From Perna viridis (taxonomy: Eukaryota): 64,000 nucleotides of DNA. Positions 1-64,000 of the stretch are shown here, one piece after another (within the stretch, counting starts at the first letter, position 1; the number at the start of each line of letters is the position of its first letter). A program made the translations under genes and the position numbers. The stretch is from assembly GCA_037379345.1 (NCBI GenBank), contig CM074520.1, positions 7,068,001 to 7,132,000 of the forward strand, written 5' to 3'. A model generated the notes under the pieces. The model was not told the origin of the DNA. It saw only the letters and a program-made list of their open reading frames with translations, and did not search any database.

Positions 1-1087
1 CATTCTCAGCATTGTCTGGGTCTGTAGCCTGGATCTTTATTACTGGTGTACCCTTTATCTTGTTCTCATCAACATACTGGTCCAATGATGGATTTTCAAT
101 GACAGGATTATTATCATTTATATCTAGGACCCTCACTGTTACATGTGCAATATGGCTGCGAGGAGGGATCCCAGCATCTGAAACCTGCACTGAGAACTTA
201 TGTTCATAATTTTGCTTACTGAGCTGTTCACGGTCCAGTGATTTTGTGGTACTGATTTCACCATTGTAAGGGTTAATACTGAAATCTGTCTGCTGGTCAA
301 TAATAGTATAAGTCAGCTTTGCATTGTCACCAATATCTTTATCTGTAGCTACTACAGAACCAATGACGGTAATGGCATGATTGTTTTCTTCAATGTAGAA
401 CATATAGCTAGACAGGGAAAACACTGGATTATTATCATTGGCATCTATAACAGTTATACGAACTGGTACTTGGGCTGAGCGTGGGTTTTTTCCATTATCT
501 CTAGCAAGTACAGTAAATGCATAAGAGTCCCGGGTTTCACGGTCTAACTCTGCTCTGAGATAAATATTTCCACTCTGTCCACTTCCCCCATGTATTCCAA
601 ACATCCCAGAATCCTCGTTGAGAAGTGTATAAGTTACTTGATCATTGTCAGCATCAGTGGCAGTAACATTCAAAACAACTGTATCCATGGCAGCAGTTTC
701 CTTAACATTTTGTTCATAGGACTTCTGGGTAAATATTGGTGAATTGTCATTAACATTTGACACTTTGACTTTGAGAGTAAGGTTGCTACTGAGTGAAGGA
801 GTTCCAAGGTCAAAAGCACTGACAATGAGTGAATATTCCTGTTGTGATTCATAATCAAGTGCTTTATTCAGTCTAACTTCCCCACTAGCAGCATCAACAG
901 CAAATGTATTAGCAGGATTGACAGCAAGACGATACTGTACAGTACCATTAGATCCACTGTCCTTATCTGTAGCATGAGCCATGTAAATAGTGGTGCTTAA
1001 ATCCTGGTCTTCAAATACAGTGATTTCTATGTAGGAACTTAAAAATTCAGGGGCATGGTCATTCACATCAGAAATAGAAATGTTGAC
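1..1087 (-). CDS. DCHS1: Dachsous coding exon 5 (EC9 onward, truncated by window edge)
   Basis: Acceptor ttttcag at 1088; reads VNISISDVNDHAPEFLSSYIEITVFEDQDLSTTIYMAHATDKDSGSNG and continues with cadherin motifs to the window start. Probably absent from the ORF track because no stop is reached. Confidence 0.92.
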
Positions 1088-1423
1088 CTGAAAAGGAGAA
1101 TATTCAATTGCTGAAAAGTATTACTGTCATCATGGACACTACACGTTGGATAATGTTTAACAATATTTTTGTCTATAATAAAAGTTTAAGGTATGCTCAT
1201 TCACTGTATCATGTGAACTTAATCAATTTAAAAAAAATTCTTTATATTTGTAAATAATGTATTATCATGAAATATCATGGTTGTTGCCTTCTCCTGTCCC
1301 ATATCTTACAGCAAGTTTTGTTTAATAACATTTTGTACTTCAAAATGCCACACATTTTAATCTACTGACTTATTTAGATGTAAGGAAGAAATTATAATAT
1401 ATTGTATAAGAAAATAAGTTTAC

Positions 1424-1842
1424 CTGTGCAGAGCCATACACAGGTGGTTTGCCAGTCTCAGCTTTCACACCAAGTAAAATGTATGGATAGAGATGATAAT
1501 GTAGTCTGGACACCTTGGTAGTTATCTCCCCTGTCTGTTGGTTAATGGAGAAGAAGTTATTGATGTCACCAGTGGTTATTGTATACAAAATATCAGGATT
1601 ATTACTGACTGACGGAACTGTAGCCAACACTCGTCCAACTGATGTACCCTTGGCAACATTTTCCTCCACTGTGAACCTGTAGGTTGGTTGGTTAAACACA
1701 GGAGGATGAGAATTAGCTCCTGTAACACTGATATATACTGTGGCTGACTGAGAAGAACTGAGATCACCACCATCAGTAGCACCTATCTGTAGAATGTAGA
1801 CCTTCTCTTCTTGGGGTAGGACATTGATCAGAGTTATCTTTC
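1424..1842 (-). CDS. DCHS1: Dachsous coding exon 4 (end of EC7, EC8)
   Basis: Inside ORF 1370..1933: KITLINVLPQEEKVYILQIGATDGG...GKPPVYGSAQ. Acceptor gttctag, donor CAG|GTAAAC; 419 nt, phase 1 to 0. Confidence 0.93.
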
Positions 1843-4027
1843 CTAGAACAGCAACATTATAAAGCTTATCAAAAAGGAGATAAAATAAAAACAGTTTAAA
1901 ATTGAAATACTTCAATTTTGTTTTTCTGTTCAAGTTGTACTTGGTAAAACATATAGAAAATAAAACTTTAGAAATTCATTATTCATGAAAAGGTGAAAGA
2001 CAATAATATTGGTAGATTGAGAAATTTTAAATACAAGTAACAAATACAAATTTGTTCCTGAAACCGTCTTCAAACATTTGACTGACAATCATGTAATTTA
2101 TTGCTCAGAGTTATGTCCCTTGCATTGTACTGCCAGATGGAATGCCTTTATTATTTTATGATATAATTTTTCACTGCATTGACACATTCTGTAGAACAAT
2201 GTGACTTGAAGTGTTCAAAAGAGGACTTATGATAAAGATATATTTACGATAAACCATATTTAAACAAACACATGCAATGTAGCATTCTTGCTCTGCAATA
2301 AATTTTACTTTTCGAATGGCCCAGACGGAGATCAATAAAAAGAATTCACATTCATAATACACATTTTAGTTTATAGGTTTAATATTTTCCAGTTGAGCTC
2401 AAGTTGCATAATTTTGTCATTTTCTGCAGATTTTATGATGATCTTTCTAAGTCAATAAACTGATCTATTACAATAAGATGTTTAGAAAACACTTACCAAG
2501 AACAGTTTTTATGGATTTATAATGTGTTATATAATTCCTACATGATTTTTATATAGCTCTACCATAAGAGGTCATATTTGAGAGTCATGTTTTTTTTTTA
2601 CATCAATTTTTATTTCCAATGGAAGTGTATTTACTATTCACATAACCTACAGCCTTTAAAAAACTGAGATTAATTTAGATGAACAAGAAGCACTGTCTGC
2701 TAAATCTGATTTCTCAACTGGGGTAAAATGAAGTCCTTACATCAACAAATTAGGGCCAAGAATGGCAAAGAAAGAAATAAACAAGACCAATGAACTTCAT
2801 TTAAGTCTATTATAAACACAGAGTGTAGACCCATTTGGTTTCTTGTAATGACAAAATCATGAATCAAAATTTTTTTTTTTTTTTTTAAATAAACAAACAT
2901 GACAATAATTTTACATCCCCTTATAAACATGCCCCTCCCTGTATTTATGGTCAAAATCATTACTTCTGGAAATATGTTATTGAGGTAATTCGTTTGTATG
3001 AATACATAAATATGAAATAATTTGCCATTAAGGAAGAAACTTGAATCAGCTGTAAAATTACTGTAACAAATGAATATCAAAATTTATAAAAAAAAAAAAA
3101 AAAAAAAAAACCAACATAAAGAAGCCCTAGAAATTCTCATGTTTGAATAGCTACGTGTCAGCTAATTTTCATGTTTAGTTTAAACAGGATATTGCATATA
3201 CGTGTCACAAATGCAAGAATTGCATAAAGGATTGTAAATTTGTTATTTTTAAATAAAAAATGAAGTTTTAAATCAAACATGTAAATGAACAATTACAATG
3301 ATAAATGTAAAGTCATTAGAAATAGACTTAGGGAACATGAATGATCATTTATTATAATGTCTGAAATATGATCAAGTGCTTCTTATTTATCAAATATATT
3401 TAGAAACTTTTGTGCAACTTTTGTGGAAAAAAATGAACAATTATTAGTTAATGCAATTCACTAACATAAGGGAATTTTGTGAAAATGTGAGAAATGGTGG
3501 ACATCTTAATAACGTTACAATGTACTTAACTAGTGACATTGGCCTTCAACAATGACAATTTACCACAGACCAGTACAGGTTCAACAGCCTGAATTACTCT
3601 AATTTACTGCCATTTATTTTCATTACTCTTCATGCACACATGAAAAGCTTTGTCTTAACTCAAAAGTACAACAAGTCACACAAATTAAGCCTTAATTTCT
3701 ATGACATAGTTATAAATATGACAAATTGTAACTGCCTAGAGATGACTTATCATTTTTTTTTAAATATTTGGCCCCAAGACTTTTATATACATTAAAGGAT
3801 GCAGAAACAGTATTTGTACCAGAGAAAACTATATATCACTTCATCAGAGTGACCTGATCTTATTTGTTCTTGATCAATTCACAGTCAGGTAATTTTAAGT
3901 CTGCATTTATAGTCATCAGATACATGTATCTATACCTGATTACAGCAATAGATATAATAAAATACAGATTCTTGCATGAATACCTACACAAAGGAACCTT
4001 TGTGGTTGCATACAGAGAACTGATGAT

Positions 4028-4556
4028 ACAGAGACCAGGTACTTACCTAAATACCTGTCTATAGAGAACATTTCCCAGACTACAGAGACCAGGAACTTAC
4101 CTAAATACCTGTCTATAGAGAACATTTCCAAGACTACAGAGACCAGGTACTTACCTAAATACCTGTCTATAGAGAACATTTCCAAGACTACAGAGACCAG
4201 GTTCTTATCTAAATGCCTGTCTATAGAGAGCATTTCCCAGACTACAGAGACCAGGAACTTACCTAAATACCTGTCTATAGAGAACATTTCCAAGACTACA
4301 GAGACCAGTTACTTACCTAAATACCTGTCTATAGAGAACATTTCCCAGACTACAGAGACCAGGAACTTACCTAAATACCTGTCTATAGAGAACATTTCCC
4401 AGACTACAGAGACCAGGTACTTACCTAAATACCTGTCTATAGAGAACATTTCCAAGACTACAGAGACCAGGTTCTTATCTAAATGCCTGTCTATAGAGAA
4501 CATTTCCCAGACTACAGAGACCAGGTTCTTACCTGAATGCCTGTCTATAGAGAACA
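4028..4556 (-). repeat. 54-bp minisatellite, about 10 copies, spanning the Dachsous exon 3 donor
   Basis: Unit (minus) TGTTCTCTATAGACAGGYATTYAG|RTAAGWWCCTGGTCTCTGTAGTCTKGGAAA; period 54; an 18-aa repeat is visible in ORFs 3940..4293 and 4309..4590. Confidence 0.97.
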
Positions 4557-4763
4557 GGTTATCATCATTTCCACCCAGCATGCTGTACAAAATAGTACTG
4601 TAGTTGCCACTGTCAAGGTCGATTGCCTGTACAGTAATGACATTATCACCTGGTTGGATGTTAACATTGATATTAGTACTATAGTTCTGGGGGTAAAACT
4701 GAGGTCTGTTATCGTTGACATCTTCAATGTTAATACTGACGATGACTGAACTGTCTAGGCCAC
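4533..4763 (-). CDS. DCHS1: Dachsous coding exon 3 (end of EC6, first part of EC7)
   Basis: Acceptor ttttag at 4764; translates GLDSSVIVSINIEDVNDNRPQFYPQNYSTNINVNIQPGDNVITVQAIDLDSGNYSTILYSMLGGNDDNLFSIDRHSG; donor CAG|GTAAGA; 231 nt, phase 1 to 1. Alternative donors lie in the adjoining repeat. Confidence 0.9.
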
Positions 4764-5527
4764 CTAAAACACAAATTTGGATAAGTTCTTACATATCATT
4801 CATAAAAAAATATATTATTTTTTAACTTGAAGTTTTTCATCTAATTCTAGTTTTTCACATGCTTCTTTCAAGTGCTTTTTGCTGCTGTTTTTAAATTTTG
4901 ACCATTATTTTAACTGCACAAATTGTAATGTACAATATAGATATAAAGGTAGGTATTCCACCATCATTGGCAAATTGTACCATTTATGAAAATTTTAGCA
5001 ATGTTACTTCCTTATCTTTCATTACAACCAAGTCAATACATGTACTATGCTTCACGATATAACAATGTCTTATAAATTCCAAATTTGACTTTATAATATC
5101 AAATACAAGTAATTAATAATCAAGCCTTTGGTTCTTTTTGTCTCTACAATAACAGCTTGAGTCTTGGGTCACAGTTGTTATAACAAGGAAGAAAATAATG
5201 ACAATATTCTAATCAATTAAAACATTCCAAAAAATAGTTTTCATGTCAGAAGTATTAAATTTTATTGATAAAACACAAATATAGCAGTGGTTTCAGTGTA
5301 AGATATACTAATAGACTACAAGGCCTTTGTAAGAAGCATGCAGATATATAGATGCAGGTCACATTTTTTTATTCTTTGTATTGTATTTATTAAATATTTA
5401 GAGTGGGTGATATAGAGACTGATTTATCTTTACACTTTATGTATAAAACACTGTGTTGTTTTAGGAAAAGGAATCATCTAAGAATTATTAGTACATGTGT
5501 ATGTACCATCATTCTGAATATATCACA

Positions 5528-5820
5528 GATTGATTGACTGAGGTTTTAAGTCTTAGCACAGATATTTCATGCATTTCTGGAATACAACATTTTGACCAAT
5601 CAAACAGACCCTGCATTGTACTAGTCTGACATGCTGAGTCAAGTTTTAATGTGCTAGCTCGATCACAGAAGCAACAGTCCACAGGTAGACGGGTCACCCA
5701 ACTCAGACACATTATTGTGACTGTTCCATATGCCACAGGCTTGGTAGAGAAGTTCAAAGTCATTGGTGAGATTCCCCAGGGGTTCAAACCCATGACCTCC
5801 CACAATGGCTACCAAGAGGC
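5528..5820 (-). mobile_element. Degenerate tRNA-derived SINE (Meta-type core, tentative)
   Basis: Minus strand: B-box-like GGGTTTGAACCCC near the 5' end, central ...GTCTACCTGTGGACTGTTG...GAGCTAGCAC resembling bivalve SINE cores, and a TCAATCAATC tail. Confidence 0.7.
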
Positions 5821-5843
5821 CATAAAATAACATAGAATATTAC

Positions 5844-6027
5844 CACTATCAGTTGCATAGACTGGGAATTCATAGATTTTCTGTGTTTCATAATCCAGAG
5901 GTTTAGCTGCATACAGACAGCCGGTTGTACTGACAATACCAAACACGTTCAAGCTCGACTGGGTCATGTTGGCAAGGTGATATGTCACTTGAGCATTACC
6001 ATTGCAATCAGGGTCAAAGGCTGATAC
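5844..6027 (-). CDS. DCHS1: Dachsous coding exon 2 (EC6)
   Basis: Acceptor tttttttacag at 6028; translates VSAFDPDCNGNAQVTYHLANMTQSSLNVFGIVSTTGCLYAAKPLDYETQKIYEFPVYATDSG; donor G|GTAATA; 184 nt, phase 0 to 1. Confidence 0.92.
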
Positions 6028-9000
6028 CTGTAAAAAAACAACAGATATTTGGACGATTTGTAATTTGTAAGTGTTGAACTATTATACATGAAAAGGTAGT
6101 AATAAAATATGAATTGTATACAAAAATCACAATTTTCTGATGTAATTTTGTATTCTGTTTCTATATTAGTAACTGCTTGAGTGGTATTCCTTACAGTATT
6201 ACAAACCATTACATTTGATAACCATTTCAAATCTGGGACCTCTTCAGTTAAATTGATATGACATTTGCTATCATGTTCCCATTGCAAAAGAAAGAAAAAA
6301 CTTCACATGCCATGTGGTACCTGATATTCTATTTCGACCAAATGACCTCCAATAATGCAGAAATATGCAGTTTTATGGCCAGCATTATGATAATTTTACA
6401 CAACAATGCAAAAACAATTTTCTGTTGTCTACAGTTATACCCTGCAGTAAGATATACTAGAGAAATGATCAAAGGGAAATAACTCTTACAAAGATAAAAC
6501 CATCACACAAGGAGCCAGGTGTCTAGAGAAGGAATCTCAGATTGTATGATTTATATGAACCATAAAACCTTATCATTATATCTGTACAAAGGGCATGAAA
6601 GGGCAATGGTAGTGAGGAATTTTCACTTCCACTATAATGTCTGCTATAGTTAGATTCCTTCGGTAATTATTTTAGTAGCTATAATTCAATTAGAATGCTT
6701 TATGGGTTTCTACAAGTGCCACCTTTGTTCAAGACATGCTATAAGCATGGAGTTCAACCCCAAAATGATGACAGAGTAATCAAAAAAGGAATTTCTAGAT
6801 TCATGAAACAACTCCTGCTGAAATACCCTTCTACGATTTATGTTAGGTTCAGCAAGTCAAATAAGTTCTTCAAGAGTTCCTACAAATGACAGACAATTAG
6901 ATGAGGAATTTCTACACAGACCATCATTTCTATGCACAAAGTTAATATACCTGGAGCAAAGGAGGTTCCATGTTATTTAGAGGACCATTAGACATTCCTA
7001 AATATATGAATTTTCAGTATTATTACATGTTCTCGATAAGTTTGACCCCAGAAAGGGGTTAGGAGGTTAGTTCAGTTTTTGACAGAGATCTAAATAACTG
7101 TCAAAAATGTTCTATCATTATACTGCCATTTTTGTCAGAATTGTTTATGTATCACGTTGTACCACCCAAATTTGAATAATCATCTCAACTCTTACAAAAG
7201 TAAAAATTTTTATCGAATATAATTTGCACTAAATACATCATATCGATGGGATTATCTGATTCTGTACATACAACATGTCATCCATCTTGGTTTCTTATTC
7301 AAAGATTCAAATATTGTCCTTCATTTAACATATATCACCATTATCATGTCACTCTCGACTAAACTAACTGATCTAATTAAACAGTTAATTACCTAAGATA
7401 TATTGAACACCATACAATAACCCCCTTTTAAAGTTATAACGAGATTTAAGATTAATATTAAAAACCCCATGTGAGATTATGACAACCTCATTTCAAATAT
7501 ATCTGAAATCTTTTTGGAGACATGTTTAATACAGTTCTAAATATACCTTGAAGTAATTCGATGCATTTCAACTAAGTAATTTAAAATTTTCTTTTCAAAG
7601 ATAGGAATTTAGTCTTATGACACCATAAGGAGATGGACCTTCAAAGGATAAGCTATAAAAATCATTTTAAAATTTTACATAAATTTGCAGGTTTTTAAAG
7701 ACACTATGTAAATACTCTTTTGAGCATTTTATAATCTTGTTACCATGTATTGTAATAATACTGAATGGTAAAAGTGAACCATGTCAAAAAACCAAATCAT
7801 ATTCAATAGGGTCCTATCTTTATCATGTAAGGACTGATCAAATAAGAGTGGAAATATAACAAAGGAACAGCAATGATTTGTTCCTAGTTATCTTATTTTA
7901 TGTCTTGAATCACTTCAAGCAGCCCATTAAAGTTAACAGAACTTAGATATTGTAAAGTCATTGAAAAGTACGAAACACTGAGGGCTGAGTGCACAGACAG
8001 GCTGACTGATAGACTGTGTCTTTATTGCCCACAAAAGAGCATTATTACAATGATAACACACAATAAATTATAGCATTGTCTGAGAGATAGAAACATTCAT
8101 TATACACCAAGGACCAAAATCAAAAACCATCAAATTCTTATCTGAAAAAGCAAAATGCCATATTCCTGAGAATCACATGCACTAGGATAGCATTCCTCTG
8201 AATATTTCTATAATTACAGAAAATAAACATTCTGGCAGAAACCTTTTTACAGTTTATATAAATAAATCTTTAAGTTTCCTTTTGGCTGGTTCTTGTCTAT
8301 CAAAGCAATATCAATTTAGCAAAAAAAAAAAAAAACAGACTGCAATCGCTGGTCAAAAGATTTTCTCACTTTTCATTTTTGTGAAGATTCAGGAAGACAT
8401 CTGCCAAGAAAACAAATCAATTCCACTTCACCTTATTTAACTTCGATGAGCCTTTTCCCGTTACACAACTTCCAAGAATTTTTCACCAGTCTGTGTTTTT
8501 GTTGGCTGTTTGATGATTTTAAAAGCTTAACTGCCTCTTAAAACTAATTTTTAAAATGTTTTTATTTCATGTGTTTTTCCTTAAATTATTGACTAAACTA
8601 ACATATCTTTTTAAAACGAAGTGCAGCATTTAACTATTATAATTTAAGACAAATGTTAAAATCTTCATGGCTTACAGTTTTACTTCAGTACTCCTCGTTG
8701 ATCAAAGTTGATTGGATAACAAGCTTTGTTTATGTGTCTAAAGCTTACTTCTATAATGTTCTGCAGCATTTTAAATGTACAAGAATTACCTGGTAGCATT
8801 ATGCTTGATCATACATAATGCAAGTTGCAGATAGAATTTCAGAATTCAAAAGATGGCTCTCCAAAATATCAGAATATAGAAGAAAAAAACTTACATCAAA
8901 GAACTTTTTTTTTTTCAAGTTCAGTGTAAAACAAAATGTTTCGATTCTGTTTAAATATTTATGTTTTAGCAAATAAGTTACAGATATTACAGCTTGTGCT

Positions 9001-12000
9001 GTGAGAATGTGGAATACAAGAGATGCAATCTATTTAAAAGGTTTCTTCAGCACTTTAAGGGTACTGGCGTGCTTCTGTGAGGGTTTCATTGGCAGTTAAA
9101 GGGTATATATCCATGTAATCATTTTTGTAGAAGTTACTTTTAAACAGATTCGACAACAATTATCCAAGATCTAAGGGCAAATCTGAAAATAGTTTGATGC
9201 ATGAGCAATCTGTGGGACAAAAAATGGCATCTGTATATTTGTATGTACTTGAAATTACTTCAGTCACACTAAGTTAACACTGCAAGCTTTAATCATTATA
9301 TAACCAATGAGTACAGGGGTAAATGGTTCAATATTTATTGGAATACTCCAAAGAAAGCATGTCAAGTGTTAAACACTATTGCCATATGCTATGCCAAAAC
9401 AATTATCTAAAAATCCCATGTTTTCATAATTAAATTCACTTCAAACATGTTTTTTTTAAAAAAGTTTTTCTCCAGTAAGAGTTGCGTTGACAGACAGTTG
9501 CCTATGTATCTTGAGTGGTGCCAGATGATATAACAACTGATTAGCTGTTAATTGCTCTGCTTCATTAAGGAATTCAACCAGATGTAAAGTGTTCTGGCTG
9601 CAAGTGCTAACCTACTGAAAGATACTGCACATGTAATGCATGTAACAAAAACATTTCTTGTCTTTCTTTGTTTATGTCTACCTGCTTTTTGTGCCTCATT
9701 CTCTGACAGAAATTTTGGAGGATTGCACATACCTAAATATTATACACAGGATTGACAAACAGATACTTCAGTGACTTGACAGAGTTGTTGAGGTGTGCAG
9801 TTTTGTCAATATTGTTTCTTTGTTTAGATTTTAGAACATGCAATTTACACTTATTTTGTAAAACATCTCCTCAGTCATTGAAGCTAAAGATTCTCTGTAA
9901 AACTGTTGTCAGTAATTGGTATTTCTCACTATATTAAACCTCTTCCTCTTCCAATGAAGAGTTATTTTTACATCAAAGCTTGATACAATGATAGGTACTT
10001 GGAAAATGACTGTCTAGTCCATTAAGAGAGTATTAGATTGTTTCAATCTCCAGTCATAAAGAAATATTACCAGATAGAATACATTATTTCAAGAGCCACT
10101 AGGACAAGGCATTAATTCAAGTACATGTATTACAGAATACACACATCACAAATCTAATTAACAGCCTATTAGAATAAAGATGTAAACATTAGTACATGGT
10201 CACATGACAGCCTTTTTATTATTTGTTACATAATTTTCATTGGAATACAATGGGCACCTAATGAATCTAAATAACGTGAAGATTAAATTGTTCAAATAAC
10301 AAGTATTTAGAAATCAAGAAGTGTTACTGTCAACCAAAACCATCTATTTAAACTCATCTTTTTTTCCATTTCCCTCACACAGTGAAATTTAAGTCTTATT
10401 GTGCAAAAATATATAAAAATGCCAGTATAACTGAGATAGAATGCATGAATGGGACACACGTAACACAGCCATCAAGAGTATCGTATGGACTGATATATAT
10501 GATAATCCTATCCTTGTTTTCATATTCTTCTGTTACTATCTTAGAACATCACACAGAGATTCATCAAATTAATCCATACAGCATTGCTTCAAAGTTTCAT
10601 TAAAATTGTTTCATAAATTTTCATGTAAACAAAGATACGTGTGTATTGCAGTGCAAAAGAGGTGTTTAGTTTCTTTATAAACGTTTTGATTTATTACAAC
10701 GAACTCACTTGCTACTTCATAGAAGGTTTTCAGATAAAAGGATAAAAAACAAAAAGTTTAAGAAACTTTTAAGAAGAAATGACCCATTTCCTTGCCCAAT
10801 AATAATTTGTCATTTGGTTTGACATTTATAATGAGAGTTCTTCAAAATTTTTAACAGAATATTTAAAGCACAAAGAAAACCAACACCTGAGTCAGCTTAA
10901 AAAAGTCACAACTCTCATGTTTAAAGATACACATAATTGAAGTTAATCATACTATATTAAAAACTTGAGAAAAATAAATGACAAAAACATATATCAAAAT
11001 TGTCCGTATAATTTGACAATTATTTGTGACCTGGTAAATACTTTTAACAGTTCTATTTCATTGAAATATCAGCCCCCATGCAAAGAACTTATAAAAATAA
11101 AGGGCTTAAGGTCTACGATTGTGTTGGAAGTATTAGGTGTTTTAACACATGGAAAAACGTGTGCCAAGACAAACATTTCTACAAAATGTTACAAGGATAG
11201 GATTAGTCATTGACTTCCATTTACATACAATGGTATGTCCTAATACCTTACCAAAACTGTCAGGACACATTTGGTAAACAATTCTAGACTTTGTAAAGAT
11301 GTGTTTGATTTCCCATTTGTTTCAAGTCCACTTAAATCTGTTTTTAGAAGCACTTTACAATATTGACAACTGCCTTGGACAACTTAAGGACAAAGTACAG
11401 GGACCTGAATGAGAAGAGACATAAAACAACTACACTGTAACATCAAGAGACAAAAAGAAGTCAAGACAAAGGAACCAAAAGAAACAAATACATTGTCATT
11501 TTCTTCAACAACAATATACTAATCAGTTAAAAAGCCATTCACAATATGGCACATGACTAATTTGTCTTTGTCATTTTCAGAATGCCACACCTTCTAATAA
11601 AACTTGCAATATGCTTCATTGTATAGCATGATAATAATAATTGATATGACAATTATCTCCCCTACAACAATAGTTCTATACCAGTGAGGATGAAACATTT
11701 ATTGAGGAGAGGGCAGTGTAGAAAGTCATGTTTGCCAACATAAGTCTGATCTACAATATATCACAAAACTAGGAGTGATAAGACAGCAGACAACAAATAA
11801 TTAAAGAAATAAGTGCCATATTCTGTTTTTACAAGTTTTATGAAATAACAACACATAAGAAATCAAGAGCCTATTAGTTCCATTTTTACATCCATGCGCC
11901 TGTAAGTCTCTCCTATACCATGTCAATCAACAAAAACATTTATTTTCAATTCTTAAATTTTCTGAAATGTTGGTATATTACAAAACCAACTGGCAATCAA

Positions 12001-14449
12001 TCACCAAGAACTATCAACATATCTTAAACTGTTTATTAAATTATGCAACAGTAAAAGATTCAACAAAGCATTTCGTACTTAGGAGAAGGGCTTCTGTCTC
12101 ATTTCACAATATTTTTGGGGAAAACATCCAAAGTTTAAGATATGATTGTGTAAAATATGGCTTCTTCAAACTTTCAAAACTGAGAATCTATCTGCATATC
12201 AAAGATAATAGCTCTTTAATTTTTCTAATTTTTTGCATTTAATCTCATTCCATAAATATCTTATTTCTTAAAAGATAAGATAATAAAGTAAATATTTACA
12301 TTCATTTTAAAAAAAAATTCTAGTTTTGAAAAGAAAGAAGGTTGACTAATAAAAAAGTAATTTGTCCAGTAACTTTTATATTGGTTAACATCAAGTATAA
12401 TTGCATTACATCATGTTAGTGCTGACAATCACTACAAATCAGTAGATATAGTTTTCCTTGTTTATTTCATTATTGTATCATCATTAAAACATACATATTT
12501 ATTCACTAAATGAGTTTATATTTACACAAGGAGTGGGAGAAATACATTTTATAACAGTTGAATTCATTCTTGAAATTTTGTTTCCCTGATTCTAATTAAC
12601 TTTTCAACTAGAACCAACATGTATGCAGTTAATATCATTTTTCATTTTATTTATTTCAATTAAAATTTCAAATCAATGTCTCTTCTTGATCATATTTTAA
12701 TAACAAAGTTTTTATAATCTATATCTAGCAGTAATTCAAGTCTTAATTTTTTTTTACAAAAAATTATTATACTTGAACAGTTTACATATACAGGTGTATC
12801 AAGTTCCCATTACACTGAGTGGTAGAAATTCATCAAGACTATCAGTTACGCTCTATCAGATAAATCCTTCCCACAATACAGTGTGAATTCCATGCAGCAG
12901 TGGTCAGGTCAATAAAATCGTTGAGGACCAATATACTTATTTGTCTACATTTCCTGATAAAATATCACAATCAATAACCCCCTAAAGTTTCATATCAATT
13001 TATATCAGATGTTTGACAAATTTTAAATCCTTTCTGATTTAAATTTTGATCTTTCTTTTATAAACTAAAGCCATTTGTCCATTTCCATTTCTTATTGAAA
13101 GAAAAGTCCATTTTCTATAACATACACAAACAGCAGTGAATTGATAACATGTGATGACAAATAAAATGCAACATTAATTTCAATCATTTCATATTGATTC
13201 ATAAAAAAAATTAAGAAAAAATGTCTGATTTTACAGGTCCACTACTTTGTAGGGTTAAGAAATTGATTGAGGTTACTGAGTTCAGTATTTAATCCATACT
13301 AAGTGGGTAAACATTCCCATATTTAAATAACTGGAAAACTTTCTATTATTTCTTCATAATATTATTTTACAAACAATGACTCAATTAGGAAATTAACAAT
13401 ACTTTAATAATAAACAAATGCCTTATGACTGAGAATGCAAATTTTACACCATTTCAACTGTAGACCTTTAACCACTCACTTTTTTTACTGTGTATCACTG
13501 TGATAGTTTGTAGGCTTTGCTATACAGGATGGGAAAACATTCACAAGGCATTAACACTACTCATTACAAATCTGTGACACTTTTTTGTGTCTCTGCACAG
13601 GAGATTGGGTTATACAATGATAATCATCAGAGTCAATATTTGCCTACGTTTTTTTTTTTCATGGGAGGATGTCTAATGTAATTCAGCAAAGTTACCTCCC
13701 CCTTTTGCAAAATTTTGATAGATCAACTTAGAATATGATTAAATCGTAACTATTTTTAACTTTGTAAGTCAGAATTTCAAAATTAAATACACACACACCT
13801 TAAAAATGTGGCCTTTACTTATCATACATTCTGATGAACTTTGTAGAATAATATTAAATATGATTACAAGCATTAAGTAGCCTGAAACCATAGTTTATAC
13901 TTTGTCCTGAATTTAACTCACACACAGATTATACACAATATAATCATAGCTATTCATTACACATGGATAGTTTGTACTTCATAAAGAAATATAGAAATAC
14001 AAACAATTCAGTATGACAGACCCTGTACTGTTAGAATAATTCACTTCTTACAAGCTGCTCATTTAATACATGTATGCATTTATTCGTTGAAAATGATAAC
14101 TTTTCATTAAAACTGAACCAATTTAAATAACTTTATTTGAAAAGCTTTCTTCAATCTGGTGGAAAAATTATTAATTCAGGCCCAAATGGATGAAAAATAT
14201 TTCAAAATGATATTACGCACCCTTGTCAATGGTGGGATTTTAAAAATGTTTTCAAAAAGGAACATAAAAGATTGACGACTTCATTTTCAAAGCAATATAC
14301 AAGGCATAATGTAAATATAAACTACATCTATTGAAATATAATGGACTTACTTCATAGTACATAATACAGAGAAGTAATATACTCTGATATTGATCTAAGT
14401 AACAATTAGGCAGAAATTAGTACAGCCTGTATGTCATCCAACCTTTACA

Positions 14450-14611
14450 CAGTGAAACCTGTCTAAACCAAACCTCCTTACAACAGACAGGTGTTCAGAA
14501 TGCAATCTTCAGGTTCAAAGTATATTTGATCTAATATTAAACGACTTTACAAGATATCTGGTTTAGAAAGGTTTTTAAATGTATTCAGGGTTCAGTTTAG
14601 ACAGGTTACTG
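14450..14611. mobile_element. MITE, Tc1/mariner-pogo-like
   Basis: TIRs CAGTGAAACCTGTCTAAAC / GTTTAGACAGGTT-ACTG; followed by TA; 162 bp, non-coding. Confidence 0.75.
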
Positions 14612-14742
14612 TACATAACCCTTTCATCGATGAATCATGCTTGCAGAAGATATTTGTCAAATTTCATTACCAAGTTAAAAGGCTTTTGTTCATTTTTACA
14701 AGAAATTCTTATTAATGTTTACTTGATCTTTGTTAAAAATAT

Positions 14743-14806
14743 ATCTATATATTAGGAATTAGCTTACAGTATCAATCTATATATTAGGGATTAGCTTACA
14801 GTATCA
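14743..14806. repeat. 32-bp tandem duplication
   Basis: ATCTATATATTAGG(A/G)ATTAGCTTACAGTATCA x2. Confidence 0.9.
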
Positions 14807-14873
14807 ATCTAATAATAAGTAGGTAAAGTTCCACAAAATATCAAGCATAATAAATATTATCTGCCATTATACA

Positions 14874-14876
<3 letters not shown>

Positions 14877-14916
<40 letters not shown>

Positions 14917-14923
14917 CAATCAA
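14877..14923. repeat. (CAAT)n microsatellite
   Basis: About 11 tetranucleotide units, one interrupted. Confidence 0.95.
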
Positions 14924-15675
14924 TACATACCCCTGCCTGATTTTTACAAAGATTAAACAATTTCACCATGTTACCTGATCCAAACATTGACCCTTTTCAA
15001 AATTCAAACTTTAAGTAATAGATTTCTGTGTTCAACAGTCTATAAAGAAGAAAAGACCCTAAGACAGGGGGTATCTTGTATATTTACATAAAATGCAATC
15101 TCCTTTCTATCCACCAGTAAATTATATCTTTCTAGTTTCAATAACATATTGTATGTAAAGGTGTGAAGATGTCTAACAGTCCCTTAATGGAGAATAATGA
15201 ACTTACAAGTAAATTGATATCCTATAAAAGAGACGAGGACTCAAATTTACGACAAATATTTCTCTTTCATTCATTTCTAAAAGTACTTTTAAGGCATCAA
15301 AGGACTTAAGGATTCTTCTATCTTCTCAAGCCAAAACTGTGGGGTAGAAACTTAACGTCCTGTGTAACCTACCCACTCTCATGGTGAGGCTCCCTTTTAA
15401 GCATGAGTAGGTCTTTCATTGAGGCAAAAAATCTAACAAACTCAAATAAATTAGGTCAAGGTAAAATTTTACATCAAACTGACTCTTGCAAAGTGCAACA
15501 AAAAGCAATTTACTACTGTATATTCAAGCTAGAAGGTACTGTAAGCATCTCTAAATGACTTGTGATTCAGCCACTTTGTGTAGTTCTGAAAAATTAACAT
15601 GAAATCAATTAACACCATGAGTCCTACAACATGCTGAAGACTATCTGGTGTTCTATGGTTAAATTTGACTACTGA

Positions 15676-15730
15676 CAGGGGTGGATTCAGGCGGGGGCGT
15701 GGCGGGTGTGCGCCCCCTAAAATTTGCAAA
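15676..15730. mobile_element. GC-rich terminus of a MITE (CAGGGGCGGATCCAG-type)
   Basis: CAGGGGTGGATTCAGGCGGGGGCGTGGCGGGTGTGCGCCCCCTAAA; isolated GC/CpG patch in a CpG-poor intron; the other end was not identified. Confidence 0.55.
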
Positions 15731-18700
15731 GCATGGGTTGTCAGGGGTAGATTTAGGCAGTTTTAGGTTCAAACTTTAATTTCTTGCTAATCTTACCACA
15801 AAAGATATCTTTATTGCACCCACTCTAGAAGAACATTTCAAAAATTTAACCTAAAAAAATCATGGCCTGTGTTAAAGATCAGCTAGTACTCAGTAGTTGG
15901 GATTAAAATTTTGACAATGGGCCTTTTTTTAAATGAGCTCAATGAATTTCAAAGGGCCATTCTTGACATTTTTTTAATGGAACATTTTTAGATGGAATAT
16001 GATATATGGTACACGGACACTCAAATCTAAATAACTGAAATACTAGATTTTTATTCATGTTTGAAAATACCAACATCATAATAACAAATAGAATTTGTTA
16101 ACAAACGTACATCTAGTCCTGTGTTTCCTACTTAAACATGAATGTCCCCTCTTGGATTTTCAATGCCTATCTCCTTTTTAGCTTTTTTGCTCTTGAGACT
16201 ATGAGTCACCATTTTAAGTCAGGATTACATAAATAAGTGGTATAAAATGTTAAGGATTCAAGGATTTACCTTGTTACACAATGCAGAAGAGAACTAGGTG
16301 CATTCTCTTTAAAGCTGCAAAAAGTCCCAAAAGGAATTTGAAGCCTAAAATTCTTCTTTAAACTAAAGTGGCTCTTAGAGAAGGCATTCAACTTTCCAAT
16401 ACTATATATATATTGATTATAGGGTTTAAACAAAATAAAAAAGAAAAAAATCCTGCATTAAATCAAAAACATATTTTATACTAAAATCTTTAATCAAACA
16501 ATCTCCCTGTCAATATGTAATCCCTTTAGAAAAATGGATGTCCTTTAGAGAGGCCGTTTGATACAAACTATCCACTTCATCCTCCAAGCCATGAGATAAG
16601 AGGGGGAACATCAGAGTATACTCCACAGACATGATGACAGGTTAGGTACATATAAAACCAATTATGGTTCTGGACTGACAACAGGACTAGTCCTTATAGT
16701 TAATGTCTAAATTACTAAAACACTGCCAGCAAATGTTCCAGTGAGAAATATTTCACCCTGCCATATCGCCATGCTCTAATCTTCAATATTACTCCATGTT
16801 GATCTCAATGGCAATTTGTTACACTTGAAATTTAATTCTAAATTACAATGTTTAACTTGATATTACAAAATATTTAACTACCGATCTGGAAACAGAGCTA
16901 TGTTCCCGTCAAATGACTGAAACTCTAATCAATTAGAAAAACAAGACATGACTGGACCCCAACCAAATATCTGACCTGGTCATATCTGTGGGGAGAGAGA
17001 TTAGAGCAGTGGGTAAGTGATAAACTGCTCTGACCAGATGGATCATACCAAATATGATGAAGATTTGACTGAGTACCAATTTATTCCATATCAATAAACA
17101 ATTTAAATTATTCCAGCTGGGAATTCAGTAAAGATAAGTTGGTAAATTAACTTTATATGTACCTGAATTGCTGTCAAATGTGAAGAACATATTTTATCAT
17201 GTCAAAGACAATGTTTAAACATGCCATAAAAAGCCTATCCTAGAGTATCCCAAACTCTCGTGACCAAACATTAAACTATTAAAGAGTTATTAAGACTAAA
17301 AAAACACGTTACTGTCAACACTTCCATAAATGTCTAATGCTCATGTTTTGATTATCAAAAATGTGTATCTTACACATGTACATACATTCATGTCAATGCT
17401 TTAATTTATGTACAATGAGGTCAATAAATTACTACAATCTCAACAAACAAAACATGTAATAAAGCCAGTTTGAAGGAAAACATCAGTATTCTGTGATAGC
17501 ACCTTCTTATATGTTTTGTATTTTATTATACATGTATGTGGTTTTACTTAGTGTAACAAATACATGCCATGCATGGGAAAACCAGCATTAACACAGGACA
17601 GATATGTTTCCAATAAACATGAGCAACTAAATGTTCATACTTTTACCCTTCCAATTTAGAGAAAAGCTAATTCAGAAGTTAATTATACTTTCACTCTAAC
17701 TAGCCCTACTATTGTGCAAGACCCAATCATTTTTTTATTGGATTTTCCCCTGACAAAGACCTGTTGAGAAAAAATATGAATTAATCTTCAATGCTTGGCT
17801 TTAACCACCCTGGCCATAGCCTGGGTCTAGTAAAATAAGATTCAGTCTAGTAAAATGATGTGTAATTTATACTGTTTTTGAATAGTGTATAGTGATACAG
17901 GTCCCTGTAGCATAGATTTGGGCTAGCTCTAAAAATTTTCACGGAAAGAATTGTAATAATTTGCCTTTAATATTTTATATGTTAATTGTACATCCTGTGT
18001 TATTTACCTTTTAAACCTTGCTCCCCTTTTCCTTGTCCTGTTTATTCTTGGTGTTCTGAAGGAACCTCAATTTATGTGAAAGAGATGTAATGAATGTACC
18101 TAATTCTCTTTACATAGAAAAGTTAGCTGGAGAGTTGACGTTTATTGTTTACAAAGGAAATACAAAACTATTTTTTCAGTATTTTTTTAAAAGAAGTGTA
18201 AATATGTTAACGTGTTTACATAAAAATAATTCCAATTAATTAACTCCTATTAACTAAAGTGATATATTCAGACATGGCCATGTTCTTGATGGAAAAAGAT
18301 ATTTTTGTTTAACAAGGCATAATAATGAAACATGCAGTATGCAGGTCCTGTCCCTAAACATGACAGATTATATACATCAAAGGCTACACAGTTGAAAATA
18401 AATGAAATTTGTGTTAAGTTGTAACTGTTGATGGCTAATTACGTAAATATTAATTGTACATATAACTCACATCAAGCGTAAGTAGAAAATGATAAATGTG
18501 ATGTTTTTCTCCAGGGAAAACAAGAAAAAGATGAAGTCCAAACCTTCCTGTAATGGTTGTTACCAGTGTCAGTCCACTGATGAGGACAACAACATCATTA
18601 ATTATGGTAATTTCTTCTTTTGTTCTTAGTGAGGGAGTATATCAAGGTTGCCCTATATGTCCACTATCTTTGAGGAAAATTCCTCATAAAGACATTGTTT

Positions 18701-21700
18701 TACTTTTAACTAATAAAACAGGTTTATGGTCTATAGTTTACCGTCATAATTATGTAAAATGTAAAACAATACACCCATATAAGTTACTTTTAAGGCCAAA
18801 TATTCACATTCATAAAAGAAAAATAACAAATAACAGTGGTTCAAAATAAAATAGAAGGAAATAACATTTCATTCACTAATTAACCCCAGTATTGCAATGG
18901 TAATAAACAAGTTTCCTCTAACAAACAGTTTGTTAAAAGTTAAAGCAAGGACTAAGTTAAGTATTTATCATACTCTACATTTACTTGGCCAGTAAGATGC
19001 ATGATATTACAATAGAAGAGACATGGTAAACAAACTATGACATACATGTCAATGTGTCATTATTGTACACAGTATTTCTTAAAATCTTCACAAGAATATC
19101 TGAATCAACCTGCAACTAAAGTAAAGAAAATCTAAAATTGCAATGTGTCATAATAATTTTATTGAAGCTTGAGGAAGTGAGCAAGTAACAAACAATTTAT
19201 CTTCAACTGCAGAATGAAGATTGTCATAGAACATAAAATCATTAATGACAGAAGGCAAGTTACTGCTCTGAAAGGTACATGTACTATCATATATGATTCA
19301 GCAATTAATCAGATAAATTTCCTCACAAAAACTAATAGAAAAAAATTAATTCATGGTGCTTAGGTCAAAAGACTTGCAATTATCCATAATCACATGTATT
19401 TAACTTGATATTTACAACATGACATTTAATATTAACACCAGCTTTAAAGTAAGTTATGTAACTACCAATTTGAATAGTAACCAAAAATCTGACTCCCTGT
19501 GAAATAATATAAACAACAATTTACCCTAACAAGACAATTTTATATCAGAATTTTTACTGTGGATTTCACACAATGTGGTGTAAATTTCCTTCAATTATGA
19601 CTTTAAATTGCTTTATACCATATTAAATTCTCCCAGCCTTAGGATCAGTTACAGATTAAACATGTCACATCATCATATGTAACATGAAAGTTATGCACAT
19701 ATCCTGCACTTCGATAGTAAAGTTTCTTTCTAAACTGCAATGAAACCAGATTATATCCTTTACCTTGACTACATATATGAATACGTAGAGAACTATCACC
19801 AAGCAACATTCTCTATTTGTTTTATAAAAAAAGAGTTTAAATTTATACAAAATTCACATTTTTTGACATTGAAAAAAAATGTGGTATCATGACTTCAGAA
19901 TTAAATCTAGAACACAGTTGCACTTTCAGACATTTTTTTTCTACTTTTTTTTCTTGGTGACTTAGCAAAAAAGTATGAGATTCCTACGAATAACAACTAT
20001 AGGCTATCAACATTGTACACTTCCTAAGCATTCTTAATATTTGTCACTTGCATTATAAAGAAATGCACAACAAACAAGAAGTTAGATTTCAATATGGACA
20101 CGTTTCCCTACCGAGATGACAGACACACTATTTGTTTACAAGATAGATACGTTTTAAATTATTGATTCTCGGCCATTTCTTGTAATAATTGAACATAATG
20201 CTTATAAATTCTTAACAATAAGCCAATGTTACCTTACTACACAGCCTATTATTGATTACATTCCTTTATCTGCATGGAGCATTTACAGAGGATAAAACCA
20301 TACAAGGTATATTTTCACTACCGAAAGTTTTAATTTTCTTACTGTTTTACAATGACGATGGAATTTGTAATAAGAAATGGGACGTCAAAAGATTGCATAG
20401 TAAATCCACAATAAAAATTGACAGGCAGTTTAACGTCTTTATTCACTACATGTTTTCAAATTCAAATTAAACCTATACTTAAAATTGGTTCTTTCTAGGG
20501 GGAGTCACAAGAATCACAAAATTTGCCTGGCAAAAATATCATCCAGAAAAAATAATGTTGTACATTAACAGACTTCATACATGACAGAAAGATTAGCAAA
20601 AGAGGTGACCTACTTATTTGGTTCCACTAAAATGCATAAGAAATAGTAAATAATGTCAGCAAAGAACAATGCCTATGCTACAATTCTATTTACTATGAAT
20701 TCAAAAGAGAAGCAAGTGTGTACAACCAACTAGAGTTGACTATCGATTACAAAATTCTTTTATCCTATTAATCTATTTGGTGTTCTTATTTAAAAATGTC
20801 CAAAGTTTGCTTTAAATAAACAGTAGATAATCAATTCTCTCTCTAAAAATCAATCTCCACTGTGTAACCCGGTAGCCGTCGGCAATAAAGGGAGACCTGT
20901 AACACTGGTATCATTCTGTCTTATATACCACTGGCCCATTTTCTATTTATAAATGGTCCCTTTGTGATGGATAATTTATCATAAAGGGCTGCAGAAGATT
21001 GAAAATTAAATTTTAGAAAAATTGACCTTTTATTCAATCTACCAGATATGGTTTAACCAAAAATTCAATTTAAAAATTTAAATTAGAATGATAACTTGAA
21101 TTTGTTTAAACTTTCCATGGCCAAACACTGAATAGGAAGTATTTTGAATGTGTATTTTTGACTTTTTCCTCTATCAACCTAGATTGCAAGTAAAATATTT
21201 CATCTTCAAAGTAATATAACAACGATGATATCTTTTTCTACACATTTTACCAAATATCTATAAGAATAGCATACATTTCAAAGGCTCATAAAACATGTAT
21301 TTGCATAATCTCAACATATTCGTGCACAATTTTGAAATGTTTATAGCAATTCATTTCTATAAATTCTTTCAAACATTGAGCTTCTTCCAAATATTGTTTG
21401 CATTTCTGCCTCTTGAGAACATTTTTTATTGCACCAAACTTGTTCAGAGTGCAAAACTCATGAGTTTATAAGGTGTAATATTTAATTATAAATCTTATGA
21501 AATATATCTTGTAGCTTTTCACCTGCAATATATAGTCTAAAGGAGGTTTAAACAATAAAACATAGGTCTTTAGTAACAGGTTTAAAGTTGTTACAAGGGC
21601 CTAAAGACAAAACGAAAGTCAAAAGAAGGTCTAGGGGATATTTGCTGGAAGGAGACTTTAGACATTCTGGATCGCAGAAAAACAAAGGCATACTCTTTAA

Positions 21701-24700
21701 TCCATTTTTAACATATAAAAGCGGCTTGGTACTCATACCGACAGTTATGTTGAGCAGTTTCATTCATATTATTATTTGCCAACTAAAAAAAGATGTGAAG
21801 TTAAAGATTCACTGAACTGAGGAGTATGTTTATGTATTTGAATGGTAGTGTCCTAAACAAATCTTGTATCCGGGTATGCTGGATGAAATTTCATCATCTT
21901 AAGGATAGAATTAATGTTATAACCATAAGAGGCAAAGTATACCATGACATGACTTAATTCAAAATGAAGCATTAAGATTCTGCCTATTTATTCATATTTT
22001 ACAAATTAAGTCTTAAATAATTAATGAGAGTCTTAATAATTTACAATTTTCAGATGATAAAAGATCTGATGACGTGTAGTTTTAATAAAATCCAACAAAA
22101 CTTACAAAAAAGCTGAGGGGTTTCAAAATTAGAATTTCTCCTGTGCAGGGCAGCCATTGTTAAATAAAACACCATTTAGGTCCTATGGAAATTATTAAAT
22201 ATGACATTCTCATAATTCTAAAATAAATATGTCACTAGCCTATAAAAAAGAAATATACCAGGAAAAAAACAAAAACACCTGACTAGACTTAATTTTATGA
22301 GTACAGTAAAATAGGCCACTTTAATCTATGTGGTTGTTAAAATCCTCATGTTTGGCCATTTATTTCTGAACCTGATTTGCAAGCTATGTGTATTTGAATT
22401 TGACATGGTCATAAATCTGCATACAAGATGAAAAGGTAAACTCAACTTTTTTATGTGCACACTGTCTTGCATTTACATGTGACATGCAGAACAAATAAAT
22501 ACCCTTAGGTGGTACAAAAAACAATCCTTCAAAGGGGGCCTTACATGAGGGGTTTGTAAAGGAAGGTCATCCATAATGGATCAAATTATAAAGGAATATC
22601 AATTTATTTTGTTTTGCAGAAATACTATATCCAAACCTTTCTTTCACAAATTTACATAACATTTCCCCCAAAAAATTCTAAGCTATCAAATTTGATCATA
22701 AAAAATCCTTAACCAAAGTTCTTTATCAGGAAAGTTACATGAACTTACATGCTGTGGAATTAAAGAGGTTGAATTCAGGAGTTGAAATGATCATGAAGTA
22801 CTTATGTCTGATAGTAAACTGAAGAAGAGTAATGTCAATATTCATCAGGAGATATTTTACAAATATCATTGCATCTGTTACTGACTACATGTAGACAGTG
22901 TATCTGCCATTACATCTTCATGTGTAATTTTGATTATATCCTAAATTTTTTTTTTGGACATTCCTTATACATTGAAAGACCATCAAATGATTACCAAAAG
23001 CCCATTAAACTTCCTTATATTTGTCTATCCTACTATTCTTATATTTTAAGAATAATTGACTATAGTAAATTTATGACAACAGTGCATGCTAGAGCAAATT
23101 CATGTGACATTAACTAACAAGTCAACTGACAACAATTGAGCATACCTAACTGTCAAAATTTTGACAACATAAATGACTCAATGTTTTCTTTTTCAATTTG
23201 CCATGGCTGTGGTCAGCCAAGAAGACCAATAGAGGCCATGATGACTGCTCATCTGTTTACATCAATAGCCAAACAGTCAACATGTGTCATGATTTAGGTC
23301 CAGGAATATCAATAGCTACGTTCCTGATCTGACATGTTCATGGCTGGGGCTGTATATCGAATATTAACCTATTTATTGTGACACATCTTTAAAAGTTGGA
23401 ATAAATAATCCAGTATTTACAACATAACTGGTTATAGATTACTATTATTATGGAGAATAATATATACTATATGTTACAACTCTGTACAGTGTAATTTTAT
23501 ATTCACACCTGTAGAACCCACAATGATAAAAACCTCAGGCTTTAAGTACTTAGTCAAAACTCCTGATAGACTGCTACTGTTTTGTTAAGAAAAATGAACC
23601 TTAAAATAATATACTTGTTTTCTGTCTTTGAAAAACAGATTTTCTCCTTGAAAACATCTCAGAGATAACCATTTTATTTCTATGAAGCACATGGTTTATA
23701 ACAAGTAACAAAAACAACACAGCAAAATGCCATTATATGAAGAAAGAGTCCAAATACCCAAAGGAAGGCAAAGCATGATTAGTTGAATTTTACAAGATCC
23801 TCAAATACTTGTATATTTACAATAGGTTTTGCACTTTCCTTTCTTTGTAATTTAGGACTGGAATTAGATTTTGAATATAAGCCTGATAAAACAATTCTAA
23901 GTATTTGATAACGCTGAGTATTGGTTTATCCTGCCTTATCACATATAGCAATAGAAGCTGTAAAATCCTCATCAAACAAGCCAACAATTATCATGAAATG
24001 TATCCCTAAAATACTTGCAGAATTCAAAAGTTAGATAAGTAATGTGGTAATACTATGCTTATATGCAAATAAATAGTTTCTTAACATCTTTTTTTGTAGA
24101 CTTTTTTCCTTCCCTTAGAATTGAGATATAAATTCAGTTCAATCAACTTTAAAAAAGGTAAGGTTTTCAACCAGGATTTGATTTTTGTCTGCTTGATGTG
24201 TACAGACCATTTATATTGAGACAACAAACAAATCAGAAATAGAAATGCAGTTAAAAAGAATCGTAACAGAGAAATCAGGATTTAAAAAATCTTAGAATTT
24301 GAGCTTAAGTAAAAAAAGTTAACAAGAAAATTTTGTTGTTAAAAAAAAAACAAAAAACAAAAAAAACCACAAAATTTGATATTCAGAAACGAGAGTCATT
24401 TATTAAAATAGTGTTTGAAGCCTCCGAGTCCAGATTCCCATTCAACCAAGTCAGCATTCTATAGCATGAACACTACACACTCATTATATCTGCTACAAAT
24501 CATTAGTAATCACCTGTGTAATATGACTTAATTTTAAAGCATTTCAAGTTTGACACTTTACAAAATCCCAAACAATAAAAAAATAAAGGATTGTATAAGA
24601 ACGGATTTAATTCCATGAAGCTTCTGAATTAACTTTCCTTATTAACCAGACCAAATATCCACTCCTTAAGATTTGAAAGGACTTGAATTGATCTGACAGA

Positions 24701-27700
24701 TTTCTTTAATTACTCTTTTCATATTACAAAGAGAGTTTAAATACAATAGAAATACTTTTGACACAAACGATTTGTGAATTATCGAAGGTCACAAGCGATA
24801 AAATCGATAGGAAAGAAATTTATTTTTATCATACTCTTCATTCGTCAATAGCCTGAAGTTGACTGAGCACTTTCTGATGTGTAATCAATCTCGCTTTAAA
24901 ATTCCTGTGATGGGAAATCAAAGATTTCAAGATGATTAAAGGTTCTCAGATGGTCATGTTTTTAAAGAAGGCAGTCAACTTGTATCCTCCTATGATATTC
25001 CACTCAGAAATTTTCAGTGAGACAGACAGCTTGACTTTGAGCTATCTTCCATTGACATATTTACTGGTTTAGTACTTTGAATATTGTGTTTCTGCAAATT
25101 AGATTGTAATATTGTAGCTATGGTAATAAAAAAGCTGCAATAAAGATCTAACTTGTACATGTAATATGTATAGAGTATTGAAACAGAGTAAGAAGTAATC
25201 AAAACACTTTATGTCAAAATCATGTAACACAGGCCTACCATTTTTTCTACTTCACCTAAAGGTGTGCATGGTTTTCAGCTGACTGACCACATGAACTATA
25301 TTAGTCCATCAGTCTTATACATTAAAAGTAGCGATTATACCGTTATACACAATTAAATACTCTTTAACCAAGATATTAAAATTCAATTAATGCTTAAACT
25401 TGGAAATAGCTTGAGTCACAGCTCATCACTGTACCTTTCATTAAGATTGACAAAATCAAAAACATTGCAAAATTTTTGCTGATGCTACAATGTTATTAAT
25501 TGTAACTGGAATCAAAGTAAAATGGATGACTGAAAAAAATCTTTATCTGATTTATTAGTTAGAGAATGACAAACATTGTTAGTGTAGGAATGCTTAATTC
25601 ACTATATATCAGAAATATCTACAGATAATATATTTTACAAAGAAGTACCATCTGACGACTATAACTTTATCAAATCACTTTATCTTGAATTCAAATAAAA
25701 ACATTTCAATTTTTCCTTCTTCTGTAAATATCAGTAAATGACTTCTGACCTTCAGACAGATAGAATCTTGATCAAAACAACACATACAGGTAACTATCAC
25801 TTATATATCAAACGCACCTTTACCTTTTATCAGGTCATCTTTGCACATCAAAAGGTGAAATGATACCATTTTACGTATTATGATTGAAGAATTAAGATAG
25901 TATATTTTTTCCTTGGTGCCTTGCAGTGAATGTCCGTTTCTGACATTTCTCAATTGTCAACACCAAAATTACATCAATGAAAGGGGAGATAACTATCAAA
26001 TCATGAGTGATGCATTACATGTATAATTTTTACATTCAGGGGAATGACATGCAAACTTCAACTGGACTGTGAAATGCCAATTCTAATGGCAACTTTCATT
26101 TTTAAATGACAAAGAATTTTTTACAGACAAACAACTAGAAACCTCAAGTGTAAATAGAAACATCCCTGACAGACACCATCCATCTGCCATCAATAGCAAA
26201 GTGTTCACTGTTAAAGGTAAATGTGTTGTGAAATAAGGCAGCTGGTCTGTTTAACAAAACAGATCTTATTTTTTGTACCAACAGAAAATGTCTTCTATAA
26301 TTTTCTCCTTCTCTGGACTTCACACCTGGCCTTTAATTTGAAATTAAGCATGGTCAATCGAGGACATTGTCCATCAATTGATTTACAGACCAAAGATTAC
26401 TTTCCACACCTGATGTCCACAGAAAAAAAAGTCAATATGAATGATTTTATCTGATAAATTTTATCAAGTGTAAATATTCAACCATTAAAATTGACCCTCA
26501 AGCCACAAACTTTCCATGTCCTTCTACCAGTAAACTCCTATGTTAAACATAGATCACTATATGTTAATTAAATTGTTTTACTTGGAACATACGCCCCTCA
26601 CAACAAGAATAAAATGACGAAATTGTCAAATAAAGTTAACGAAAGCATGAAATGAAGTCCACCATTAAAGTTATGCCCTGAAGGGTAAGCAAACTATTTT
26701 GATTTCTGCTGTAAGGCTATAAAATATCAAACATACATAGACCAAGGATGTTACATTAGGTATGACCTAAGGGGCCAAGATATGTTTTCATGATGCTAAT
26801 GGACCCCAGAAGGAGCCAAATGTTCTAATTATCAATTTTTTCATCTTTGTAAAATATAAATTAAGTCCAAAGGTCCATAAGATCTAACATTTTTATTTTT
26901 ATCTAATGCATTTGCTGCAAGCTAGATTTAGATAATCGATTGATTTCAGGACACTGTCCTATAATATTTTGATAAAATCGGTTTATTCATCCATCAATAC
27001 AGAACTAAAAGGACTGCCACGTTACTGGTCTCATGGAAGCAAATTCACCTTGACAGCAAAATGCTGTGGGTTCAGTCTTTGGGCAAACATACTAAAGACT
27101 TTGAAAATGGTCATCCCTGGTTCTCTAACAAGCATGCATCATCTACATACAGGAATCCAGTTTGATTTATCAAGCATTGATGTCCAGCCAATCAATCAAT
27201 TACAATGGACAAGAAGCCAAAGAAAATTTGGCAACCTCCATGGTCAGTTACTGAATTTTCAGGGAACTGGGAAGGACAAAAATTCTTGGGTCATTTGAAA
27301 TGGAAAGTATGGCAATATCTTTCCTTATAAATGGAGGTATTGGTTGCAACAAAGACTTGCAGATAAATTGATTCCCATTTTCTTTCATAAATATAACAAA
27401 CAAAGAATCATTGTCAAAATCCATTTCAGTTATCAACATACAAAGTAGAGTAACATTAATTCTGCTGCATACCTAAATTTGCTACTATTGAAATGAATTG
27501 AATGAACTTGTAAGATTAGTCGAAGTGGATATGATATAAGAGGAAATCAGTATAAAACATTACACCCTCCTAAACCTGAACAATCTGTGAACAATAAGGG
27601 TATCAGCTCAAGTCAAGCTCTATATGGATAATATTCATTCACACCTAACTGTTTCACCAATCTATATAATCTCCGAACAATTTGTCTTCAATGTTATCTC

Positions 27701-30700
27701 TTGAAAAACTTGAAAAATTTAACAAGTTTTATCCAAAGAGATGACCTTTGCCCTCTTTGACAGAGTTAATCCCCCTGACATTGATGTTAACACCTGCCAA
27801 CAGGTGATCATGGTCAAACAGTTCTTTTTATCTAACTATTTTAATCCTTGGTATTGGTCCATAGGATGAACTTATCCAGTATTGAAATGTATGGACAGAA
27901 ATGGTATAAGTCTAACGGGCCAAAATAATACAGCATTGGAATTTGGACCAAACCCTCATGATATGAAGAATTAGCTTCCACTTTATTTCTATGGAGTAAA
28001 AATTAGGTTCCTCAATGTAACAGCATGCCCTTAATTAAAGTACCGATAAATAATACATCATTTGAAGACAAACCAACATCCCTTTTCTTGTGATTACAAC
28101 ACTATCATTTTTTACCATCCTATACTATAGCAATGGTAACCCTAGATGTACTTGTTCTGCCATTCATCATCATTTTTAAAAGTGGAGGTATAAACCAAAA
28201 ATTAAATGGACAGGTCATATGTTACATCACTGTCTGTACCTGGTAAAAAAGAATTAACATGATAATGAATTCCACCCCCAAAAATAATGTTGTAAAGCAC
28301 ATGTAGCCACAAGCATTTAATGCCACCTCTGAGAAAAAGCTTCATTTTTTATAATCATCATAAATTTACAAGCATGGTTAAATCTTGTTTGTTGTAATTC
28401 TCTTCCAACAGATTTTAGCTCTCTACTGATGAAATAGTAATTTTTTTATATTTCATATTTGTTTGGTGACAATACAATACATGATACACTATTATTGCAA
28501 AACCCCTTGGTACCTCAAAATGGATAAAGACAAAATTAACGACACATATTGTTCATCTTCTGACAAGAATTCATAACCAATTTGTCATCTTTAAAAGAAT
28601 TACTGATTCATGTACTGGACAAATATATACATGGCCAAATACACAGCTTGAACATGCTTTAAGTGTGATTTTCAGATTGTGTCTTTTTCCCATACAACCA
28701 AATAAAAATTCATGTCAAAACTTGATTTTATGTTAAATCTTAAAAGACACTATTGAGCACACTTATTTCCGAAAATACACAGAAAAGAATGGTTTAAAAT
28801 GTAAGATTTTTATCCACATTCCATCAAATGTGTGGTTTTTAAAAAGCATTTTGAAGTCGTGAACAACCAAGTACCGATTTATACATGAGATCAATACCAA
28901 TACCGAGACACTACGAGACATGACAGAATAATTATCCTTTTTAACAAACTTTTGAAAAAAGAAGTTTTTTTAAGTTAAGTAGAGAAATTATTTGGCTCTA
29001 TGCCATCTTAATAAAATTTTTAAACTAATGTAAGTTTACATTGTGAATTAAGTGCAGCTTAGTATTTGCTTGGCCAAACCATTCAAATTAAAGAAACCAA
29101 AGAATGTTTAAATTTAAGGTTTTTTTATCACCCACTGTACACAATAATTGACCTATAAATAAAACTGAAAAACATTCTGCAAAACTGAGCAATAATCCTC
29201 TAGTCATATACCAAGGAAGAATGATATGAAAGGAAAATGCACATTGCATGCTAAAGGGCTTCTGGGTACATTCAAACTATAACAGCAAAATGAACTGCTA
29301 CTTGTCAATTACAGTGTTACGTCTTAACATTTTATCACTAGGTAAAAATTCTTCCATCAAATTGTATTCTAAAAGTATCTTCTAAAATCTATTTCAATTT
29401 CCTATGGCCCATTATGGAGCAAGAACACTCAAAATTTTTACATGCACAAAGAGTGTTACAATGTATAGGTCCCTTCACATGATAAAATATCTTATAACTT
29501 CAAAAGATACTTGAAAGTTTAATTTCCGCAGTGTTATGTTGACCCCCTAACCAGGTGAAGTTTCCTTTGATGTCCAACAAAACTCGTTACCTGTAAAATC
29601 GTGAATTTAAAACTATGCCTAGGAGAAAACAAACAACAGTGAATAATTTTCTTATTTATATTGCAAAGTGACATTCAAAATTTAAACTGTGTCTAGAATA
29701 AATTAAGAAATGATTATATTCATATGTTAAAATTATTAGACTCATCAATAATAGTTTTAAATAGGATTTGAAGATAAATTGCCGTAATAAGGCTATTGTG
29801 GATTGCAAAGATATCCTCCCAATGGGACAGTCAATTTCAAAACTATTTATTAGATGCTATTGCAAAGTACACATTGTTTTTTTAGTTTTTTTTTACAAAC
29901 TCATGTTTTATTAATTTCTTTATTGTGTGTTGCATACATTAAAAAGCCATTGACTATTATAAACAAATCTTGAAGATCATCTAATTCTGTATTACCTGAT
30001 CAAAGAGTAAGAAACTCTCAATTTCAATCATTATTACATGACCATGTTTCCGTACCATTTGGGTAAAAAAAGTTTTAACGTCCAAAACAGGCTTAAAACT
30101 TAATAAATTAGACAGAAATAGACAATCCTTAAAAATTAGAACATTTTTTTCAACCATACCAAGTTTGTTTAGAATGGTTAGGTTCAAACTGACAATTGAG
30201 GTATTTGGAGGACACTTTCACACATGACACTTGACAAATGTATCAGAGAGAGAGATAACAAAAGGGCATCTGTCACAATGTGGACAACCAGATACAACTC
30301 CAAATAGATTCTCCACCATGTTGCCAAATGTTGGCCCATCTAATCAGGTGGAAAATGGACACGCCCAGTATTACTTTACGATATTTTAAATCCAATATAG
30401 ATCACAAATCAACATCATACTAACAATAGATCATGATTTCATAACAAACATGCTGATTTGCTTGACGAAAACATCAATATATCAATACAATAATGGCTAT
30501 AACATCTGAAAACAAATTCTACATCATCACGCTTCTAAGTTATTAGCTGACAAGTGTGAACTATCAACTGATGCCCTAAGCCTAAGAGCTAGTCTCTTTG
30601 TCACATTCATTTGAGCAGCAGGGGTATATAGGAAGAAGAATAAAATTCATCTAAATTCAAATCAAGTTGGATTATTAAACTGTATATATAACCTGTACAC

Positions 30701-32869
30701 CTATATTTTATAGAGGTAAACCGCATCGATCCTTGTCGAAATCTGTCTGAACTTAACCCAACTAATATCAATAGCGTTTCTCCTGCTGTTTTCTTAAATG
30801 AAAATATTAAAATCAGAATAGGAAATACTTAATAATGGTGTGCTTCAAAAATATGCATAAATTTTCTGAACAGATGTCATGTGCACTTTGGCAAAAATTA
30901 TAAATTCTTTGATATCAACATTCATGCAATGATTTATTTTGAGGTTTAACATAAAGAATATAATGAGGACATTTAAAACAGTTGGGAAAAAAATGAAAAT
31001 ACAAGAATTCCATAGGTTTGTTAAGACTAAAAGTATGGGAATGATTTAGTATAATTTAATTATTTAAGTGGTAGAACTTTCCTGATTCAAGCATCCAAAG
31101 AAGTAATGAAATCATTACCTGTTCTATTGTTTTAAGTGATGTTAACTGAGTCAAATAGTTGGGACAGTATTTCAAAGATATGTTCACTATAAGTCACTGT
31201 AGCACATTATTCATTTACCTATTTCTGGAGATTCTAATTTGCATATCTAAATTTAATTTAATATAAGTTCTAAAACTAAATTTCATTTGTGATCATTCAT
31301 GATAGATGAAGAAAAAAATTGCAACATTATATAATTTGTAGTCTTGTTGAAATCGATGACCAACAGAACGTCTAGTAAGTCCTCTCAAATTTAGGCAATC
31401 ATCTGTGTGGTCCAATATAGAACAGGAATTCATCAAGGTTCCAAAAAAACTAGTTTCTTAAACTGTAATTTTAACTAATTACACACATCTATGTTAAATC
31501 ACCACACTTATAAGACAATCAACATTTAAAAGGACAGAAAAGGTCCAAATGTCGCATGTTAATGAATAATTATAAGAACTGGAACAAAACAATTAACATA
31601 CTACCGATGTGATTCAGACCACTGTTCACTGAACACCCCTAAATTAGAAATGCTCAGCCTTCCTTTCAATACTTCAAATTGCACCCTTTCAATCAAGAGA
31701 CGAGATTGTCATCAAAATTGTACCTCAATGTCGTGACCACAGTAATGGTGGCTATTGGAGAGAGTGATATATAGGTCCCACAGAGAACAAATTATAACTT
31801 TTCACCCTCTTGTTCTAACACAAAGGTCCTTTTTAATGGTGGACCACTGTGAATTAATCTTGATAATTCATTCATCTGAGAAAGGTCCTCAACAATTTGG
31901 TTTTAAATAACCCAGTGGTCTTGTCATATTGAAAGGCCCTCACTTTTCTGTTCACTTCCTCTGCAGACAGTCAGGATTTAAATTCACATTTTTTTGTCTT
32001 TTTTTATTTTAGAAAATAGGTTACCCCATAAGTTTGACAAAGTTCTCACATAAAAGGCAAAGTAAAAAAGAAGTAAAATAATAAGAAAGAAGTTTTTCTT
32101 TGGTTAAAAAATTTCCAGATGTATTTTTGTGAAATAATTCTATATCTTATTTCTAAACCACAATAACTTATTTGTATAAATATGATATTAAATATGTAAA
32201 ACCATCACAGAGAGAAGAAAAAGTATATCTAACATGGCTTGCATTTGTACATTTCCATATACACTTTACACCTGCATACAATTTTGATGAAAAACATCAT
32301 TATTTGTAGCTTGATAAAAAACCTTAAGGACAACTACTTGAAAGTTTTCATAGTAAATACAATAGTAGCTGATACAAATCTATAGTACTGGATATCACAA
32401 ACGTCTTTTGTCTGGTTGACCTCAAAAGTTCATGTAAACATAACTATATGGAAACTTTCCCCATTTATGTGAGTATGATATGTCCCACATATGTCAGAAG
32501 GGCTGATAAGATTACAAATGTTTTGCTTTTTTACTTTTTAAAAGTTCATTGGTTTTTAATCGTATGCAAATTTTGTTTTGTCTTAACAGATTAGTTTGTT
32601 GCTTTTCTTCAGAATGATCAACGAGTTGGTATGTTCTACCGACATTGTTTCAGGTGACTAGGTTTTCTGGTAGGTGGTATACAATGATTCACACTATAAT
32701 GCCACACCTTCGTAAGAAAAATGGCACAAATATATTGTCAATGCTTCTGTTTATCATTTGTTTAAGAATTCTTTCAGAATTTCTATCAAAATCAAACCAA
32801 AGAATTCAATTTTAAACTTAAGTTCAAACACCAGAAGAGTTCAACAAAATTCATACACTGTGAGAAACA

Positions 32870-32925
32870 AAATGTTCATCAGGTGAGCAATCCCTTCAAA
32901 TGTTCATCAGGTGAGCAATCCCTTC
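32870..32925. repeat. Perfect 28-bp tandem duplication
   Basis: AAATGTTCATCAGGTGAGCAATCCCTTC x2. Confidence 0.93.
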
Positions 32926-35273
32926 GAAAGAAGCATGTACAAACATACCACCAATAAAACTAGTGGTAAGTGTTGGTCAATGGGGCAATACTCTAGGGCT
33001 TTATGGCCAATGTTTTATGTTTATAATATGGTTAAATGTTCATTTCACTTCAGTCATAAATGGTCAGTGTCTCTATACAAAGCTCTATACCTGAACCTTT
33101 TAAAGTAATAAAACCTTCAATATACCAAAACTTGTCTTCTACAATGGCCTAATGATGGTCTTACAACAGCCATCTATATTGTGTGAGTAGATATAACCCT
33201 ATCATTTCAAATATCAATTGATCTCAAGGTTTTATGACCAATACTTTTATGAATTTATCTATTTCAATAAGTGCCAAACTTCATGTATACTTATTGCTTG
33301 AATAAAATGAAATTTTAAAATGGTATCTGCATGAATCTCAAACATCATCAAATGCGTCCTTGAATGAGCTTCCACATTTATGTATATGATTAATATCTAA
33401 ACCAGAAATGGTACAAAATAATGGAAATATCTGTGACCCAACACATTAAGATAAAAGTTGCCAAACAAAGAATACATACCACTAAGTGCATTCAAATTGA
33501 GGGGAAAATAAACGATCAAAATACCACGACCCAAAATTAATTATGTGCAACGAATACTAATCACTTGATTGAATTTTCAGAATTGCACCTATTTCAACCA
33601 ACAGAACCAGCAGAGACAACAATGCATGAAATATAGGATTGAAATACACAATCTACATGGACAATGCATCAAAGTATTAGAGTCCTAAATTTATCCTACA
33701 TCAACAAATTGTTACTAGGAAGAAACCCTTTCATTTTCCAGTCGAGAAAAAGAAATTTTGCTGTAGACACTGAAATAAATTTCAAGGTTAGACAAATGAC
33801 AGCACAATCACCAAGCAACTTTATACAGTAAACAACTAAGCAAGCCCTACGATAGAACAACATTCTGTCTAGACCTACATGAATACTATACTAATTTGAA
33901 AGCATGATATAAATTTTATGAACTTGTATAAGTAAACAGAATCCACTGATTCCATGCAGTCCATCACAGCAACAAATTATATATCTGTTTACCAATTGAT
34001 CATTTTCTGCTGTTATATAAAACATAGCTGACATTGCTTACTAATGATTTAATGGTGAAAACATGTAAGAAGCATCTGTTTAACAGTTAATTTCTACAAT
34101 GTTCATGGGTTTTAGATGGTTTCACTGTTGTCTCCTTACCAACCTACCTAACATTTTTGTCATTGCTTTCAAAACAAGTGCAAATAGCATTTTAGCAGCA
34201 AAAATGCATAACTATGAAGTTATAATGAGAGCAATTTATCAACTATAAACAACTGGTGTTTTATGGTTAATTTAAGACTGACTTTCTAGTTCATTTACAA
34301 GGTATTTCTGGTCCAGATCATACGGACAGGGGTAAGATAAACTAAAGCTGCAACCAGCATCCCCTCATATCAGCACAGAAGACCAGGAAATTTCCAAAGG
34401 ATCTCTGAACATGAATATTAAACCAAAAAAGTCCATACACAGATGGAAAGGGGGAGAATCTTACAGACAAAGCATCACATCAGTACTAAACAACAACCAT
34501 AGGGAGACAGTGAGAACTTAACTGATGTAGAAAAGGGGAAAAATACTGAGAGACAATGATTCCAACATCATATGTCTAACCAAAATCACAACAAAAAGGT
34601 GGATTTAGTCTTCAATATGGAAAGACTTTCACTAAGCAATCTTTCACAACCATTTCAGACCAACTGTTCATATAAAATGGAAATGAATCAATGGACACTG
34701 GGTCATTCTTTATTAGTCATTACAATGACCTCTATAATCCTAAGCCATAAATCTGACTAATTAAGTTCATAAGTTCATACAATAAATTATCAGCATCTCC
34801 AAACTATCAAATGGCAATAATCTGTTGTAAAGCCCTCTTTATTTCCATAAATTTCATGGGACAAATTCTAAATAAGGATTCTGCATGCCTTTCCATTTAA
34901 TTCTTTAGATTTTTATGACAATGTATTTATAGGGCTGTGAGCATGCATGACATTTGTAAGGTAGATTGTGGACAGCTTATTAACCATGTGAACTCTTCAG
35001 CTCCCATAAATCTGTAAAGGAATTGAATTTTCACTGAAAACCCTGCATGACCCAATTGTTCCACAAAAATACCCATCTTTATAGAACACAGAAATCAGCA
35101 CTAGATGGTCATCATAAGAGATGATTTTTATAGGAACTTGACTTCTGGCCCATTTCTGGAAACTTAAAATTAAATGTCTAGGCAGTTTTTGATATGAATT
35201 TACAACTGGTCAACCTTTGGTCAAATCTGTTCCCATGACAAGGAAAGAAAATAGACAACTGCATTATTACTCA

Positions 35274-35661
35274 TAAGCGTAAGTATTTAAGAATCAGGCA
35301 AAATGTGAAAAATCAGAAACATGCATGTCAAAACCCCACCGATCTGGCAATGTAATATCACTCAATGATATATTCTCTATTAGAAAAGACCATTATTTTA
35401 CCTCTGCATCACTGGCTTTGCCCAGAAAATTTTCAATAGAATGTTAGAAAAATGAGCTTTTTGATACAGATATCTAACCTTGAAATGTTCATTTTCAGTG
35501 CATTTCAAAAAATTATAAATCAATGCAACAATATGACATGGAAAATATCGTCTTCTTTCCTTGATTCTGATGGTGTAGACAGTCTAATTACACCATCAAA
35601 ATGATGGTTTTTTCATACCATGTTTTGCCCACTGCCTGATTCTAACAAGGACAGACACTTA
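35274..35661. mobile_element. MITE copy 1 (about 390 bp)
   Basis: Imperfect TIRs TAAGCGTAAGTATTTAAGAATCAGGCA / TGCCTGATTCTAACAAGGACAGACACTTA; colinear similarity along its length to 60995-61360. Confidence 0.82.
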
Positions 35662-38600
35662 AGTGGTTGCCACAGTGACAATTCATAACATCAAAAGAAT
35701 GCACGTTTTACAATTTAAACCCATTAATCAAACTTTTGATGAAAAAATTTAACTTTAGTGAGTCTGTTTAAAATGTTTCAATGAGGCTTAAAATTGGACA
35801 TCTTGCTCAATTTCTTTTCTCCTACTCAAAGATCAATCGTTCTTTAGATATTGTTACAATATTGGCACAAGAAGTGTTATGCAATGTAAAAAGTGATATT
35901 GGTTTACAATATGCATCCCAAAAATACAATTACTGCCAATTTTCCAGTTTTTATTTGAATTTTTATCCATTTCAATTCATTCCTATTACGGAATTACTCT
36001 AATTCTTTCCTGTATTAAATCAGAGAAAATATGACTTTACACAAAAACAACAAACATATTACATGGCATTACAGTAATCCAAAATAAATAAGAAAAGATA
36101 CCAGTAAAACAAGATTTTTGCTTTCATGCCAATAAATGTACCAAACTAATCAGGAGACGACCAAGCTGATCAAAAGCTGGAATTCAACAGAATCAATGGA
36201 AATTGTTCTAAATCAAATCTGGCTCTTTTAGTGACAATAATTCTTTTAGTCAATAATTCTTTTTATCTTACTTCGGGAACAGTCATCTGATTTTTACATT
36301 TGGCTAGATTTTTCTTACTGGATTTCTTATAATTATCTTTGACTTTTATTTTCCATTTGAAGACTTTTTATTGTGACGAACTACTCATTTTAAATAGTTT
36401 ATCACTGGAGTTCTAATCCTGTATTTCCCTTTCAGATTCTACACTGACAATAAACTCTACTTTACTCTCTTAGATTCTTTCTTTTTCCTTATTTCATGAA
36501 CTTAGGCAAGTAATGAATGACACAGTTGTTTTTTGTAATTCTGATAAAAATATAACTTTAACAAGATGTTTATCTCAAAGAAGATAACTTCCCTTTGATT
36601 GTAAATATATTAAGAAACCATATGTGTTAAACTCAAAGGTAATGAAAGTGCTATAAATTATCATAAAATTTATCAAATTTATAAAATAGCTATAAAATTC
36701 ATTCAATTTGCTACATTTAAATTCTTAACATGATTCAAAAGAATAAAGTGTGAATAAATATTCTTGTTTGAAATTTTGTAATAAATAAATAAAATTTATA
36801 AAGTTGCAAAAGCAGATGTATTTAAAGTTCTGTCTCATTTTCTTTATTTTTCACTTTTCCTTCCAGCTTTTTTTCAAATTACAGAGCAAGAAGTGTGCAA
36901 ATGGGGGAAACAATTGAGTGAAAGAATAACTGTCTGTTTAGAAAACAATTAAGGTGCCTTAGGGAATGACAAATCTACAAATTCTTCATTTTTATTTCAT
37001 GACTTTCTCTGAACTATTGGACTGTAACAGGAGTAGATTATCTTTATCGAAAATCAGTAATTATACTGACTAATTTCCGTTAATGGGATAATCAAAGAAG
37101 TCTATTTTTTCTACAGATTTTGGAGATAATGTAAAAAGCATGTCATTTCGATTTTTCTTTTGTGTTTTGCTTGATTGATCCGAGTCAATTCGGACATTTA
37201 CCTGCTAGTGTTTCATGATTATGAAGATAAACATTTGTGAGAACCTCAAATATTTCCCATTTTATCAGGGATTTAAAACATTAATGGGATAAACCCTGCA
37301 TTATTATGGAATGTTATTGTAACAAAATTTTGTTTGTCTTAGTATTATCATCAATTATCTCGTGTTTGATTATTTTTATTGAGCCAATATCTGAGTAATC
37401 TCCTCTAATTTTACTAAGACTGGTCAAAACTGATACATCTGTGGATTAAGAGTAGATTTCCAAGTAGAAAATGATTATTTTACATTATATAACTGTAATA
37501 ACAAGATGGATCAAGAAAAATAAGGGTTACATACATTGTCACAAGATCTAAATTACTTAGTCAACAATCACACATATGTGTAGATCCTAATTCAAAATTG
37601 TCTAGGTAAGTTCTAAAGCCCAAAAGACAACACACTAATGTTTGACAATTCACTATGTGATATAACTTGAATGAATGCCATAGAAACTGAGAACTTCATA
37701 AGTACACTTTAAATTTAAAAAAACCTTTACAAACTTAATCCCAAGTCAAATATGGACTCAGTGGAGTAAACAAAGGGCCAAATGTAAAGAAGAAGAATGG
37801 TCACATGGGTTTAAAGTAGTATAAAATTTAAAGAGATTGGACATAATGAGTTGGTAGTATATAATGGGAAATCAAGGCTTTTCTAAGGCTTATTATCGTA
37901 TGACACCCAAACCTTGTAGACCACTTGAAGAAAATTAAACAAAAATTATGCAAATTCTACTCTTGATTATGTCAACATCCACAATCTAGACATGGCTTTC
38001 CAATTTTTGAGACGAAAATCATTGAATTTTTAAGTTTGGAGTGATTTAACCCTCACTCGTTGACTCTATCAGTACTTCAGAATAATATGGTCTGTATTTT
38101 CTAAATCTGAAGTATACTATTATGAGCTGAGCAAATGAAGTAAAAACATCGTAATTCAAATAGTTGTCAGACTCAGACCAATAACGACAAAATCAGTTCT
38201 ATTAAGATTCTACTTCACACTTTTTTAAACGAATTCCACAAAGTACTCCCCAGAATGTCATTATCAAACTGTCTTGTTTTCAATATGTTAAGTCAAAGAA
38301 TTCTGCCATAATACCACTCAATGTTTACTTTTAAGAAGACGGTCACTGAAAACATGCTCATCAAAAGAAAAGAAATACTTTATAGGAAAGGCTGGATAAC
38401 ATACAAGTTTACCAAACAGTCAATTAAGAGATTTTGTTGGTAGTTTTATCTCCTTAAAGATTTTCAGATGACCAAATTCTTGGTTTAGTTCCTACTCATT
38501 TCTCTTTTACATAGATATCAAACAAATTTGTAGCTATAAACCAAGGTCACCAGGTCATGTCTTCATTGTAACAGTATCCATGTTCAAGTACAGATTGCAA

Positions 38601-41600
38601 GTATTCAGTTTACGGTATGTATTCAACCCAGGACCATTTAAAAGGTGTCTTTCACTAGCAGTGTTAAAAAATATAAGAAATTTTTAATTTTTGTTGCATT
38701 AGAAGAAAATTAAAAGATTGGACAACCGGTAAAGTTATTCTGAAATTTCTTGGACATACTTTGTTTCTGCAAATTTTTTTAATAAAATGATCTGATATGT
38801 TAATTCCAAGACTTTGTAAACAATAAATTTCAAATAAAAATAATCAGTCATACAAGCATTTACACTAAAGCTGAAATGATCAGTTCAAAACATTTCAATA
38901 CCTCTGAACACTTTGGACCTCATTTTTCCCTGCCACAGAAAAAAATTTCTTACAAAACAGTTTAAATTCAAAAATTAAGCTAAAATCTTTTATCCAAATC
39001 ACGTTCCATAGATTTGATTTTGGAAAAGATAAGAGAAACAAATTTTGTCAAACTGTGAAAATTCAATGCACATTAAATTTTTGTATTGTGACGTTCTAAC
39101 ATTGATTTTTACACTAAAATCGCCCGTTGTTGATACAACAGAGGACTGTCTTCCACATTTTAATATATTAATCGTGTTTTATTCATGGGAGGCAAAGTAT
39201 CTACTTCACAATGCATGTTTTAGGTGCAGCTAATCTTCTTTGCACATTACAGCTCATTTGTGATATAAATGTAAGAGAGATGTGCCTTTATACAGCTGTA
39301 TAAGTTATGTAAAGAAAAGAAAGTTGTTAAAATATTTAATAAAAAATATGAAGACTGAGAATGTATGTGGTGAGTAAACTGCATGTAAACAAAAAGATTT
39401 ACAGGAGTTGCAAAATAAAAACATTGTCTGAAATAAGAACCTATAGGAGTCATAAAATACCGAAGTTTTCTGGAAGGAAACCCTCAAGTAATTAATTACA
39501 GTATATACATTTGTATCAATTAATTACATTATACATATTTTTATAATGCTATAAATCAATTTATGAAAAAAATAAAGTGTAAAATGTAATTACATGTACT
39601 TTGATATTAGAGCAGGATTAAGTCAAAATTAATCTACTATGATGAAATAATCTGGAGTGTTTAACATACCAAGGAATACAAAAAAAATACATCTTGTTAT
39701 ATAATCCTGCCAGAGAGATGTTAACCCATGTGTGTGTACTATTACTACTACACTCTAGATCATAGTCTATGATTAGTAAGATCATAGCAAAGCACATGGC
39801 TCAGCAAAAAGTGGGGTACAAATAACCAAGAGAAGTTTATGAAGCACTCAAACTAGTTGAATGCTACTCATAATAAAATTATTTCAGATGATTCTCGTGT
39901 ATAAAAAAAAAGTTTGCCATGAAAATAAATACTTGTAACCAAACAACAGAGCAATAAAAATTATACTGATACAAAAAATTGTGATCTTAATTCAAAGAAT
40001 TCTCCCCTAATTTTACATTCATCAAGTAATTATAATATGGTAATATACCCTTATATATTTGACTTTTAAATGACTTGTTTTGCTTTTTAACATATTTTTC
40101 TGACTTAGTTAAGATTTTTAACAAAGATAGTCAAGCAAAAGGGATCATAACATACTGTAATATAAATTAAGCTTTCATCTGGACACAAAATTACCTTTTC
40201 AAAAGATGTCAACAGGGGTCAAGTTTCAATTTGCGTGAGCACGAACAAAGGGGAAGTGCTTGTTTTATTAAAACTCACACTGCTGCGAGCAGACAAACCC
40301 ATTCACAGCACCAAACGACCACCAAAATTATCTAAGTCACTAATTGCTTCAATTTCCGTCAAGTTGCTTTTAAGGAATTTTAAAACTATCGTCACTTTTC
40401 CTTTAATAGTGCATAAATATAGTGATATAAAAGCTGAAAAAAGCCTTCATACATTTAAACAATAATATGCAAATGAGGAGACAGGAAATAGAGTAATAAT
40501 GACAGAAGGCATATTTGTCTCATGTTTAATTCATGAGACTTGATGAATTGTATGAATCAAAATGCAAAAATAGAAGAACTCTTTAAAAATCATTTAAATA
40601 TGGTTGAATAATTAAACTTCATAAGATAGGCAAAGCTTAAATATATCTTTTATACATGTATGTATTTGCAGCAGGTCCACACTATAAAACATTTCTTTTA
40701 ATTAATGACCTTGCACATTAAGTATTTTCATTAATTATACGAGAAAAATAAGCACTTAAAAATAATAGTTTTCCATCACTTTTCCAGTTTCCTTTGCATA
40801 TTTTCAACACCTGTTTCTGAAGTCTCGTTCAGGTAAATTTGCACCACCTGTGTTGTGGAGAAGGTGATTCATAAAAAAATGACTAAATAACCATTATCAT
40901 CAATTTATCTTTGACCAAAAACTTGTGAAAAGCTGAAAAAAACTATTCATCTTAGTGTCTACTTGTATCTCCTCCAGCAACTGAGAAAATGAAGATACCA
41001 AAATATTACACAGATAATACTGTAGTACTGTGTATTGAAAATTGGTACAATTTTTTTATAAAAATGAGGAAGTTTTATTTTTGCAAATTTAAACATGTGT
41101 AAAACAAAAGTTGCATGCATTAAAATGATTTGAGTATGAATTAATACAAATTTCTTTAGAAACCAGTTGATCCTTTGTGTTTTTTTAAGTTTTAATTCTT
41201 CCTACATGTACACATATTAAGGATTATATACATATGTACAATGAATATCCAGTCAAGCAGTTCCTCTATATTGTTTTACATCCAAATGAAAGATAAATGA
41301 ACAATACAAACAGATAGAATAACTGCATATTTCAACATAATGATTGTTATTATTATATTTCAAATTATTTTAAGCAGAATTTTCACATTTGGTACGTTTT
41401 CTATTCACAGATTCATTTTTTGTTTTAGTACACAGTATTTAAATCTCTCTACATTTTTTTGAAGTTTTTTTTTGTTGATTTACAAATTGTACACAAAAGA
41501 TTCGTAAAAATTTTAATAAAATACATGTATCCTTGTTGAACGAAAAAGGAAACACATAAATCCTAGAGTTTTCCAAATGTCCTCAAAATACATGTACAGT

Positions 41601-41642
41601 GCACTCTAACCTTGTATACAAAAAAAGACAAGCAGCACTTAC

Positions 41643-43403
41643 CTGTAAAAAACACTTCCCCTGTTCAGCGTTCTCTTTCACTGACGTTTTGTAGAATGAC
41701 TGGTGGAATTCTGGCTCCATGTCATTCACATCCCGAATCGTCACCAGAACAACAGTGGTAGAAGAAAGAGATGGAATTCCAGAATCTGATGCTACCACAG
41801 TAATCCGAGGTTGTGCATTCACTTCACAATCTGTTTTATCCACACGCGTAGAGATAAATCCAGTGTTACTGTCGATTTTAAACCAGTCCGAGTTGGTGTC
41901 CTGAACATCCAAAATTCTATATGTTATTTTCGCATTCTGACCTTCATCCTTGTCTGTTGCTGTGACTTTAGTTACTGGGGTACCAACTGCTGACTGTTCT
42001 GAAATTTCCGCTTGGTACTCCTTTTTTGAAAAAGACGGAGCATTGTCATTGATATCATCAACAAATAATGTGAAAGATGAAGTAGCATGCAGTGGACGAT
42101 CACCTGAATCCACAGCCACAATATTCAGGTCATACTTGGCAACATTTTCCCTATCCAGTAAACTTTTTACATATATGAAATAGATTACTTTGTCTTCAGT
42201 CCTTAGACCGAAATGACCAAGATCTCCTTGTAGTGATACATTTATATTGGAAAAATATTCTGTGGGATTGTCTGGATCACTCACTGATATTCTAACAACA
42301 TAGGTTCCTATCGTGGCATTCTCCGCGACTGCAGCAGACTGATTTGAGGTGGTTAAAAACATAAGGTTGATAGTTGCTGGTTTCTCATTTATATTTTCAA
42401 CAAAAACTTCTATTCTTGCAGATGAAAATAATGGTTGAGAACCATTATCTGTAGCAATAACTGAAAGTTCATATTTTTGTGTTGTTTCATAATCTAAAGG
42501 TTTATTTACGCGTACAATACCGCTTGATGGATCTACAGAGAATCTTTCTTCAGAATTGTACAGATGGTCCAGAGTATACGTAATTTTGGCATTTTCTCCA
42601 GAATCTTGGTCAGTAGCTTCAACTCTTGCTATACTTGTACCAACTGGTACACTTTCATTTACGCGGATGGAGTATTTGGTGTGTATGAATTGAGGAGGGT
42701 TATCATTCGCATCTATGATGGTAACATTAACACGTACATCACCAGACCTCTGTGGGTCTCCTCCATCTACAACACGTATTAGTAAATTATATGTAGATTT
42801 TTCTTCATAGTCTAAGGCACTTTTTGTTTCAAGTTCTAAATTAAATAAGCTACTACCAGATCTTTTAGTTCTTAATTCAAAGTGTCCATCTTCATTTCCA
42901 ACAATAATTTGAGCGTCTTGAATTCCATTTTGTCCAATATCCTGGTCTACAACACTCCCAACTATAACTTTAGTTCCAACTGGTGTTGTTTCTGAAAGAC
43001 TTAGCGATTTGCTCCCATTTGGAAAATATGGAGAATGATCATTGTCGTCTGTAACATTTATATAAACTTTAATGATATTTCCTGTAGTTGTTGCGAAGAA
43101 TACTAATTGGTAATTTGCTGTAGTTTCTCTATCTAACTTCTTGCTAGTCCGTATATCACCGTTTTCTAAGTCTATATTGAAGTCTGGAGAATCTTCAAAC
43201 GCTTGAAATGGAGGGGCTATATTGGAGTTGCCCTCCCCGATCGTACCAACATACACGCTAGCTGACTGCTCCTCCCGAACACTCAAAAACTGCTCCAAAT
43301 CACCTTTACAATGGCTTGCAAGTATACTCACAATTATTAACAATATAAAATTCCATTTTTTAAGTCTAGTGTGATGGGGAACACAACTGGCAAAGTGTTC
43401 CAT
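41643..43403 (-). CDS. DCHS1: Dachsous protocadherin, first coding exon (signal peptide, cadherin repeats EC1-EC5, start of EC6)
   Basis: 606-aa ORF with hydrophobic signal (FILLIIVSILASHCKG) and repeated cadherin motifs (LDRE/LDYE, AxDxG, DxNDNxP). Exon ends at CFLQ with donor CAG|GTAAGT (GT 41642-41641); 1761 nt, phase 0. The spliced CFLQ|VSAFDPDC resembles Dachsous family sequence as I recall it. Confidence 0.93.
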
Positions 43404-44831
43404 TTTGATTTAAAAAATATATTTTTCCAACTCCAAATATTTACATTCCTCTGAAAAATACAGTATCTTCTATTTTCTAAGTCATTTTTCTTCGCTTGAA
43501 AATATTTCGATTCGTATAAAAATAATTTTAACAGTTTGTCCAATTTCTCACAGCATGTTTCGGCTATTTGTTGTTAAATGGTAAAACAAATCCGTCACAC
43601 GAAACCCCATTATACAATTACAACGGTATAGCATTTGTCACTTCTTATTTACCTGTAAAAATGTTAACACCTGAGAATTAACGGCAACCTCTGATTATAA
43701 TCGTTCCTTATCGTATCACACTTGTACTAAATAATTCAAATCTTCATCCAAATCCATTTTTATCACCAACGGTCCAAATTCATGTCCATTTTGTATTATT
43801 TCAGTGGAATACACACAATGCTACCTGAACTCTCAGTTACTATGTATAGGACTCCAATCAAGCCTCGGTTTCGATTCGTTTGAGATTTACCGCTTCGGTA
43901 GAGAATGGCCTTAAGATAATCTATTTGTTGAGCAAAAGACTCTACAACGCTTTGTGAGATTATATCAGAGTATTTTTAATTAAAGAATTAAAGAATTAAC
44001 AGTCTAATAATGTACATTTACTACTTAGACATTAGAATTGAATGTTTTCATATAAAGACGTACGGTTTCTTCAAAGAATATAACTTGCAGAGATCAAATC
44101 GGATAAAAAAGTTATTATCAGTGACAAAATTAAATGGGACATTCAGAGGGGACCAAGAGGATCGCTTAACTTTAATTTTTAACGGGGAGAATACTATATT
44201 TTGCTGAAAAAAACATTTGACCAGGGAGTGCAATATAAAGTCCCGATGTCAGAGACCTATAATCAATTACAGTTATATGCTGGTGTGACGTATATATAAA
44301 TATATAAATTCAAATTCATTTCTTTACTTAACCAACTCATAGGACCATAAGCTTATAATCACAAAGGAGAAAAAAATTTAAAAAAATATATATATATGCA
44401 TTAATAGCACGGTGACAAATGACGGATCAATTCCTGAATGCCATAAGTGCAAGCTTATGGTAATTGCTCAGTTTCGCTGGTCAACAGCAGTTTTTAAGAA
44501 CGTCCAAAGCAATTTAAATTTTTGTATGATATTCAGTCTGCTAAATATTGAAAACATATCTTTCTAAACGTGCTTGACGCCGAGGTAAAAACTCTTGATC
44601 CTGTATAGGTGTGTATTCATGCACAACAAAATATTTCATTTTGAAGCTCTGAGGCAAAATGAAGAGATATGTGAAAAGTGGGGTACCCGGCATAGGCACT
44701 GGTTTCGTATTTTAAAAAAAAATACCCCTTCCCTTCCATTCCTTTTACACAAGGTAAATATATACCATTTCTAGGGAAGGAAAGGGGTAAAATTTTGGAC
44801 AAGTTCCTGTGGGACATGGTCTCACTTTGAA

Positions 44832-44864
44832 AGAGTAATCAGGGGAACCAAGGTTATAGCGGTA
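44832..44864 (-). mobile_element. Extreme 3' tip of the same element
   Basis: AGAGTAATCAGGGGAACCAAGGTTATAGCGGTA, reverse complement of 46790-46822 with few mismatches. Confidence 0.7.
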
Positions 44865-46267
44865 ATCTATATATATTTGAAGAAATATATTAAACAAATT
44901 TACTTGTGTAAATAATACTACACTAATTACGAATATGCATGCTTATTTACTGAACTACAGTCCTATCGGAGTAACTTTTTTGTCGTGTTGCAGCATAAAA
45001 ATATAATAAAACTCATATCAAAGTTTTTGGAGACCCATCTTGGATTGGTAAAACAAATTTTCCCCCAATCAATTATATGCAAAGGGAGACAATCGCTAAG
45101 CAGAATAAAGCAAAAGTGAATAGAATACATTTATATTTTAATAAAATTAAAAACATACAAGTCAATCTAACTGAAGTGCATTTTTTTCATATATCATACT
45201 TCGAAAGAAAATGTTTACAAAATGATGTTTCAATTGCAAAGAAAATGTTTTAGTGGACAGCGGGCGACCTTCAAATTTCTCAACTTTTATGGCTTAATTG
45301 TCCCGAGAGTCAACAAATCCAGTTACCCTTGATGCTATCTAACGTTATGTACGCCTAATGTTCTCGTTTTATTCAACTTTATTCTAGAAAACGATAAGTA
45401 ACCGACAAAAGGTATAAAACGATCAGTGCTGCGCTCTTACCTTAATATATCCTTCATTACCTCGTAAGTTCTACACAAAGTAGCAATGGGAGAAAATAAT
45501 ATTTCGACTATACTCTTTTTATTGTTATACAAAGTCTATCAGAAGTTTCGTTTTGACTCCAAATTAGCCATTTTGTCTTCATTAATATCGATTTAATGTT
45601 CCCCCTTTTCCTAAAAAAAAAAAAGAATCATAGAGTCCACACCCGGGCCATTAATCTATCGTTCTACACTAAATTCAAGTTCGTCATTAGCGTTAGATCA
45701 CAACAAACAAATGAGCGAAGTTTGAAATTTATTGTATTTTATGTTACATGTATATACGGCTTTCGACGTGTAAAAAAATCCCATAAAAATATGAAAAAGT
45801 CAATTACACCAAAATGAAAAATAGGAATTTCAACAAGATGTTAGTAGACCTTGATACATTTAAAAAAAAAATTGAATAAAAAAAACAAAACAAAAAAATG
45901 TAAAATTTGAAGTAAATCTAACATGCCATTCCCAAAATATAAGATGACATGTAAAATCTTGAACCTCCCCCTTTTGAAGTTTATTACTCAGAACCTAAAG
46001 CTGGAATTTTCTTCAAAAATGTAGTTACGATGTAGCATGTTAACGCAACATATTTATTACGACCCGTCTTAGACGGGCTTATCAAAACTACAAGCGCCAT
46101 TGTATAAATCATTTCAAAATAAGATGTGTAACGGCATACATGACTACCAAAAATATAATGTATTACATCTATATTCCTTGCTTCATCAAAGTCAAAATTA
46201 CTTGATGAAACGATTATTGGACTGAACTTCCTTAGCTTTTCTTTTATCAAACAAATTACTTTATAGG

Positions 46268-46822
46268 TTCCATTTCTCAGGATATATCATGTGGCAACAT
46301 CCCTTCAACACCTGCGTATGGAGTGTTCATATCACAACTCATACGTTACACCAGAGCTTGCCGAAACTACGCAGACTTTTTGTATCGCGCTAGTATTCTA
46401 ACAAATAGGCTTCTGGAACAGGGTTATCTTACTACAAGATTGAAGTCATCACTACAGAAGTTTTATGGTCGTCACCATGAACTCGTGAACCGCTACGGTG
46501 TATCCATCTGCGCCATGAAAATTTATTTGTTCAACGTGTCATAGTTTTCTTTTCCTCTATCGTCTACCCCGGACTTGACTTTTTATGAGCAACTCGGCGG
46601 GTGTTTCTAGAAAAGCAGAGGACGCTTGCCCTACCGGTGCACCTGGTCCATGCTCACAGTTTTTAGTGAGTCCGAGTTGCTCATTTGCTTTTGTTACTTT
46701 ATATGTATGATTTTAGTTTCTTTATGTTCTTTGTTGTGTATGTCTGTTTTTCACGTCTGGTCTTTGTCCCTGGATTACATTCTTTTGAATACCGCTATAA
46801 CCTTGGTTCCCTTGGTTACTCT
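46268..46822 (+). mobile_element. 5'-truncated Penelope-like retroelement (RT C-terminal region + 3' non-coding tail)
   Basis: Translates CGNIPSTPAYGVFISQLIRYTRACRNYADFLYRASILTNRLLEQGY...LQKFYGRHHELVNRY, typical of the C-terminal part of invertebrate PLE reverse transcriptases; T-rich tail ending CTTGGTTCCCTTGGTTACTCT. Confidence 0.8.
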
Positions 46823-47096
46823 ATCATATCTTGGTTGATTTATATAATACAACGAGTTTCGTTTGTGATGAAAATGAGTGCAGAATCATTTGTCAACTTG
46901 CATACAGTCTGTAATTGTAAGTTCATGATATGTTCTGATAAATCTTTGTTGAATACAGTTCCATCTCTAAAAGCAAACCTTAAATTTGTAGTGACATTGG
47001 TAGAAGACAAAATAGTATATCATATATATATAGTATAATCTTTAGTACACCACACCTGACCTCCCAACTTTCCCAATAAATAATCCTTCCCCTGAA

Positions 47097-47113
47097 AATA
47101 ATAATAATAATTA

Positions 47114-47140
<27 letters not shown>
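47097..47140. repeat. (AAT)n microsatellite
   Basis: About 14 units; source of the poly-Ile in ORF 46980..47228. Confidence 0.95.
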
Positions 47141-47144
<4 letters not shown>

Positions 47145-47372
47145 GACGTAAACGGCACGAAAACTAATTTTAATTCGACACATTTTGTAGCTACATACAA
47201 ACATACGACACAAAGCACGCACACACATTAGACGATAAATAAGGGTTAAAGCACTCGTATAATGTAACTACCTTCAAGCACAAAGAAAAAAAGATAGATG
47301 AAAATCAGAATTAAAAAGCACATTTTAGATTTCAAATAAAAGGATCGAAGGGGTCCAGAAAGGTAATAAGTA

Positions 47373-47524
47373 GGTCCCTCTAGTAGTACATGTACCCAAG
47401 TTTCTTGGGTCCCTCTAGTAGTACCTGAGTTTCTTGGGTCCCCCTAGTAGTACCCGAGTTTCTTGGGTCCCTCTAGTAGTACCTGATTTTTTTTTGGGTC
47501 CCTCTAGTAGTACCCGAGTTTCTT
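47373..47524. repeat. 29-bp minisatellite, about 5 copies
   Basis: Unit GGGTCCCTCTAGTAGTACCYGAGTTTCTT. Confidence 0.93.
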
Positions 47525-47738
47525 ATTAGATATTGATATAATGTATTTTCTTTATGATATTTTCAATAAAACAGTCTTAAATACGTTTTTTTCCCTTAAA
47601 GATTAACAAATCAACGGAAATAATGATTGTCGATAAACTGAGGAAAATAATCGGAATCACCCGACATGCCCTCAAATACCTGTGAATAATGTCCTAAACG
47701 TTTGAAAATGTTTAGTTCCCTTTTGCAGGGAATACCCT

Positions 47739-47970
47739 CAGTGGCGGGCCCAGACATTTACAAAGTTGGGTGGGCAAGCCTATTTCATCATGAGGAAAGC
47801 GGAAAAATGGAATTTATATTCATTTGTTGTACTAATACAATACTATTATAACATAAGCACGTACGATTATTTCTTTCTGATTGTTTTTCATATCAGTACA
47901 TACAATATATTGAACTAAAAATCAATTTCATAGGAGATCGAGTCATTCGTCCTCTTGGATCTGCCTCTTG
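47739..47970. mobile_element. Degenerate MITE
   Basis: Ends CAGTGGCGGGCCCAG ... TTGGATCTGCCTCTTG resemble CAGTGGCGGATCCAG-type TIRs. Confidence 0.45.
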
Positions 47971-48654
47971 ACCTTTGTGTGGTAATATTTGCCTATATAT
48001 ATCAAAGTTATTTCAATACCAGGCAATTTGACACTCAGTGGACCCAAAGACGCGATTCCCATTTTGCACAAAGGGTTTGATTATATATAACGACAGCGCC
48101 AACTTTAACACCAGTCAGTCATTTCATCCATCTAGACCGAATATTAGAATTGATATAACAATCATCAAAGCCCATAGATTTGTAAAGCCTGTTAGCATCT
48201 GCAATTATATCTTACACCACCAGAGGGAAATACCTCATTGGCATACCACGGGTATGGTTCAAATGCAGATAGTTAGTCTCCTATAGAGGTATTTCTGATA
48301 CATCAGATTTAATTATTTGTTATTTACAGTTATTACTGCGAACTAAGTATGCTGGTTAATTTAGTTTGAATTAACAACGATTCGACTTTAAAATAGCTGA
48401 CATCTAACTTCTTATCAGCACCTGATTTTATTTCTATGCACGGGTCGTTCACTGTCGTTATATCCATTTGATGTTTAGTTAGAAATGAAAGCCCGTCAAG
48501 ATTATAAATAGTCATCAACCAAGAAAGAAAATATAACGCAGAATGCTGAGTGCTTATTAGATGAACTAACTTCAGATATTCCATACAGGCCCGAGCGAAT
48601 CCAAAAATCTACAAAAAAGGACAGAGCATGGTTCCGATCAAGAAACATATATAA

Positions 48655-48681
48655 AGAGTAATCAAGGGAACCAAGGTTCTA
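48655..48681 (-). mobile_element. Extreme 3' tip of the same element
   Basis: AGAGTAATCAAGGGAACCAAGGTTCTA, nearly identical to 49131-49157. Confidence 0.7.
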
Positions 48682-49129
48682 AATCCATCCTGATGTATCG
48701 TCCATTGTATCGTGCTTTTATAAACATGGAGCTTTTCTTTGGAAACATGCCGTATTAAACAAACTAAATTTTTGAAAGTTGGAAACAAATTGTAAATTGA
48801 ACTCACCCTTTACATATTTACAGTACGGTTACCGTATCATCCTGTCTTTACCGGGAACCCTGGAGACGATAGATAAAAATAAAACCCTGCTTGGTCGATA
48901 GCGTTGAAATTTTGACAACGTAATTTTCTGAGGAATGATGCCAGTCTGAGGTCGGGTGATATCGTTTTTTGGTAATAATCATTCTATTTGGCCATGTGTT
49001 ACGATAATTAATAGAGCTGTGGGTGCTTCAGGGCCTTAAAAGTGCATGGCTAGTGTTTTACACACCAGTCACATTTGTTTAAACTATATTCTAAGACTTT
49101 GGCGTTTATGTTGATATACGTGTCTCTGG

Positions 49130-49290
49130 AAGAGTAATCAAGGGAACCAAGATTCTAGCAGAAATCAAAAGGATGTAGTCCAGGGGCAAAGACCAGACAG
49201 GGAAAATAGACACACACAACAAAGAACATAAAACACATACAAAGTTACAAAAGTAAATGAGTAACTCGGACTCCACTAAAAACGGAGCAT
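49130..49290 (-). mobile_element. 3' fragment of the same Penelope-like element
   Basis: Reverse complement matches about 46650-46822 (TTTTTAGTGGAGTCCGAGTT...TGGTCTTTG...CTTGGTTCCCTTGATTACTCT). Confidence 0.82.
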
Positions 49291-49876
49291 CAATATCCAT
49301 TGATTCAGTACATGAGTACTTTGATTAATTTCTTGATCGCCACGGTACCCAGGTATGATCAATACATGGTCATTTTTTTAACAGCAACACACACAAAAAA
49401 AACCCCAAAGGTACACAGTAATAAATTCTCTACAGTGAATAATAAATAAGTTTTCAATGAGTTGATTCTTTTTTTTCTTATAATTTACATGTACGGAAAT
49501 TCTCCCTCATTTATTCCGGGACGTGAAAGCTTTTACTTTTTTTGTGATACATATGCTGGAACGAAACAAGACGTTGGTCTTTAATTTCGTGAAATCAAAC
49601 TCTGGGAAAGTTTAATATACTGAAATATCTATTATTTAATCCCTATTTTAAGTAATTATCTTGTTTTTAAGTTATAAAATAATATGAATTCTTTCACATA
49701 GTAATATAATATATTTCATTTTTAATCCGTCTCATAAAAATACATTTCGGAAATTTGCATATTGTATTTACCACAGACATTGAAATGGTTGAAAATCGAA
49801 AGTTGATAATTTGTCACAAATCCCTCTTTTTGTTGGCTATGTAGGGACTCATATACCATCACAGCATTCACACAAT

Positions 49877-49998
49877 ATGAGTGCCAAAGTTCTTCCGTCG
49901 TCCAGAAGTGAACTGGACGTTTACCTCAAAGGAAACGAACTCAGGACCAAGTTCCATGATTTGTTCGATGCATTTAGTGTTTCGCAGGCAGACATCAA
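49877..49998 (+). CDS. MYCBP2: MYCBP2/Highwire/RPM-1 E3 ubiquitin ligase, coding exon 1
   Basis: ATG 49877, MSAKVLPSSRSELDVYLKGNELRTKFHDLFDAFSVSQADI; donor AA|GTATTT, phase 2, matching the next exon. Confidence 0.72.
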
Positions 49999-50760
49999 GT
50001 ATTTCATTGACATTTTACTTTTTCATACATATTTTCAAATTTTTAAAGATTTAAAAGTGCAATTTCTGTTTGAAACAAATTAAGATTGACTCACTTTTTC
50101 CAACTACATGTATCATACTGTATCCATGTACTTTAATGAATTGGAGTAAAATTCATTGACCAACACAGAATCTGAGATTGAAATCAGTACAAAGATATAT
50201 TACTTAATTTCATGACTTTTTTTATTACTTGTTACTTATTGTAATGAAAGAGTGATGGGTTAACCAGGGGCTGCTCTGGCTTCCAAAATTCTGTAGCCAG
50301 AAAAATCATCAGTTGCCAATTTTCAGAAAGGCAATGACTGCTCGTTCACACATTCATGGACCGGGAGACTCTACAGGCTAATTCACTACACATCCGGTTT
50401 CTGTCTATAACACACAGCATTGTGACGGACACCCCTCATGTATGTTAGTAATGTGGAAATTGTGAGAAATTCTTATTTTACAAATCTATACAAAATATTA
50501 CAAATACAATTTAAATCGTATTTGATGTAACAAATATCAATTAAATACATGTATCATTCAGAATTAAGACAAATTACACATTCAACATACTTGAAAAACT
50601 AAAACTATTTTAAACAAAGTTCACACCTCCAGAAAGATTGTTTTGGCACATGATTCAGTAAGGCACATCTTAAATTATAATGCTGCCATTCTAGACAGCA
50701 GTCACAGGCTAGTTAGTTTCAGCTAATTTCTCTTTACATGTAAATCATGTCCATTCACAC

Positions 50761-50983
50761 TGCAGAACCGTAGCCATGTGGGGTTCTTGAGGTTCTTAAG
50801 AAACCCACCTTGAAAACATATAAGCATTAAGCTAAGTTGAAGTTTGTGTGATTTGTGGCTATTAAAGTTGTTACCATCTTACGGTGCGAGTCTAAGAATG
50901 ATTTGTGGCTATTGAAGTTGTTATCATCTTACGGTGCGAGTCTAAGAATCCCCCTCTACAAATTCCTGCCTACAGGGCATGCA
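50761..50983. mobile_element. Degenerate MITE with internal 50-bp tandem duplication (50849-50948)
   Basis: Ends TGCAGAACCGTAGCCA / TGCCTACAGGGCATGCA; internal TGATTTGTGGCTATTRAAGTTGTTAYCATCTTACGGTGCGAGTCTAAGAA x2 (the duplication is certain, the MITE boundaries tentative). Confidence 0.55.
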
Positions 50984-51348
50984 CTGATCTTTCTTTGTAA
51001 TAACTAATATTTTAAGAACATTCCATTAATAGTTGTATGTTTGTGGATAAATTTTTCCGTAACGAATCCGGCGTTTCAGTCACAATTCTGTATTTCTTTG
51101 ACCCAAACCGGATGTGTGGACGATTAGCCTTAGAAGACTCCCCAGCCATGAGTGCATGGACTAGCATCCATTGCCTTTCACAAATTAGAGTCAAAACACC
51201 AAAAAAAAAAATATTCTTATTTTTAAAAAAATGACAGTATTATGTCCACTGATGAATTATCTTTGTCAATTCATCAAAACAATCCCTTCATTCAGGGTAA
51301 ATAAATTGTCATTGATTGATAGTATAATTTTTTCTTTTTTTTTCACAG

Positions 51349-51415
51349 GAAAAAGCAAGAGAAGAAAAAACCAAAGAAAAGGACAAAAAATAAAAGTAAA
51401 GATAAGAAATCCAAG
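51349..51415 (+). CDS. MYCBP2: MYCBP2 exon 2 (Lys-rich basic stretch)
   Basis: Long pyrimidine tract + cacag; KKQEKKKPKKRTKNKSKDKKSK, like the basic N-terminal stretch of MYCBP2; donor AAG|GTACTT; 67 nt. Confidence 0.85.
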
Positions 51416-54400
51416 GTACTTAAATTTCATGTCTACTTTATTATGCGTAATTACTAGTACTTGTGTAAACCTCAACTAACAACTATTTTGACGATGCCAC
51501 TCGCCCACAGTGGACAAATCAAGTTGTCCATGCTTTGCCCACCCTTAATGCAGACGTTGGACAGACGTCAACGTGCCCTCTGTGTCAGATGGACAGTATA
51601 GTGTCCACGCCCATGGTATCCGGTGGATGTGTGATAACCTGTTGATTGGATTTAGTCCATGATCAGCAATTTTATTACAATGTTCAAACAGTTGACAAAT
51701 AAAAGAACAGTGTGTCAATCATCAGAATCGTGAGAATTAATTTTCTTTCACGTATAATTGGCCTCGAGCCAAAATTGTGACACCACCAGGTGTGTACTTA
51801 TGAATTAATATAATTAGGTTTTTATATGAATTAAATGCTTTAAACTCTTGTTTTATTTTTTGTTTTCTTTTGTTTTCTATTTCTTACAACCCACATCGTA
51901 CTTAAGTCTCATTATTTAGTATCATCGAAATGTAAATCTGGATAAATTGGAAACCAAAGTTGATATGATTTTTAAAGAAATTCATAAGGCCTTAATTTTA
52001 TAATTTCCAGTTGCTACATGTATCATGTAATAATATTGTACACCTGACCTGTCACCATATTGTTACAAATTGTAAATTTTGATGTTCAAGAAAATCGAGT
52101 ATTTGCGAACTCCTTATTTTACTGACAACCTATTTAACACAGTTGTATTTTCTTAGTGAAAGAATGGATTTGAAGCAGACACGTGCAACTTTAACTTACG
52201 GTCTATAAATAACCAATTTCGGTATTGTGTCATTTCAACAAAATTTGAAAGCAGGAAGCATCTTTGGAAGATAATATATGATCCAGAATTATTGAACCGT
52301 GTAGTTCATGAGTTTTCAAATGGCAACAGATTTAACCGCTTATTATCTGAGCACACGTTAGCCAAATATAGTGATGGGTGAAAATTTCCCCTCTTAAGTT
52401 GAATATGCAGTTAGTTCTTTTCGATTTAGTGTACCAAAGACAATTGAACGACTTATTTCTTCCGTTTTTTTTTTCTTCACTTAGTTCAACAATTTTGGCA
52501 CGATTAGTTCCGTTATTATAAAATAACAGTAGCATACAAATAGTAAATTAAAATGTTCAAGGAAATCGAGTACCTGCGAACTACTCATTTTACCGATGGG
52601 TTCCTTACGTAATAATTCTAACGTTAAACGTTAAACCCCAACAAACAAACAAATAATAATTCAAAAAAAAGAACAAAGTATTTTAAACCAATAACTATAA
52701 AAAAGCTTTGAGTGTGTCAATATCTTATGCAAATTTGATAAAAACCTTTGTAATATCGTCGACCAATCAATGTGTTTCACGATTTATCAAGAGGTGTGTC
52801 CCTGTATTTTGAGCATCATATGAGGTAAATTGACATTTCATTGATATGGCAACAATTATTGATCGTTGAACAACGTGCCTTATTTGCATAGATAATAAGA
52901 AGAGTAATAATACATGAAAGTATTTAAATTTTGACACCGTCATTCAAAAAACATGTAACTTTAAGAGACATATAGAAATAATAAATTATGTTTTCTTAAA
53001 TTTTTCATAACCGTTGACGTTAAATCATAACTTTTCATTTTACTAGACTTTTTAATTAAAATTAATTTACATGTAATTCCCGAAAAATCTTCGCAAATCA
53101 AGTTATTAATCAAAATGCACTACGAAAATGGATTTCTTTTAAAGTGTTATATTTTGAAATCTTGTTATTTTTTAGAATCTTCTGAAACTTTATTCCAGAA
53201 ACATTATTACTTTCATTTTCGAAATATCCATTGTTAGTTTATGAATATACAAATAGGTGAATGACACAAGGGCAATCATATTTTTATATCAATAATTAAA
53301 TGTTCATTGTTCTTGTAAAATCATGCTCAATACAAGTATTTTTCTTTTTACTAAACGTAATAATCTTGTAAAGTATTTGTGATTTTCTTATCATAGCCAC
53401 TTAGAAATAAAATTAATCAATGTGTTTACAACATAAACTTAATTAGTCAAATCAGTATTATCCTCGTAATGTCACTACTTAATACCCGAGCGTGTCACAC
53501 TCAGCCAATATACAGGAAGTGGTCAATTGGCTGCTAATTAATGAGAAGGAATTGTTTGGTAATATTTAGATTAAAGAATAAAAAGAAATATAATTTAATG
53601 TTTTATGATTACAGAACCGTATTAGGGACGTCAAAAGTTTTATTTTTAAATCAAAATTTTGACATTAAAAATCCAGTATAAAATATAAAATAGTGTTTGA
53701 ATCCCCCAGATATAATCTGATAAAAAAAATACAATTCTTCTAGTTTGAATTTTACGACTAACTATATATAGAATAAATTGAACTCATTGGTATCTTTATT
53801 TACTCTGGTGTGCCAACTTTGTAGGCTCTTTTCTGACAATCTCCAATATATTTCAATACTAAAACAGGACAAAAATGAGTGAAAATTTCGTATTTTTGCG
53901 TTATTTTGCCTTTCACTTGTAATTGTTGAAATGGATACATATTAAATTATCATAGTTGTGAGTATTATTCAGATTTTAGCATATTTAAAATTCGTAACAC
54001 CAGCCCACAGTCGTTTTGATTTTATTTTCGAATTTCATGAAGGTTGCACTCATCGTATATTGTCTATTTTTTTATGGTTGTTGACAAAAAAAAACCAATT
54101 TAATACCCCTCAATCATAGTACACACGTGCACGAAGGTCTATTCATAATTAAATCACCTACATGAATACGTCTTCTAAGGTACATGCAAGTGTCGTTTGC
54201 TAATACGCGCCGGTTAACTGTCCAGTTTCAGTTCACAATACTTTAAACCACACCCTCAATATTCCTATAATTTATTACCTGGCAATCAACGTTACTGCAT
54301 CTTTACTTAAAACCACACCCTTGACATTTTATTTAATTGATTACCTGTAAATCAAAGGTCCGAGATAGAAAACCTGCATCTTTAGCCACCGTGAGAAATT

Positions 54401-55444
54401 CATGGCAACATAATGCAGTGCTGTAAAAGGGGATGCAGTTGTAAATAATATCATCTTTCAAAGGGACTGCACATCCAATCTTAGCTGATTTTCTCTAAGA
54501 ATTTTAAATATTATTAGCAACAGGAGGGTGCACTTTTTCCATCACATGGCCGTTAAATAATTTTTCTCAGAGTTCATTTTACAAGATTAGTTGTTGTTTC
54601 GAAATTCATATACATGTAAGTTATGTTGAACTATTCAGTATTTCTGAATATATTCTAATCCAACAATTAACACTTCAATAACGTTAAATCAAAATATCTA
54701 CTATAACACAATTTATTTTTTAACAAGTTATAGCGCTGCACTGTATTAAAACCTGCTGCTACCGTTAATTGATTAACTGTCAATTAAAGAGATCAAATGG
54801 CACCTATCAAGGATACCACGATTTCCTTCCATTTGTTGGCAAATGCTCACACTTCTCTGCTTTAATCTTGCCCACAGGTAATTGATGACTGCCAATTATA
54901 AAGAGGCCCTATTGACACCTGTGAAATATTGTTACCAATAGTTCATACAATTAAATACGCTTCTTAAAATACAACAGGACCGTTAATTTATTACGTAAGA
55001 ATGAGTTTTAACTCCGATTCCTGTTAAAATGAAACAAGATTTAAAAGTGACCACCAGAATGCTTGGGCAACATGGACAGAGACCATTTCCCACCATTGGA
55101 AATGGGAATCGTCAGAATAGTTGTTAGCCGTAGTGTATTTTAGTTAATGCATATATTTATTAATTGGATACGTACACAAGTGCAAAATAAGTATGCTGGT
55201 ATGATTATGTCTTCATCTTTGCTATCCAGAGACATTTGGTGTCCAGACAATACATTAAGTACAAAAATGTATGGATCTCTATGAAAGTGTATCACAGTGT
55301 GCCTTACCACAAAGAGAGGCTGTGATTGATTTTAGGGGGAGTGACTTGTAGTACCATTAAGGAATTAGGGTCCAGAAGCAAGCATTTTCCTGATGTCCAG
55401 ACCGTAACTTGAGTTAAAGTGTAACAGTGAAATCTAGCATTTAG

Positions 55445-55720
55445 TTTTTATATCCCGGTATTATGTGATGCCTTCAGAAAAATTGTATGTCAGTCTGTCT
55501 GTTTGTCTGTCTGTCCATGGATGGTTTGCAGATGATAACTTGTGAACAGATCATTGGTTTTTTTTTATAACTTAGCAAAGGTGTTTACTATTATAAAATA
55601 CAGGTTAGATCAATTTTCAGCAAAATCCAAAATGTGTATTTTTTTGAGTCAAGCCGTTTTGAACATTTTGCAATCCCTTTTTCCACCATTACGTAGAAGG
55701 GTATCACCTTATGTTCCATT
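55445..55720. mobile_element. Helentron-associated (HINE/DINE-like) remnant
   Basis: TTTTTATATCCC start followed by a (GTCT)n microsatellite and GATGATAACT, a layout typical of non-autonomous Helentrons; degenerate. Confidence 0.45.
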
Positions 55721-55782
55721 ACTGCCTTATATTTTTTCATCATATTTTTTTTTATATGTCTGTGATTTCTCTTTTTTTGCAG

Positions 55783-56007
55783 AGAGACAAAAGTCCAGAT
55801 CCTACAGACAGTGCTCCTCCAAGTCTAGAAATATGTGTGAATCCATCCATGTTCACTGTATACTCTACGGTGAGGCAGTCCATATTAGAACAGTGTATGA
55901 AGGAAGCTACACAAATTTATCATCAAAGTCAATCATTACCCTCAGACTCTGACTCTGATGATGATAGAGAAGATAAAAATAAAGAAGGGCCAATTAAATT
56001 GCCCAAG
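55783..56007 (+). CDS. MYCBP2: MYCBP2 exon 3
   Basis: RDKSPD...NPSMFTVYSTVRQSILE...SDSDSDDD...EGPIKLPK, closely resembling the human MYCBP2 N-terminus as recalled (NPSAFNIYCNVRHCVLE...PPIKLPK); 225 nt, AG/GT flanked. Confidence 0.92.
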
Positions 56008-56514
56008 GTAAATTTAGATAGGGTTTCATCCATTTCTATGTACATAATATGAATTACATTGTTCTTACAAAGTTTGGCTCAATAGTTCAACCAGAATGTG
56101 TAGAGGTTCGCCTTGATTGTAATTTAGTAGCATTTTCAATCTTTGTAAATATTTTACTATCATTTTGTATTCTATTGAAAATAATGCATTTTTGAATGTA
56201 ACAATAATTAAATGAAATGTCAGAAGAATTTTCAGAAGTTATTTGATAGGAGCTGTCATGTACAATGTATGACAGGAAAGATAGGTAAACATGAGTTGTC
56301 TGTTTCACAAAAAATTAACAGTGTATAATTAATCAGGAGATAAGACATTACAATACCATTTTCCTTTATGAGGTCATAATGTACAATCAGTTTTACACTT
56401 TTGATACTACAGATCTACATCAGCATGTGAAGTTTAAGTCTGATTTTATTTTTACTGTCAAATTTTGTATAACAAGTAAAGAAACTTGTCCGTCACTTGT
56501 TTTTCTTCTTTCAG

Positions 56515-56668
56515 ATTGTTGGACTTGGGCTGACAGGAGTGTTTGAGTTGGTTAGAGATACAAAAGAAAAGTACCCAGAACTATGTGTTAAAGCTTTGAC
56601 AGCTTTACTAGATATGTTACAAGGACAGCAACCAGAGAGCATGAAATCTGAACCTCCAGAGGTCATAG
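56515..56668 (+). CDS. MYCBP2: MYCBP2 exon 4
   Basis: IVGLGLTGVFELVRDTKEKYPELCVKALTALLDMLQGQQPESMKSEPPEVI; contains the LQGQQPE..SEPPEV motif; donor G|GTAAGT; 154 nt. Confidence 0.94.
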
Positions 56669-57031
56669 GTAAGTGATCAAATGATCAATATATAGAAGTA
56701 TTACCTTATCAATGTTTCTGATTTTTGTCTTCACTATCATACCAAAACTTAAAGTTGATCTATATTCTGTTAATTTGGTTTAAACTAAGACTTCATATTC
56801 TATTAATAGTATTTTTTTATATACCTAAATTCATAACTATGTCTGGCATACAGTTTACAAAAAAACTTCCATAAAGAATCATCTGATTATTTTTACATAA
56901 CAATGCAGTTAACATTTTATCTATATCACTTGTGCAGAGATGCTAAGATTGTATTTGTTTCTGATGAATTACTGGTAAGAATTTTTGCTTACTATGCTTT
57001 TTAACTTTTTATTAAACTCTTTATTTTACAG

Positions 57032-57213
57032 AAAACTTCTTCAACTTGCTTAAGGACATTGCCCTGTGGCCTGACCCAGATAAAGAGTTGTCTGCCCTTG
57101 CTTGCTCTGCTTTACTCAGTCTGGTCATAGCCTTAGGTGATACAGGGAAGTTGTTAACAGCCGTTAGAGCCATGCTGATGGGAGCAGGTGCTTTGTCATC
57201 ACAGGATATAATG
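57032..57213 (+). CDS. MYCBP2: MYCBP2 exon 5
   Basis: ENFFNLLKDIALWPDPDKELSALACSALLSLVIALGDTGKLLTAVRAMLMGAGALSSQDIM; 182 nt, phase 1 to 0. Confidence 0.92.
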
Positions 57214-57635
57214 GTTAGGATTATCTATTCAATCCACTGAAATTCTGTATTACTGATAAGTAATGCATTAACTTCTTAATTAATGTGTATCATGCTCAGT
57301 ACTACGCATCTTGATACACATAGAACTATTTGTTTAAATTCCTACTGTAGTAGTTTGTAGGGAATGTTTGTTATTTCTTGCTTATTCTGTCAGTTTCAGA
57401 ACACATTTTCTCTTGACACCTTTGTTATTTCATGAAGTTAGAAATGACATTGTGATAATGTGCTTAAAAAAATACATTTTTTTTAAAGAAACTGCAGCCA
57501 GCAGTGTTTAAAAATATTTGATAAAATGAAATCTTACAGCAGTCTAATTTTGAGTGACTAATATGTATGTTCTTTTCAGAAATCTCCATAATACCTAAGG
57601 TTTTTAAGTTTGAGGATCATGATTTTATCTTGCAG

Positions 57636-57780
57636 GTTCCAGGAATTTTAACAGGTCTTCAGAAAAGTGTACAGGCAGTATTACTTGGAAAGTCTATCCT
57701 TCCTGATTGGTTAACACAAGGGGTCAAACAGGGGTCAGAGATTGACAAATTTAAAATAGAAGATCTTCCAGATGTGTCAG
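57636..57780 (+). CDS. MYCBP2: MYCBP2 exon 6
   Basis: VPGILTGLQKSVQAVLLGKSILPDWLTQGVK...; 145 nt, donor CAG|GTATTT. Confidence 0.92.
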
Positions 57781-58249
57781 GTATTTACCATGTTTTATCC
57801 CTTCATCTGTGCTCTGATCACATTTTTTCCAGATTTTCAGGTCATTATTCACTTGAACACACTGCAGGGATCAATTTTAAATCCTATTCTGATGGGTCAT
57901 TGACCCTCCAGTTTCATCAACAATGGACAAAAAAATACAGGAAAAAGGCTTTCTAACTGCACTGGATGCAACACATATTAATGATCAGGGATGTTCCAGT
58001 AAAACATACATGGGACCCGGAGATGGCATTTTTAAAAAAAATATATACTTGGTTGTAGGTTGGTGGAAAATGCATCTATGGCACGGTACTGGGCTTAGAA
58101 ATTCGCTTCTGTGAATGGTTGTTGGGAAAATGAAGTAACATTCTGTTGAAAGTTGTTTTTCACTTTCTCGAAATGGTCCAAAATAAATCTCTGTCATTGT
58201 ATAAACCTTTAGTATAGTTGAGTTACGCGCTTTTGTTGCCAGAATTTTG

Positions 58250-58640
58250 TGCCATTTTTACAGGTGTTCCGCCCGGAAATCACCTAGTGTTTGTTTTGAC
58301 ATTATTCTTCTGGTATTTTTGGGGTTTTGCTGTGGAGCAATGGTGCGACCCGAGACACCCAAACATCAGAAAAGATGTCAACTTCCATCGTTTGTTGATG
58401 TGGTTCATAAGTGTTCCTCATCTCTTGATTTGTATGTAGTTTAGACCGTTGGTTTTCCCGTTTGGATAGTTTTACACCAGTAATTTTTGAGGCCCTTTAT
58501 AGCTTACTTTTCGGTGTGATCCAAGGCTCTGTGTTAAAGATCGTACTTAGACTTATTATTATGGTTTATACTTTAAATAAATTGTGACTTGGATGGAGAG
58601 TTGTGTCATTGGCACTCATACCACATCTTCTTATATCTAT
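58250..58640 (+). mobile_element. Interspersed repeat of a family I recall as abundant in mytilid bivalves
   Basis: Ends ...GGCCCTTTATAGCT...TTGTGACTTGGATGGAGAGTTGTGTCATTGGCACTCATACCACATCTTCTTAT; locally CpG-richer than the host intron. Confidence 0.6.
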
Positions 58641-60395
58641 TCAGTGTGTCTGAATTATCATCAAAGCAACTCTTCCACAATTAAACTTGTTTTGAAACTG
58701 AATTTGAACAGTTGTTGAATCACTATGTAGTCATTGCATATTGATATCAAGAATAACCCATTCCAAAACTTTAAAATGAAAGGGTATAGGCTATGGAGTG
58801 AATGTGTAGGTGACAAAAACACCAAATTATCAAAGAACAGGGCTTTTATTTCTGTTCTTCATCTTAGAAATTGTCAGAGAGTCTACAACAATGGACAAAA
58901 TTTCCATACCCTTAAACAAGATAGCCCCCAGTGTGCAAATGAGCAGAATTTTCCATATTGATAAACATCAATATTACTTTATACTCTCTTGTTCCTGACC
59001 TGCCCAGAGTGATGCTTAAATACAGCAGATTTCCAGCTGAAAGTGCTAGGTATACAAGAAGAGAAGTTTTCTTGAAATCATTGATCCGAGATAAAACAAA
59101 TGGATTTTAGGAAACTTCACACAACTATCAAGGCAATCATATGGATACACACAGAAATTTCAACTGGTTAGATGAGATACAAAATAGTTCATGGTAATAC
59201 ACCAGCTTCATATACAGTCACTGTTGTACAGTGTGGATCAATAAAATTCTGCATTATCTTCTATTTCTCTTCACATACCAAATATCATTGACCTGTGATA
59301 TAAAGTGGTTGTTGAAAATTTGCTATGGACAAATACTCTTACAATTGCGAATACCAGAAAGGTAATCCCTATGAAACGATTTTAATGTTCAGATATATGA
59401 ATGCACAAGAGGTAAAAACATTAGTCTATACATGAATATATGCAACATGCAAGAAATAGGCAAAACAATGTATATATATGTTTTTAATCAGTGTCTTAGC
59501 TATGCAAAATGGAGGGGCGCAGCGCCCCGCCCTTCTGCCATATTACCCCCTTAGTGCCCATTTATAATTATCTGAAGATTACACTTTTGTTAATAAATTA
59601 CACTAAGCCAATTAAAAAGTGTCACCTTCATTTACCACATCCTGTCGTAATAAACTCTCAGGTATACCTCAGGTAATTATTGGTAATCATTCAGCTGATC
59701 AGGGTTGTCGGATGATTATCATTTACAAGTAGAAATTGGATCCCGATTGGATCTATCACCATTTCATGGACAGCCAATCATTGGTTAATAATTATTTTCT
59801 TTTGTACAATTAATTTTAAAAATATTTTTCAAGTTGACAGGTCTATGTTATGTAGAGCCATGGATGTAAACAATTGCATGTTACATATGTTTGTTTATTC
59901 AATATGTCTGTTATCTCTGTCAGTTCAATTCTTTTTACAATTTTCTATATCGTCAACAGTACAGGTAATTTTTCAAAAGTTATAATTAGTTGGAGAAAAT
60001 ATGATTTTGAAATTGAATTGGAGCAATATTGAATATTTGTTACATTTCATGCAACATTTTACCTCATAGTATGTCATAAATGTTAAGAATCACTTGCCCT
60101 TAATCTCCTTTATGGTGTGATAGTATACTGCTTTAAATTCTATGAAAGTAATGTTAATTTTTGTCTACACATCATTCTTGTATTATTTAATAAGAACACA
60201 TACATACAAGAAAAGCAAAAAAAAAAAAAAAAGTGAATAAAGACATTTCTGACTTAAAGGAAAGATAAATCTTAAAAAAAAACTTTGAATACACCAATGT
60301 TCCTTTTTGGTTAAAAAAACATGCTGCATGTTAAAGTGCCCTCTTCCCTGCACACCCTCTATTTTCAAATCCTAGCTAGAACACTAATTATGTGT

Positions 60396-60768
60396 AAATG
60401 GAATGAAGCATTCATAAAATCATGCAATGTCTTGCTATTATCTGTATTATATACATGTATGTCACATGCAGCTGAAACATATAAAAAATTAAAGAATCAC
60501 CATGGGAATACTGTTAAAGAATATGTATGAATTTTAATATACAGATAAATGAACGCAAGCAGTAAAAGCACTAGTCCATACATGAATATGTGTAACATGC
60601 AAGTGATAGGCAAAACTACAGAATATGTATAAATGAAATGAAGCATTCATGAAATCATGCTATGTCTTGCTATTATCTGTATGAAATGTCTCACATGCTG
60701 CTGAATTATATAAAAAGGTAATGTATCACCATGGGAATACTGTTAAGGAATATATATAATTTTTAATT
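60396..60768. repeat. About 235-bp diverged tandem repeat (1.6 copies), with a further partial copy at about 59380-59480
   Basis: AATGAAGCATTCAT..AATCATGC.ATGTCTTGCTATTATCTGTAT and TCACCATGGGAATACTGTTAA each occur twice; TAGTC.ATACATGAATAT.TG.AACATGCAAG..ATAGGCAAAAC occurs at about 59422 and about 60572. Confidence 0.85.
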
Positions 60769-60994
60769 TGCTTCTGTTGGTGTCTATTGAGCTTGGGTTT
60801 TTACCTCTGGGTGGGTAGAAGTGGAAAAATATCGCTTCTATGGGAGGTTACCCCAATTTTCAAGTGCCTTCCCCTTGTTCTATGTATGTTTTACTGGAAC
60901 AGCCCTCCTTCATTAATACTGGTTAAGTTGATTCTTGGTTTGTACATTATTTACTTACTTATGGTTTGGCTCTTTTGTACTTCCAAAATATTTT

Positions 60995-61360
60995 TTGTAA
61001 GTTTTTGTAAGAAACAGATCAGAAACATACATGTCAAAAACTCGTTGATCTGACAGTATAATTTCACTCAAGGACACTTTCTATATTTAAATCTCTGCAT
61101 CATGGGATTTGCTCAGAAATTTTTCAGTAGAATTTTAGAAAAATGAGGTTTTTGACAGAGTTAAGTGCCCTAGAAATGTTAATTTTCAGTGCATTTCAAT
61201 GTAATTACAACTCAGTTTACCAAAATGGTATGGAAAATATTGTCTTTACTCTTATTTCCATGATTCTGATGATGCAAATAGTCAAATTAAACTTTCAAAA
61301 TGGTGGGTTTTACATACCATGTTTCACCCACTGCCTGATTCTTACAGAAACTGACACTTA
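60995..61360. mobile_element. MITE copy 2 (same family as 35274-35661)
   Basis: Shared blocks ATTTTCAGTGCATTTCAA, ATGGAAAATAT, CATACCATGTTT and CCCACTGCCTGATTCT; 3' TIR ends GACACTTA. Confidence 0.82.
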
Positions 61361-61380
61361 TATACTTTAAATATTCACAG

Positions 61381-61484
61381 ATTCTAGTCAGAACTCTGCC
61401 ATAGCAAGTGATGGTGAATATCTGTATTTGCTTAATAAAGAAGGAATATTTAAGGTTGGATCAGGATATAAAGGAACTATAAAG
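61381..61484 (+). CDS. MYCBP2: MYCBP2 exon 7
   Basis: DSSQNSAIASDGEYLYLLNKEGIFKVGSGYKGTIK (DG.YLY....G..K.GSGY.GT motif); 104 nt, phase 1 to 0. Confidence 0.93.
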
Positions 61485-61904
61485 GTATTGTAAATTGGGA
61501 AAATATTTGTATTTTTTGTTATTATTATGTAATATACAGCTGATTTGTTATTGCAATTATTTAAACATATCTTTTGAATTTTTTTTGCATTTCTGAAGAG
61601 TGAATTTTCTGGAGATCACAAATCTATCTTGAATATTGCCCAAAAATGTAGAAATTGTAATAATAAATGCTCGGTCATTGTATTGTATTGTATTTAGAGG
61701 TACATTGCTTTTAAAAAATGATGAACTCATAAATGTGGTTTGAGCTAAAAAGTAATAGTCTAGCAGATTTGCATTATCATTCATGAATATCATTCCTCAC
61801 AAAATAATAACATTTTCCAATGTTTTACTTGGATAAGTATTTACTACCATTAATGTAATAAATTTAAGAAGTTATTATCTTACTGAAAATCAATGTTTCA
61901 ACAG

Positions 61905-61970
61905 AGCCATATTTATCAACACCAGAGTGACTTTCCCAAAAGTGCCAATTCCTGGTTAACCTGTGCTGGG
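61905..61970 (+). CDS. MYCBP2: MYCBP2 exon 8
   Basis: SHIYQHQSDFPKSANSWLTCAG; acag acceptor, GGG|GTAAGA donor; 66 nt. Confidence 0.88.
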
Positions 61971-62372
61971 GTAAGATATTTAATTTTATCAGCAACTTTA
62001 TTATTTATTCCATTGCTTTTACTGCCTTATATTTTCTCTTTAAGGCTACAGTCGTAATACTAAAAGCATATCAGCAAATTGCAATGAGGTTATGTCTAAA
62101 CAATTGTGACATTGCCAATAAACAGAATAACAAAAATTGAAATTTATTGATAATCATTCTCTGTCCCTGTCTTTTGTTTTTGTTATGGAACAATGTCATA
62201 TCATAAAAATCTGGTAAAAATTTGAAAAAAAAGACTGTTGTTTCCTTCAAAGAGAATGAATACCATTTCTCATTAAAAGGAATCAATTGAAATGGATCGT
62301 ATGAGTTATTGTATTTCTATTCATAAAAAGAGTGAATTATTTATAAAGCATGCAACTTTCATATTGATGGAA

Positions 62373-62563
62373 TACTGTAAACATATTAATTTGTGTGGTG
62401 TACTTATTTTTGCTGTGGACAGAAAAGCAAGAAAATTACCCCCTGCTAAATAAATTCTTAACACTTCAATATAAATATATATATTGCTAAAACCTGCGAA
62501 TGTGTTCACTTGACAGAATCTGTGAAAATTTGAAAATTAGCGAAAATTGAAATGTTGACAATA
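62373..62563. mobile_element. MITE with TACTGTAAAC-type termini
   Basis: 5' TACTGTAAACATATTAATTT, 3' AAATTGAAATGTTGACAATA (imperfect inverse); internal GCGAA/GCTAAA repeats. Confidence 0.6.
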
Positions 62564-62585
62564 TGTTTTATCTATTTGATTTCAG

Positions 62586-62682
62586 GGTCAGTTATTCTGT
62601 AGAACAGATGACAACACACATCCATGTCTTTCTGTGGTGGACAGCAAAACATTTGACCTCAAAAACTCATTTCATTTAGATG
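62586..62682 (+). CDS. MYCBP2: MYCBP2 exon 9
   Basis: GQLFCRTDDNTHPCLSVVDSKTFDLKNSFHLD; ttcag acceptor, G|GTATGG donor; 97 nt, phase 0 to 1. Confidence 0.85.
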
Positions 62683-62828
62683 GTATGGTTTATTCTGCTA
62701 CTGTCTAAGTCTGATTTTCTTAATTCAGTAATTTAATATGAGCAAGAAATTGTAATTTATAGTCAGTACAAATATTCAGTGTTAAATGACATAAATTTTA
62801 GTAATTTGTGCTTGAAATACATGTATGA

Positions 62829-62863
62829 TGATCTCAAAAACTCATTCCATTTGGATGCTATGG
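62829..62863 (+). repeat. Dead duplicate of the MYCBP2 exon 9 3' end and donor
   Basis: 31/35 identity with 62654-62688; the donor GT is CT in the copy. Confidence 0.85.
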
Positions 62864-63634
62864 GATTCTCTTCTTCCCCCTCTCTTTTCTTAATATATGA
62901 TTGTTTCTAATTAATACATTCATCAAAATATTTATTCTTATATAAGTTGTATTACTTAATCATTCATACAGTGGAATATGATATCTCTTTACCTATGGAA
63001 TGAATTATTTCAAGCTTTAGAAGTTGAAAAAATGGAAGAAAATTAAAATCAGGGAAACAAAAAAATATTTACATTAGATGTTCTTTCCTTGGTCATTTAC
63101 ATCATGAATGGAAGATCTAAAGGGCAAACTGAAGCATTTGTATAGGCTGTGTAAGTCTCACCACATGACTCCATGATTTCATAAGAATAGGTCCTAATCT
63201 ATCATTCAAATTCATTGAAATTTGTCATTTACAGAACATTTAATTGAGTATTAAAAGCGAAACATCTTTCTGTGTAAATATACTGATAAATAAGGAAAAA
63301 TATCTCTTGCTGCATGATTAAATTGTGAAGAAAAGCAATAAATAGAAGATTTTGCCGAGTGTTTCAGTGTTCAACTATGAAGAAAACAACAAAATGTAGA
63401 TCTTTCTTCAGATTTCAATACATTTTACATTGGAAATTCTGGTTATGAAAAGTTTAACTAGAATGAGACTTACAAACCTTATTGGCGCATATTGTAATAT
63501 TACAAAAAAGCATGAAATTATACCCACAGCCAATGACATACAATAAAACACCAAGCAGACTTAGGAAGTACATAAATTGTTTTGATGTGGGGTGACCTTT
63601 AAGAATTTAAAAATCAGCCTTTTAATTATTGTAG

Positions 63635-63705
63635 GAAAGGGTCATGGACCTTGTGCCTTGTTTAGTGATGGAGATTACATCGGACAGATAGCTTCAGCTA
63701 AAGAT
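63635..63705 (+). CDS. MYCBP2: MYCBP2 exon 10 (gene continues beyond window)
   Basis: GKGHGPCALFSDGDYIGQIASAKD (cf. LFTDGEYINQIAASRD); donor GAT|GTAAGT; 71 nt. Confidence 0.9.
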
Positions 63706-64000
63706 GTAAGTTGTTGGTCTAGTAGTATATGTTCCTAAGGCTTAGCCTGATATGAAAAAATACTGGATCTTGGTTGAAAAAACGAAATAAAAAAAAGTAA
63801 TGATAAACCTTATTTATCAGTAGATTAAATGTGTAGAAAATTTCAAGCATCTTCTTGACCATGATTTTTTTAACATCTTGCCAGTTGGTTAGTGGTGCAC
63901 CGATCATCGGGAACATCGAATTATAGGTCGTTTGTGGGGGGCATTGATGATTGATTTCAAAATAGATTGATCGTTTCTGTCTTTAAAATATGAAGATTTT

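What the first reader, a model, noticed from the sequence alone, without database searches (positions are those of the whole stretch)
4028..4556. Minisatellite built from a Dachsous exon-intron junction: a ladder of in-frame 5' splice sites
Seen: the 54-bp unit is the last 24 nt of exon 3 plus 30 nt of intron, repeated 10 times. Exon-end positions fall at 4533 (native, CAG|GTAAGA), 4479, 4425, 4371, 4317, 4263, 4209, 4155, 4101 and 4047. Seven copies carry TAG|GTAAGT, whose intronic hexamer fits the U1 consensus better than the native donor; two (4479, 4209) are killed (GT>AT). Because 54 is a multiple of 3 and the unit is stop-free, donors 4425, 4371 and 4317 would insert 36, 54 or 72 aa into cadherin repeat EC7. 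These inserts are (KxLVSVVxEMFSIDRYLG)-type repeats and still end in an FSID...G|KITL strand. Inference: a VNTR that could tune the length or dose of a planar-cell-polarity adhesion protein by donor choice, and a natural snapshot of splice-site multiplication by tandem duplication. It may equally be neutral if only one donor is used.
Basis: partly seen in the sequence, partly recalled or inferred. Interest (0 to 1): 0.8.

Follow-up and report, generated by a model that had tools for sequence, protein, structure and literature searches.

The report
Splice-junction minisatellite with silent decoy donors
A 54-base piece spanning the end of one exon and the start of the next intron of an invertebrate dachsous (cell-adhesion) gene has been copied ten times in a row. 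This leaves seven good-looking spare splice sites in the intron, but all the RNA on hand uses only the original site, as in known human cases such as the F7 gene.

Summary
Window 4027-4556 is a 54-bp x 9.8 tandem array (94% match). Its first unit is the last 24 nt of dachsous exon 3 plus the first 30 nt of intron 3, on the minus strand.

- **Donors.** Seven copies keep a strong donor (UAG|GUAAGU), two are dead (GU>AU), and donors 4425, 4371 and 4317 would add 36, 54 or 72 in-frame residues.
- **Not an artefact.** The array is unique in the 723-Mb genome. An independent DNA run shows k-mer depths that fit the reference copy structure.
- **Functional reading not supported.** Spliced RNA contigs from two studies (depth 23 and 7) and both junction reads of a raw RNA-seq run join 4533 to 1842 only. 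No RNA lies on the array. Depth is modest, so isoforms below roughly 10-20% are not excluded.
- **Young and lineage-specific.** One relative has a 28-bp x 2 duplication across the same junction and another has none. The array grew partly by a 5-unit (270-bp) block duplication, which also copied the single GT>AT mutation.
- **Known kind.** Minisatellites whose first monomer spans an exon-intron boundary are described for human F7, CBS, IFI6, LMNB2 and PDGF (PMC1557585). In F7 only the most upstream donor is used.

The scan holds two further unchecked notes of junction-born minisatellites elsewhere in this genome. Verdict: a real new member of a known kind, probably neutral.

The parts
4027..4556 (-). 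54-bp x 9.8 minisatellite. Unit 0 spans the exon 3/intron 3 boundary. Units 1-9 lie in intron 3, and unit 9 is cut short after 41 nt.
   Evidence: TRF. Unit table. Unique in the genome. Independent DNA run X3 carries collapsed array contigs at 4.07x and 1.31x flank depth, against reference 31-mer multiplicities of 3.84 and 1.25.
4533..4763 (-). Dachsous exon 3 (231 nt, phase 1 at both ends). It encodes the end of one cadherin repeat and the first half of the next, ending in ...NLFSIDRHS+G.
   Evidence: RNA joints 5844|4763 and 4533|1842. Pfam Cadherin hit. Boundaries read.
4527..4535 (-). Native donor CAG|GTAAGA, the only donor seen in RNA.
   Evidence: Joint 1841/4532 (cut +1) in X13 (depth 23.4), X19 (7.04) and 2 reads of X21. 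U1 duplex -11.0 kcal/mol.
4473..4481 (-). Copy 1, dead pseudo-donor TAG|ATAAGA.
   Evidence: duplex -2.7 kcal/mol.
4419..4427 (-). Copy 2, intact pseudo-donor TAG|GTAAGT. If used it would add 108 nt (36 aa) in frame.
   Evidence: No RNA support.
4365..4373 (-). Copy 3, intact pseudo-donor. It would add 162 nt (54 aa) in frame.
   Evidence: No RNA support.
4311..4319 (-). Copy 4, intact pseudo-donor. It would add 216 nt (72 aa) in frame. Its intron part carries the in-frame TAA (4309-4311) that closes the frame for all later copies.
4041..4265 (-). Copies 5-9. Intact pseudo-donors have exon-like ends at 4263, 4155, 4101 and 4047, and a dead one at 4209. All lie behind the stop, so use of any would give a premature stop.
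1843..4532 (-). Intron 3 (2690 nt, GT..AG).
   Evidence: Joint 'skips 2690', ends CT..AC on the + strand.
1424..1842 (-). Exon 4. It starts GA AAG ATA ACT, i.e. (G)KITL, and carries the rest of the same cadherin repeat.
   Evidence: RNA contig pieces. Pfam Cadherin. Boundaries.
5844..6027 (-). Exon 2.
   Evidence: RNA contig pieces and joint. Acceptor and donor read.
41643..43409 (-). Exon 1 coding part: signal peptide, FAT4-like N-terminal cadherin domain and further cadherin repeats. The donor is CAG|GTAAGT at 41643|41642.
   Evidence: Pfam. Best named relatives are dachsous-like / protocadherin-16/23. Donor read.

Best explanation
This is a young, lineage-specific intronic minisatellite. 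It arose by tandem duplication (slippage or unequal exchange) of a 54-bp segment straddling the exon 3/intron 3 junction of a dachsous orthologue.

It later grew by unit and multi-unit duplications. The latest was a 5-unit, 270-bp block. Each unit carries a copy of the donor, so seven strong pseudo-donors and two dead ones now follow the authentic donor.

The splicing machinery uses the most upstream (authentic) donor, and the pseudo-donors stay silent. This is the behaviour shown experimentally for the human F7 IVS7 minisatellite (5'-to-3' scanning, exon definition).

The array is therefore most likely neutral or nearly so for Dachsous protein. It remains a reservoir of cryptic donors that would matter only if the authentic donor were weakened.

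Shown here: the array, its origin from the junction, its uniqueness, its presence in a second DNA sample, and native-donor-only splicing at the available depth. Inferred: the scanning or exon-definition mechanism, and neutrality.
For: Array anatomy. Gene identity. Single place in the genome.

RNA: X13 (11,256-nt spliced contig, depth 23.4) and X19 (3,472-nt contig, depth 7.04) both join 4533 to 1842, as do 2 of 2 junction reads in raw run X21. RNA depth is zero across 4040-4531, while DNA contigs of X3 were laid there, so the region was not masked.

Pseudo-donors match the native one in U1 pairing and in predicted accessibility: 0.23-0.56 against 0.44. Position, not strength or structure, therefore distinguishes the site that is used.

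Lineage-specific: a relative with 77% exon-3 identity has only a 28-bp x 2 duplication at the same junction (L008:997-1051). Another with 78% identity has none. Introns do not align between the species.

Block growth: 97.3% identity at offset 270.

Precedent: PMC1557585 describes junction-spanning minisatellites in F7, LMNB2 and PDGF with only the authentic donor used. It shows by mutagenesis that the most upstream site wins even against pseudo-sites with higher U1 complementarity.
Against: RNA depth is low. There are only 2 raw junction reads, and Logan contigs drop rare variants, so use of pseudo-donors below roughly 10-20% is not excluded. Use limited to a tissue or stage not sampled is also not excluded.

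In human IFI6 and CBS the two nearest pseudo-sites are used (PMC1557585), so silence is not a rule of the class.

The nearest pseudo-donor here is dead (GT>AT), which could hint at past selection against its use. That would mean the duplicates were not always neutral.

The scanning mechanism has been tested only in mammalian cells.
Confidence: 0.8

Rival explanations
1. One reading: donor choice among the in-frame pseudo-donors (4425, 4371, 4317) makes Dachsous isoforms with 36-72 extra residues in one cadherin repeat. Use of later donors lowers dose through premature stops. Copy number would then tune the protein.
For: The three donors are intact, in frame and as complementary to U1 as the native one. 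Human IFI6 and CBS do use their two nearest pseudo-sites.
Against: No joint other than 4533>1842 and no RNA depth on the array, in three RNA data sets from three studies. The nearest pseudo-donor is dead. The array is absent from relatives. The insert would split a conserved cadherin fold after its FxIDxxxG motif, and the array-coded peptide hits no credible domain.
Confidence: 0.08
2. The array acts as an intronic U1-binding platform. It would strengthen use of the upstream authentic donor, or protect the pre-mRNA, without the pseudo-donors being spliced.
For: Seven near-consensus U1 sites lie within 490 nt downstream of the donor in use.
Against: Relatives splice the same exon without such an array. 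The native donor is already strong at -11.0 kcal/mol. No test is possible with these tools.
Confidence: 0.05
3. The array is an assembly artefact, or its length is mis-assembled.
For: Tandem arrays are error-prone in assemblies. Raw long reads were not examined.
Against: Independent DNA run X3 differs from the window by SNPs and a 47-bp indel. It holds array contigs whose depths relative to flanks (4.07x, 1.31x) match the reference 31-mer multiplicities (3.84, 1.25).
Confidence: 0.02
4. The array reflects a junction-specific amplification process in this genome, not a random duplication that happened to include a junction.
For: Two other unchecked notes report junction-born minisatellites elsewhere in this genome, one with five in a single gene. 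A relative duplicated the same junction. The share of GGTAAGT occurrences lying in arrays of 3 or more copies with period 27-57 is 1.71%, against 0.50%, 0.99% and 1.07% for three control heptamers of the same composition.
Against: The roughly 2-fold excess rests on match counts dominated by a few long arrays. Among 25 GGTAAGT arrays listed, only 10 have A at -2, near the 34% background, so most are not evidently from true donors. The genome is rich in minisatellites, so by my rough estimate tens to hundreds should straddle donors by chance.
Confidence: 0.05

Closest known systems
Human F7 intron 7 (IVS7) 37-bp VNTR minisatellite (Borensztajn et al. 2006, PMC1557585)
   Same: The first monomer spans the exon-intron boundary. 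The authentic donor is followed by reiterated pseudo-donors. Only the most upstream donor is used. Some pseudo-sites would keep the reading frame yet are not used.
   Different: F7: 4 nt of exon plus 33 nt of intron, 5-9 copies, pseudo-sites identical to a weak donor (UGG|gugggu), and copy-number polymorphism and pseudo-site competence both shown experimentally. Here: 24 + 30 nt, 10 copies, near-consensus donors that differ slightly from the native one, two dead copies, an invertebrate gene. Polymorphism and competence are untested.
Human CBS 31-bp VNTR at the exon 13/intron 13 boundary, and the IFI6 (6-16) intron 2 minisatellite
   Same: Minisatellite built on an exon-intron junction, with donors reiterated in the intron.
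   Different: In CBS and IFI6 the two nearest pseudo-sites are used alongside the authentic one, and CBS repeat number is associated with enzyme activity. Here no pseudo-site use is seen, and the nearest one is dead.
Human LMNB2 (100-bp x 10-15) and PDGF intron 4 (81-bp x 16-18) junction minisatellites
   Same: Longer monomers with only the authentic donor used, as here.
   Different: Different genes and taxa. No in-frame ladder is discussed for them in the paper read.

Membership tests
Minisatellite whose first monomer spans an exon-intron boundary (F7 / CBS / IFI6 / LMNB2 / PDGF type) | Head-to-tail array whose first unit contains the last exon bases and the first intron bases | tested here: met
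   TRF. Unit table. Exon end fixed by RNA joints at 4533.
Minisatellite whose first monomer spans an exon-intron boundary (F7 / CBS / IFI6 / LMNB2 / PDGF type) | The donor sequence is reiterated downstream in the intron (5' pseudo-sites) | tested here: met
   Seven of nine copies keep G|GUAAGU with U1 duplex -10.5 to -12.1 kcal/mol. Two are AU.
Minisatellite whose first monomer spans an exon-intron boundary (F7 / CBS / IFI6 / LMNB2 / PDGF type) | F7/LMNB2/PDGF sub-pattern: only the most upstream (authentic) donor is used | tested here: met
   Only the 4533>1842 joint appears in X13, X19 and X21, with no RNA on the array. Sensitivity is limited to isoforms above roughly 10-20%.
Minisatellite whose first monomer spans an exon-intron boundary (F7 / CBS / IFI6 / LMNB2 / PDGF type) | Copy number varies between individuals (VNTR) | tested here: inconclusive
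   One independent DNA run has k-mer depths that fit the reference copy structure. Short-word contigs cannot count units, and no second allele was seen.
Minisatellite whose first monomer spans an exon-intron boundary (F7 / CBS / IFI6 / LMNB2 / PDGF type) | Pseudo-sites are competent and become active when the authentic donor is inactivated | not testable with these tools
   Needs a minigene or a natural donor mutant.
Dachsous (protocadherin-16/23) orthologue | Signal peptide, FAT4-like N-terminal cadherin domain and a long run of cadherin repeats, with dachsous proteins as best relatives | tested here: met
   Pfam PF25374 plus 5 PF00028 stretches in exon 1 and cadherin hits in exons 2-5. The best named hits are dachsous-like (Tubulanus, Octopus, Photinus) and a JGI 'protocadherin-16/23' at 80% identity.
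Dachsous (protocadherin-16/23) orthologue | Full architecture: about 27 cadherin repeats, a transmembrane segment and a conserved cytoplasmic domain | not tested
   The gene runs off the window's start.

The most novel reading that the evidence does not exclude
Either of two readings remains possible. (a) The in-frame pseudo-donors at 4425, 4371 and 4317 are used at a low level, or in a tissue or stage not sampled. That would give Dachsous isoforms with a 36-72-residue repeat inserted in one cadherin domain, with the amount set by array length. (b) The array is one instance of a genome-wide bias that amplifies splice junctions into minisatellites in this animal. This is hinted at by two other unchecked notes in this genome, by a second duplication of the same junction in a relative, and by a roughly 2-fold excess of GGTAAGT in arrays.
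Probability: 0.12. Interest if true: 0.55.

Novelty: new member of a known kind. Interest (0 to 1): 0.3.

Why it matters
It gives a natural test, outside mammals, of the rule that the most upstream of several equivalent 5' splice sites wins. Here the competitors are near-consensus and partly in frame. It also shows how tandem duplication can stock an intron with ready-made cryptic donors next to a planar-polarity gene. For the gene itself the array appears to have no effect, so the practical value is as a splicing model and a possible polymorphic marker, not as a new mechanism.

Tried and rejected
1. **Dispersed satellite or mobile element.** Rejected: a whole-genome search finds only this place.
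2. **Gene on the + strand.** The 207-aa ORF at 3980-4600 is a by-product of the mostly stop-free unit. It has no RNA and no domain.
3. **RNA structure hiding the pseudo-donors.** Unpaired probabilities are 0.23-0.56 for pseudo-sites against 0.44 for the native site, so there is no separation.
4. **Pseudo-donors stronger than the native donor.** U1 duplex energies are within about 1 kcal/mol.
5. **Word searches for spliced fragments with alternative junctions.**
   - The read-through ORF found only exon-3 ORFs of two relatives.
   - Exon 4 found only genomic ORFs.
   - These blanks are weak. The length window (0.55-1.75x) excludes the long ORFs of well-assembled transcripts.
6. **Aligning the orthologous intron.** Introns of the two relatives do not align with this one; only exons do, at 73-75%.
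7. **Deeper origin of the unit tail.** The last 10 nt of the unit loosely resemble exon sequence about 30 nt upstream of the unit start. This could mean a longer original duplication followed by deletions. It is too short to test and is left as speculation.
8. **Genome-wide enrichment of donor heptamers in arrays.** About 2-fold and not decisive.
9. Exons were searched one by one by reference.

Full report
**1. What is there**

On the minus strand, window 4533-4763 is an exon encoding the end of one cadherin repeat and the first half of the next. It ends ...NLFSIDRHS plus the first base of a Gly codon.

Tandem Repeats Finder reports a single array at 4027-4556: period 54, 9.8 copies, 94% matches, no indels, score 934.

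Nine further units follow.
- Seven read TAG|GTAAGT. Their exon-like ends are at 4425, 4371, 4317, 4263, 4155, 4101 and 4047.
- Two read TAG|ATAAGA (4479, 4209).
- Only 8 of the 54 columns vary.

The reading frame runs open from the exon to a TAA at 4309-4311 in the intron part of copy 4. Donors 4425, 4371 and 4317 would therefore add 108, 162 or 216 nt in frame. Later donors would give a premature stop.

**2. The gene**

- The exon ORFs carry Pfam Cadherin domains. The first coding exon (41643-43409) has a signal-peptide-like start, a FAT4-like N-terminal cadherin domain and five Cadherin stretches.
- Its best named relatives are 'protein dachsous-like' of a nemertean, octopus and beetles (42-45% identity) and a JGI protein called protocadherin-16/23 (80%). 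It is a dachsous orthologue of an invertebrate.
- The species is coded in the tools and was not resolved.
I did not enumerate the repeats rigorously.

**3. Is the array real DNA?**

- The genome is 723 Mb in 46 contigs, and the array matches only itself.
- DNA run X3 comes from another sample and study. It differs from the window by five substitutions and a 47-bp indel. It yields a 68-nt contig on 4027-4093 at depth 248 and a 46-nt contig on 4389-4434 at depth 80, against about 61 in unique flanks.
- The reference 31-mer multiplicities of those two stretches are 3.84 and 1.25. The observed ratios are 4.07 and 1.31.
- An array of like structure therefore exists in an independent sample, so an assembly artefact is very unlikely. 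Exact copy number in X3 cannot be read from such contigs.

**4. Which donor is used?**

This was the single read-laying run, on window 1201-6200.
- Run X13 has an 11,256-nt contig (depth 23.4) and run X19 a 3,472-nt contig (depth 7.04). Both come from runs only guessed to be RNA, but both lack the introns. Both join exon 2 to exon 3 (5844|4763) and exon 3 to exon 4 (4533|1842, skip of 2690, GT..AG).
- Raw RNA-seq run X21 (19% of it read) gives 2 reads on the same 4533|1842 joint and none on any other.
- No RNA record lies on 4040-4531. The small depth in bin 4374-4540 is exactly the exon's last 8-9 bases.
- X3's DNA contigs were laid inside the array, so the blank is not due to masking.
- The three RNA sets come from three studies.

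Limits: two raw junction reads are few, and Logan contigs drop rare variants. An isoform below roughly 10-20% in these samples, or one confined to an unsampled tissue, is not excluded (my estimate).

Two word searches for short spliced fragments with other junctions found none. The search's length window makes that a weak negative.

**5. Why the native donor?**

- Strength does not separate the sites. Duplex energy with the U1 5' end is -11.0 kcal/mol for the native site, -10.5 to -12.1 for the seven pseudo-sites and -2.7 for the dead ones. The U1 sequence was taken from general knowledge.
- Predicted accessibility does not separate them either: 0.44 against 0.23-0.56.
- What differs is position, since the native site is the most upstream.
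- That is the rule shown by mutagenesis for the human F7 intron 7 minisatellite. [quoted passage not shown]
- I infer the same scanning or exon-definition logic here. It was not tested.

**6. History**

- Identity between array positions is 93-96% at most offsets but 97.3% at offset 270. Copies 1, 2 and 3 match copies 6, 7 and 8 with 1, 1 and 0 differences. The last growth step was therefore a five-unit block duplication.
- The two dead donors sit in copies 1 and 6, which are also the most native-like units. They represent one GT>AT mutation that was then copied.
- The consensus unit has an internal echo at offset 33/21: 22 of 54 matches, against 7-18 at all other offsets. A further TTCTCTGTA-like motif follows the array. 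This suggests older, decayed duplications of the same motif.
- Relatives:
  - Contigs L008 and L009 (exon 3 is 77% identical in protein) carry a 28-bp x 2 tandem duplication across the same exon-intron junction (TRF, L008:997-1051, 89% matches).
  - Contigs L002-L007 (78%) have a plain junction and no array in a 1.3-kb intron 3.
  - Introns do not align between the species.
- The 54-bp array is thus lineage-specific and young, which fits neutrality. The junction seems prone to duplication. The shared core holds a short palindrome (TCTATAGA here, TCTAGA in the relative's second copy). Any role for it in slippage is speculation.

**7. Genome context**

- Two other first-stage notes, unchecked, describe junction-born minisatellites elsewhere in this genome. 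One is behind a KIF13 donor and one reports five in a single gene.
- I asked whether donor-like heptamers are over-represented in arrays. GGTAAGT repeated three times at spacings that fit periods of 27-57 gives 1,253 matches out of 73,317 genomic occurrences (1.71%).
- Three control heptamers of the same composition give lower shares:

| Heptamer | Matches in arrays | Genomic occurrences | Share |
|---|---|---|---|
| GGTAAGT | 1,253 | 73,317 | 1.71% |
| TGAATGG | 571 | 115,168 | 0.50% |
| GATGGTA | 897 | 91,029 | 0.99% |
| ATGGTAG | 910 | 84,785 | 1.07% |

- This is about a 2-fold excess, but the counts are dominated by long arrays.
- Among the first 25 distinct GGTAAGT arrays listed, only 10 have A at -2. 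That is close to the 34% A background.
- The genome is simply rich in minisatellites. By my rough estimate tens to hundreds should straddle donors by chance. A junction-specific process is not shown and not excluded.

**8. Comparison with the known**

PMC1557585 lists the class explicitly: minisatellites whose first monomer spans an exon-intron boundary.
- F7: 37 bp, 5-9 copies, only the authentic donor used.
- LMNB2 and PDGF: only the authentic donor used.
- IFI6 and CBS: the two nearest pseudo-sites are also used.

The CBS 31-bp VNTR at exon 13/intron 13 is also cited in PMC5188458 and PMC1395315, with repeat number linked to lower enzyme activity.

The present array meets the structural criteria and follows the F7, LMNB2 and PDGF pattern. 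Differences are the host (an invertebrate planar-polarity cadherin), near-consensus pseudo-donors, a multiple-of-three unit that leaves three in-frame options, and a dead nearest copy.

**9. Verdict**

The origin by junction duplication is supported. The functional 'length or dose tuning' reading is not supported by the RNA on hand. This is a new member of a known kind and most likely neutral, with interest about 0.3.

Noticed in passing
L008:997-1051 (also L009): A related species carries a 28-bp x 2 tandem duplication (89% matches) across the orthologous exon 3/intron 3 junction. Its second donor-like site is altered (AGC|GTAAGA). The same junction has therefore been duplicated in a second lineage.
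   Followed up: partly
window 4789-4835: DNA run X3 lacks 47 bp of A/T-rich intron 2, ending 25 nt upstream of the exon 3 acceptor. This is a structural polymorphism close to the branch-site region.
   Followed up: no
window 4714: X3 has G>A on the + strand in exon 3, a synonymous change (AAC>AAT, Asn).
   Followed up: yes
window 5560-5720 (intron 2): A high-copy dispersed repeat. X3 depth is about 3,200 against 61 in the flanks, with many loose ends, and it is also present in RNA contigs of X13 and X19 that continue into unrelated sequence.
   Followed up: no
window 41640-41652 and 6025-6037: The end of exon 1 plus the start of intron 1, and the end of intron 1 plus the start of exon 2, share the same 13 bases (TTTTTTACAG|GTA). 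This direct repeat at both ends of a 35.6-kb intron may be coincidence of splice consensus or a trace of how the intron arose.
   Followed up: no
window 55600-58450 (+ strand): Several open frames of a second gene on the + strand (for example 56473-56673, 57016-57237, 57558-57953). The two pieces scanned had no Pfam hit.
   Followed up: partly
G000 genome-wide (examples C1:6845114-6846127, C1:28565420-28565802): The genome is rich in minisatellites. About 0.5-1.7% of all occurrences of any tested heptamer lie in arrays of 3 or more copies with period 27-57, and roughly 300 arrays carry GGTAAGT in each unit.
   Followed up: partly
window 3980-4600 (+ strand): A 207-aa open frame runs antisense through the array. 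It is a side effect of the repeat, with no RNA on it.
   Followed up: yes
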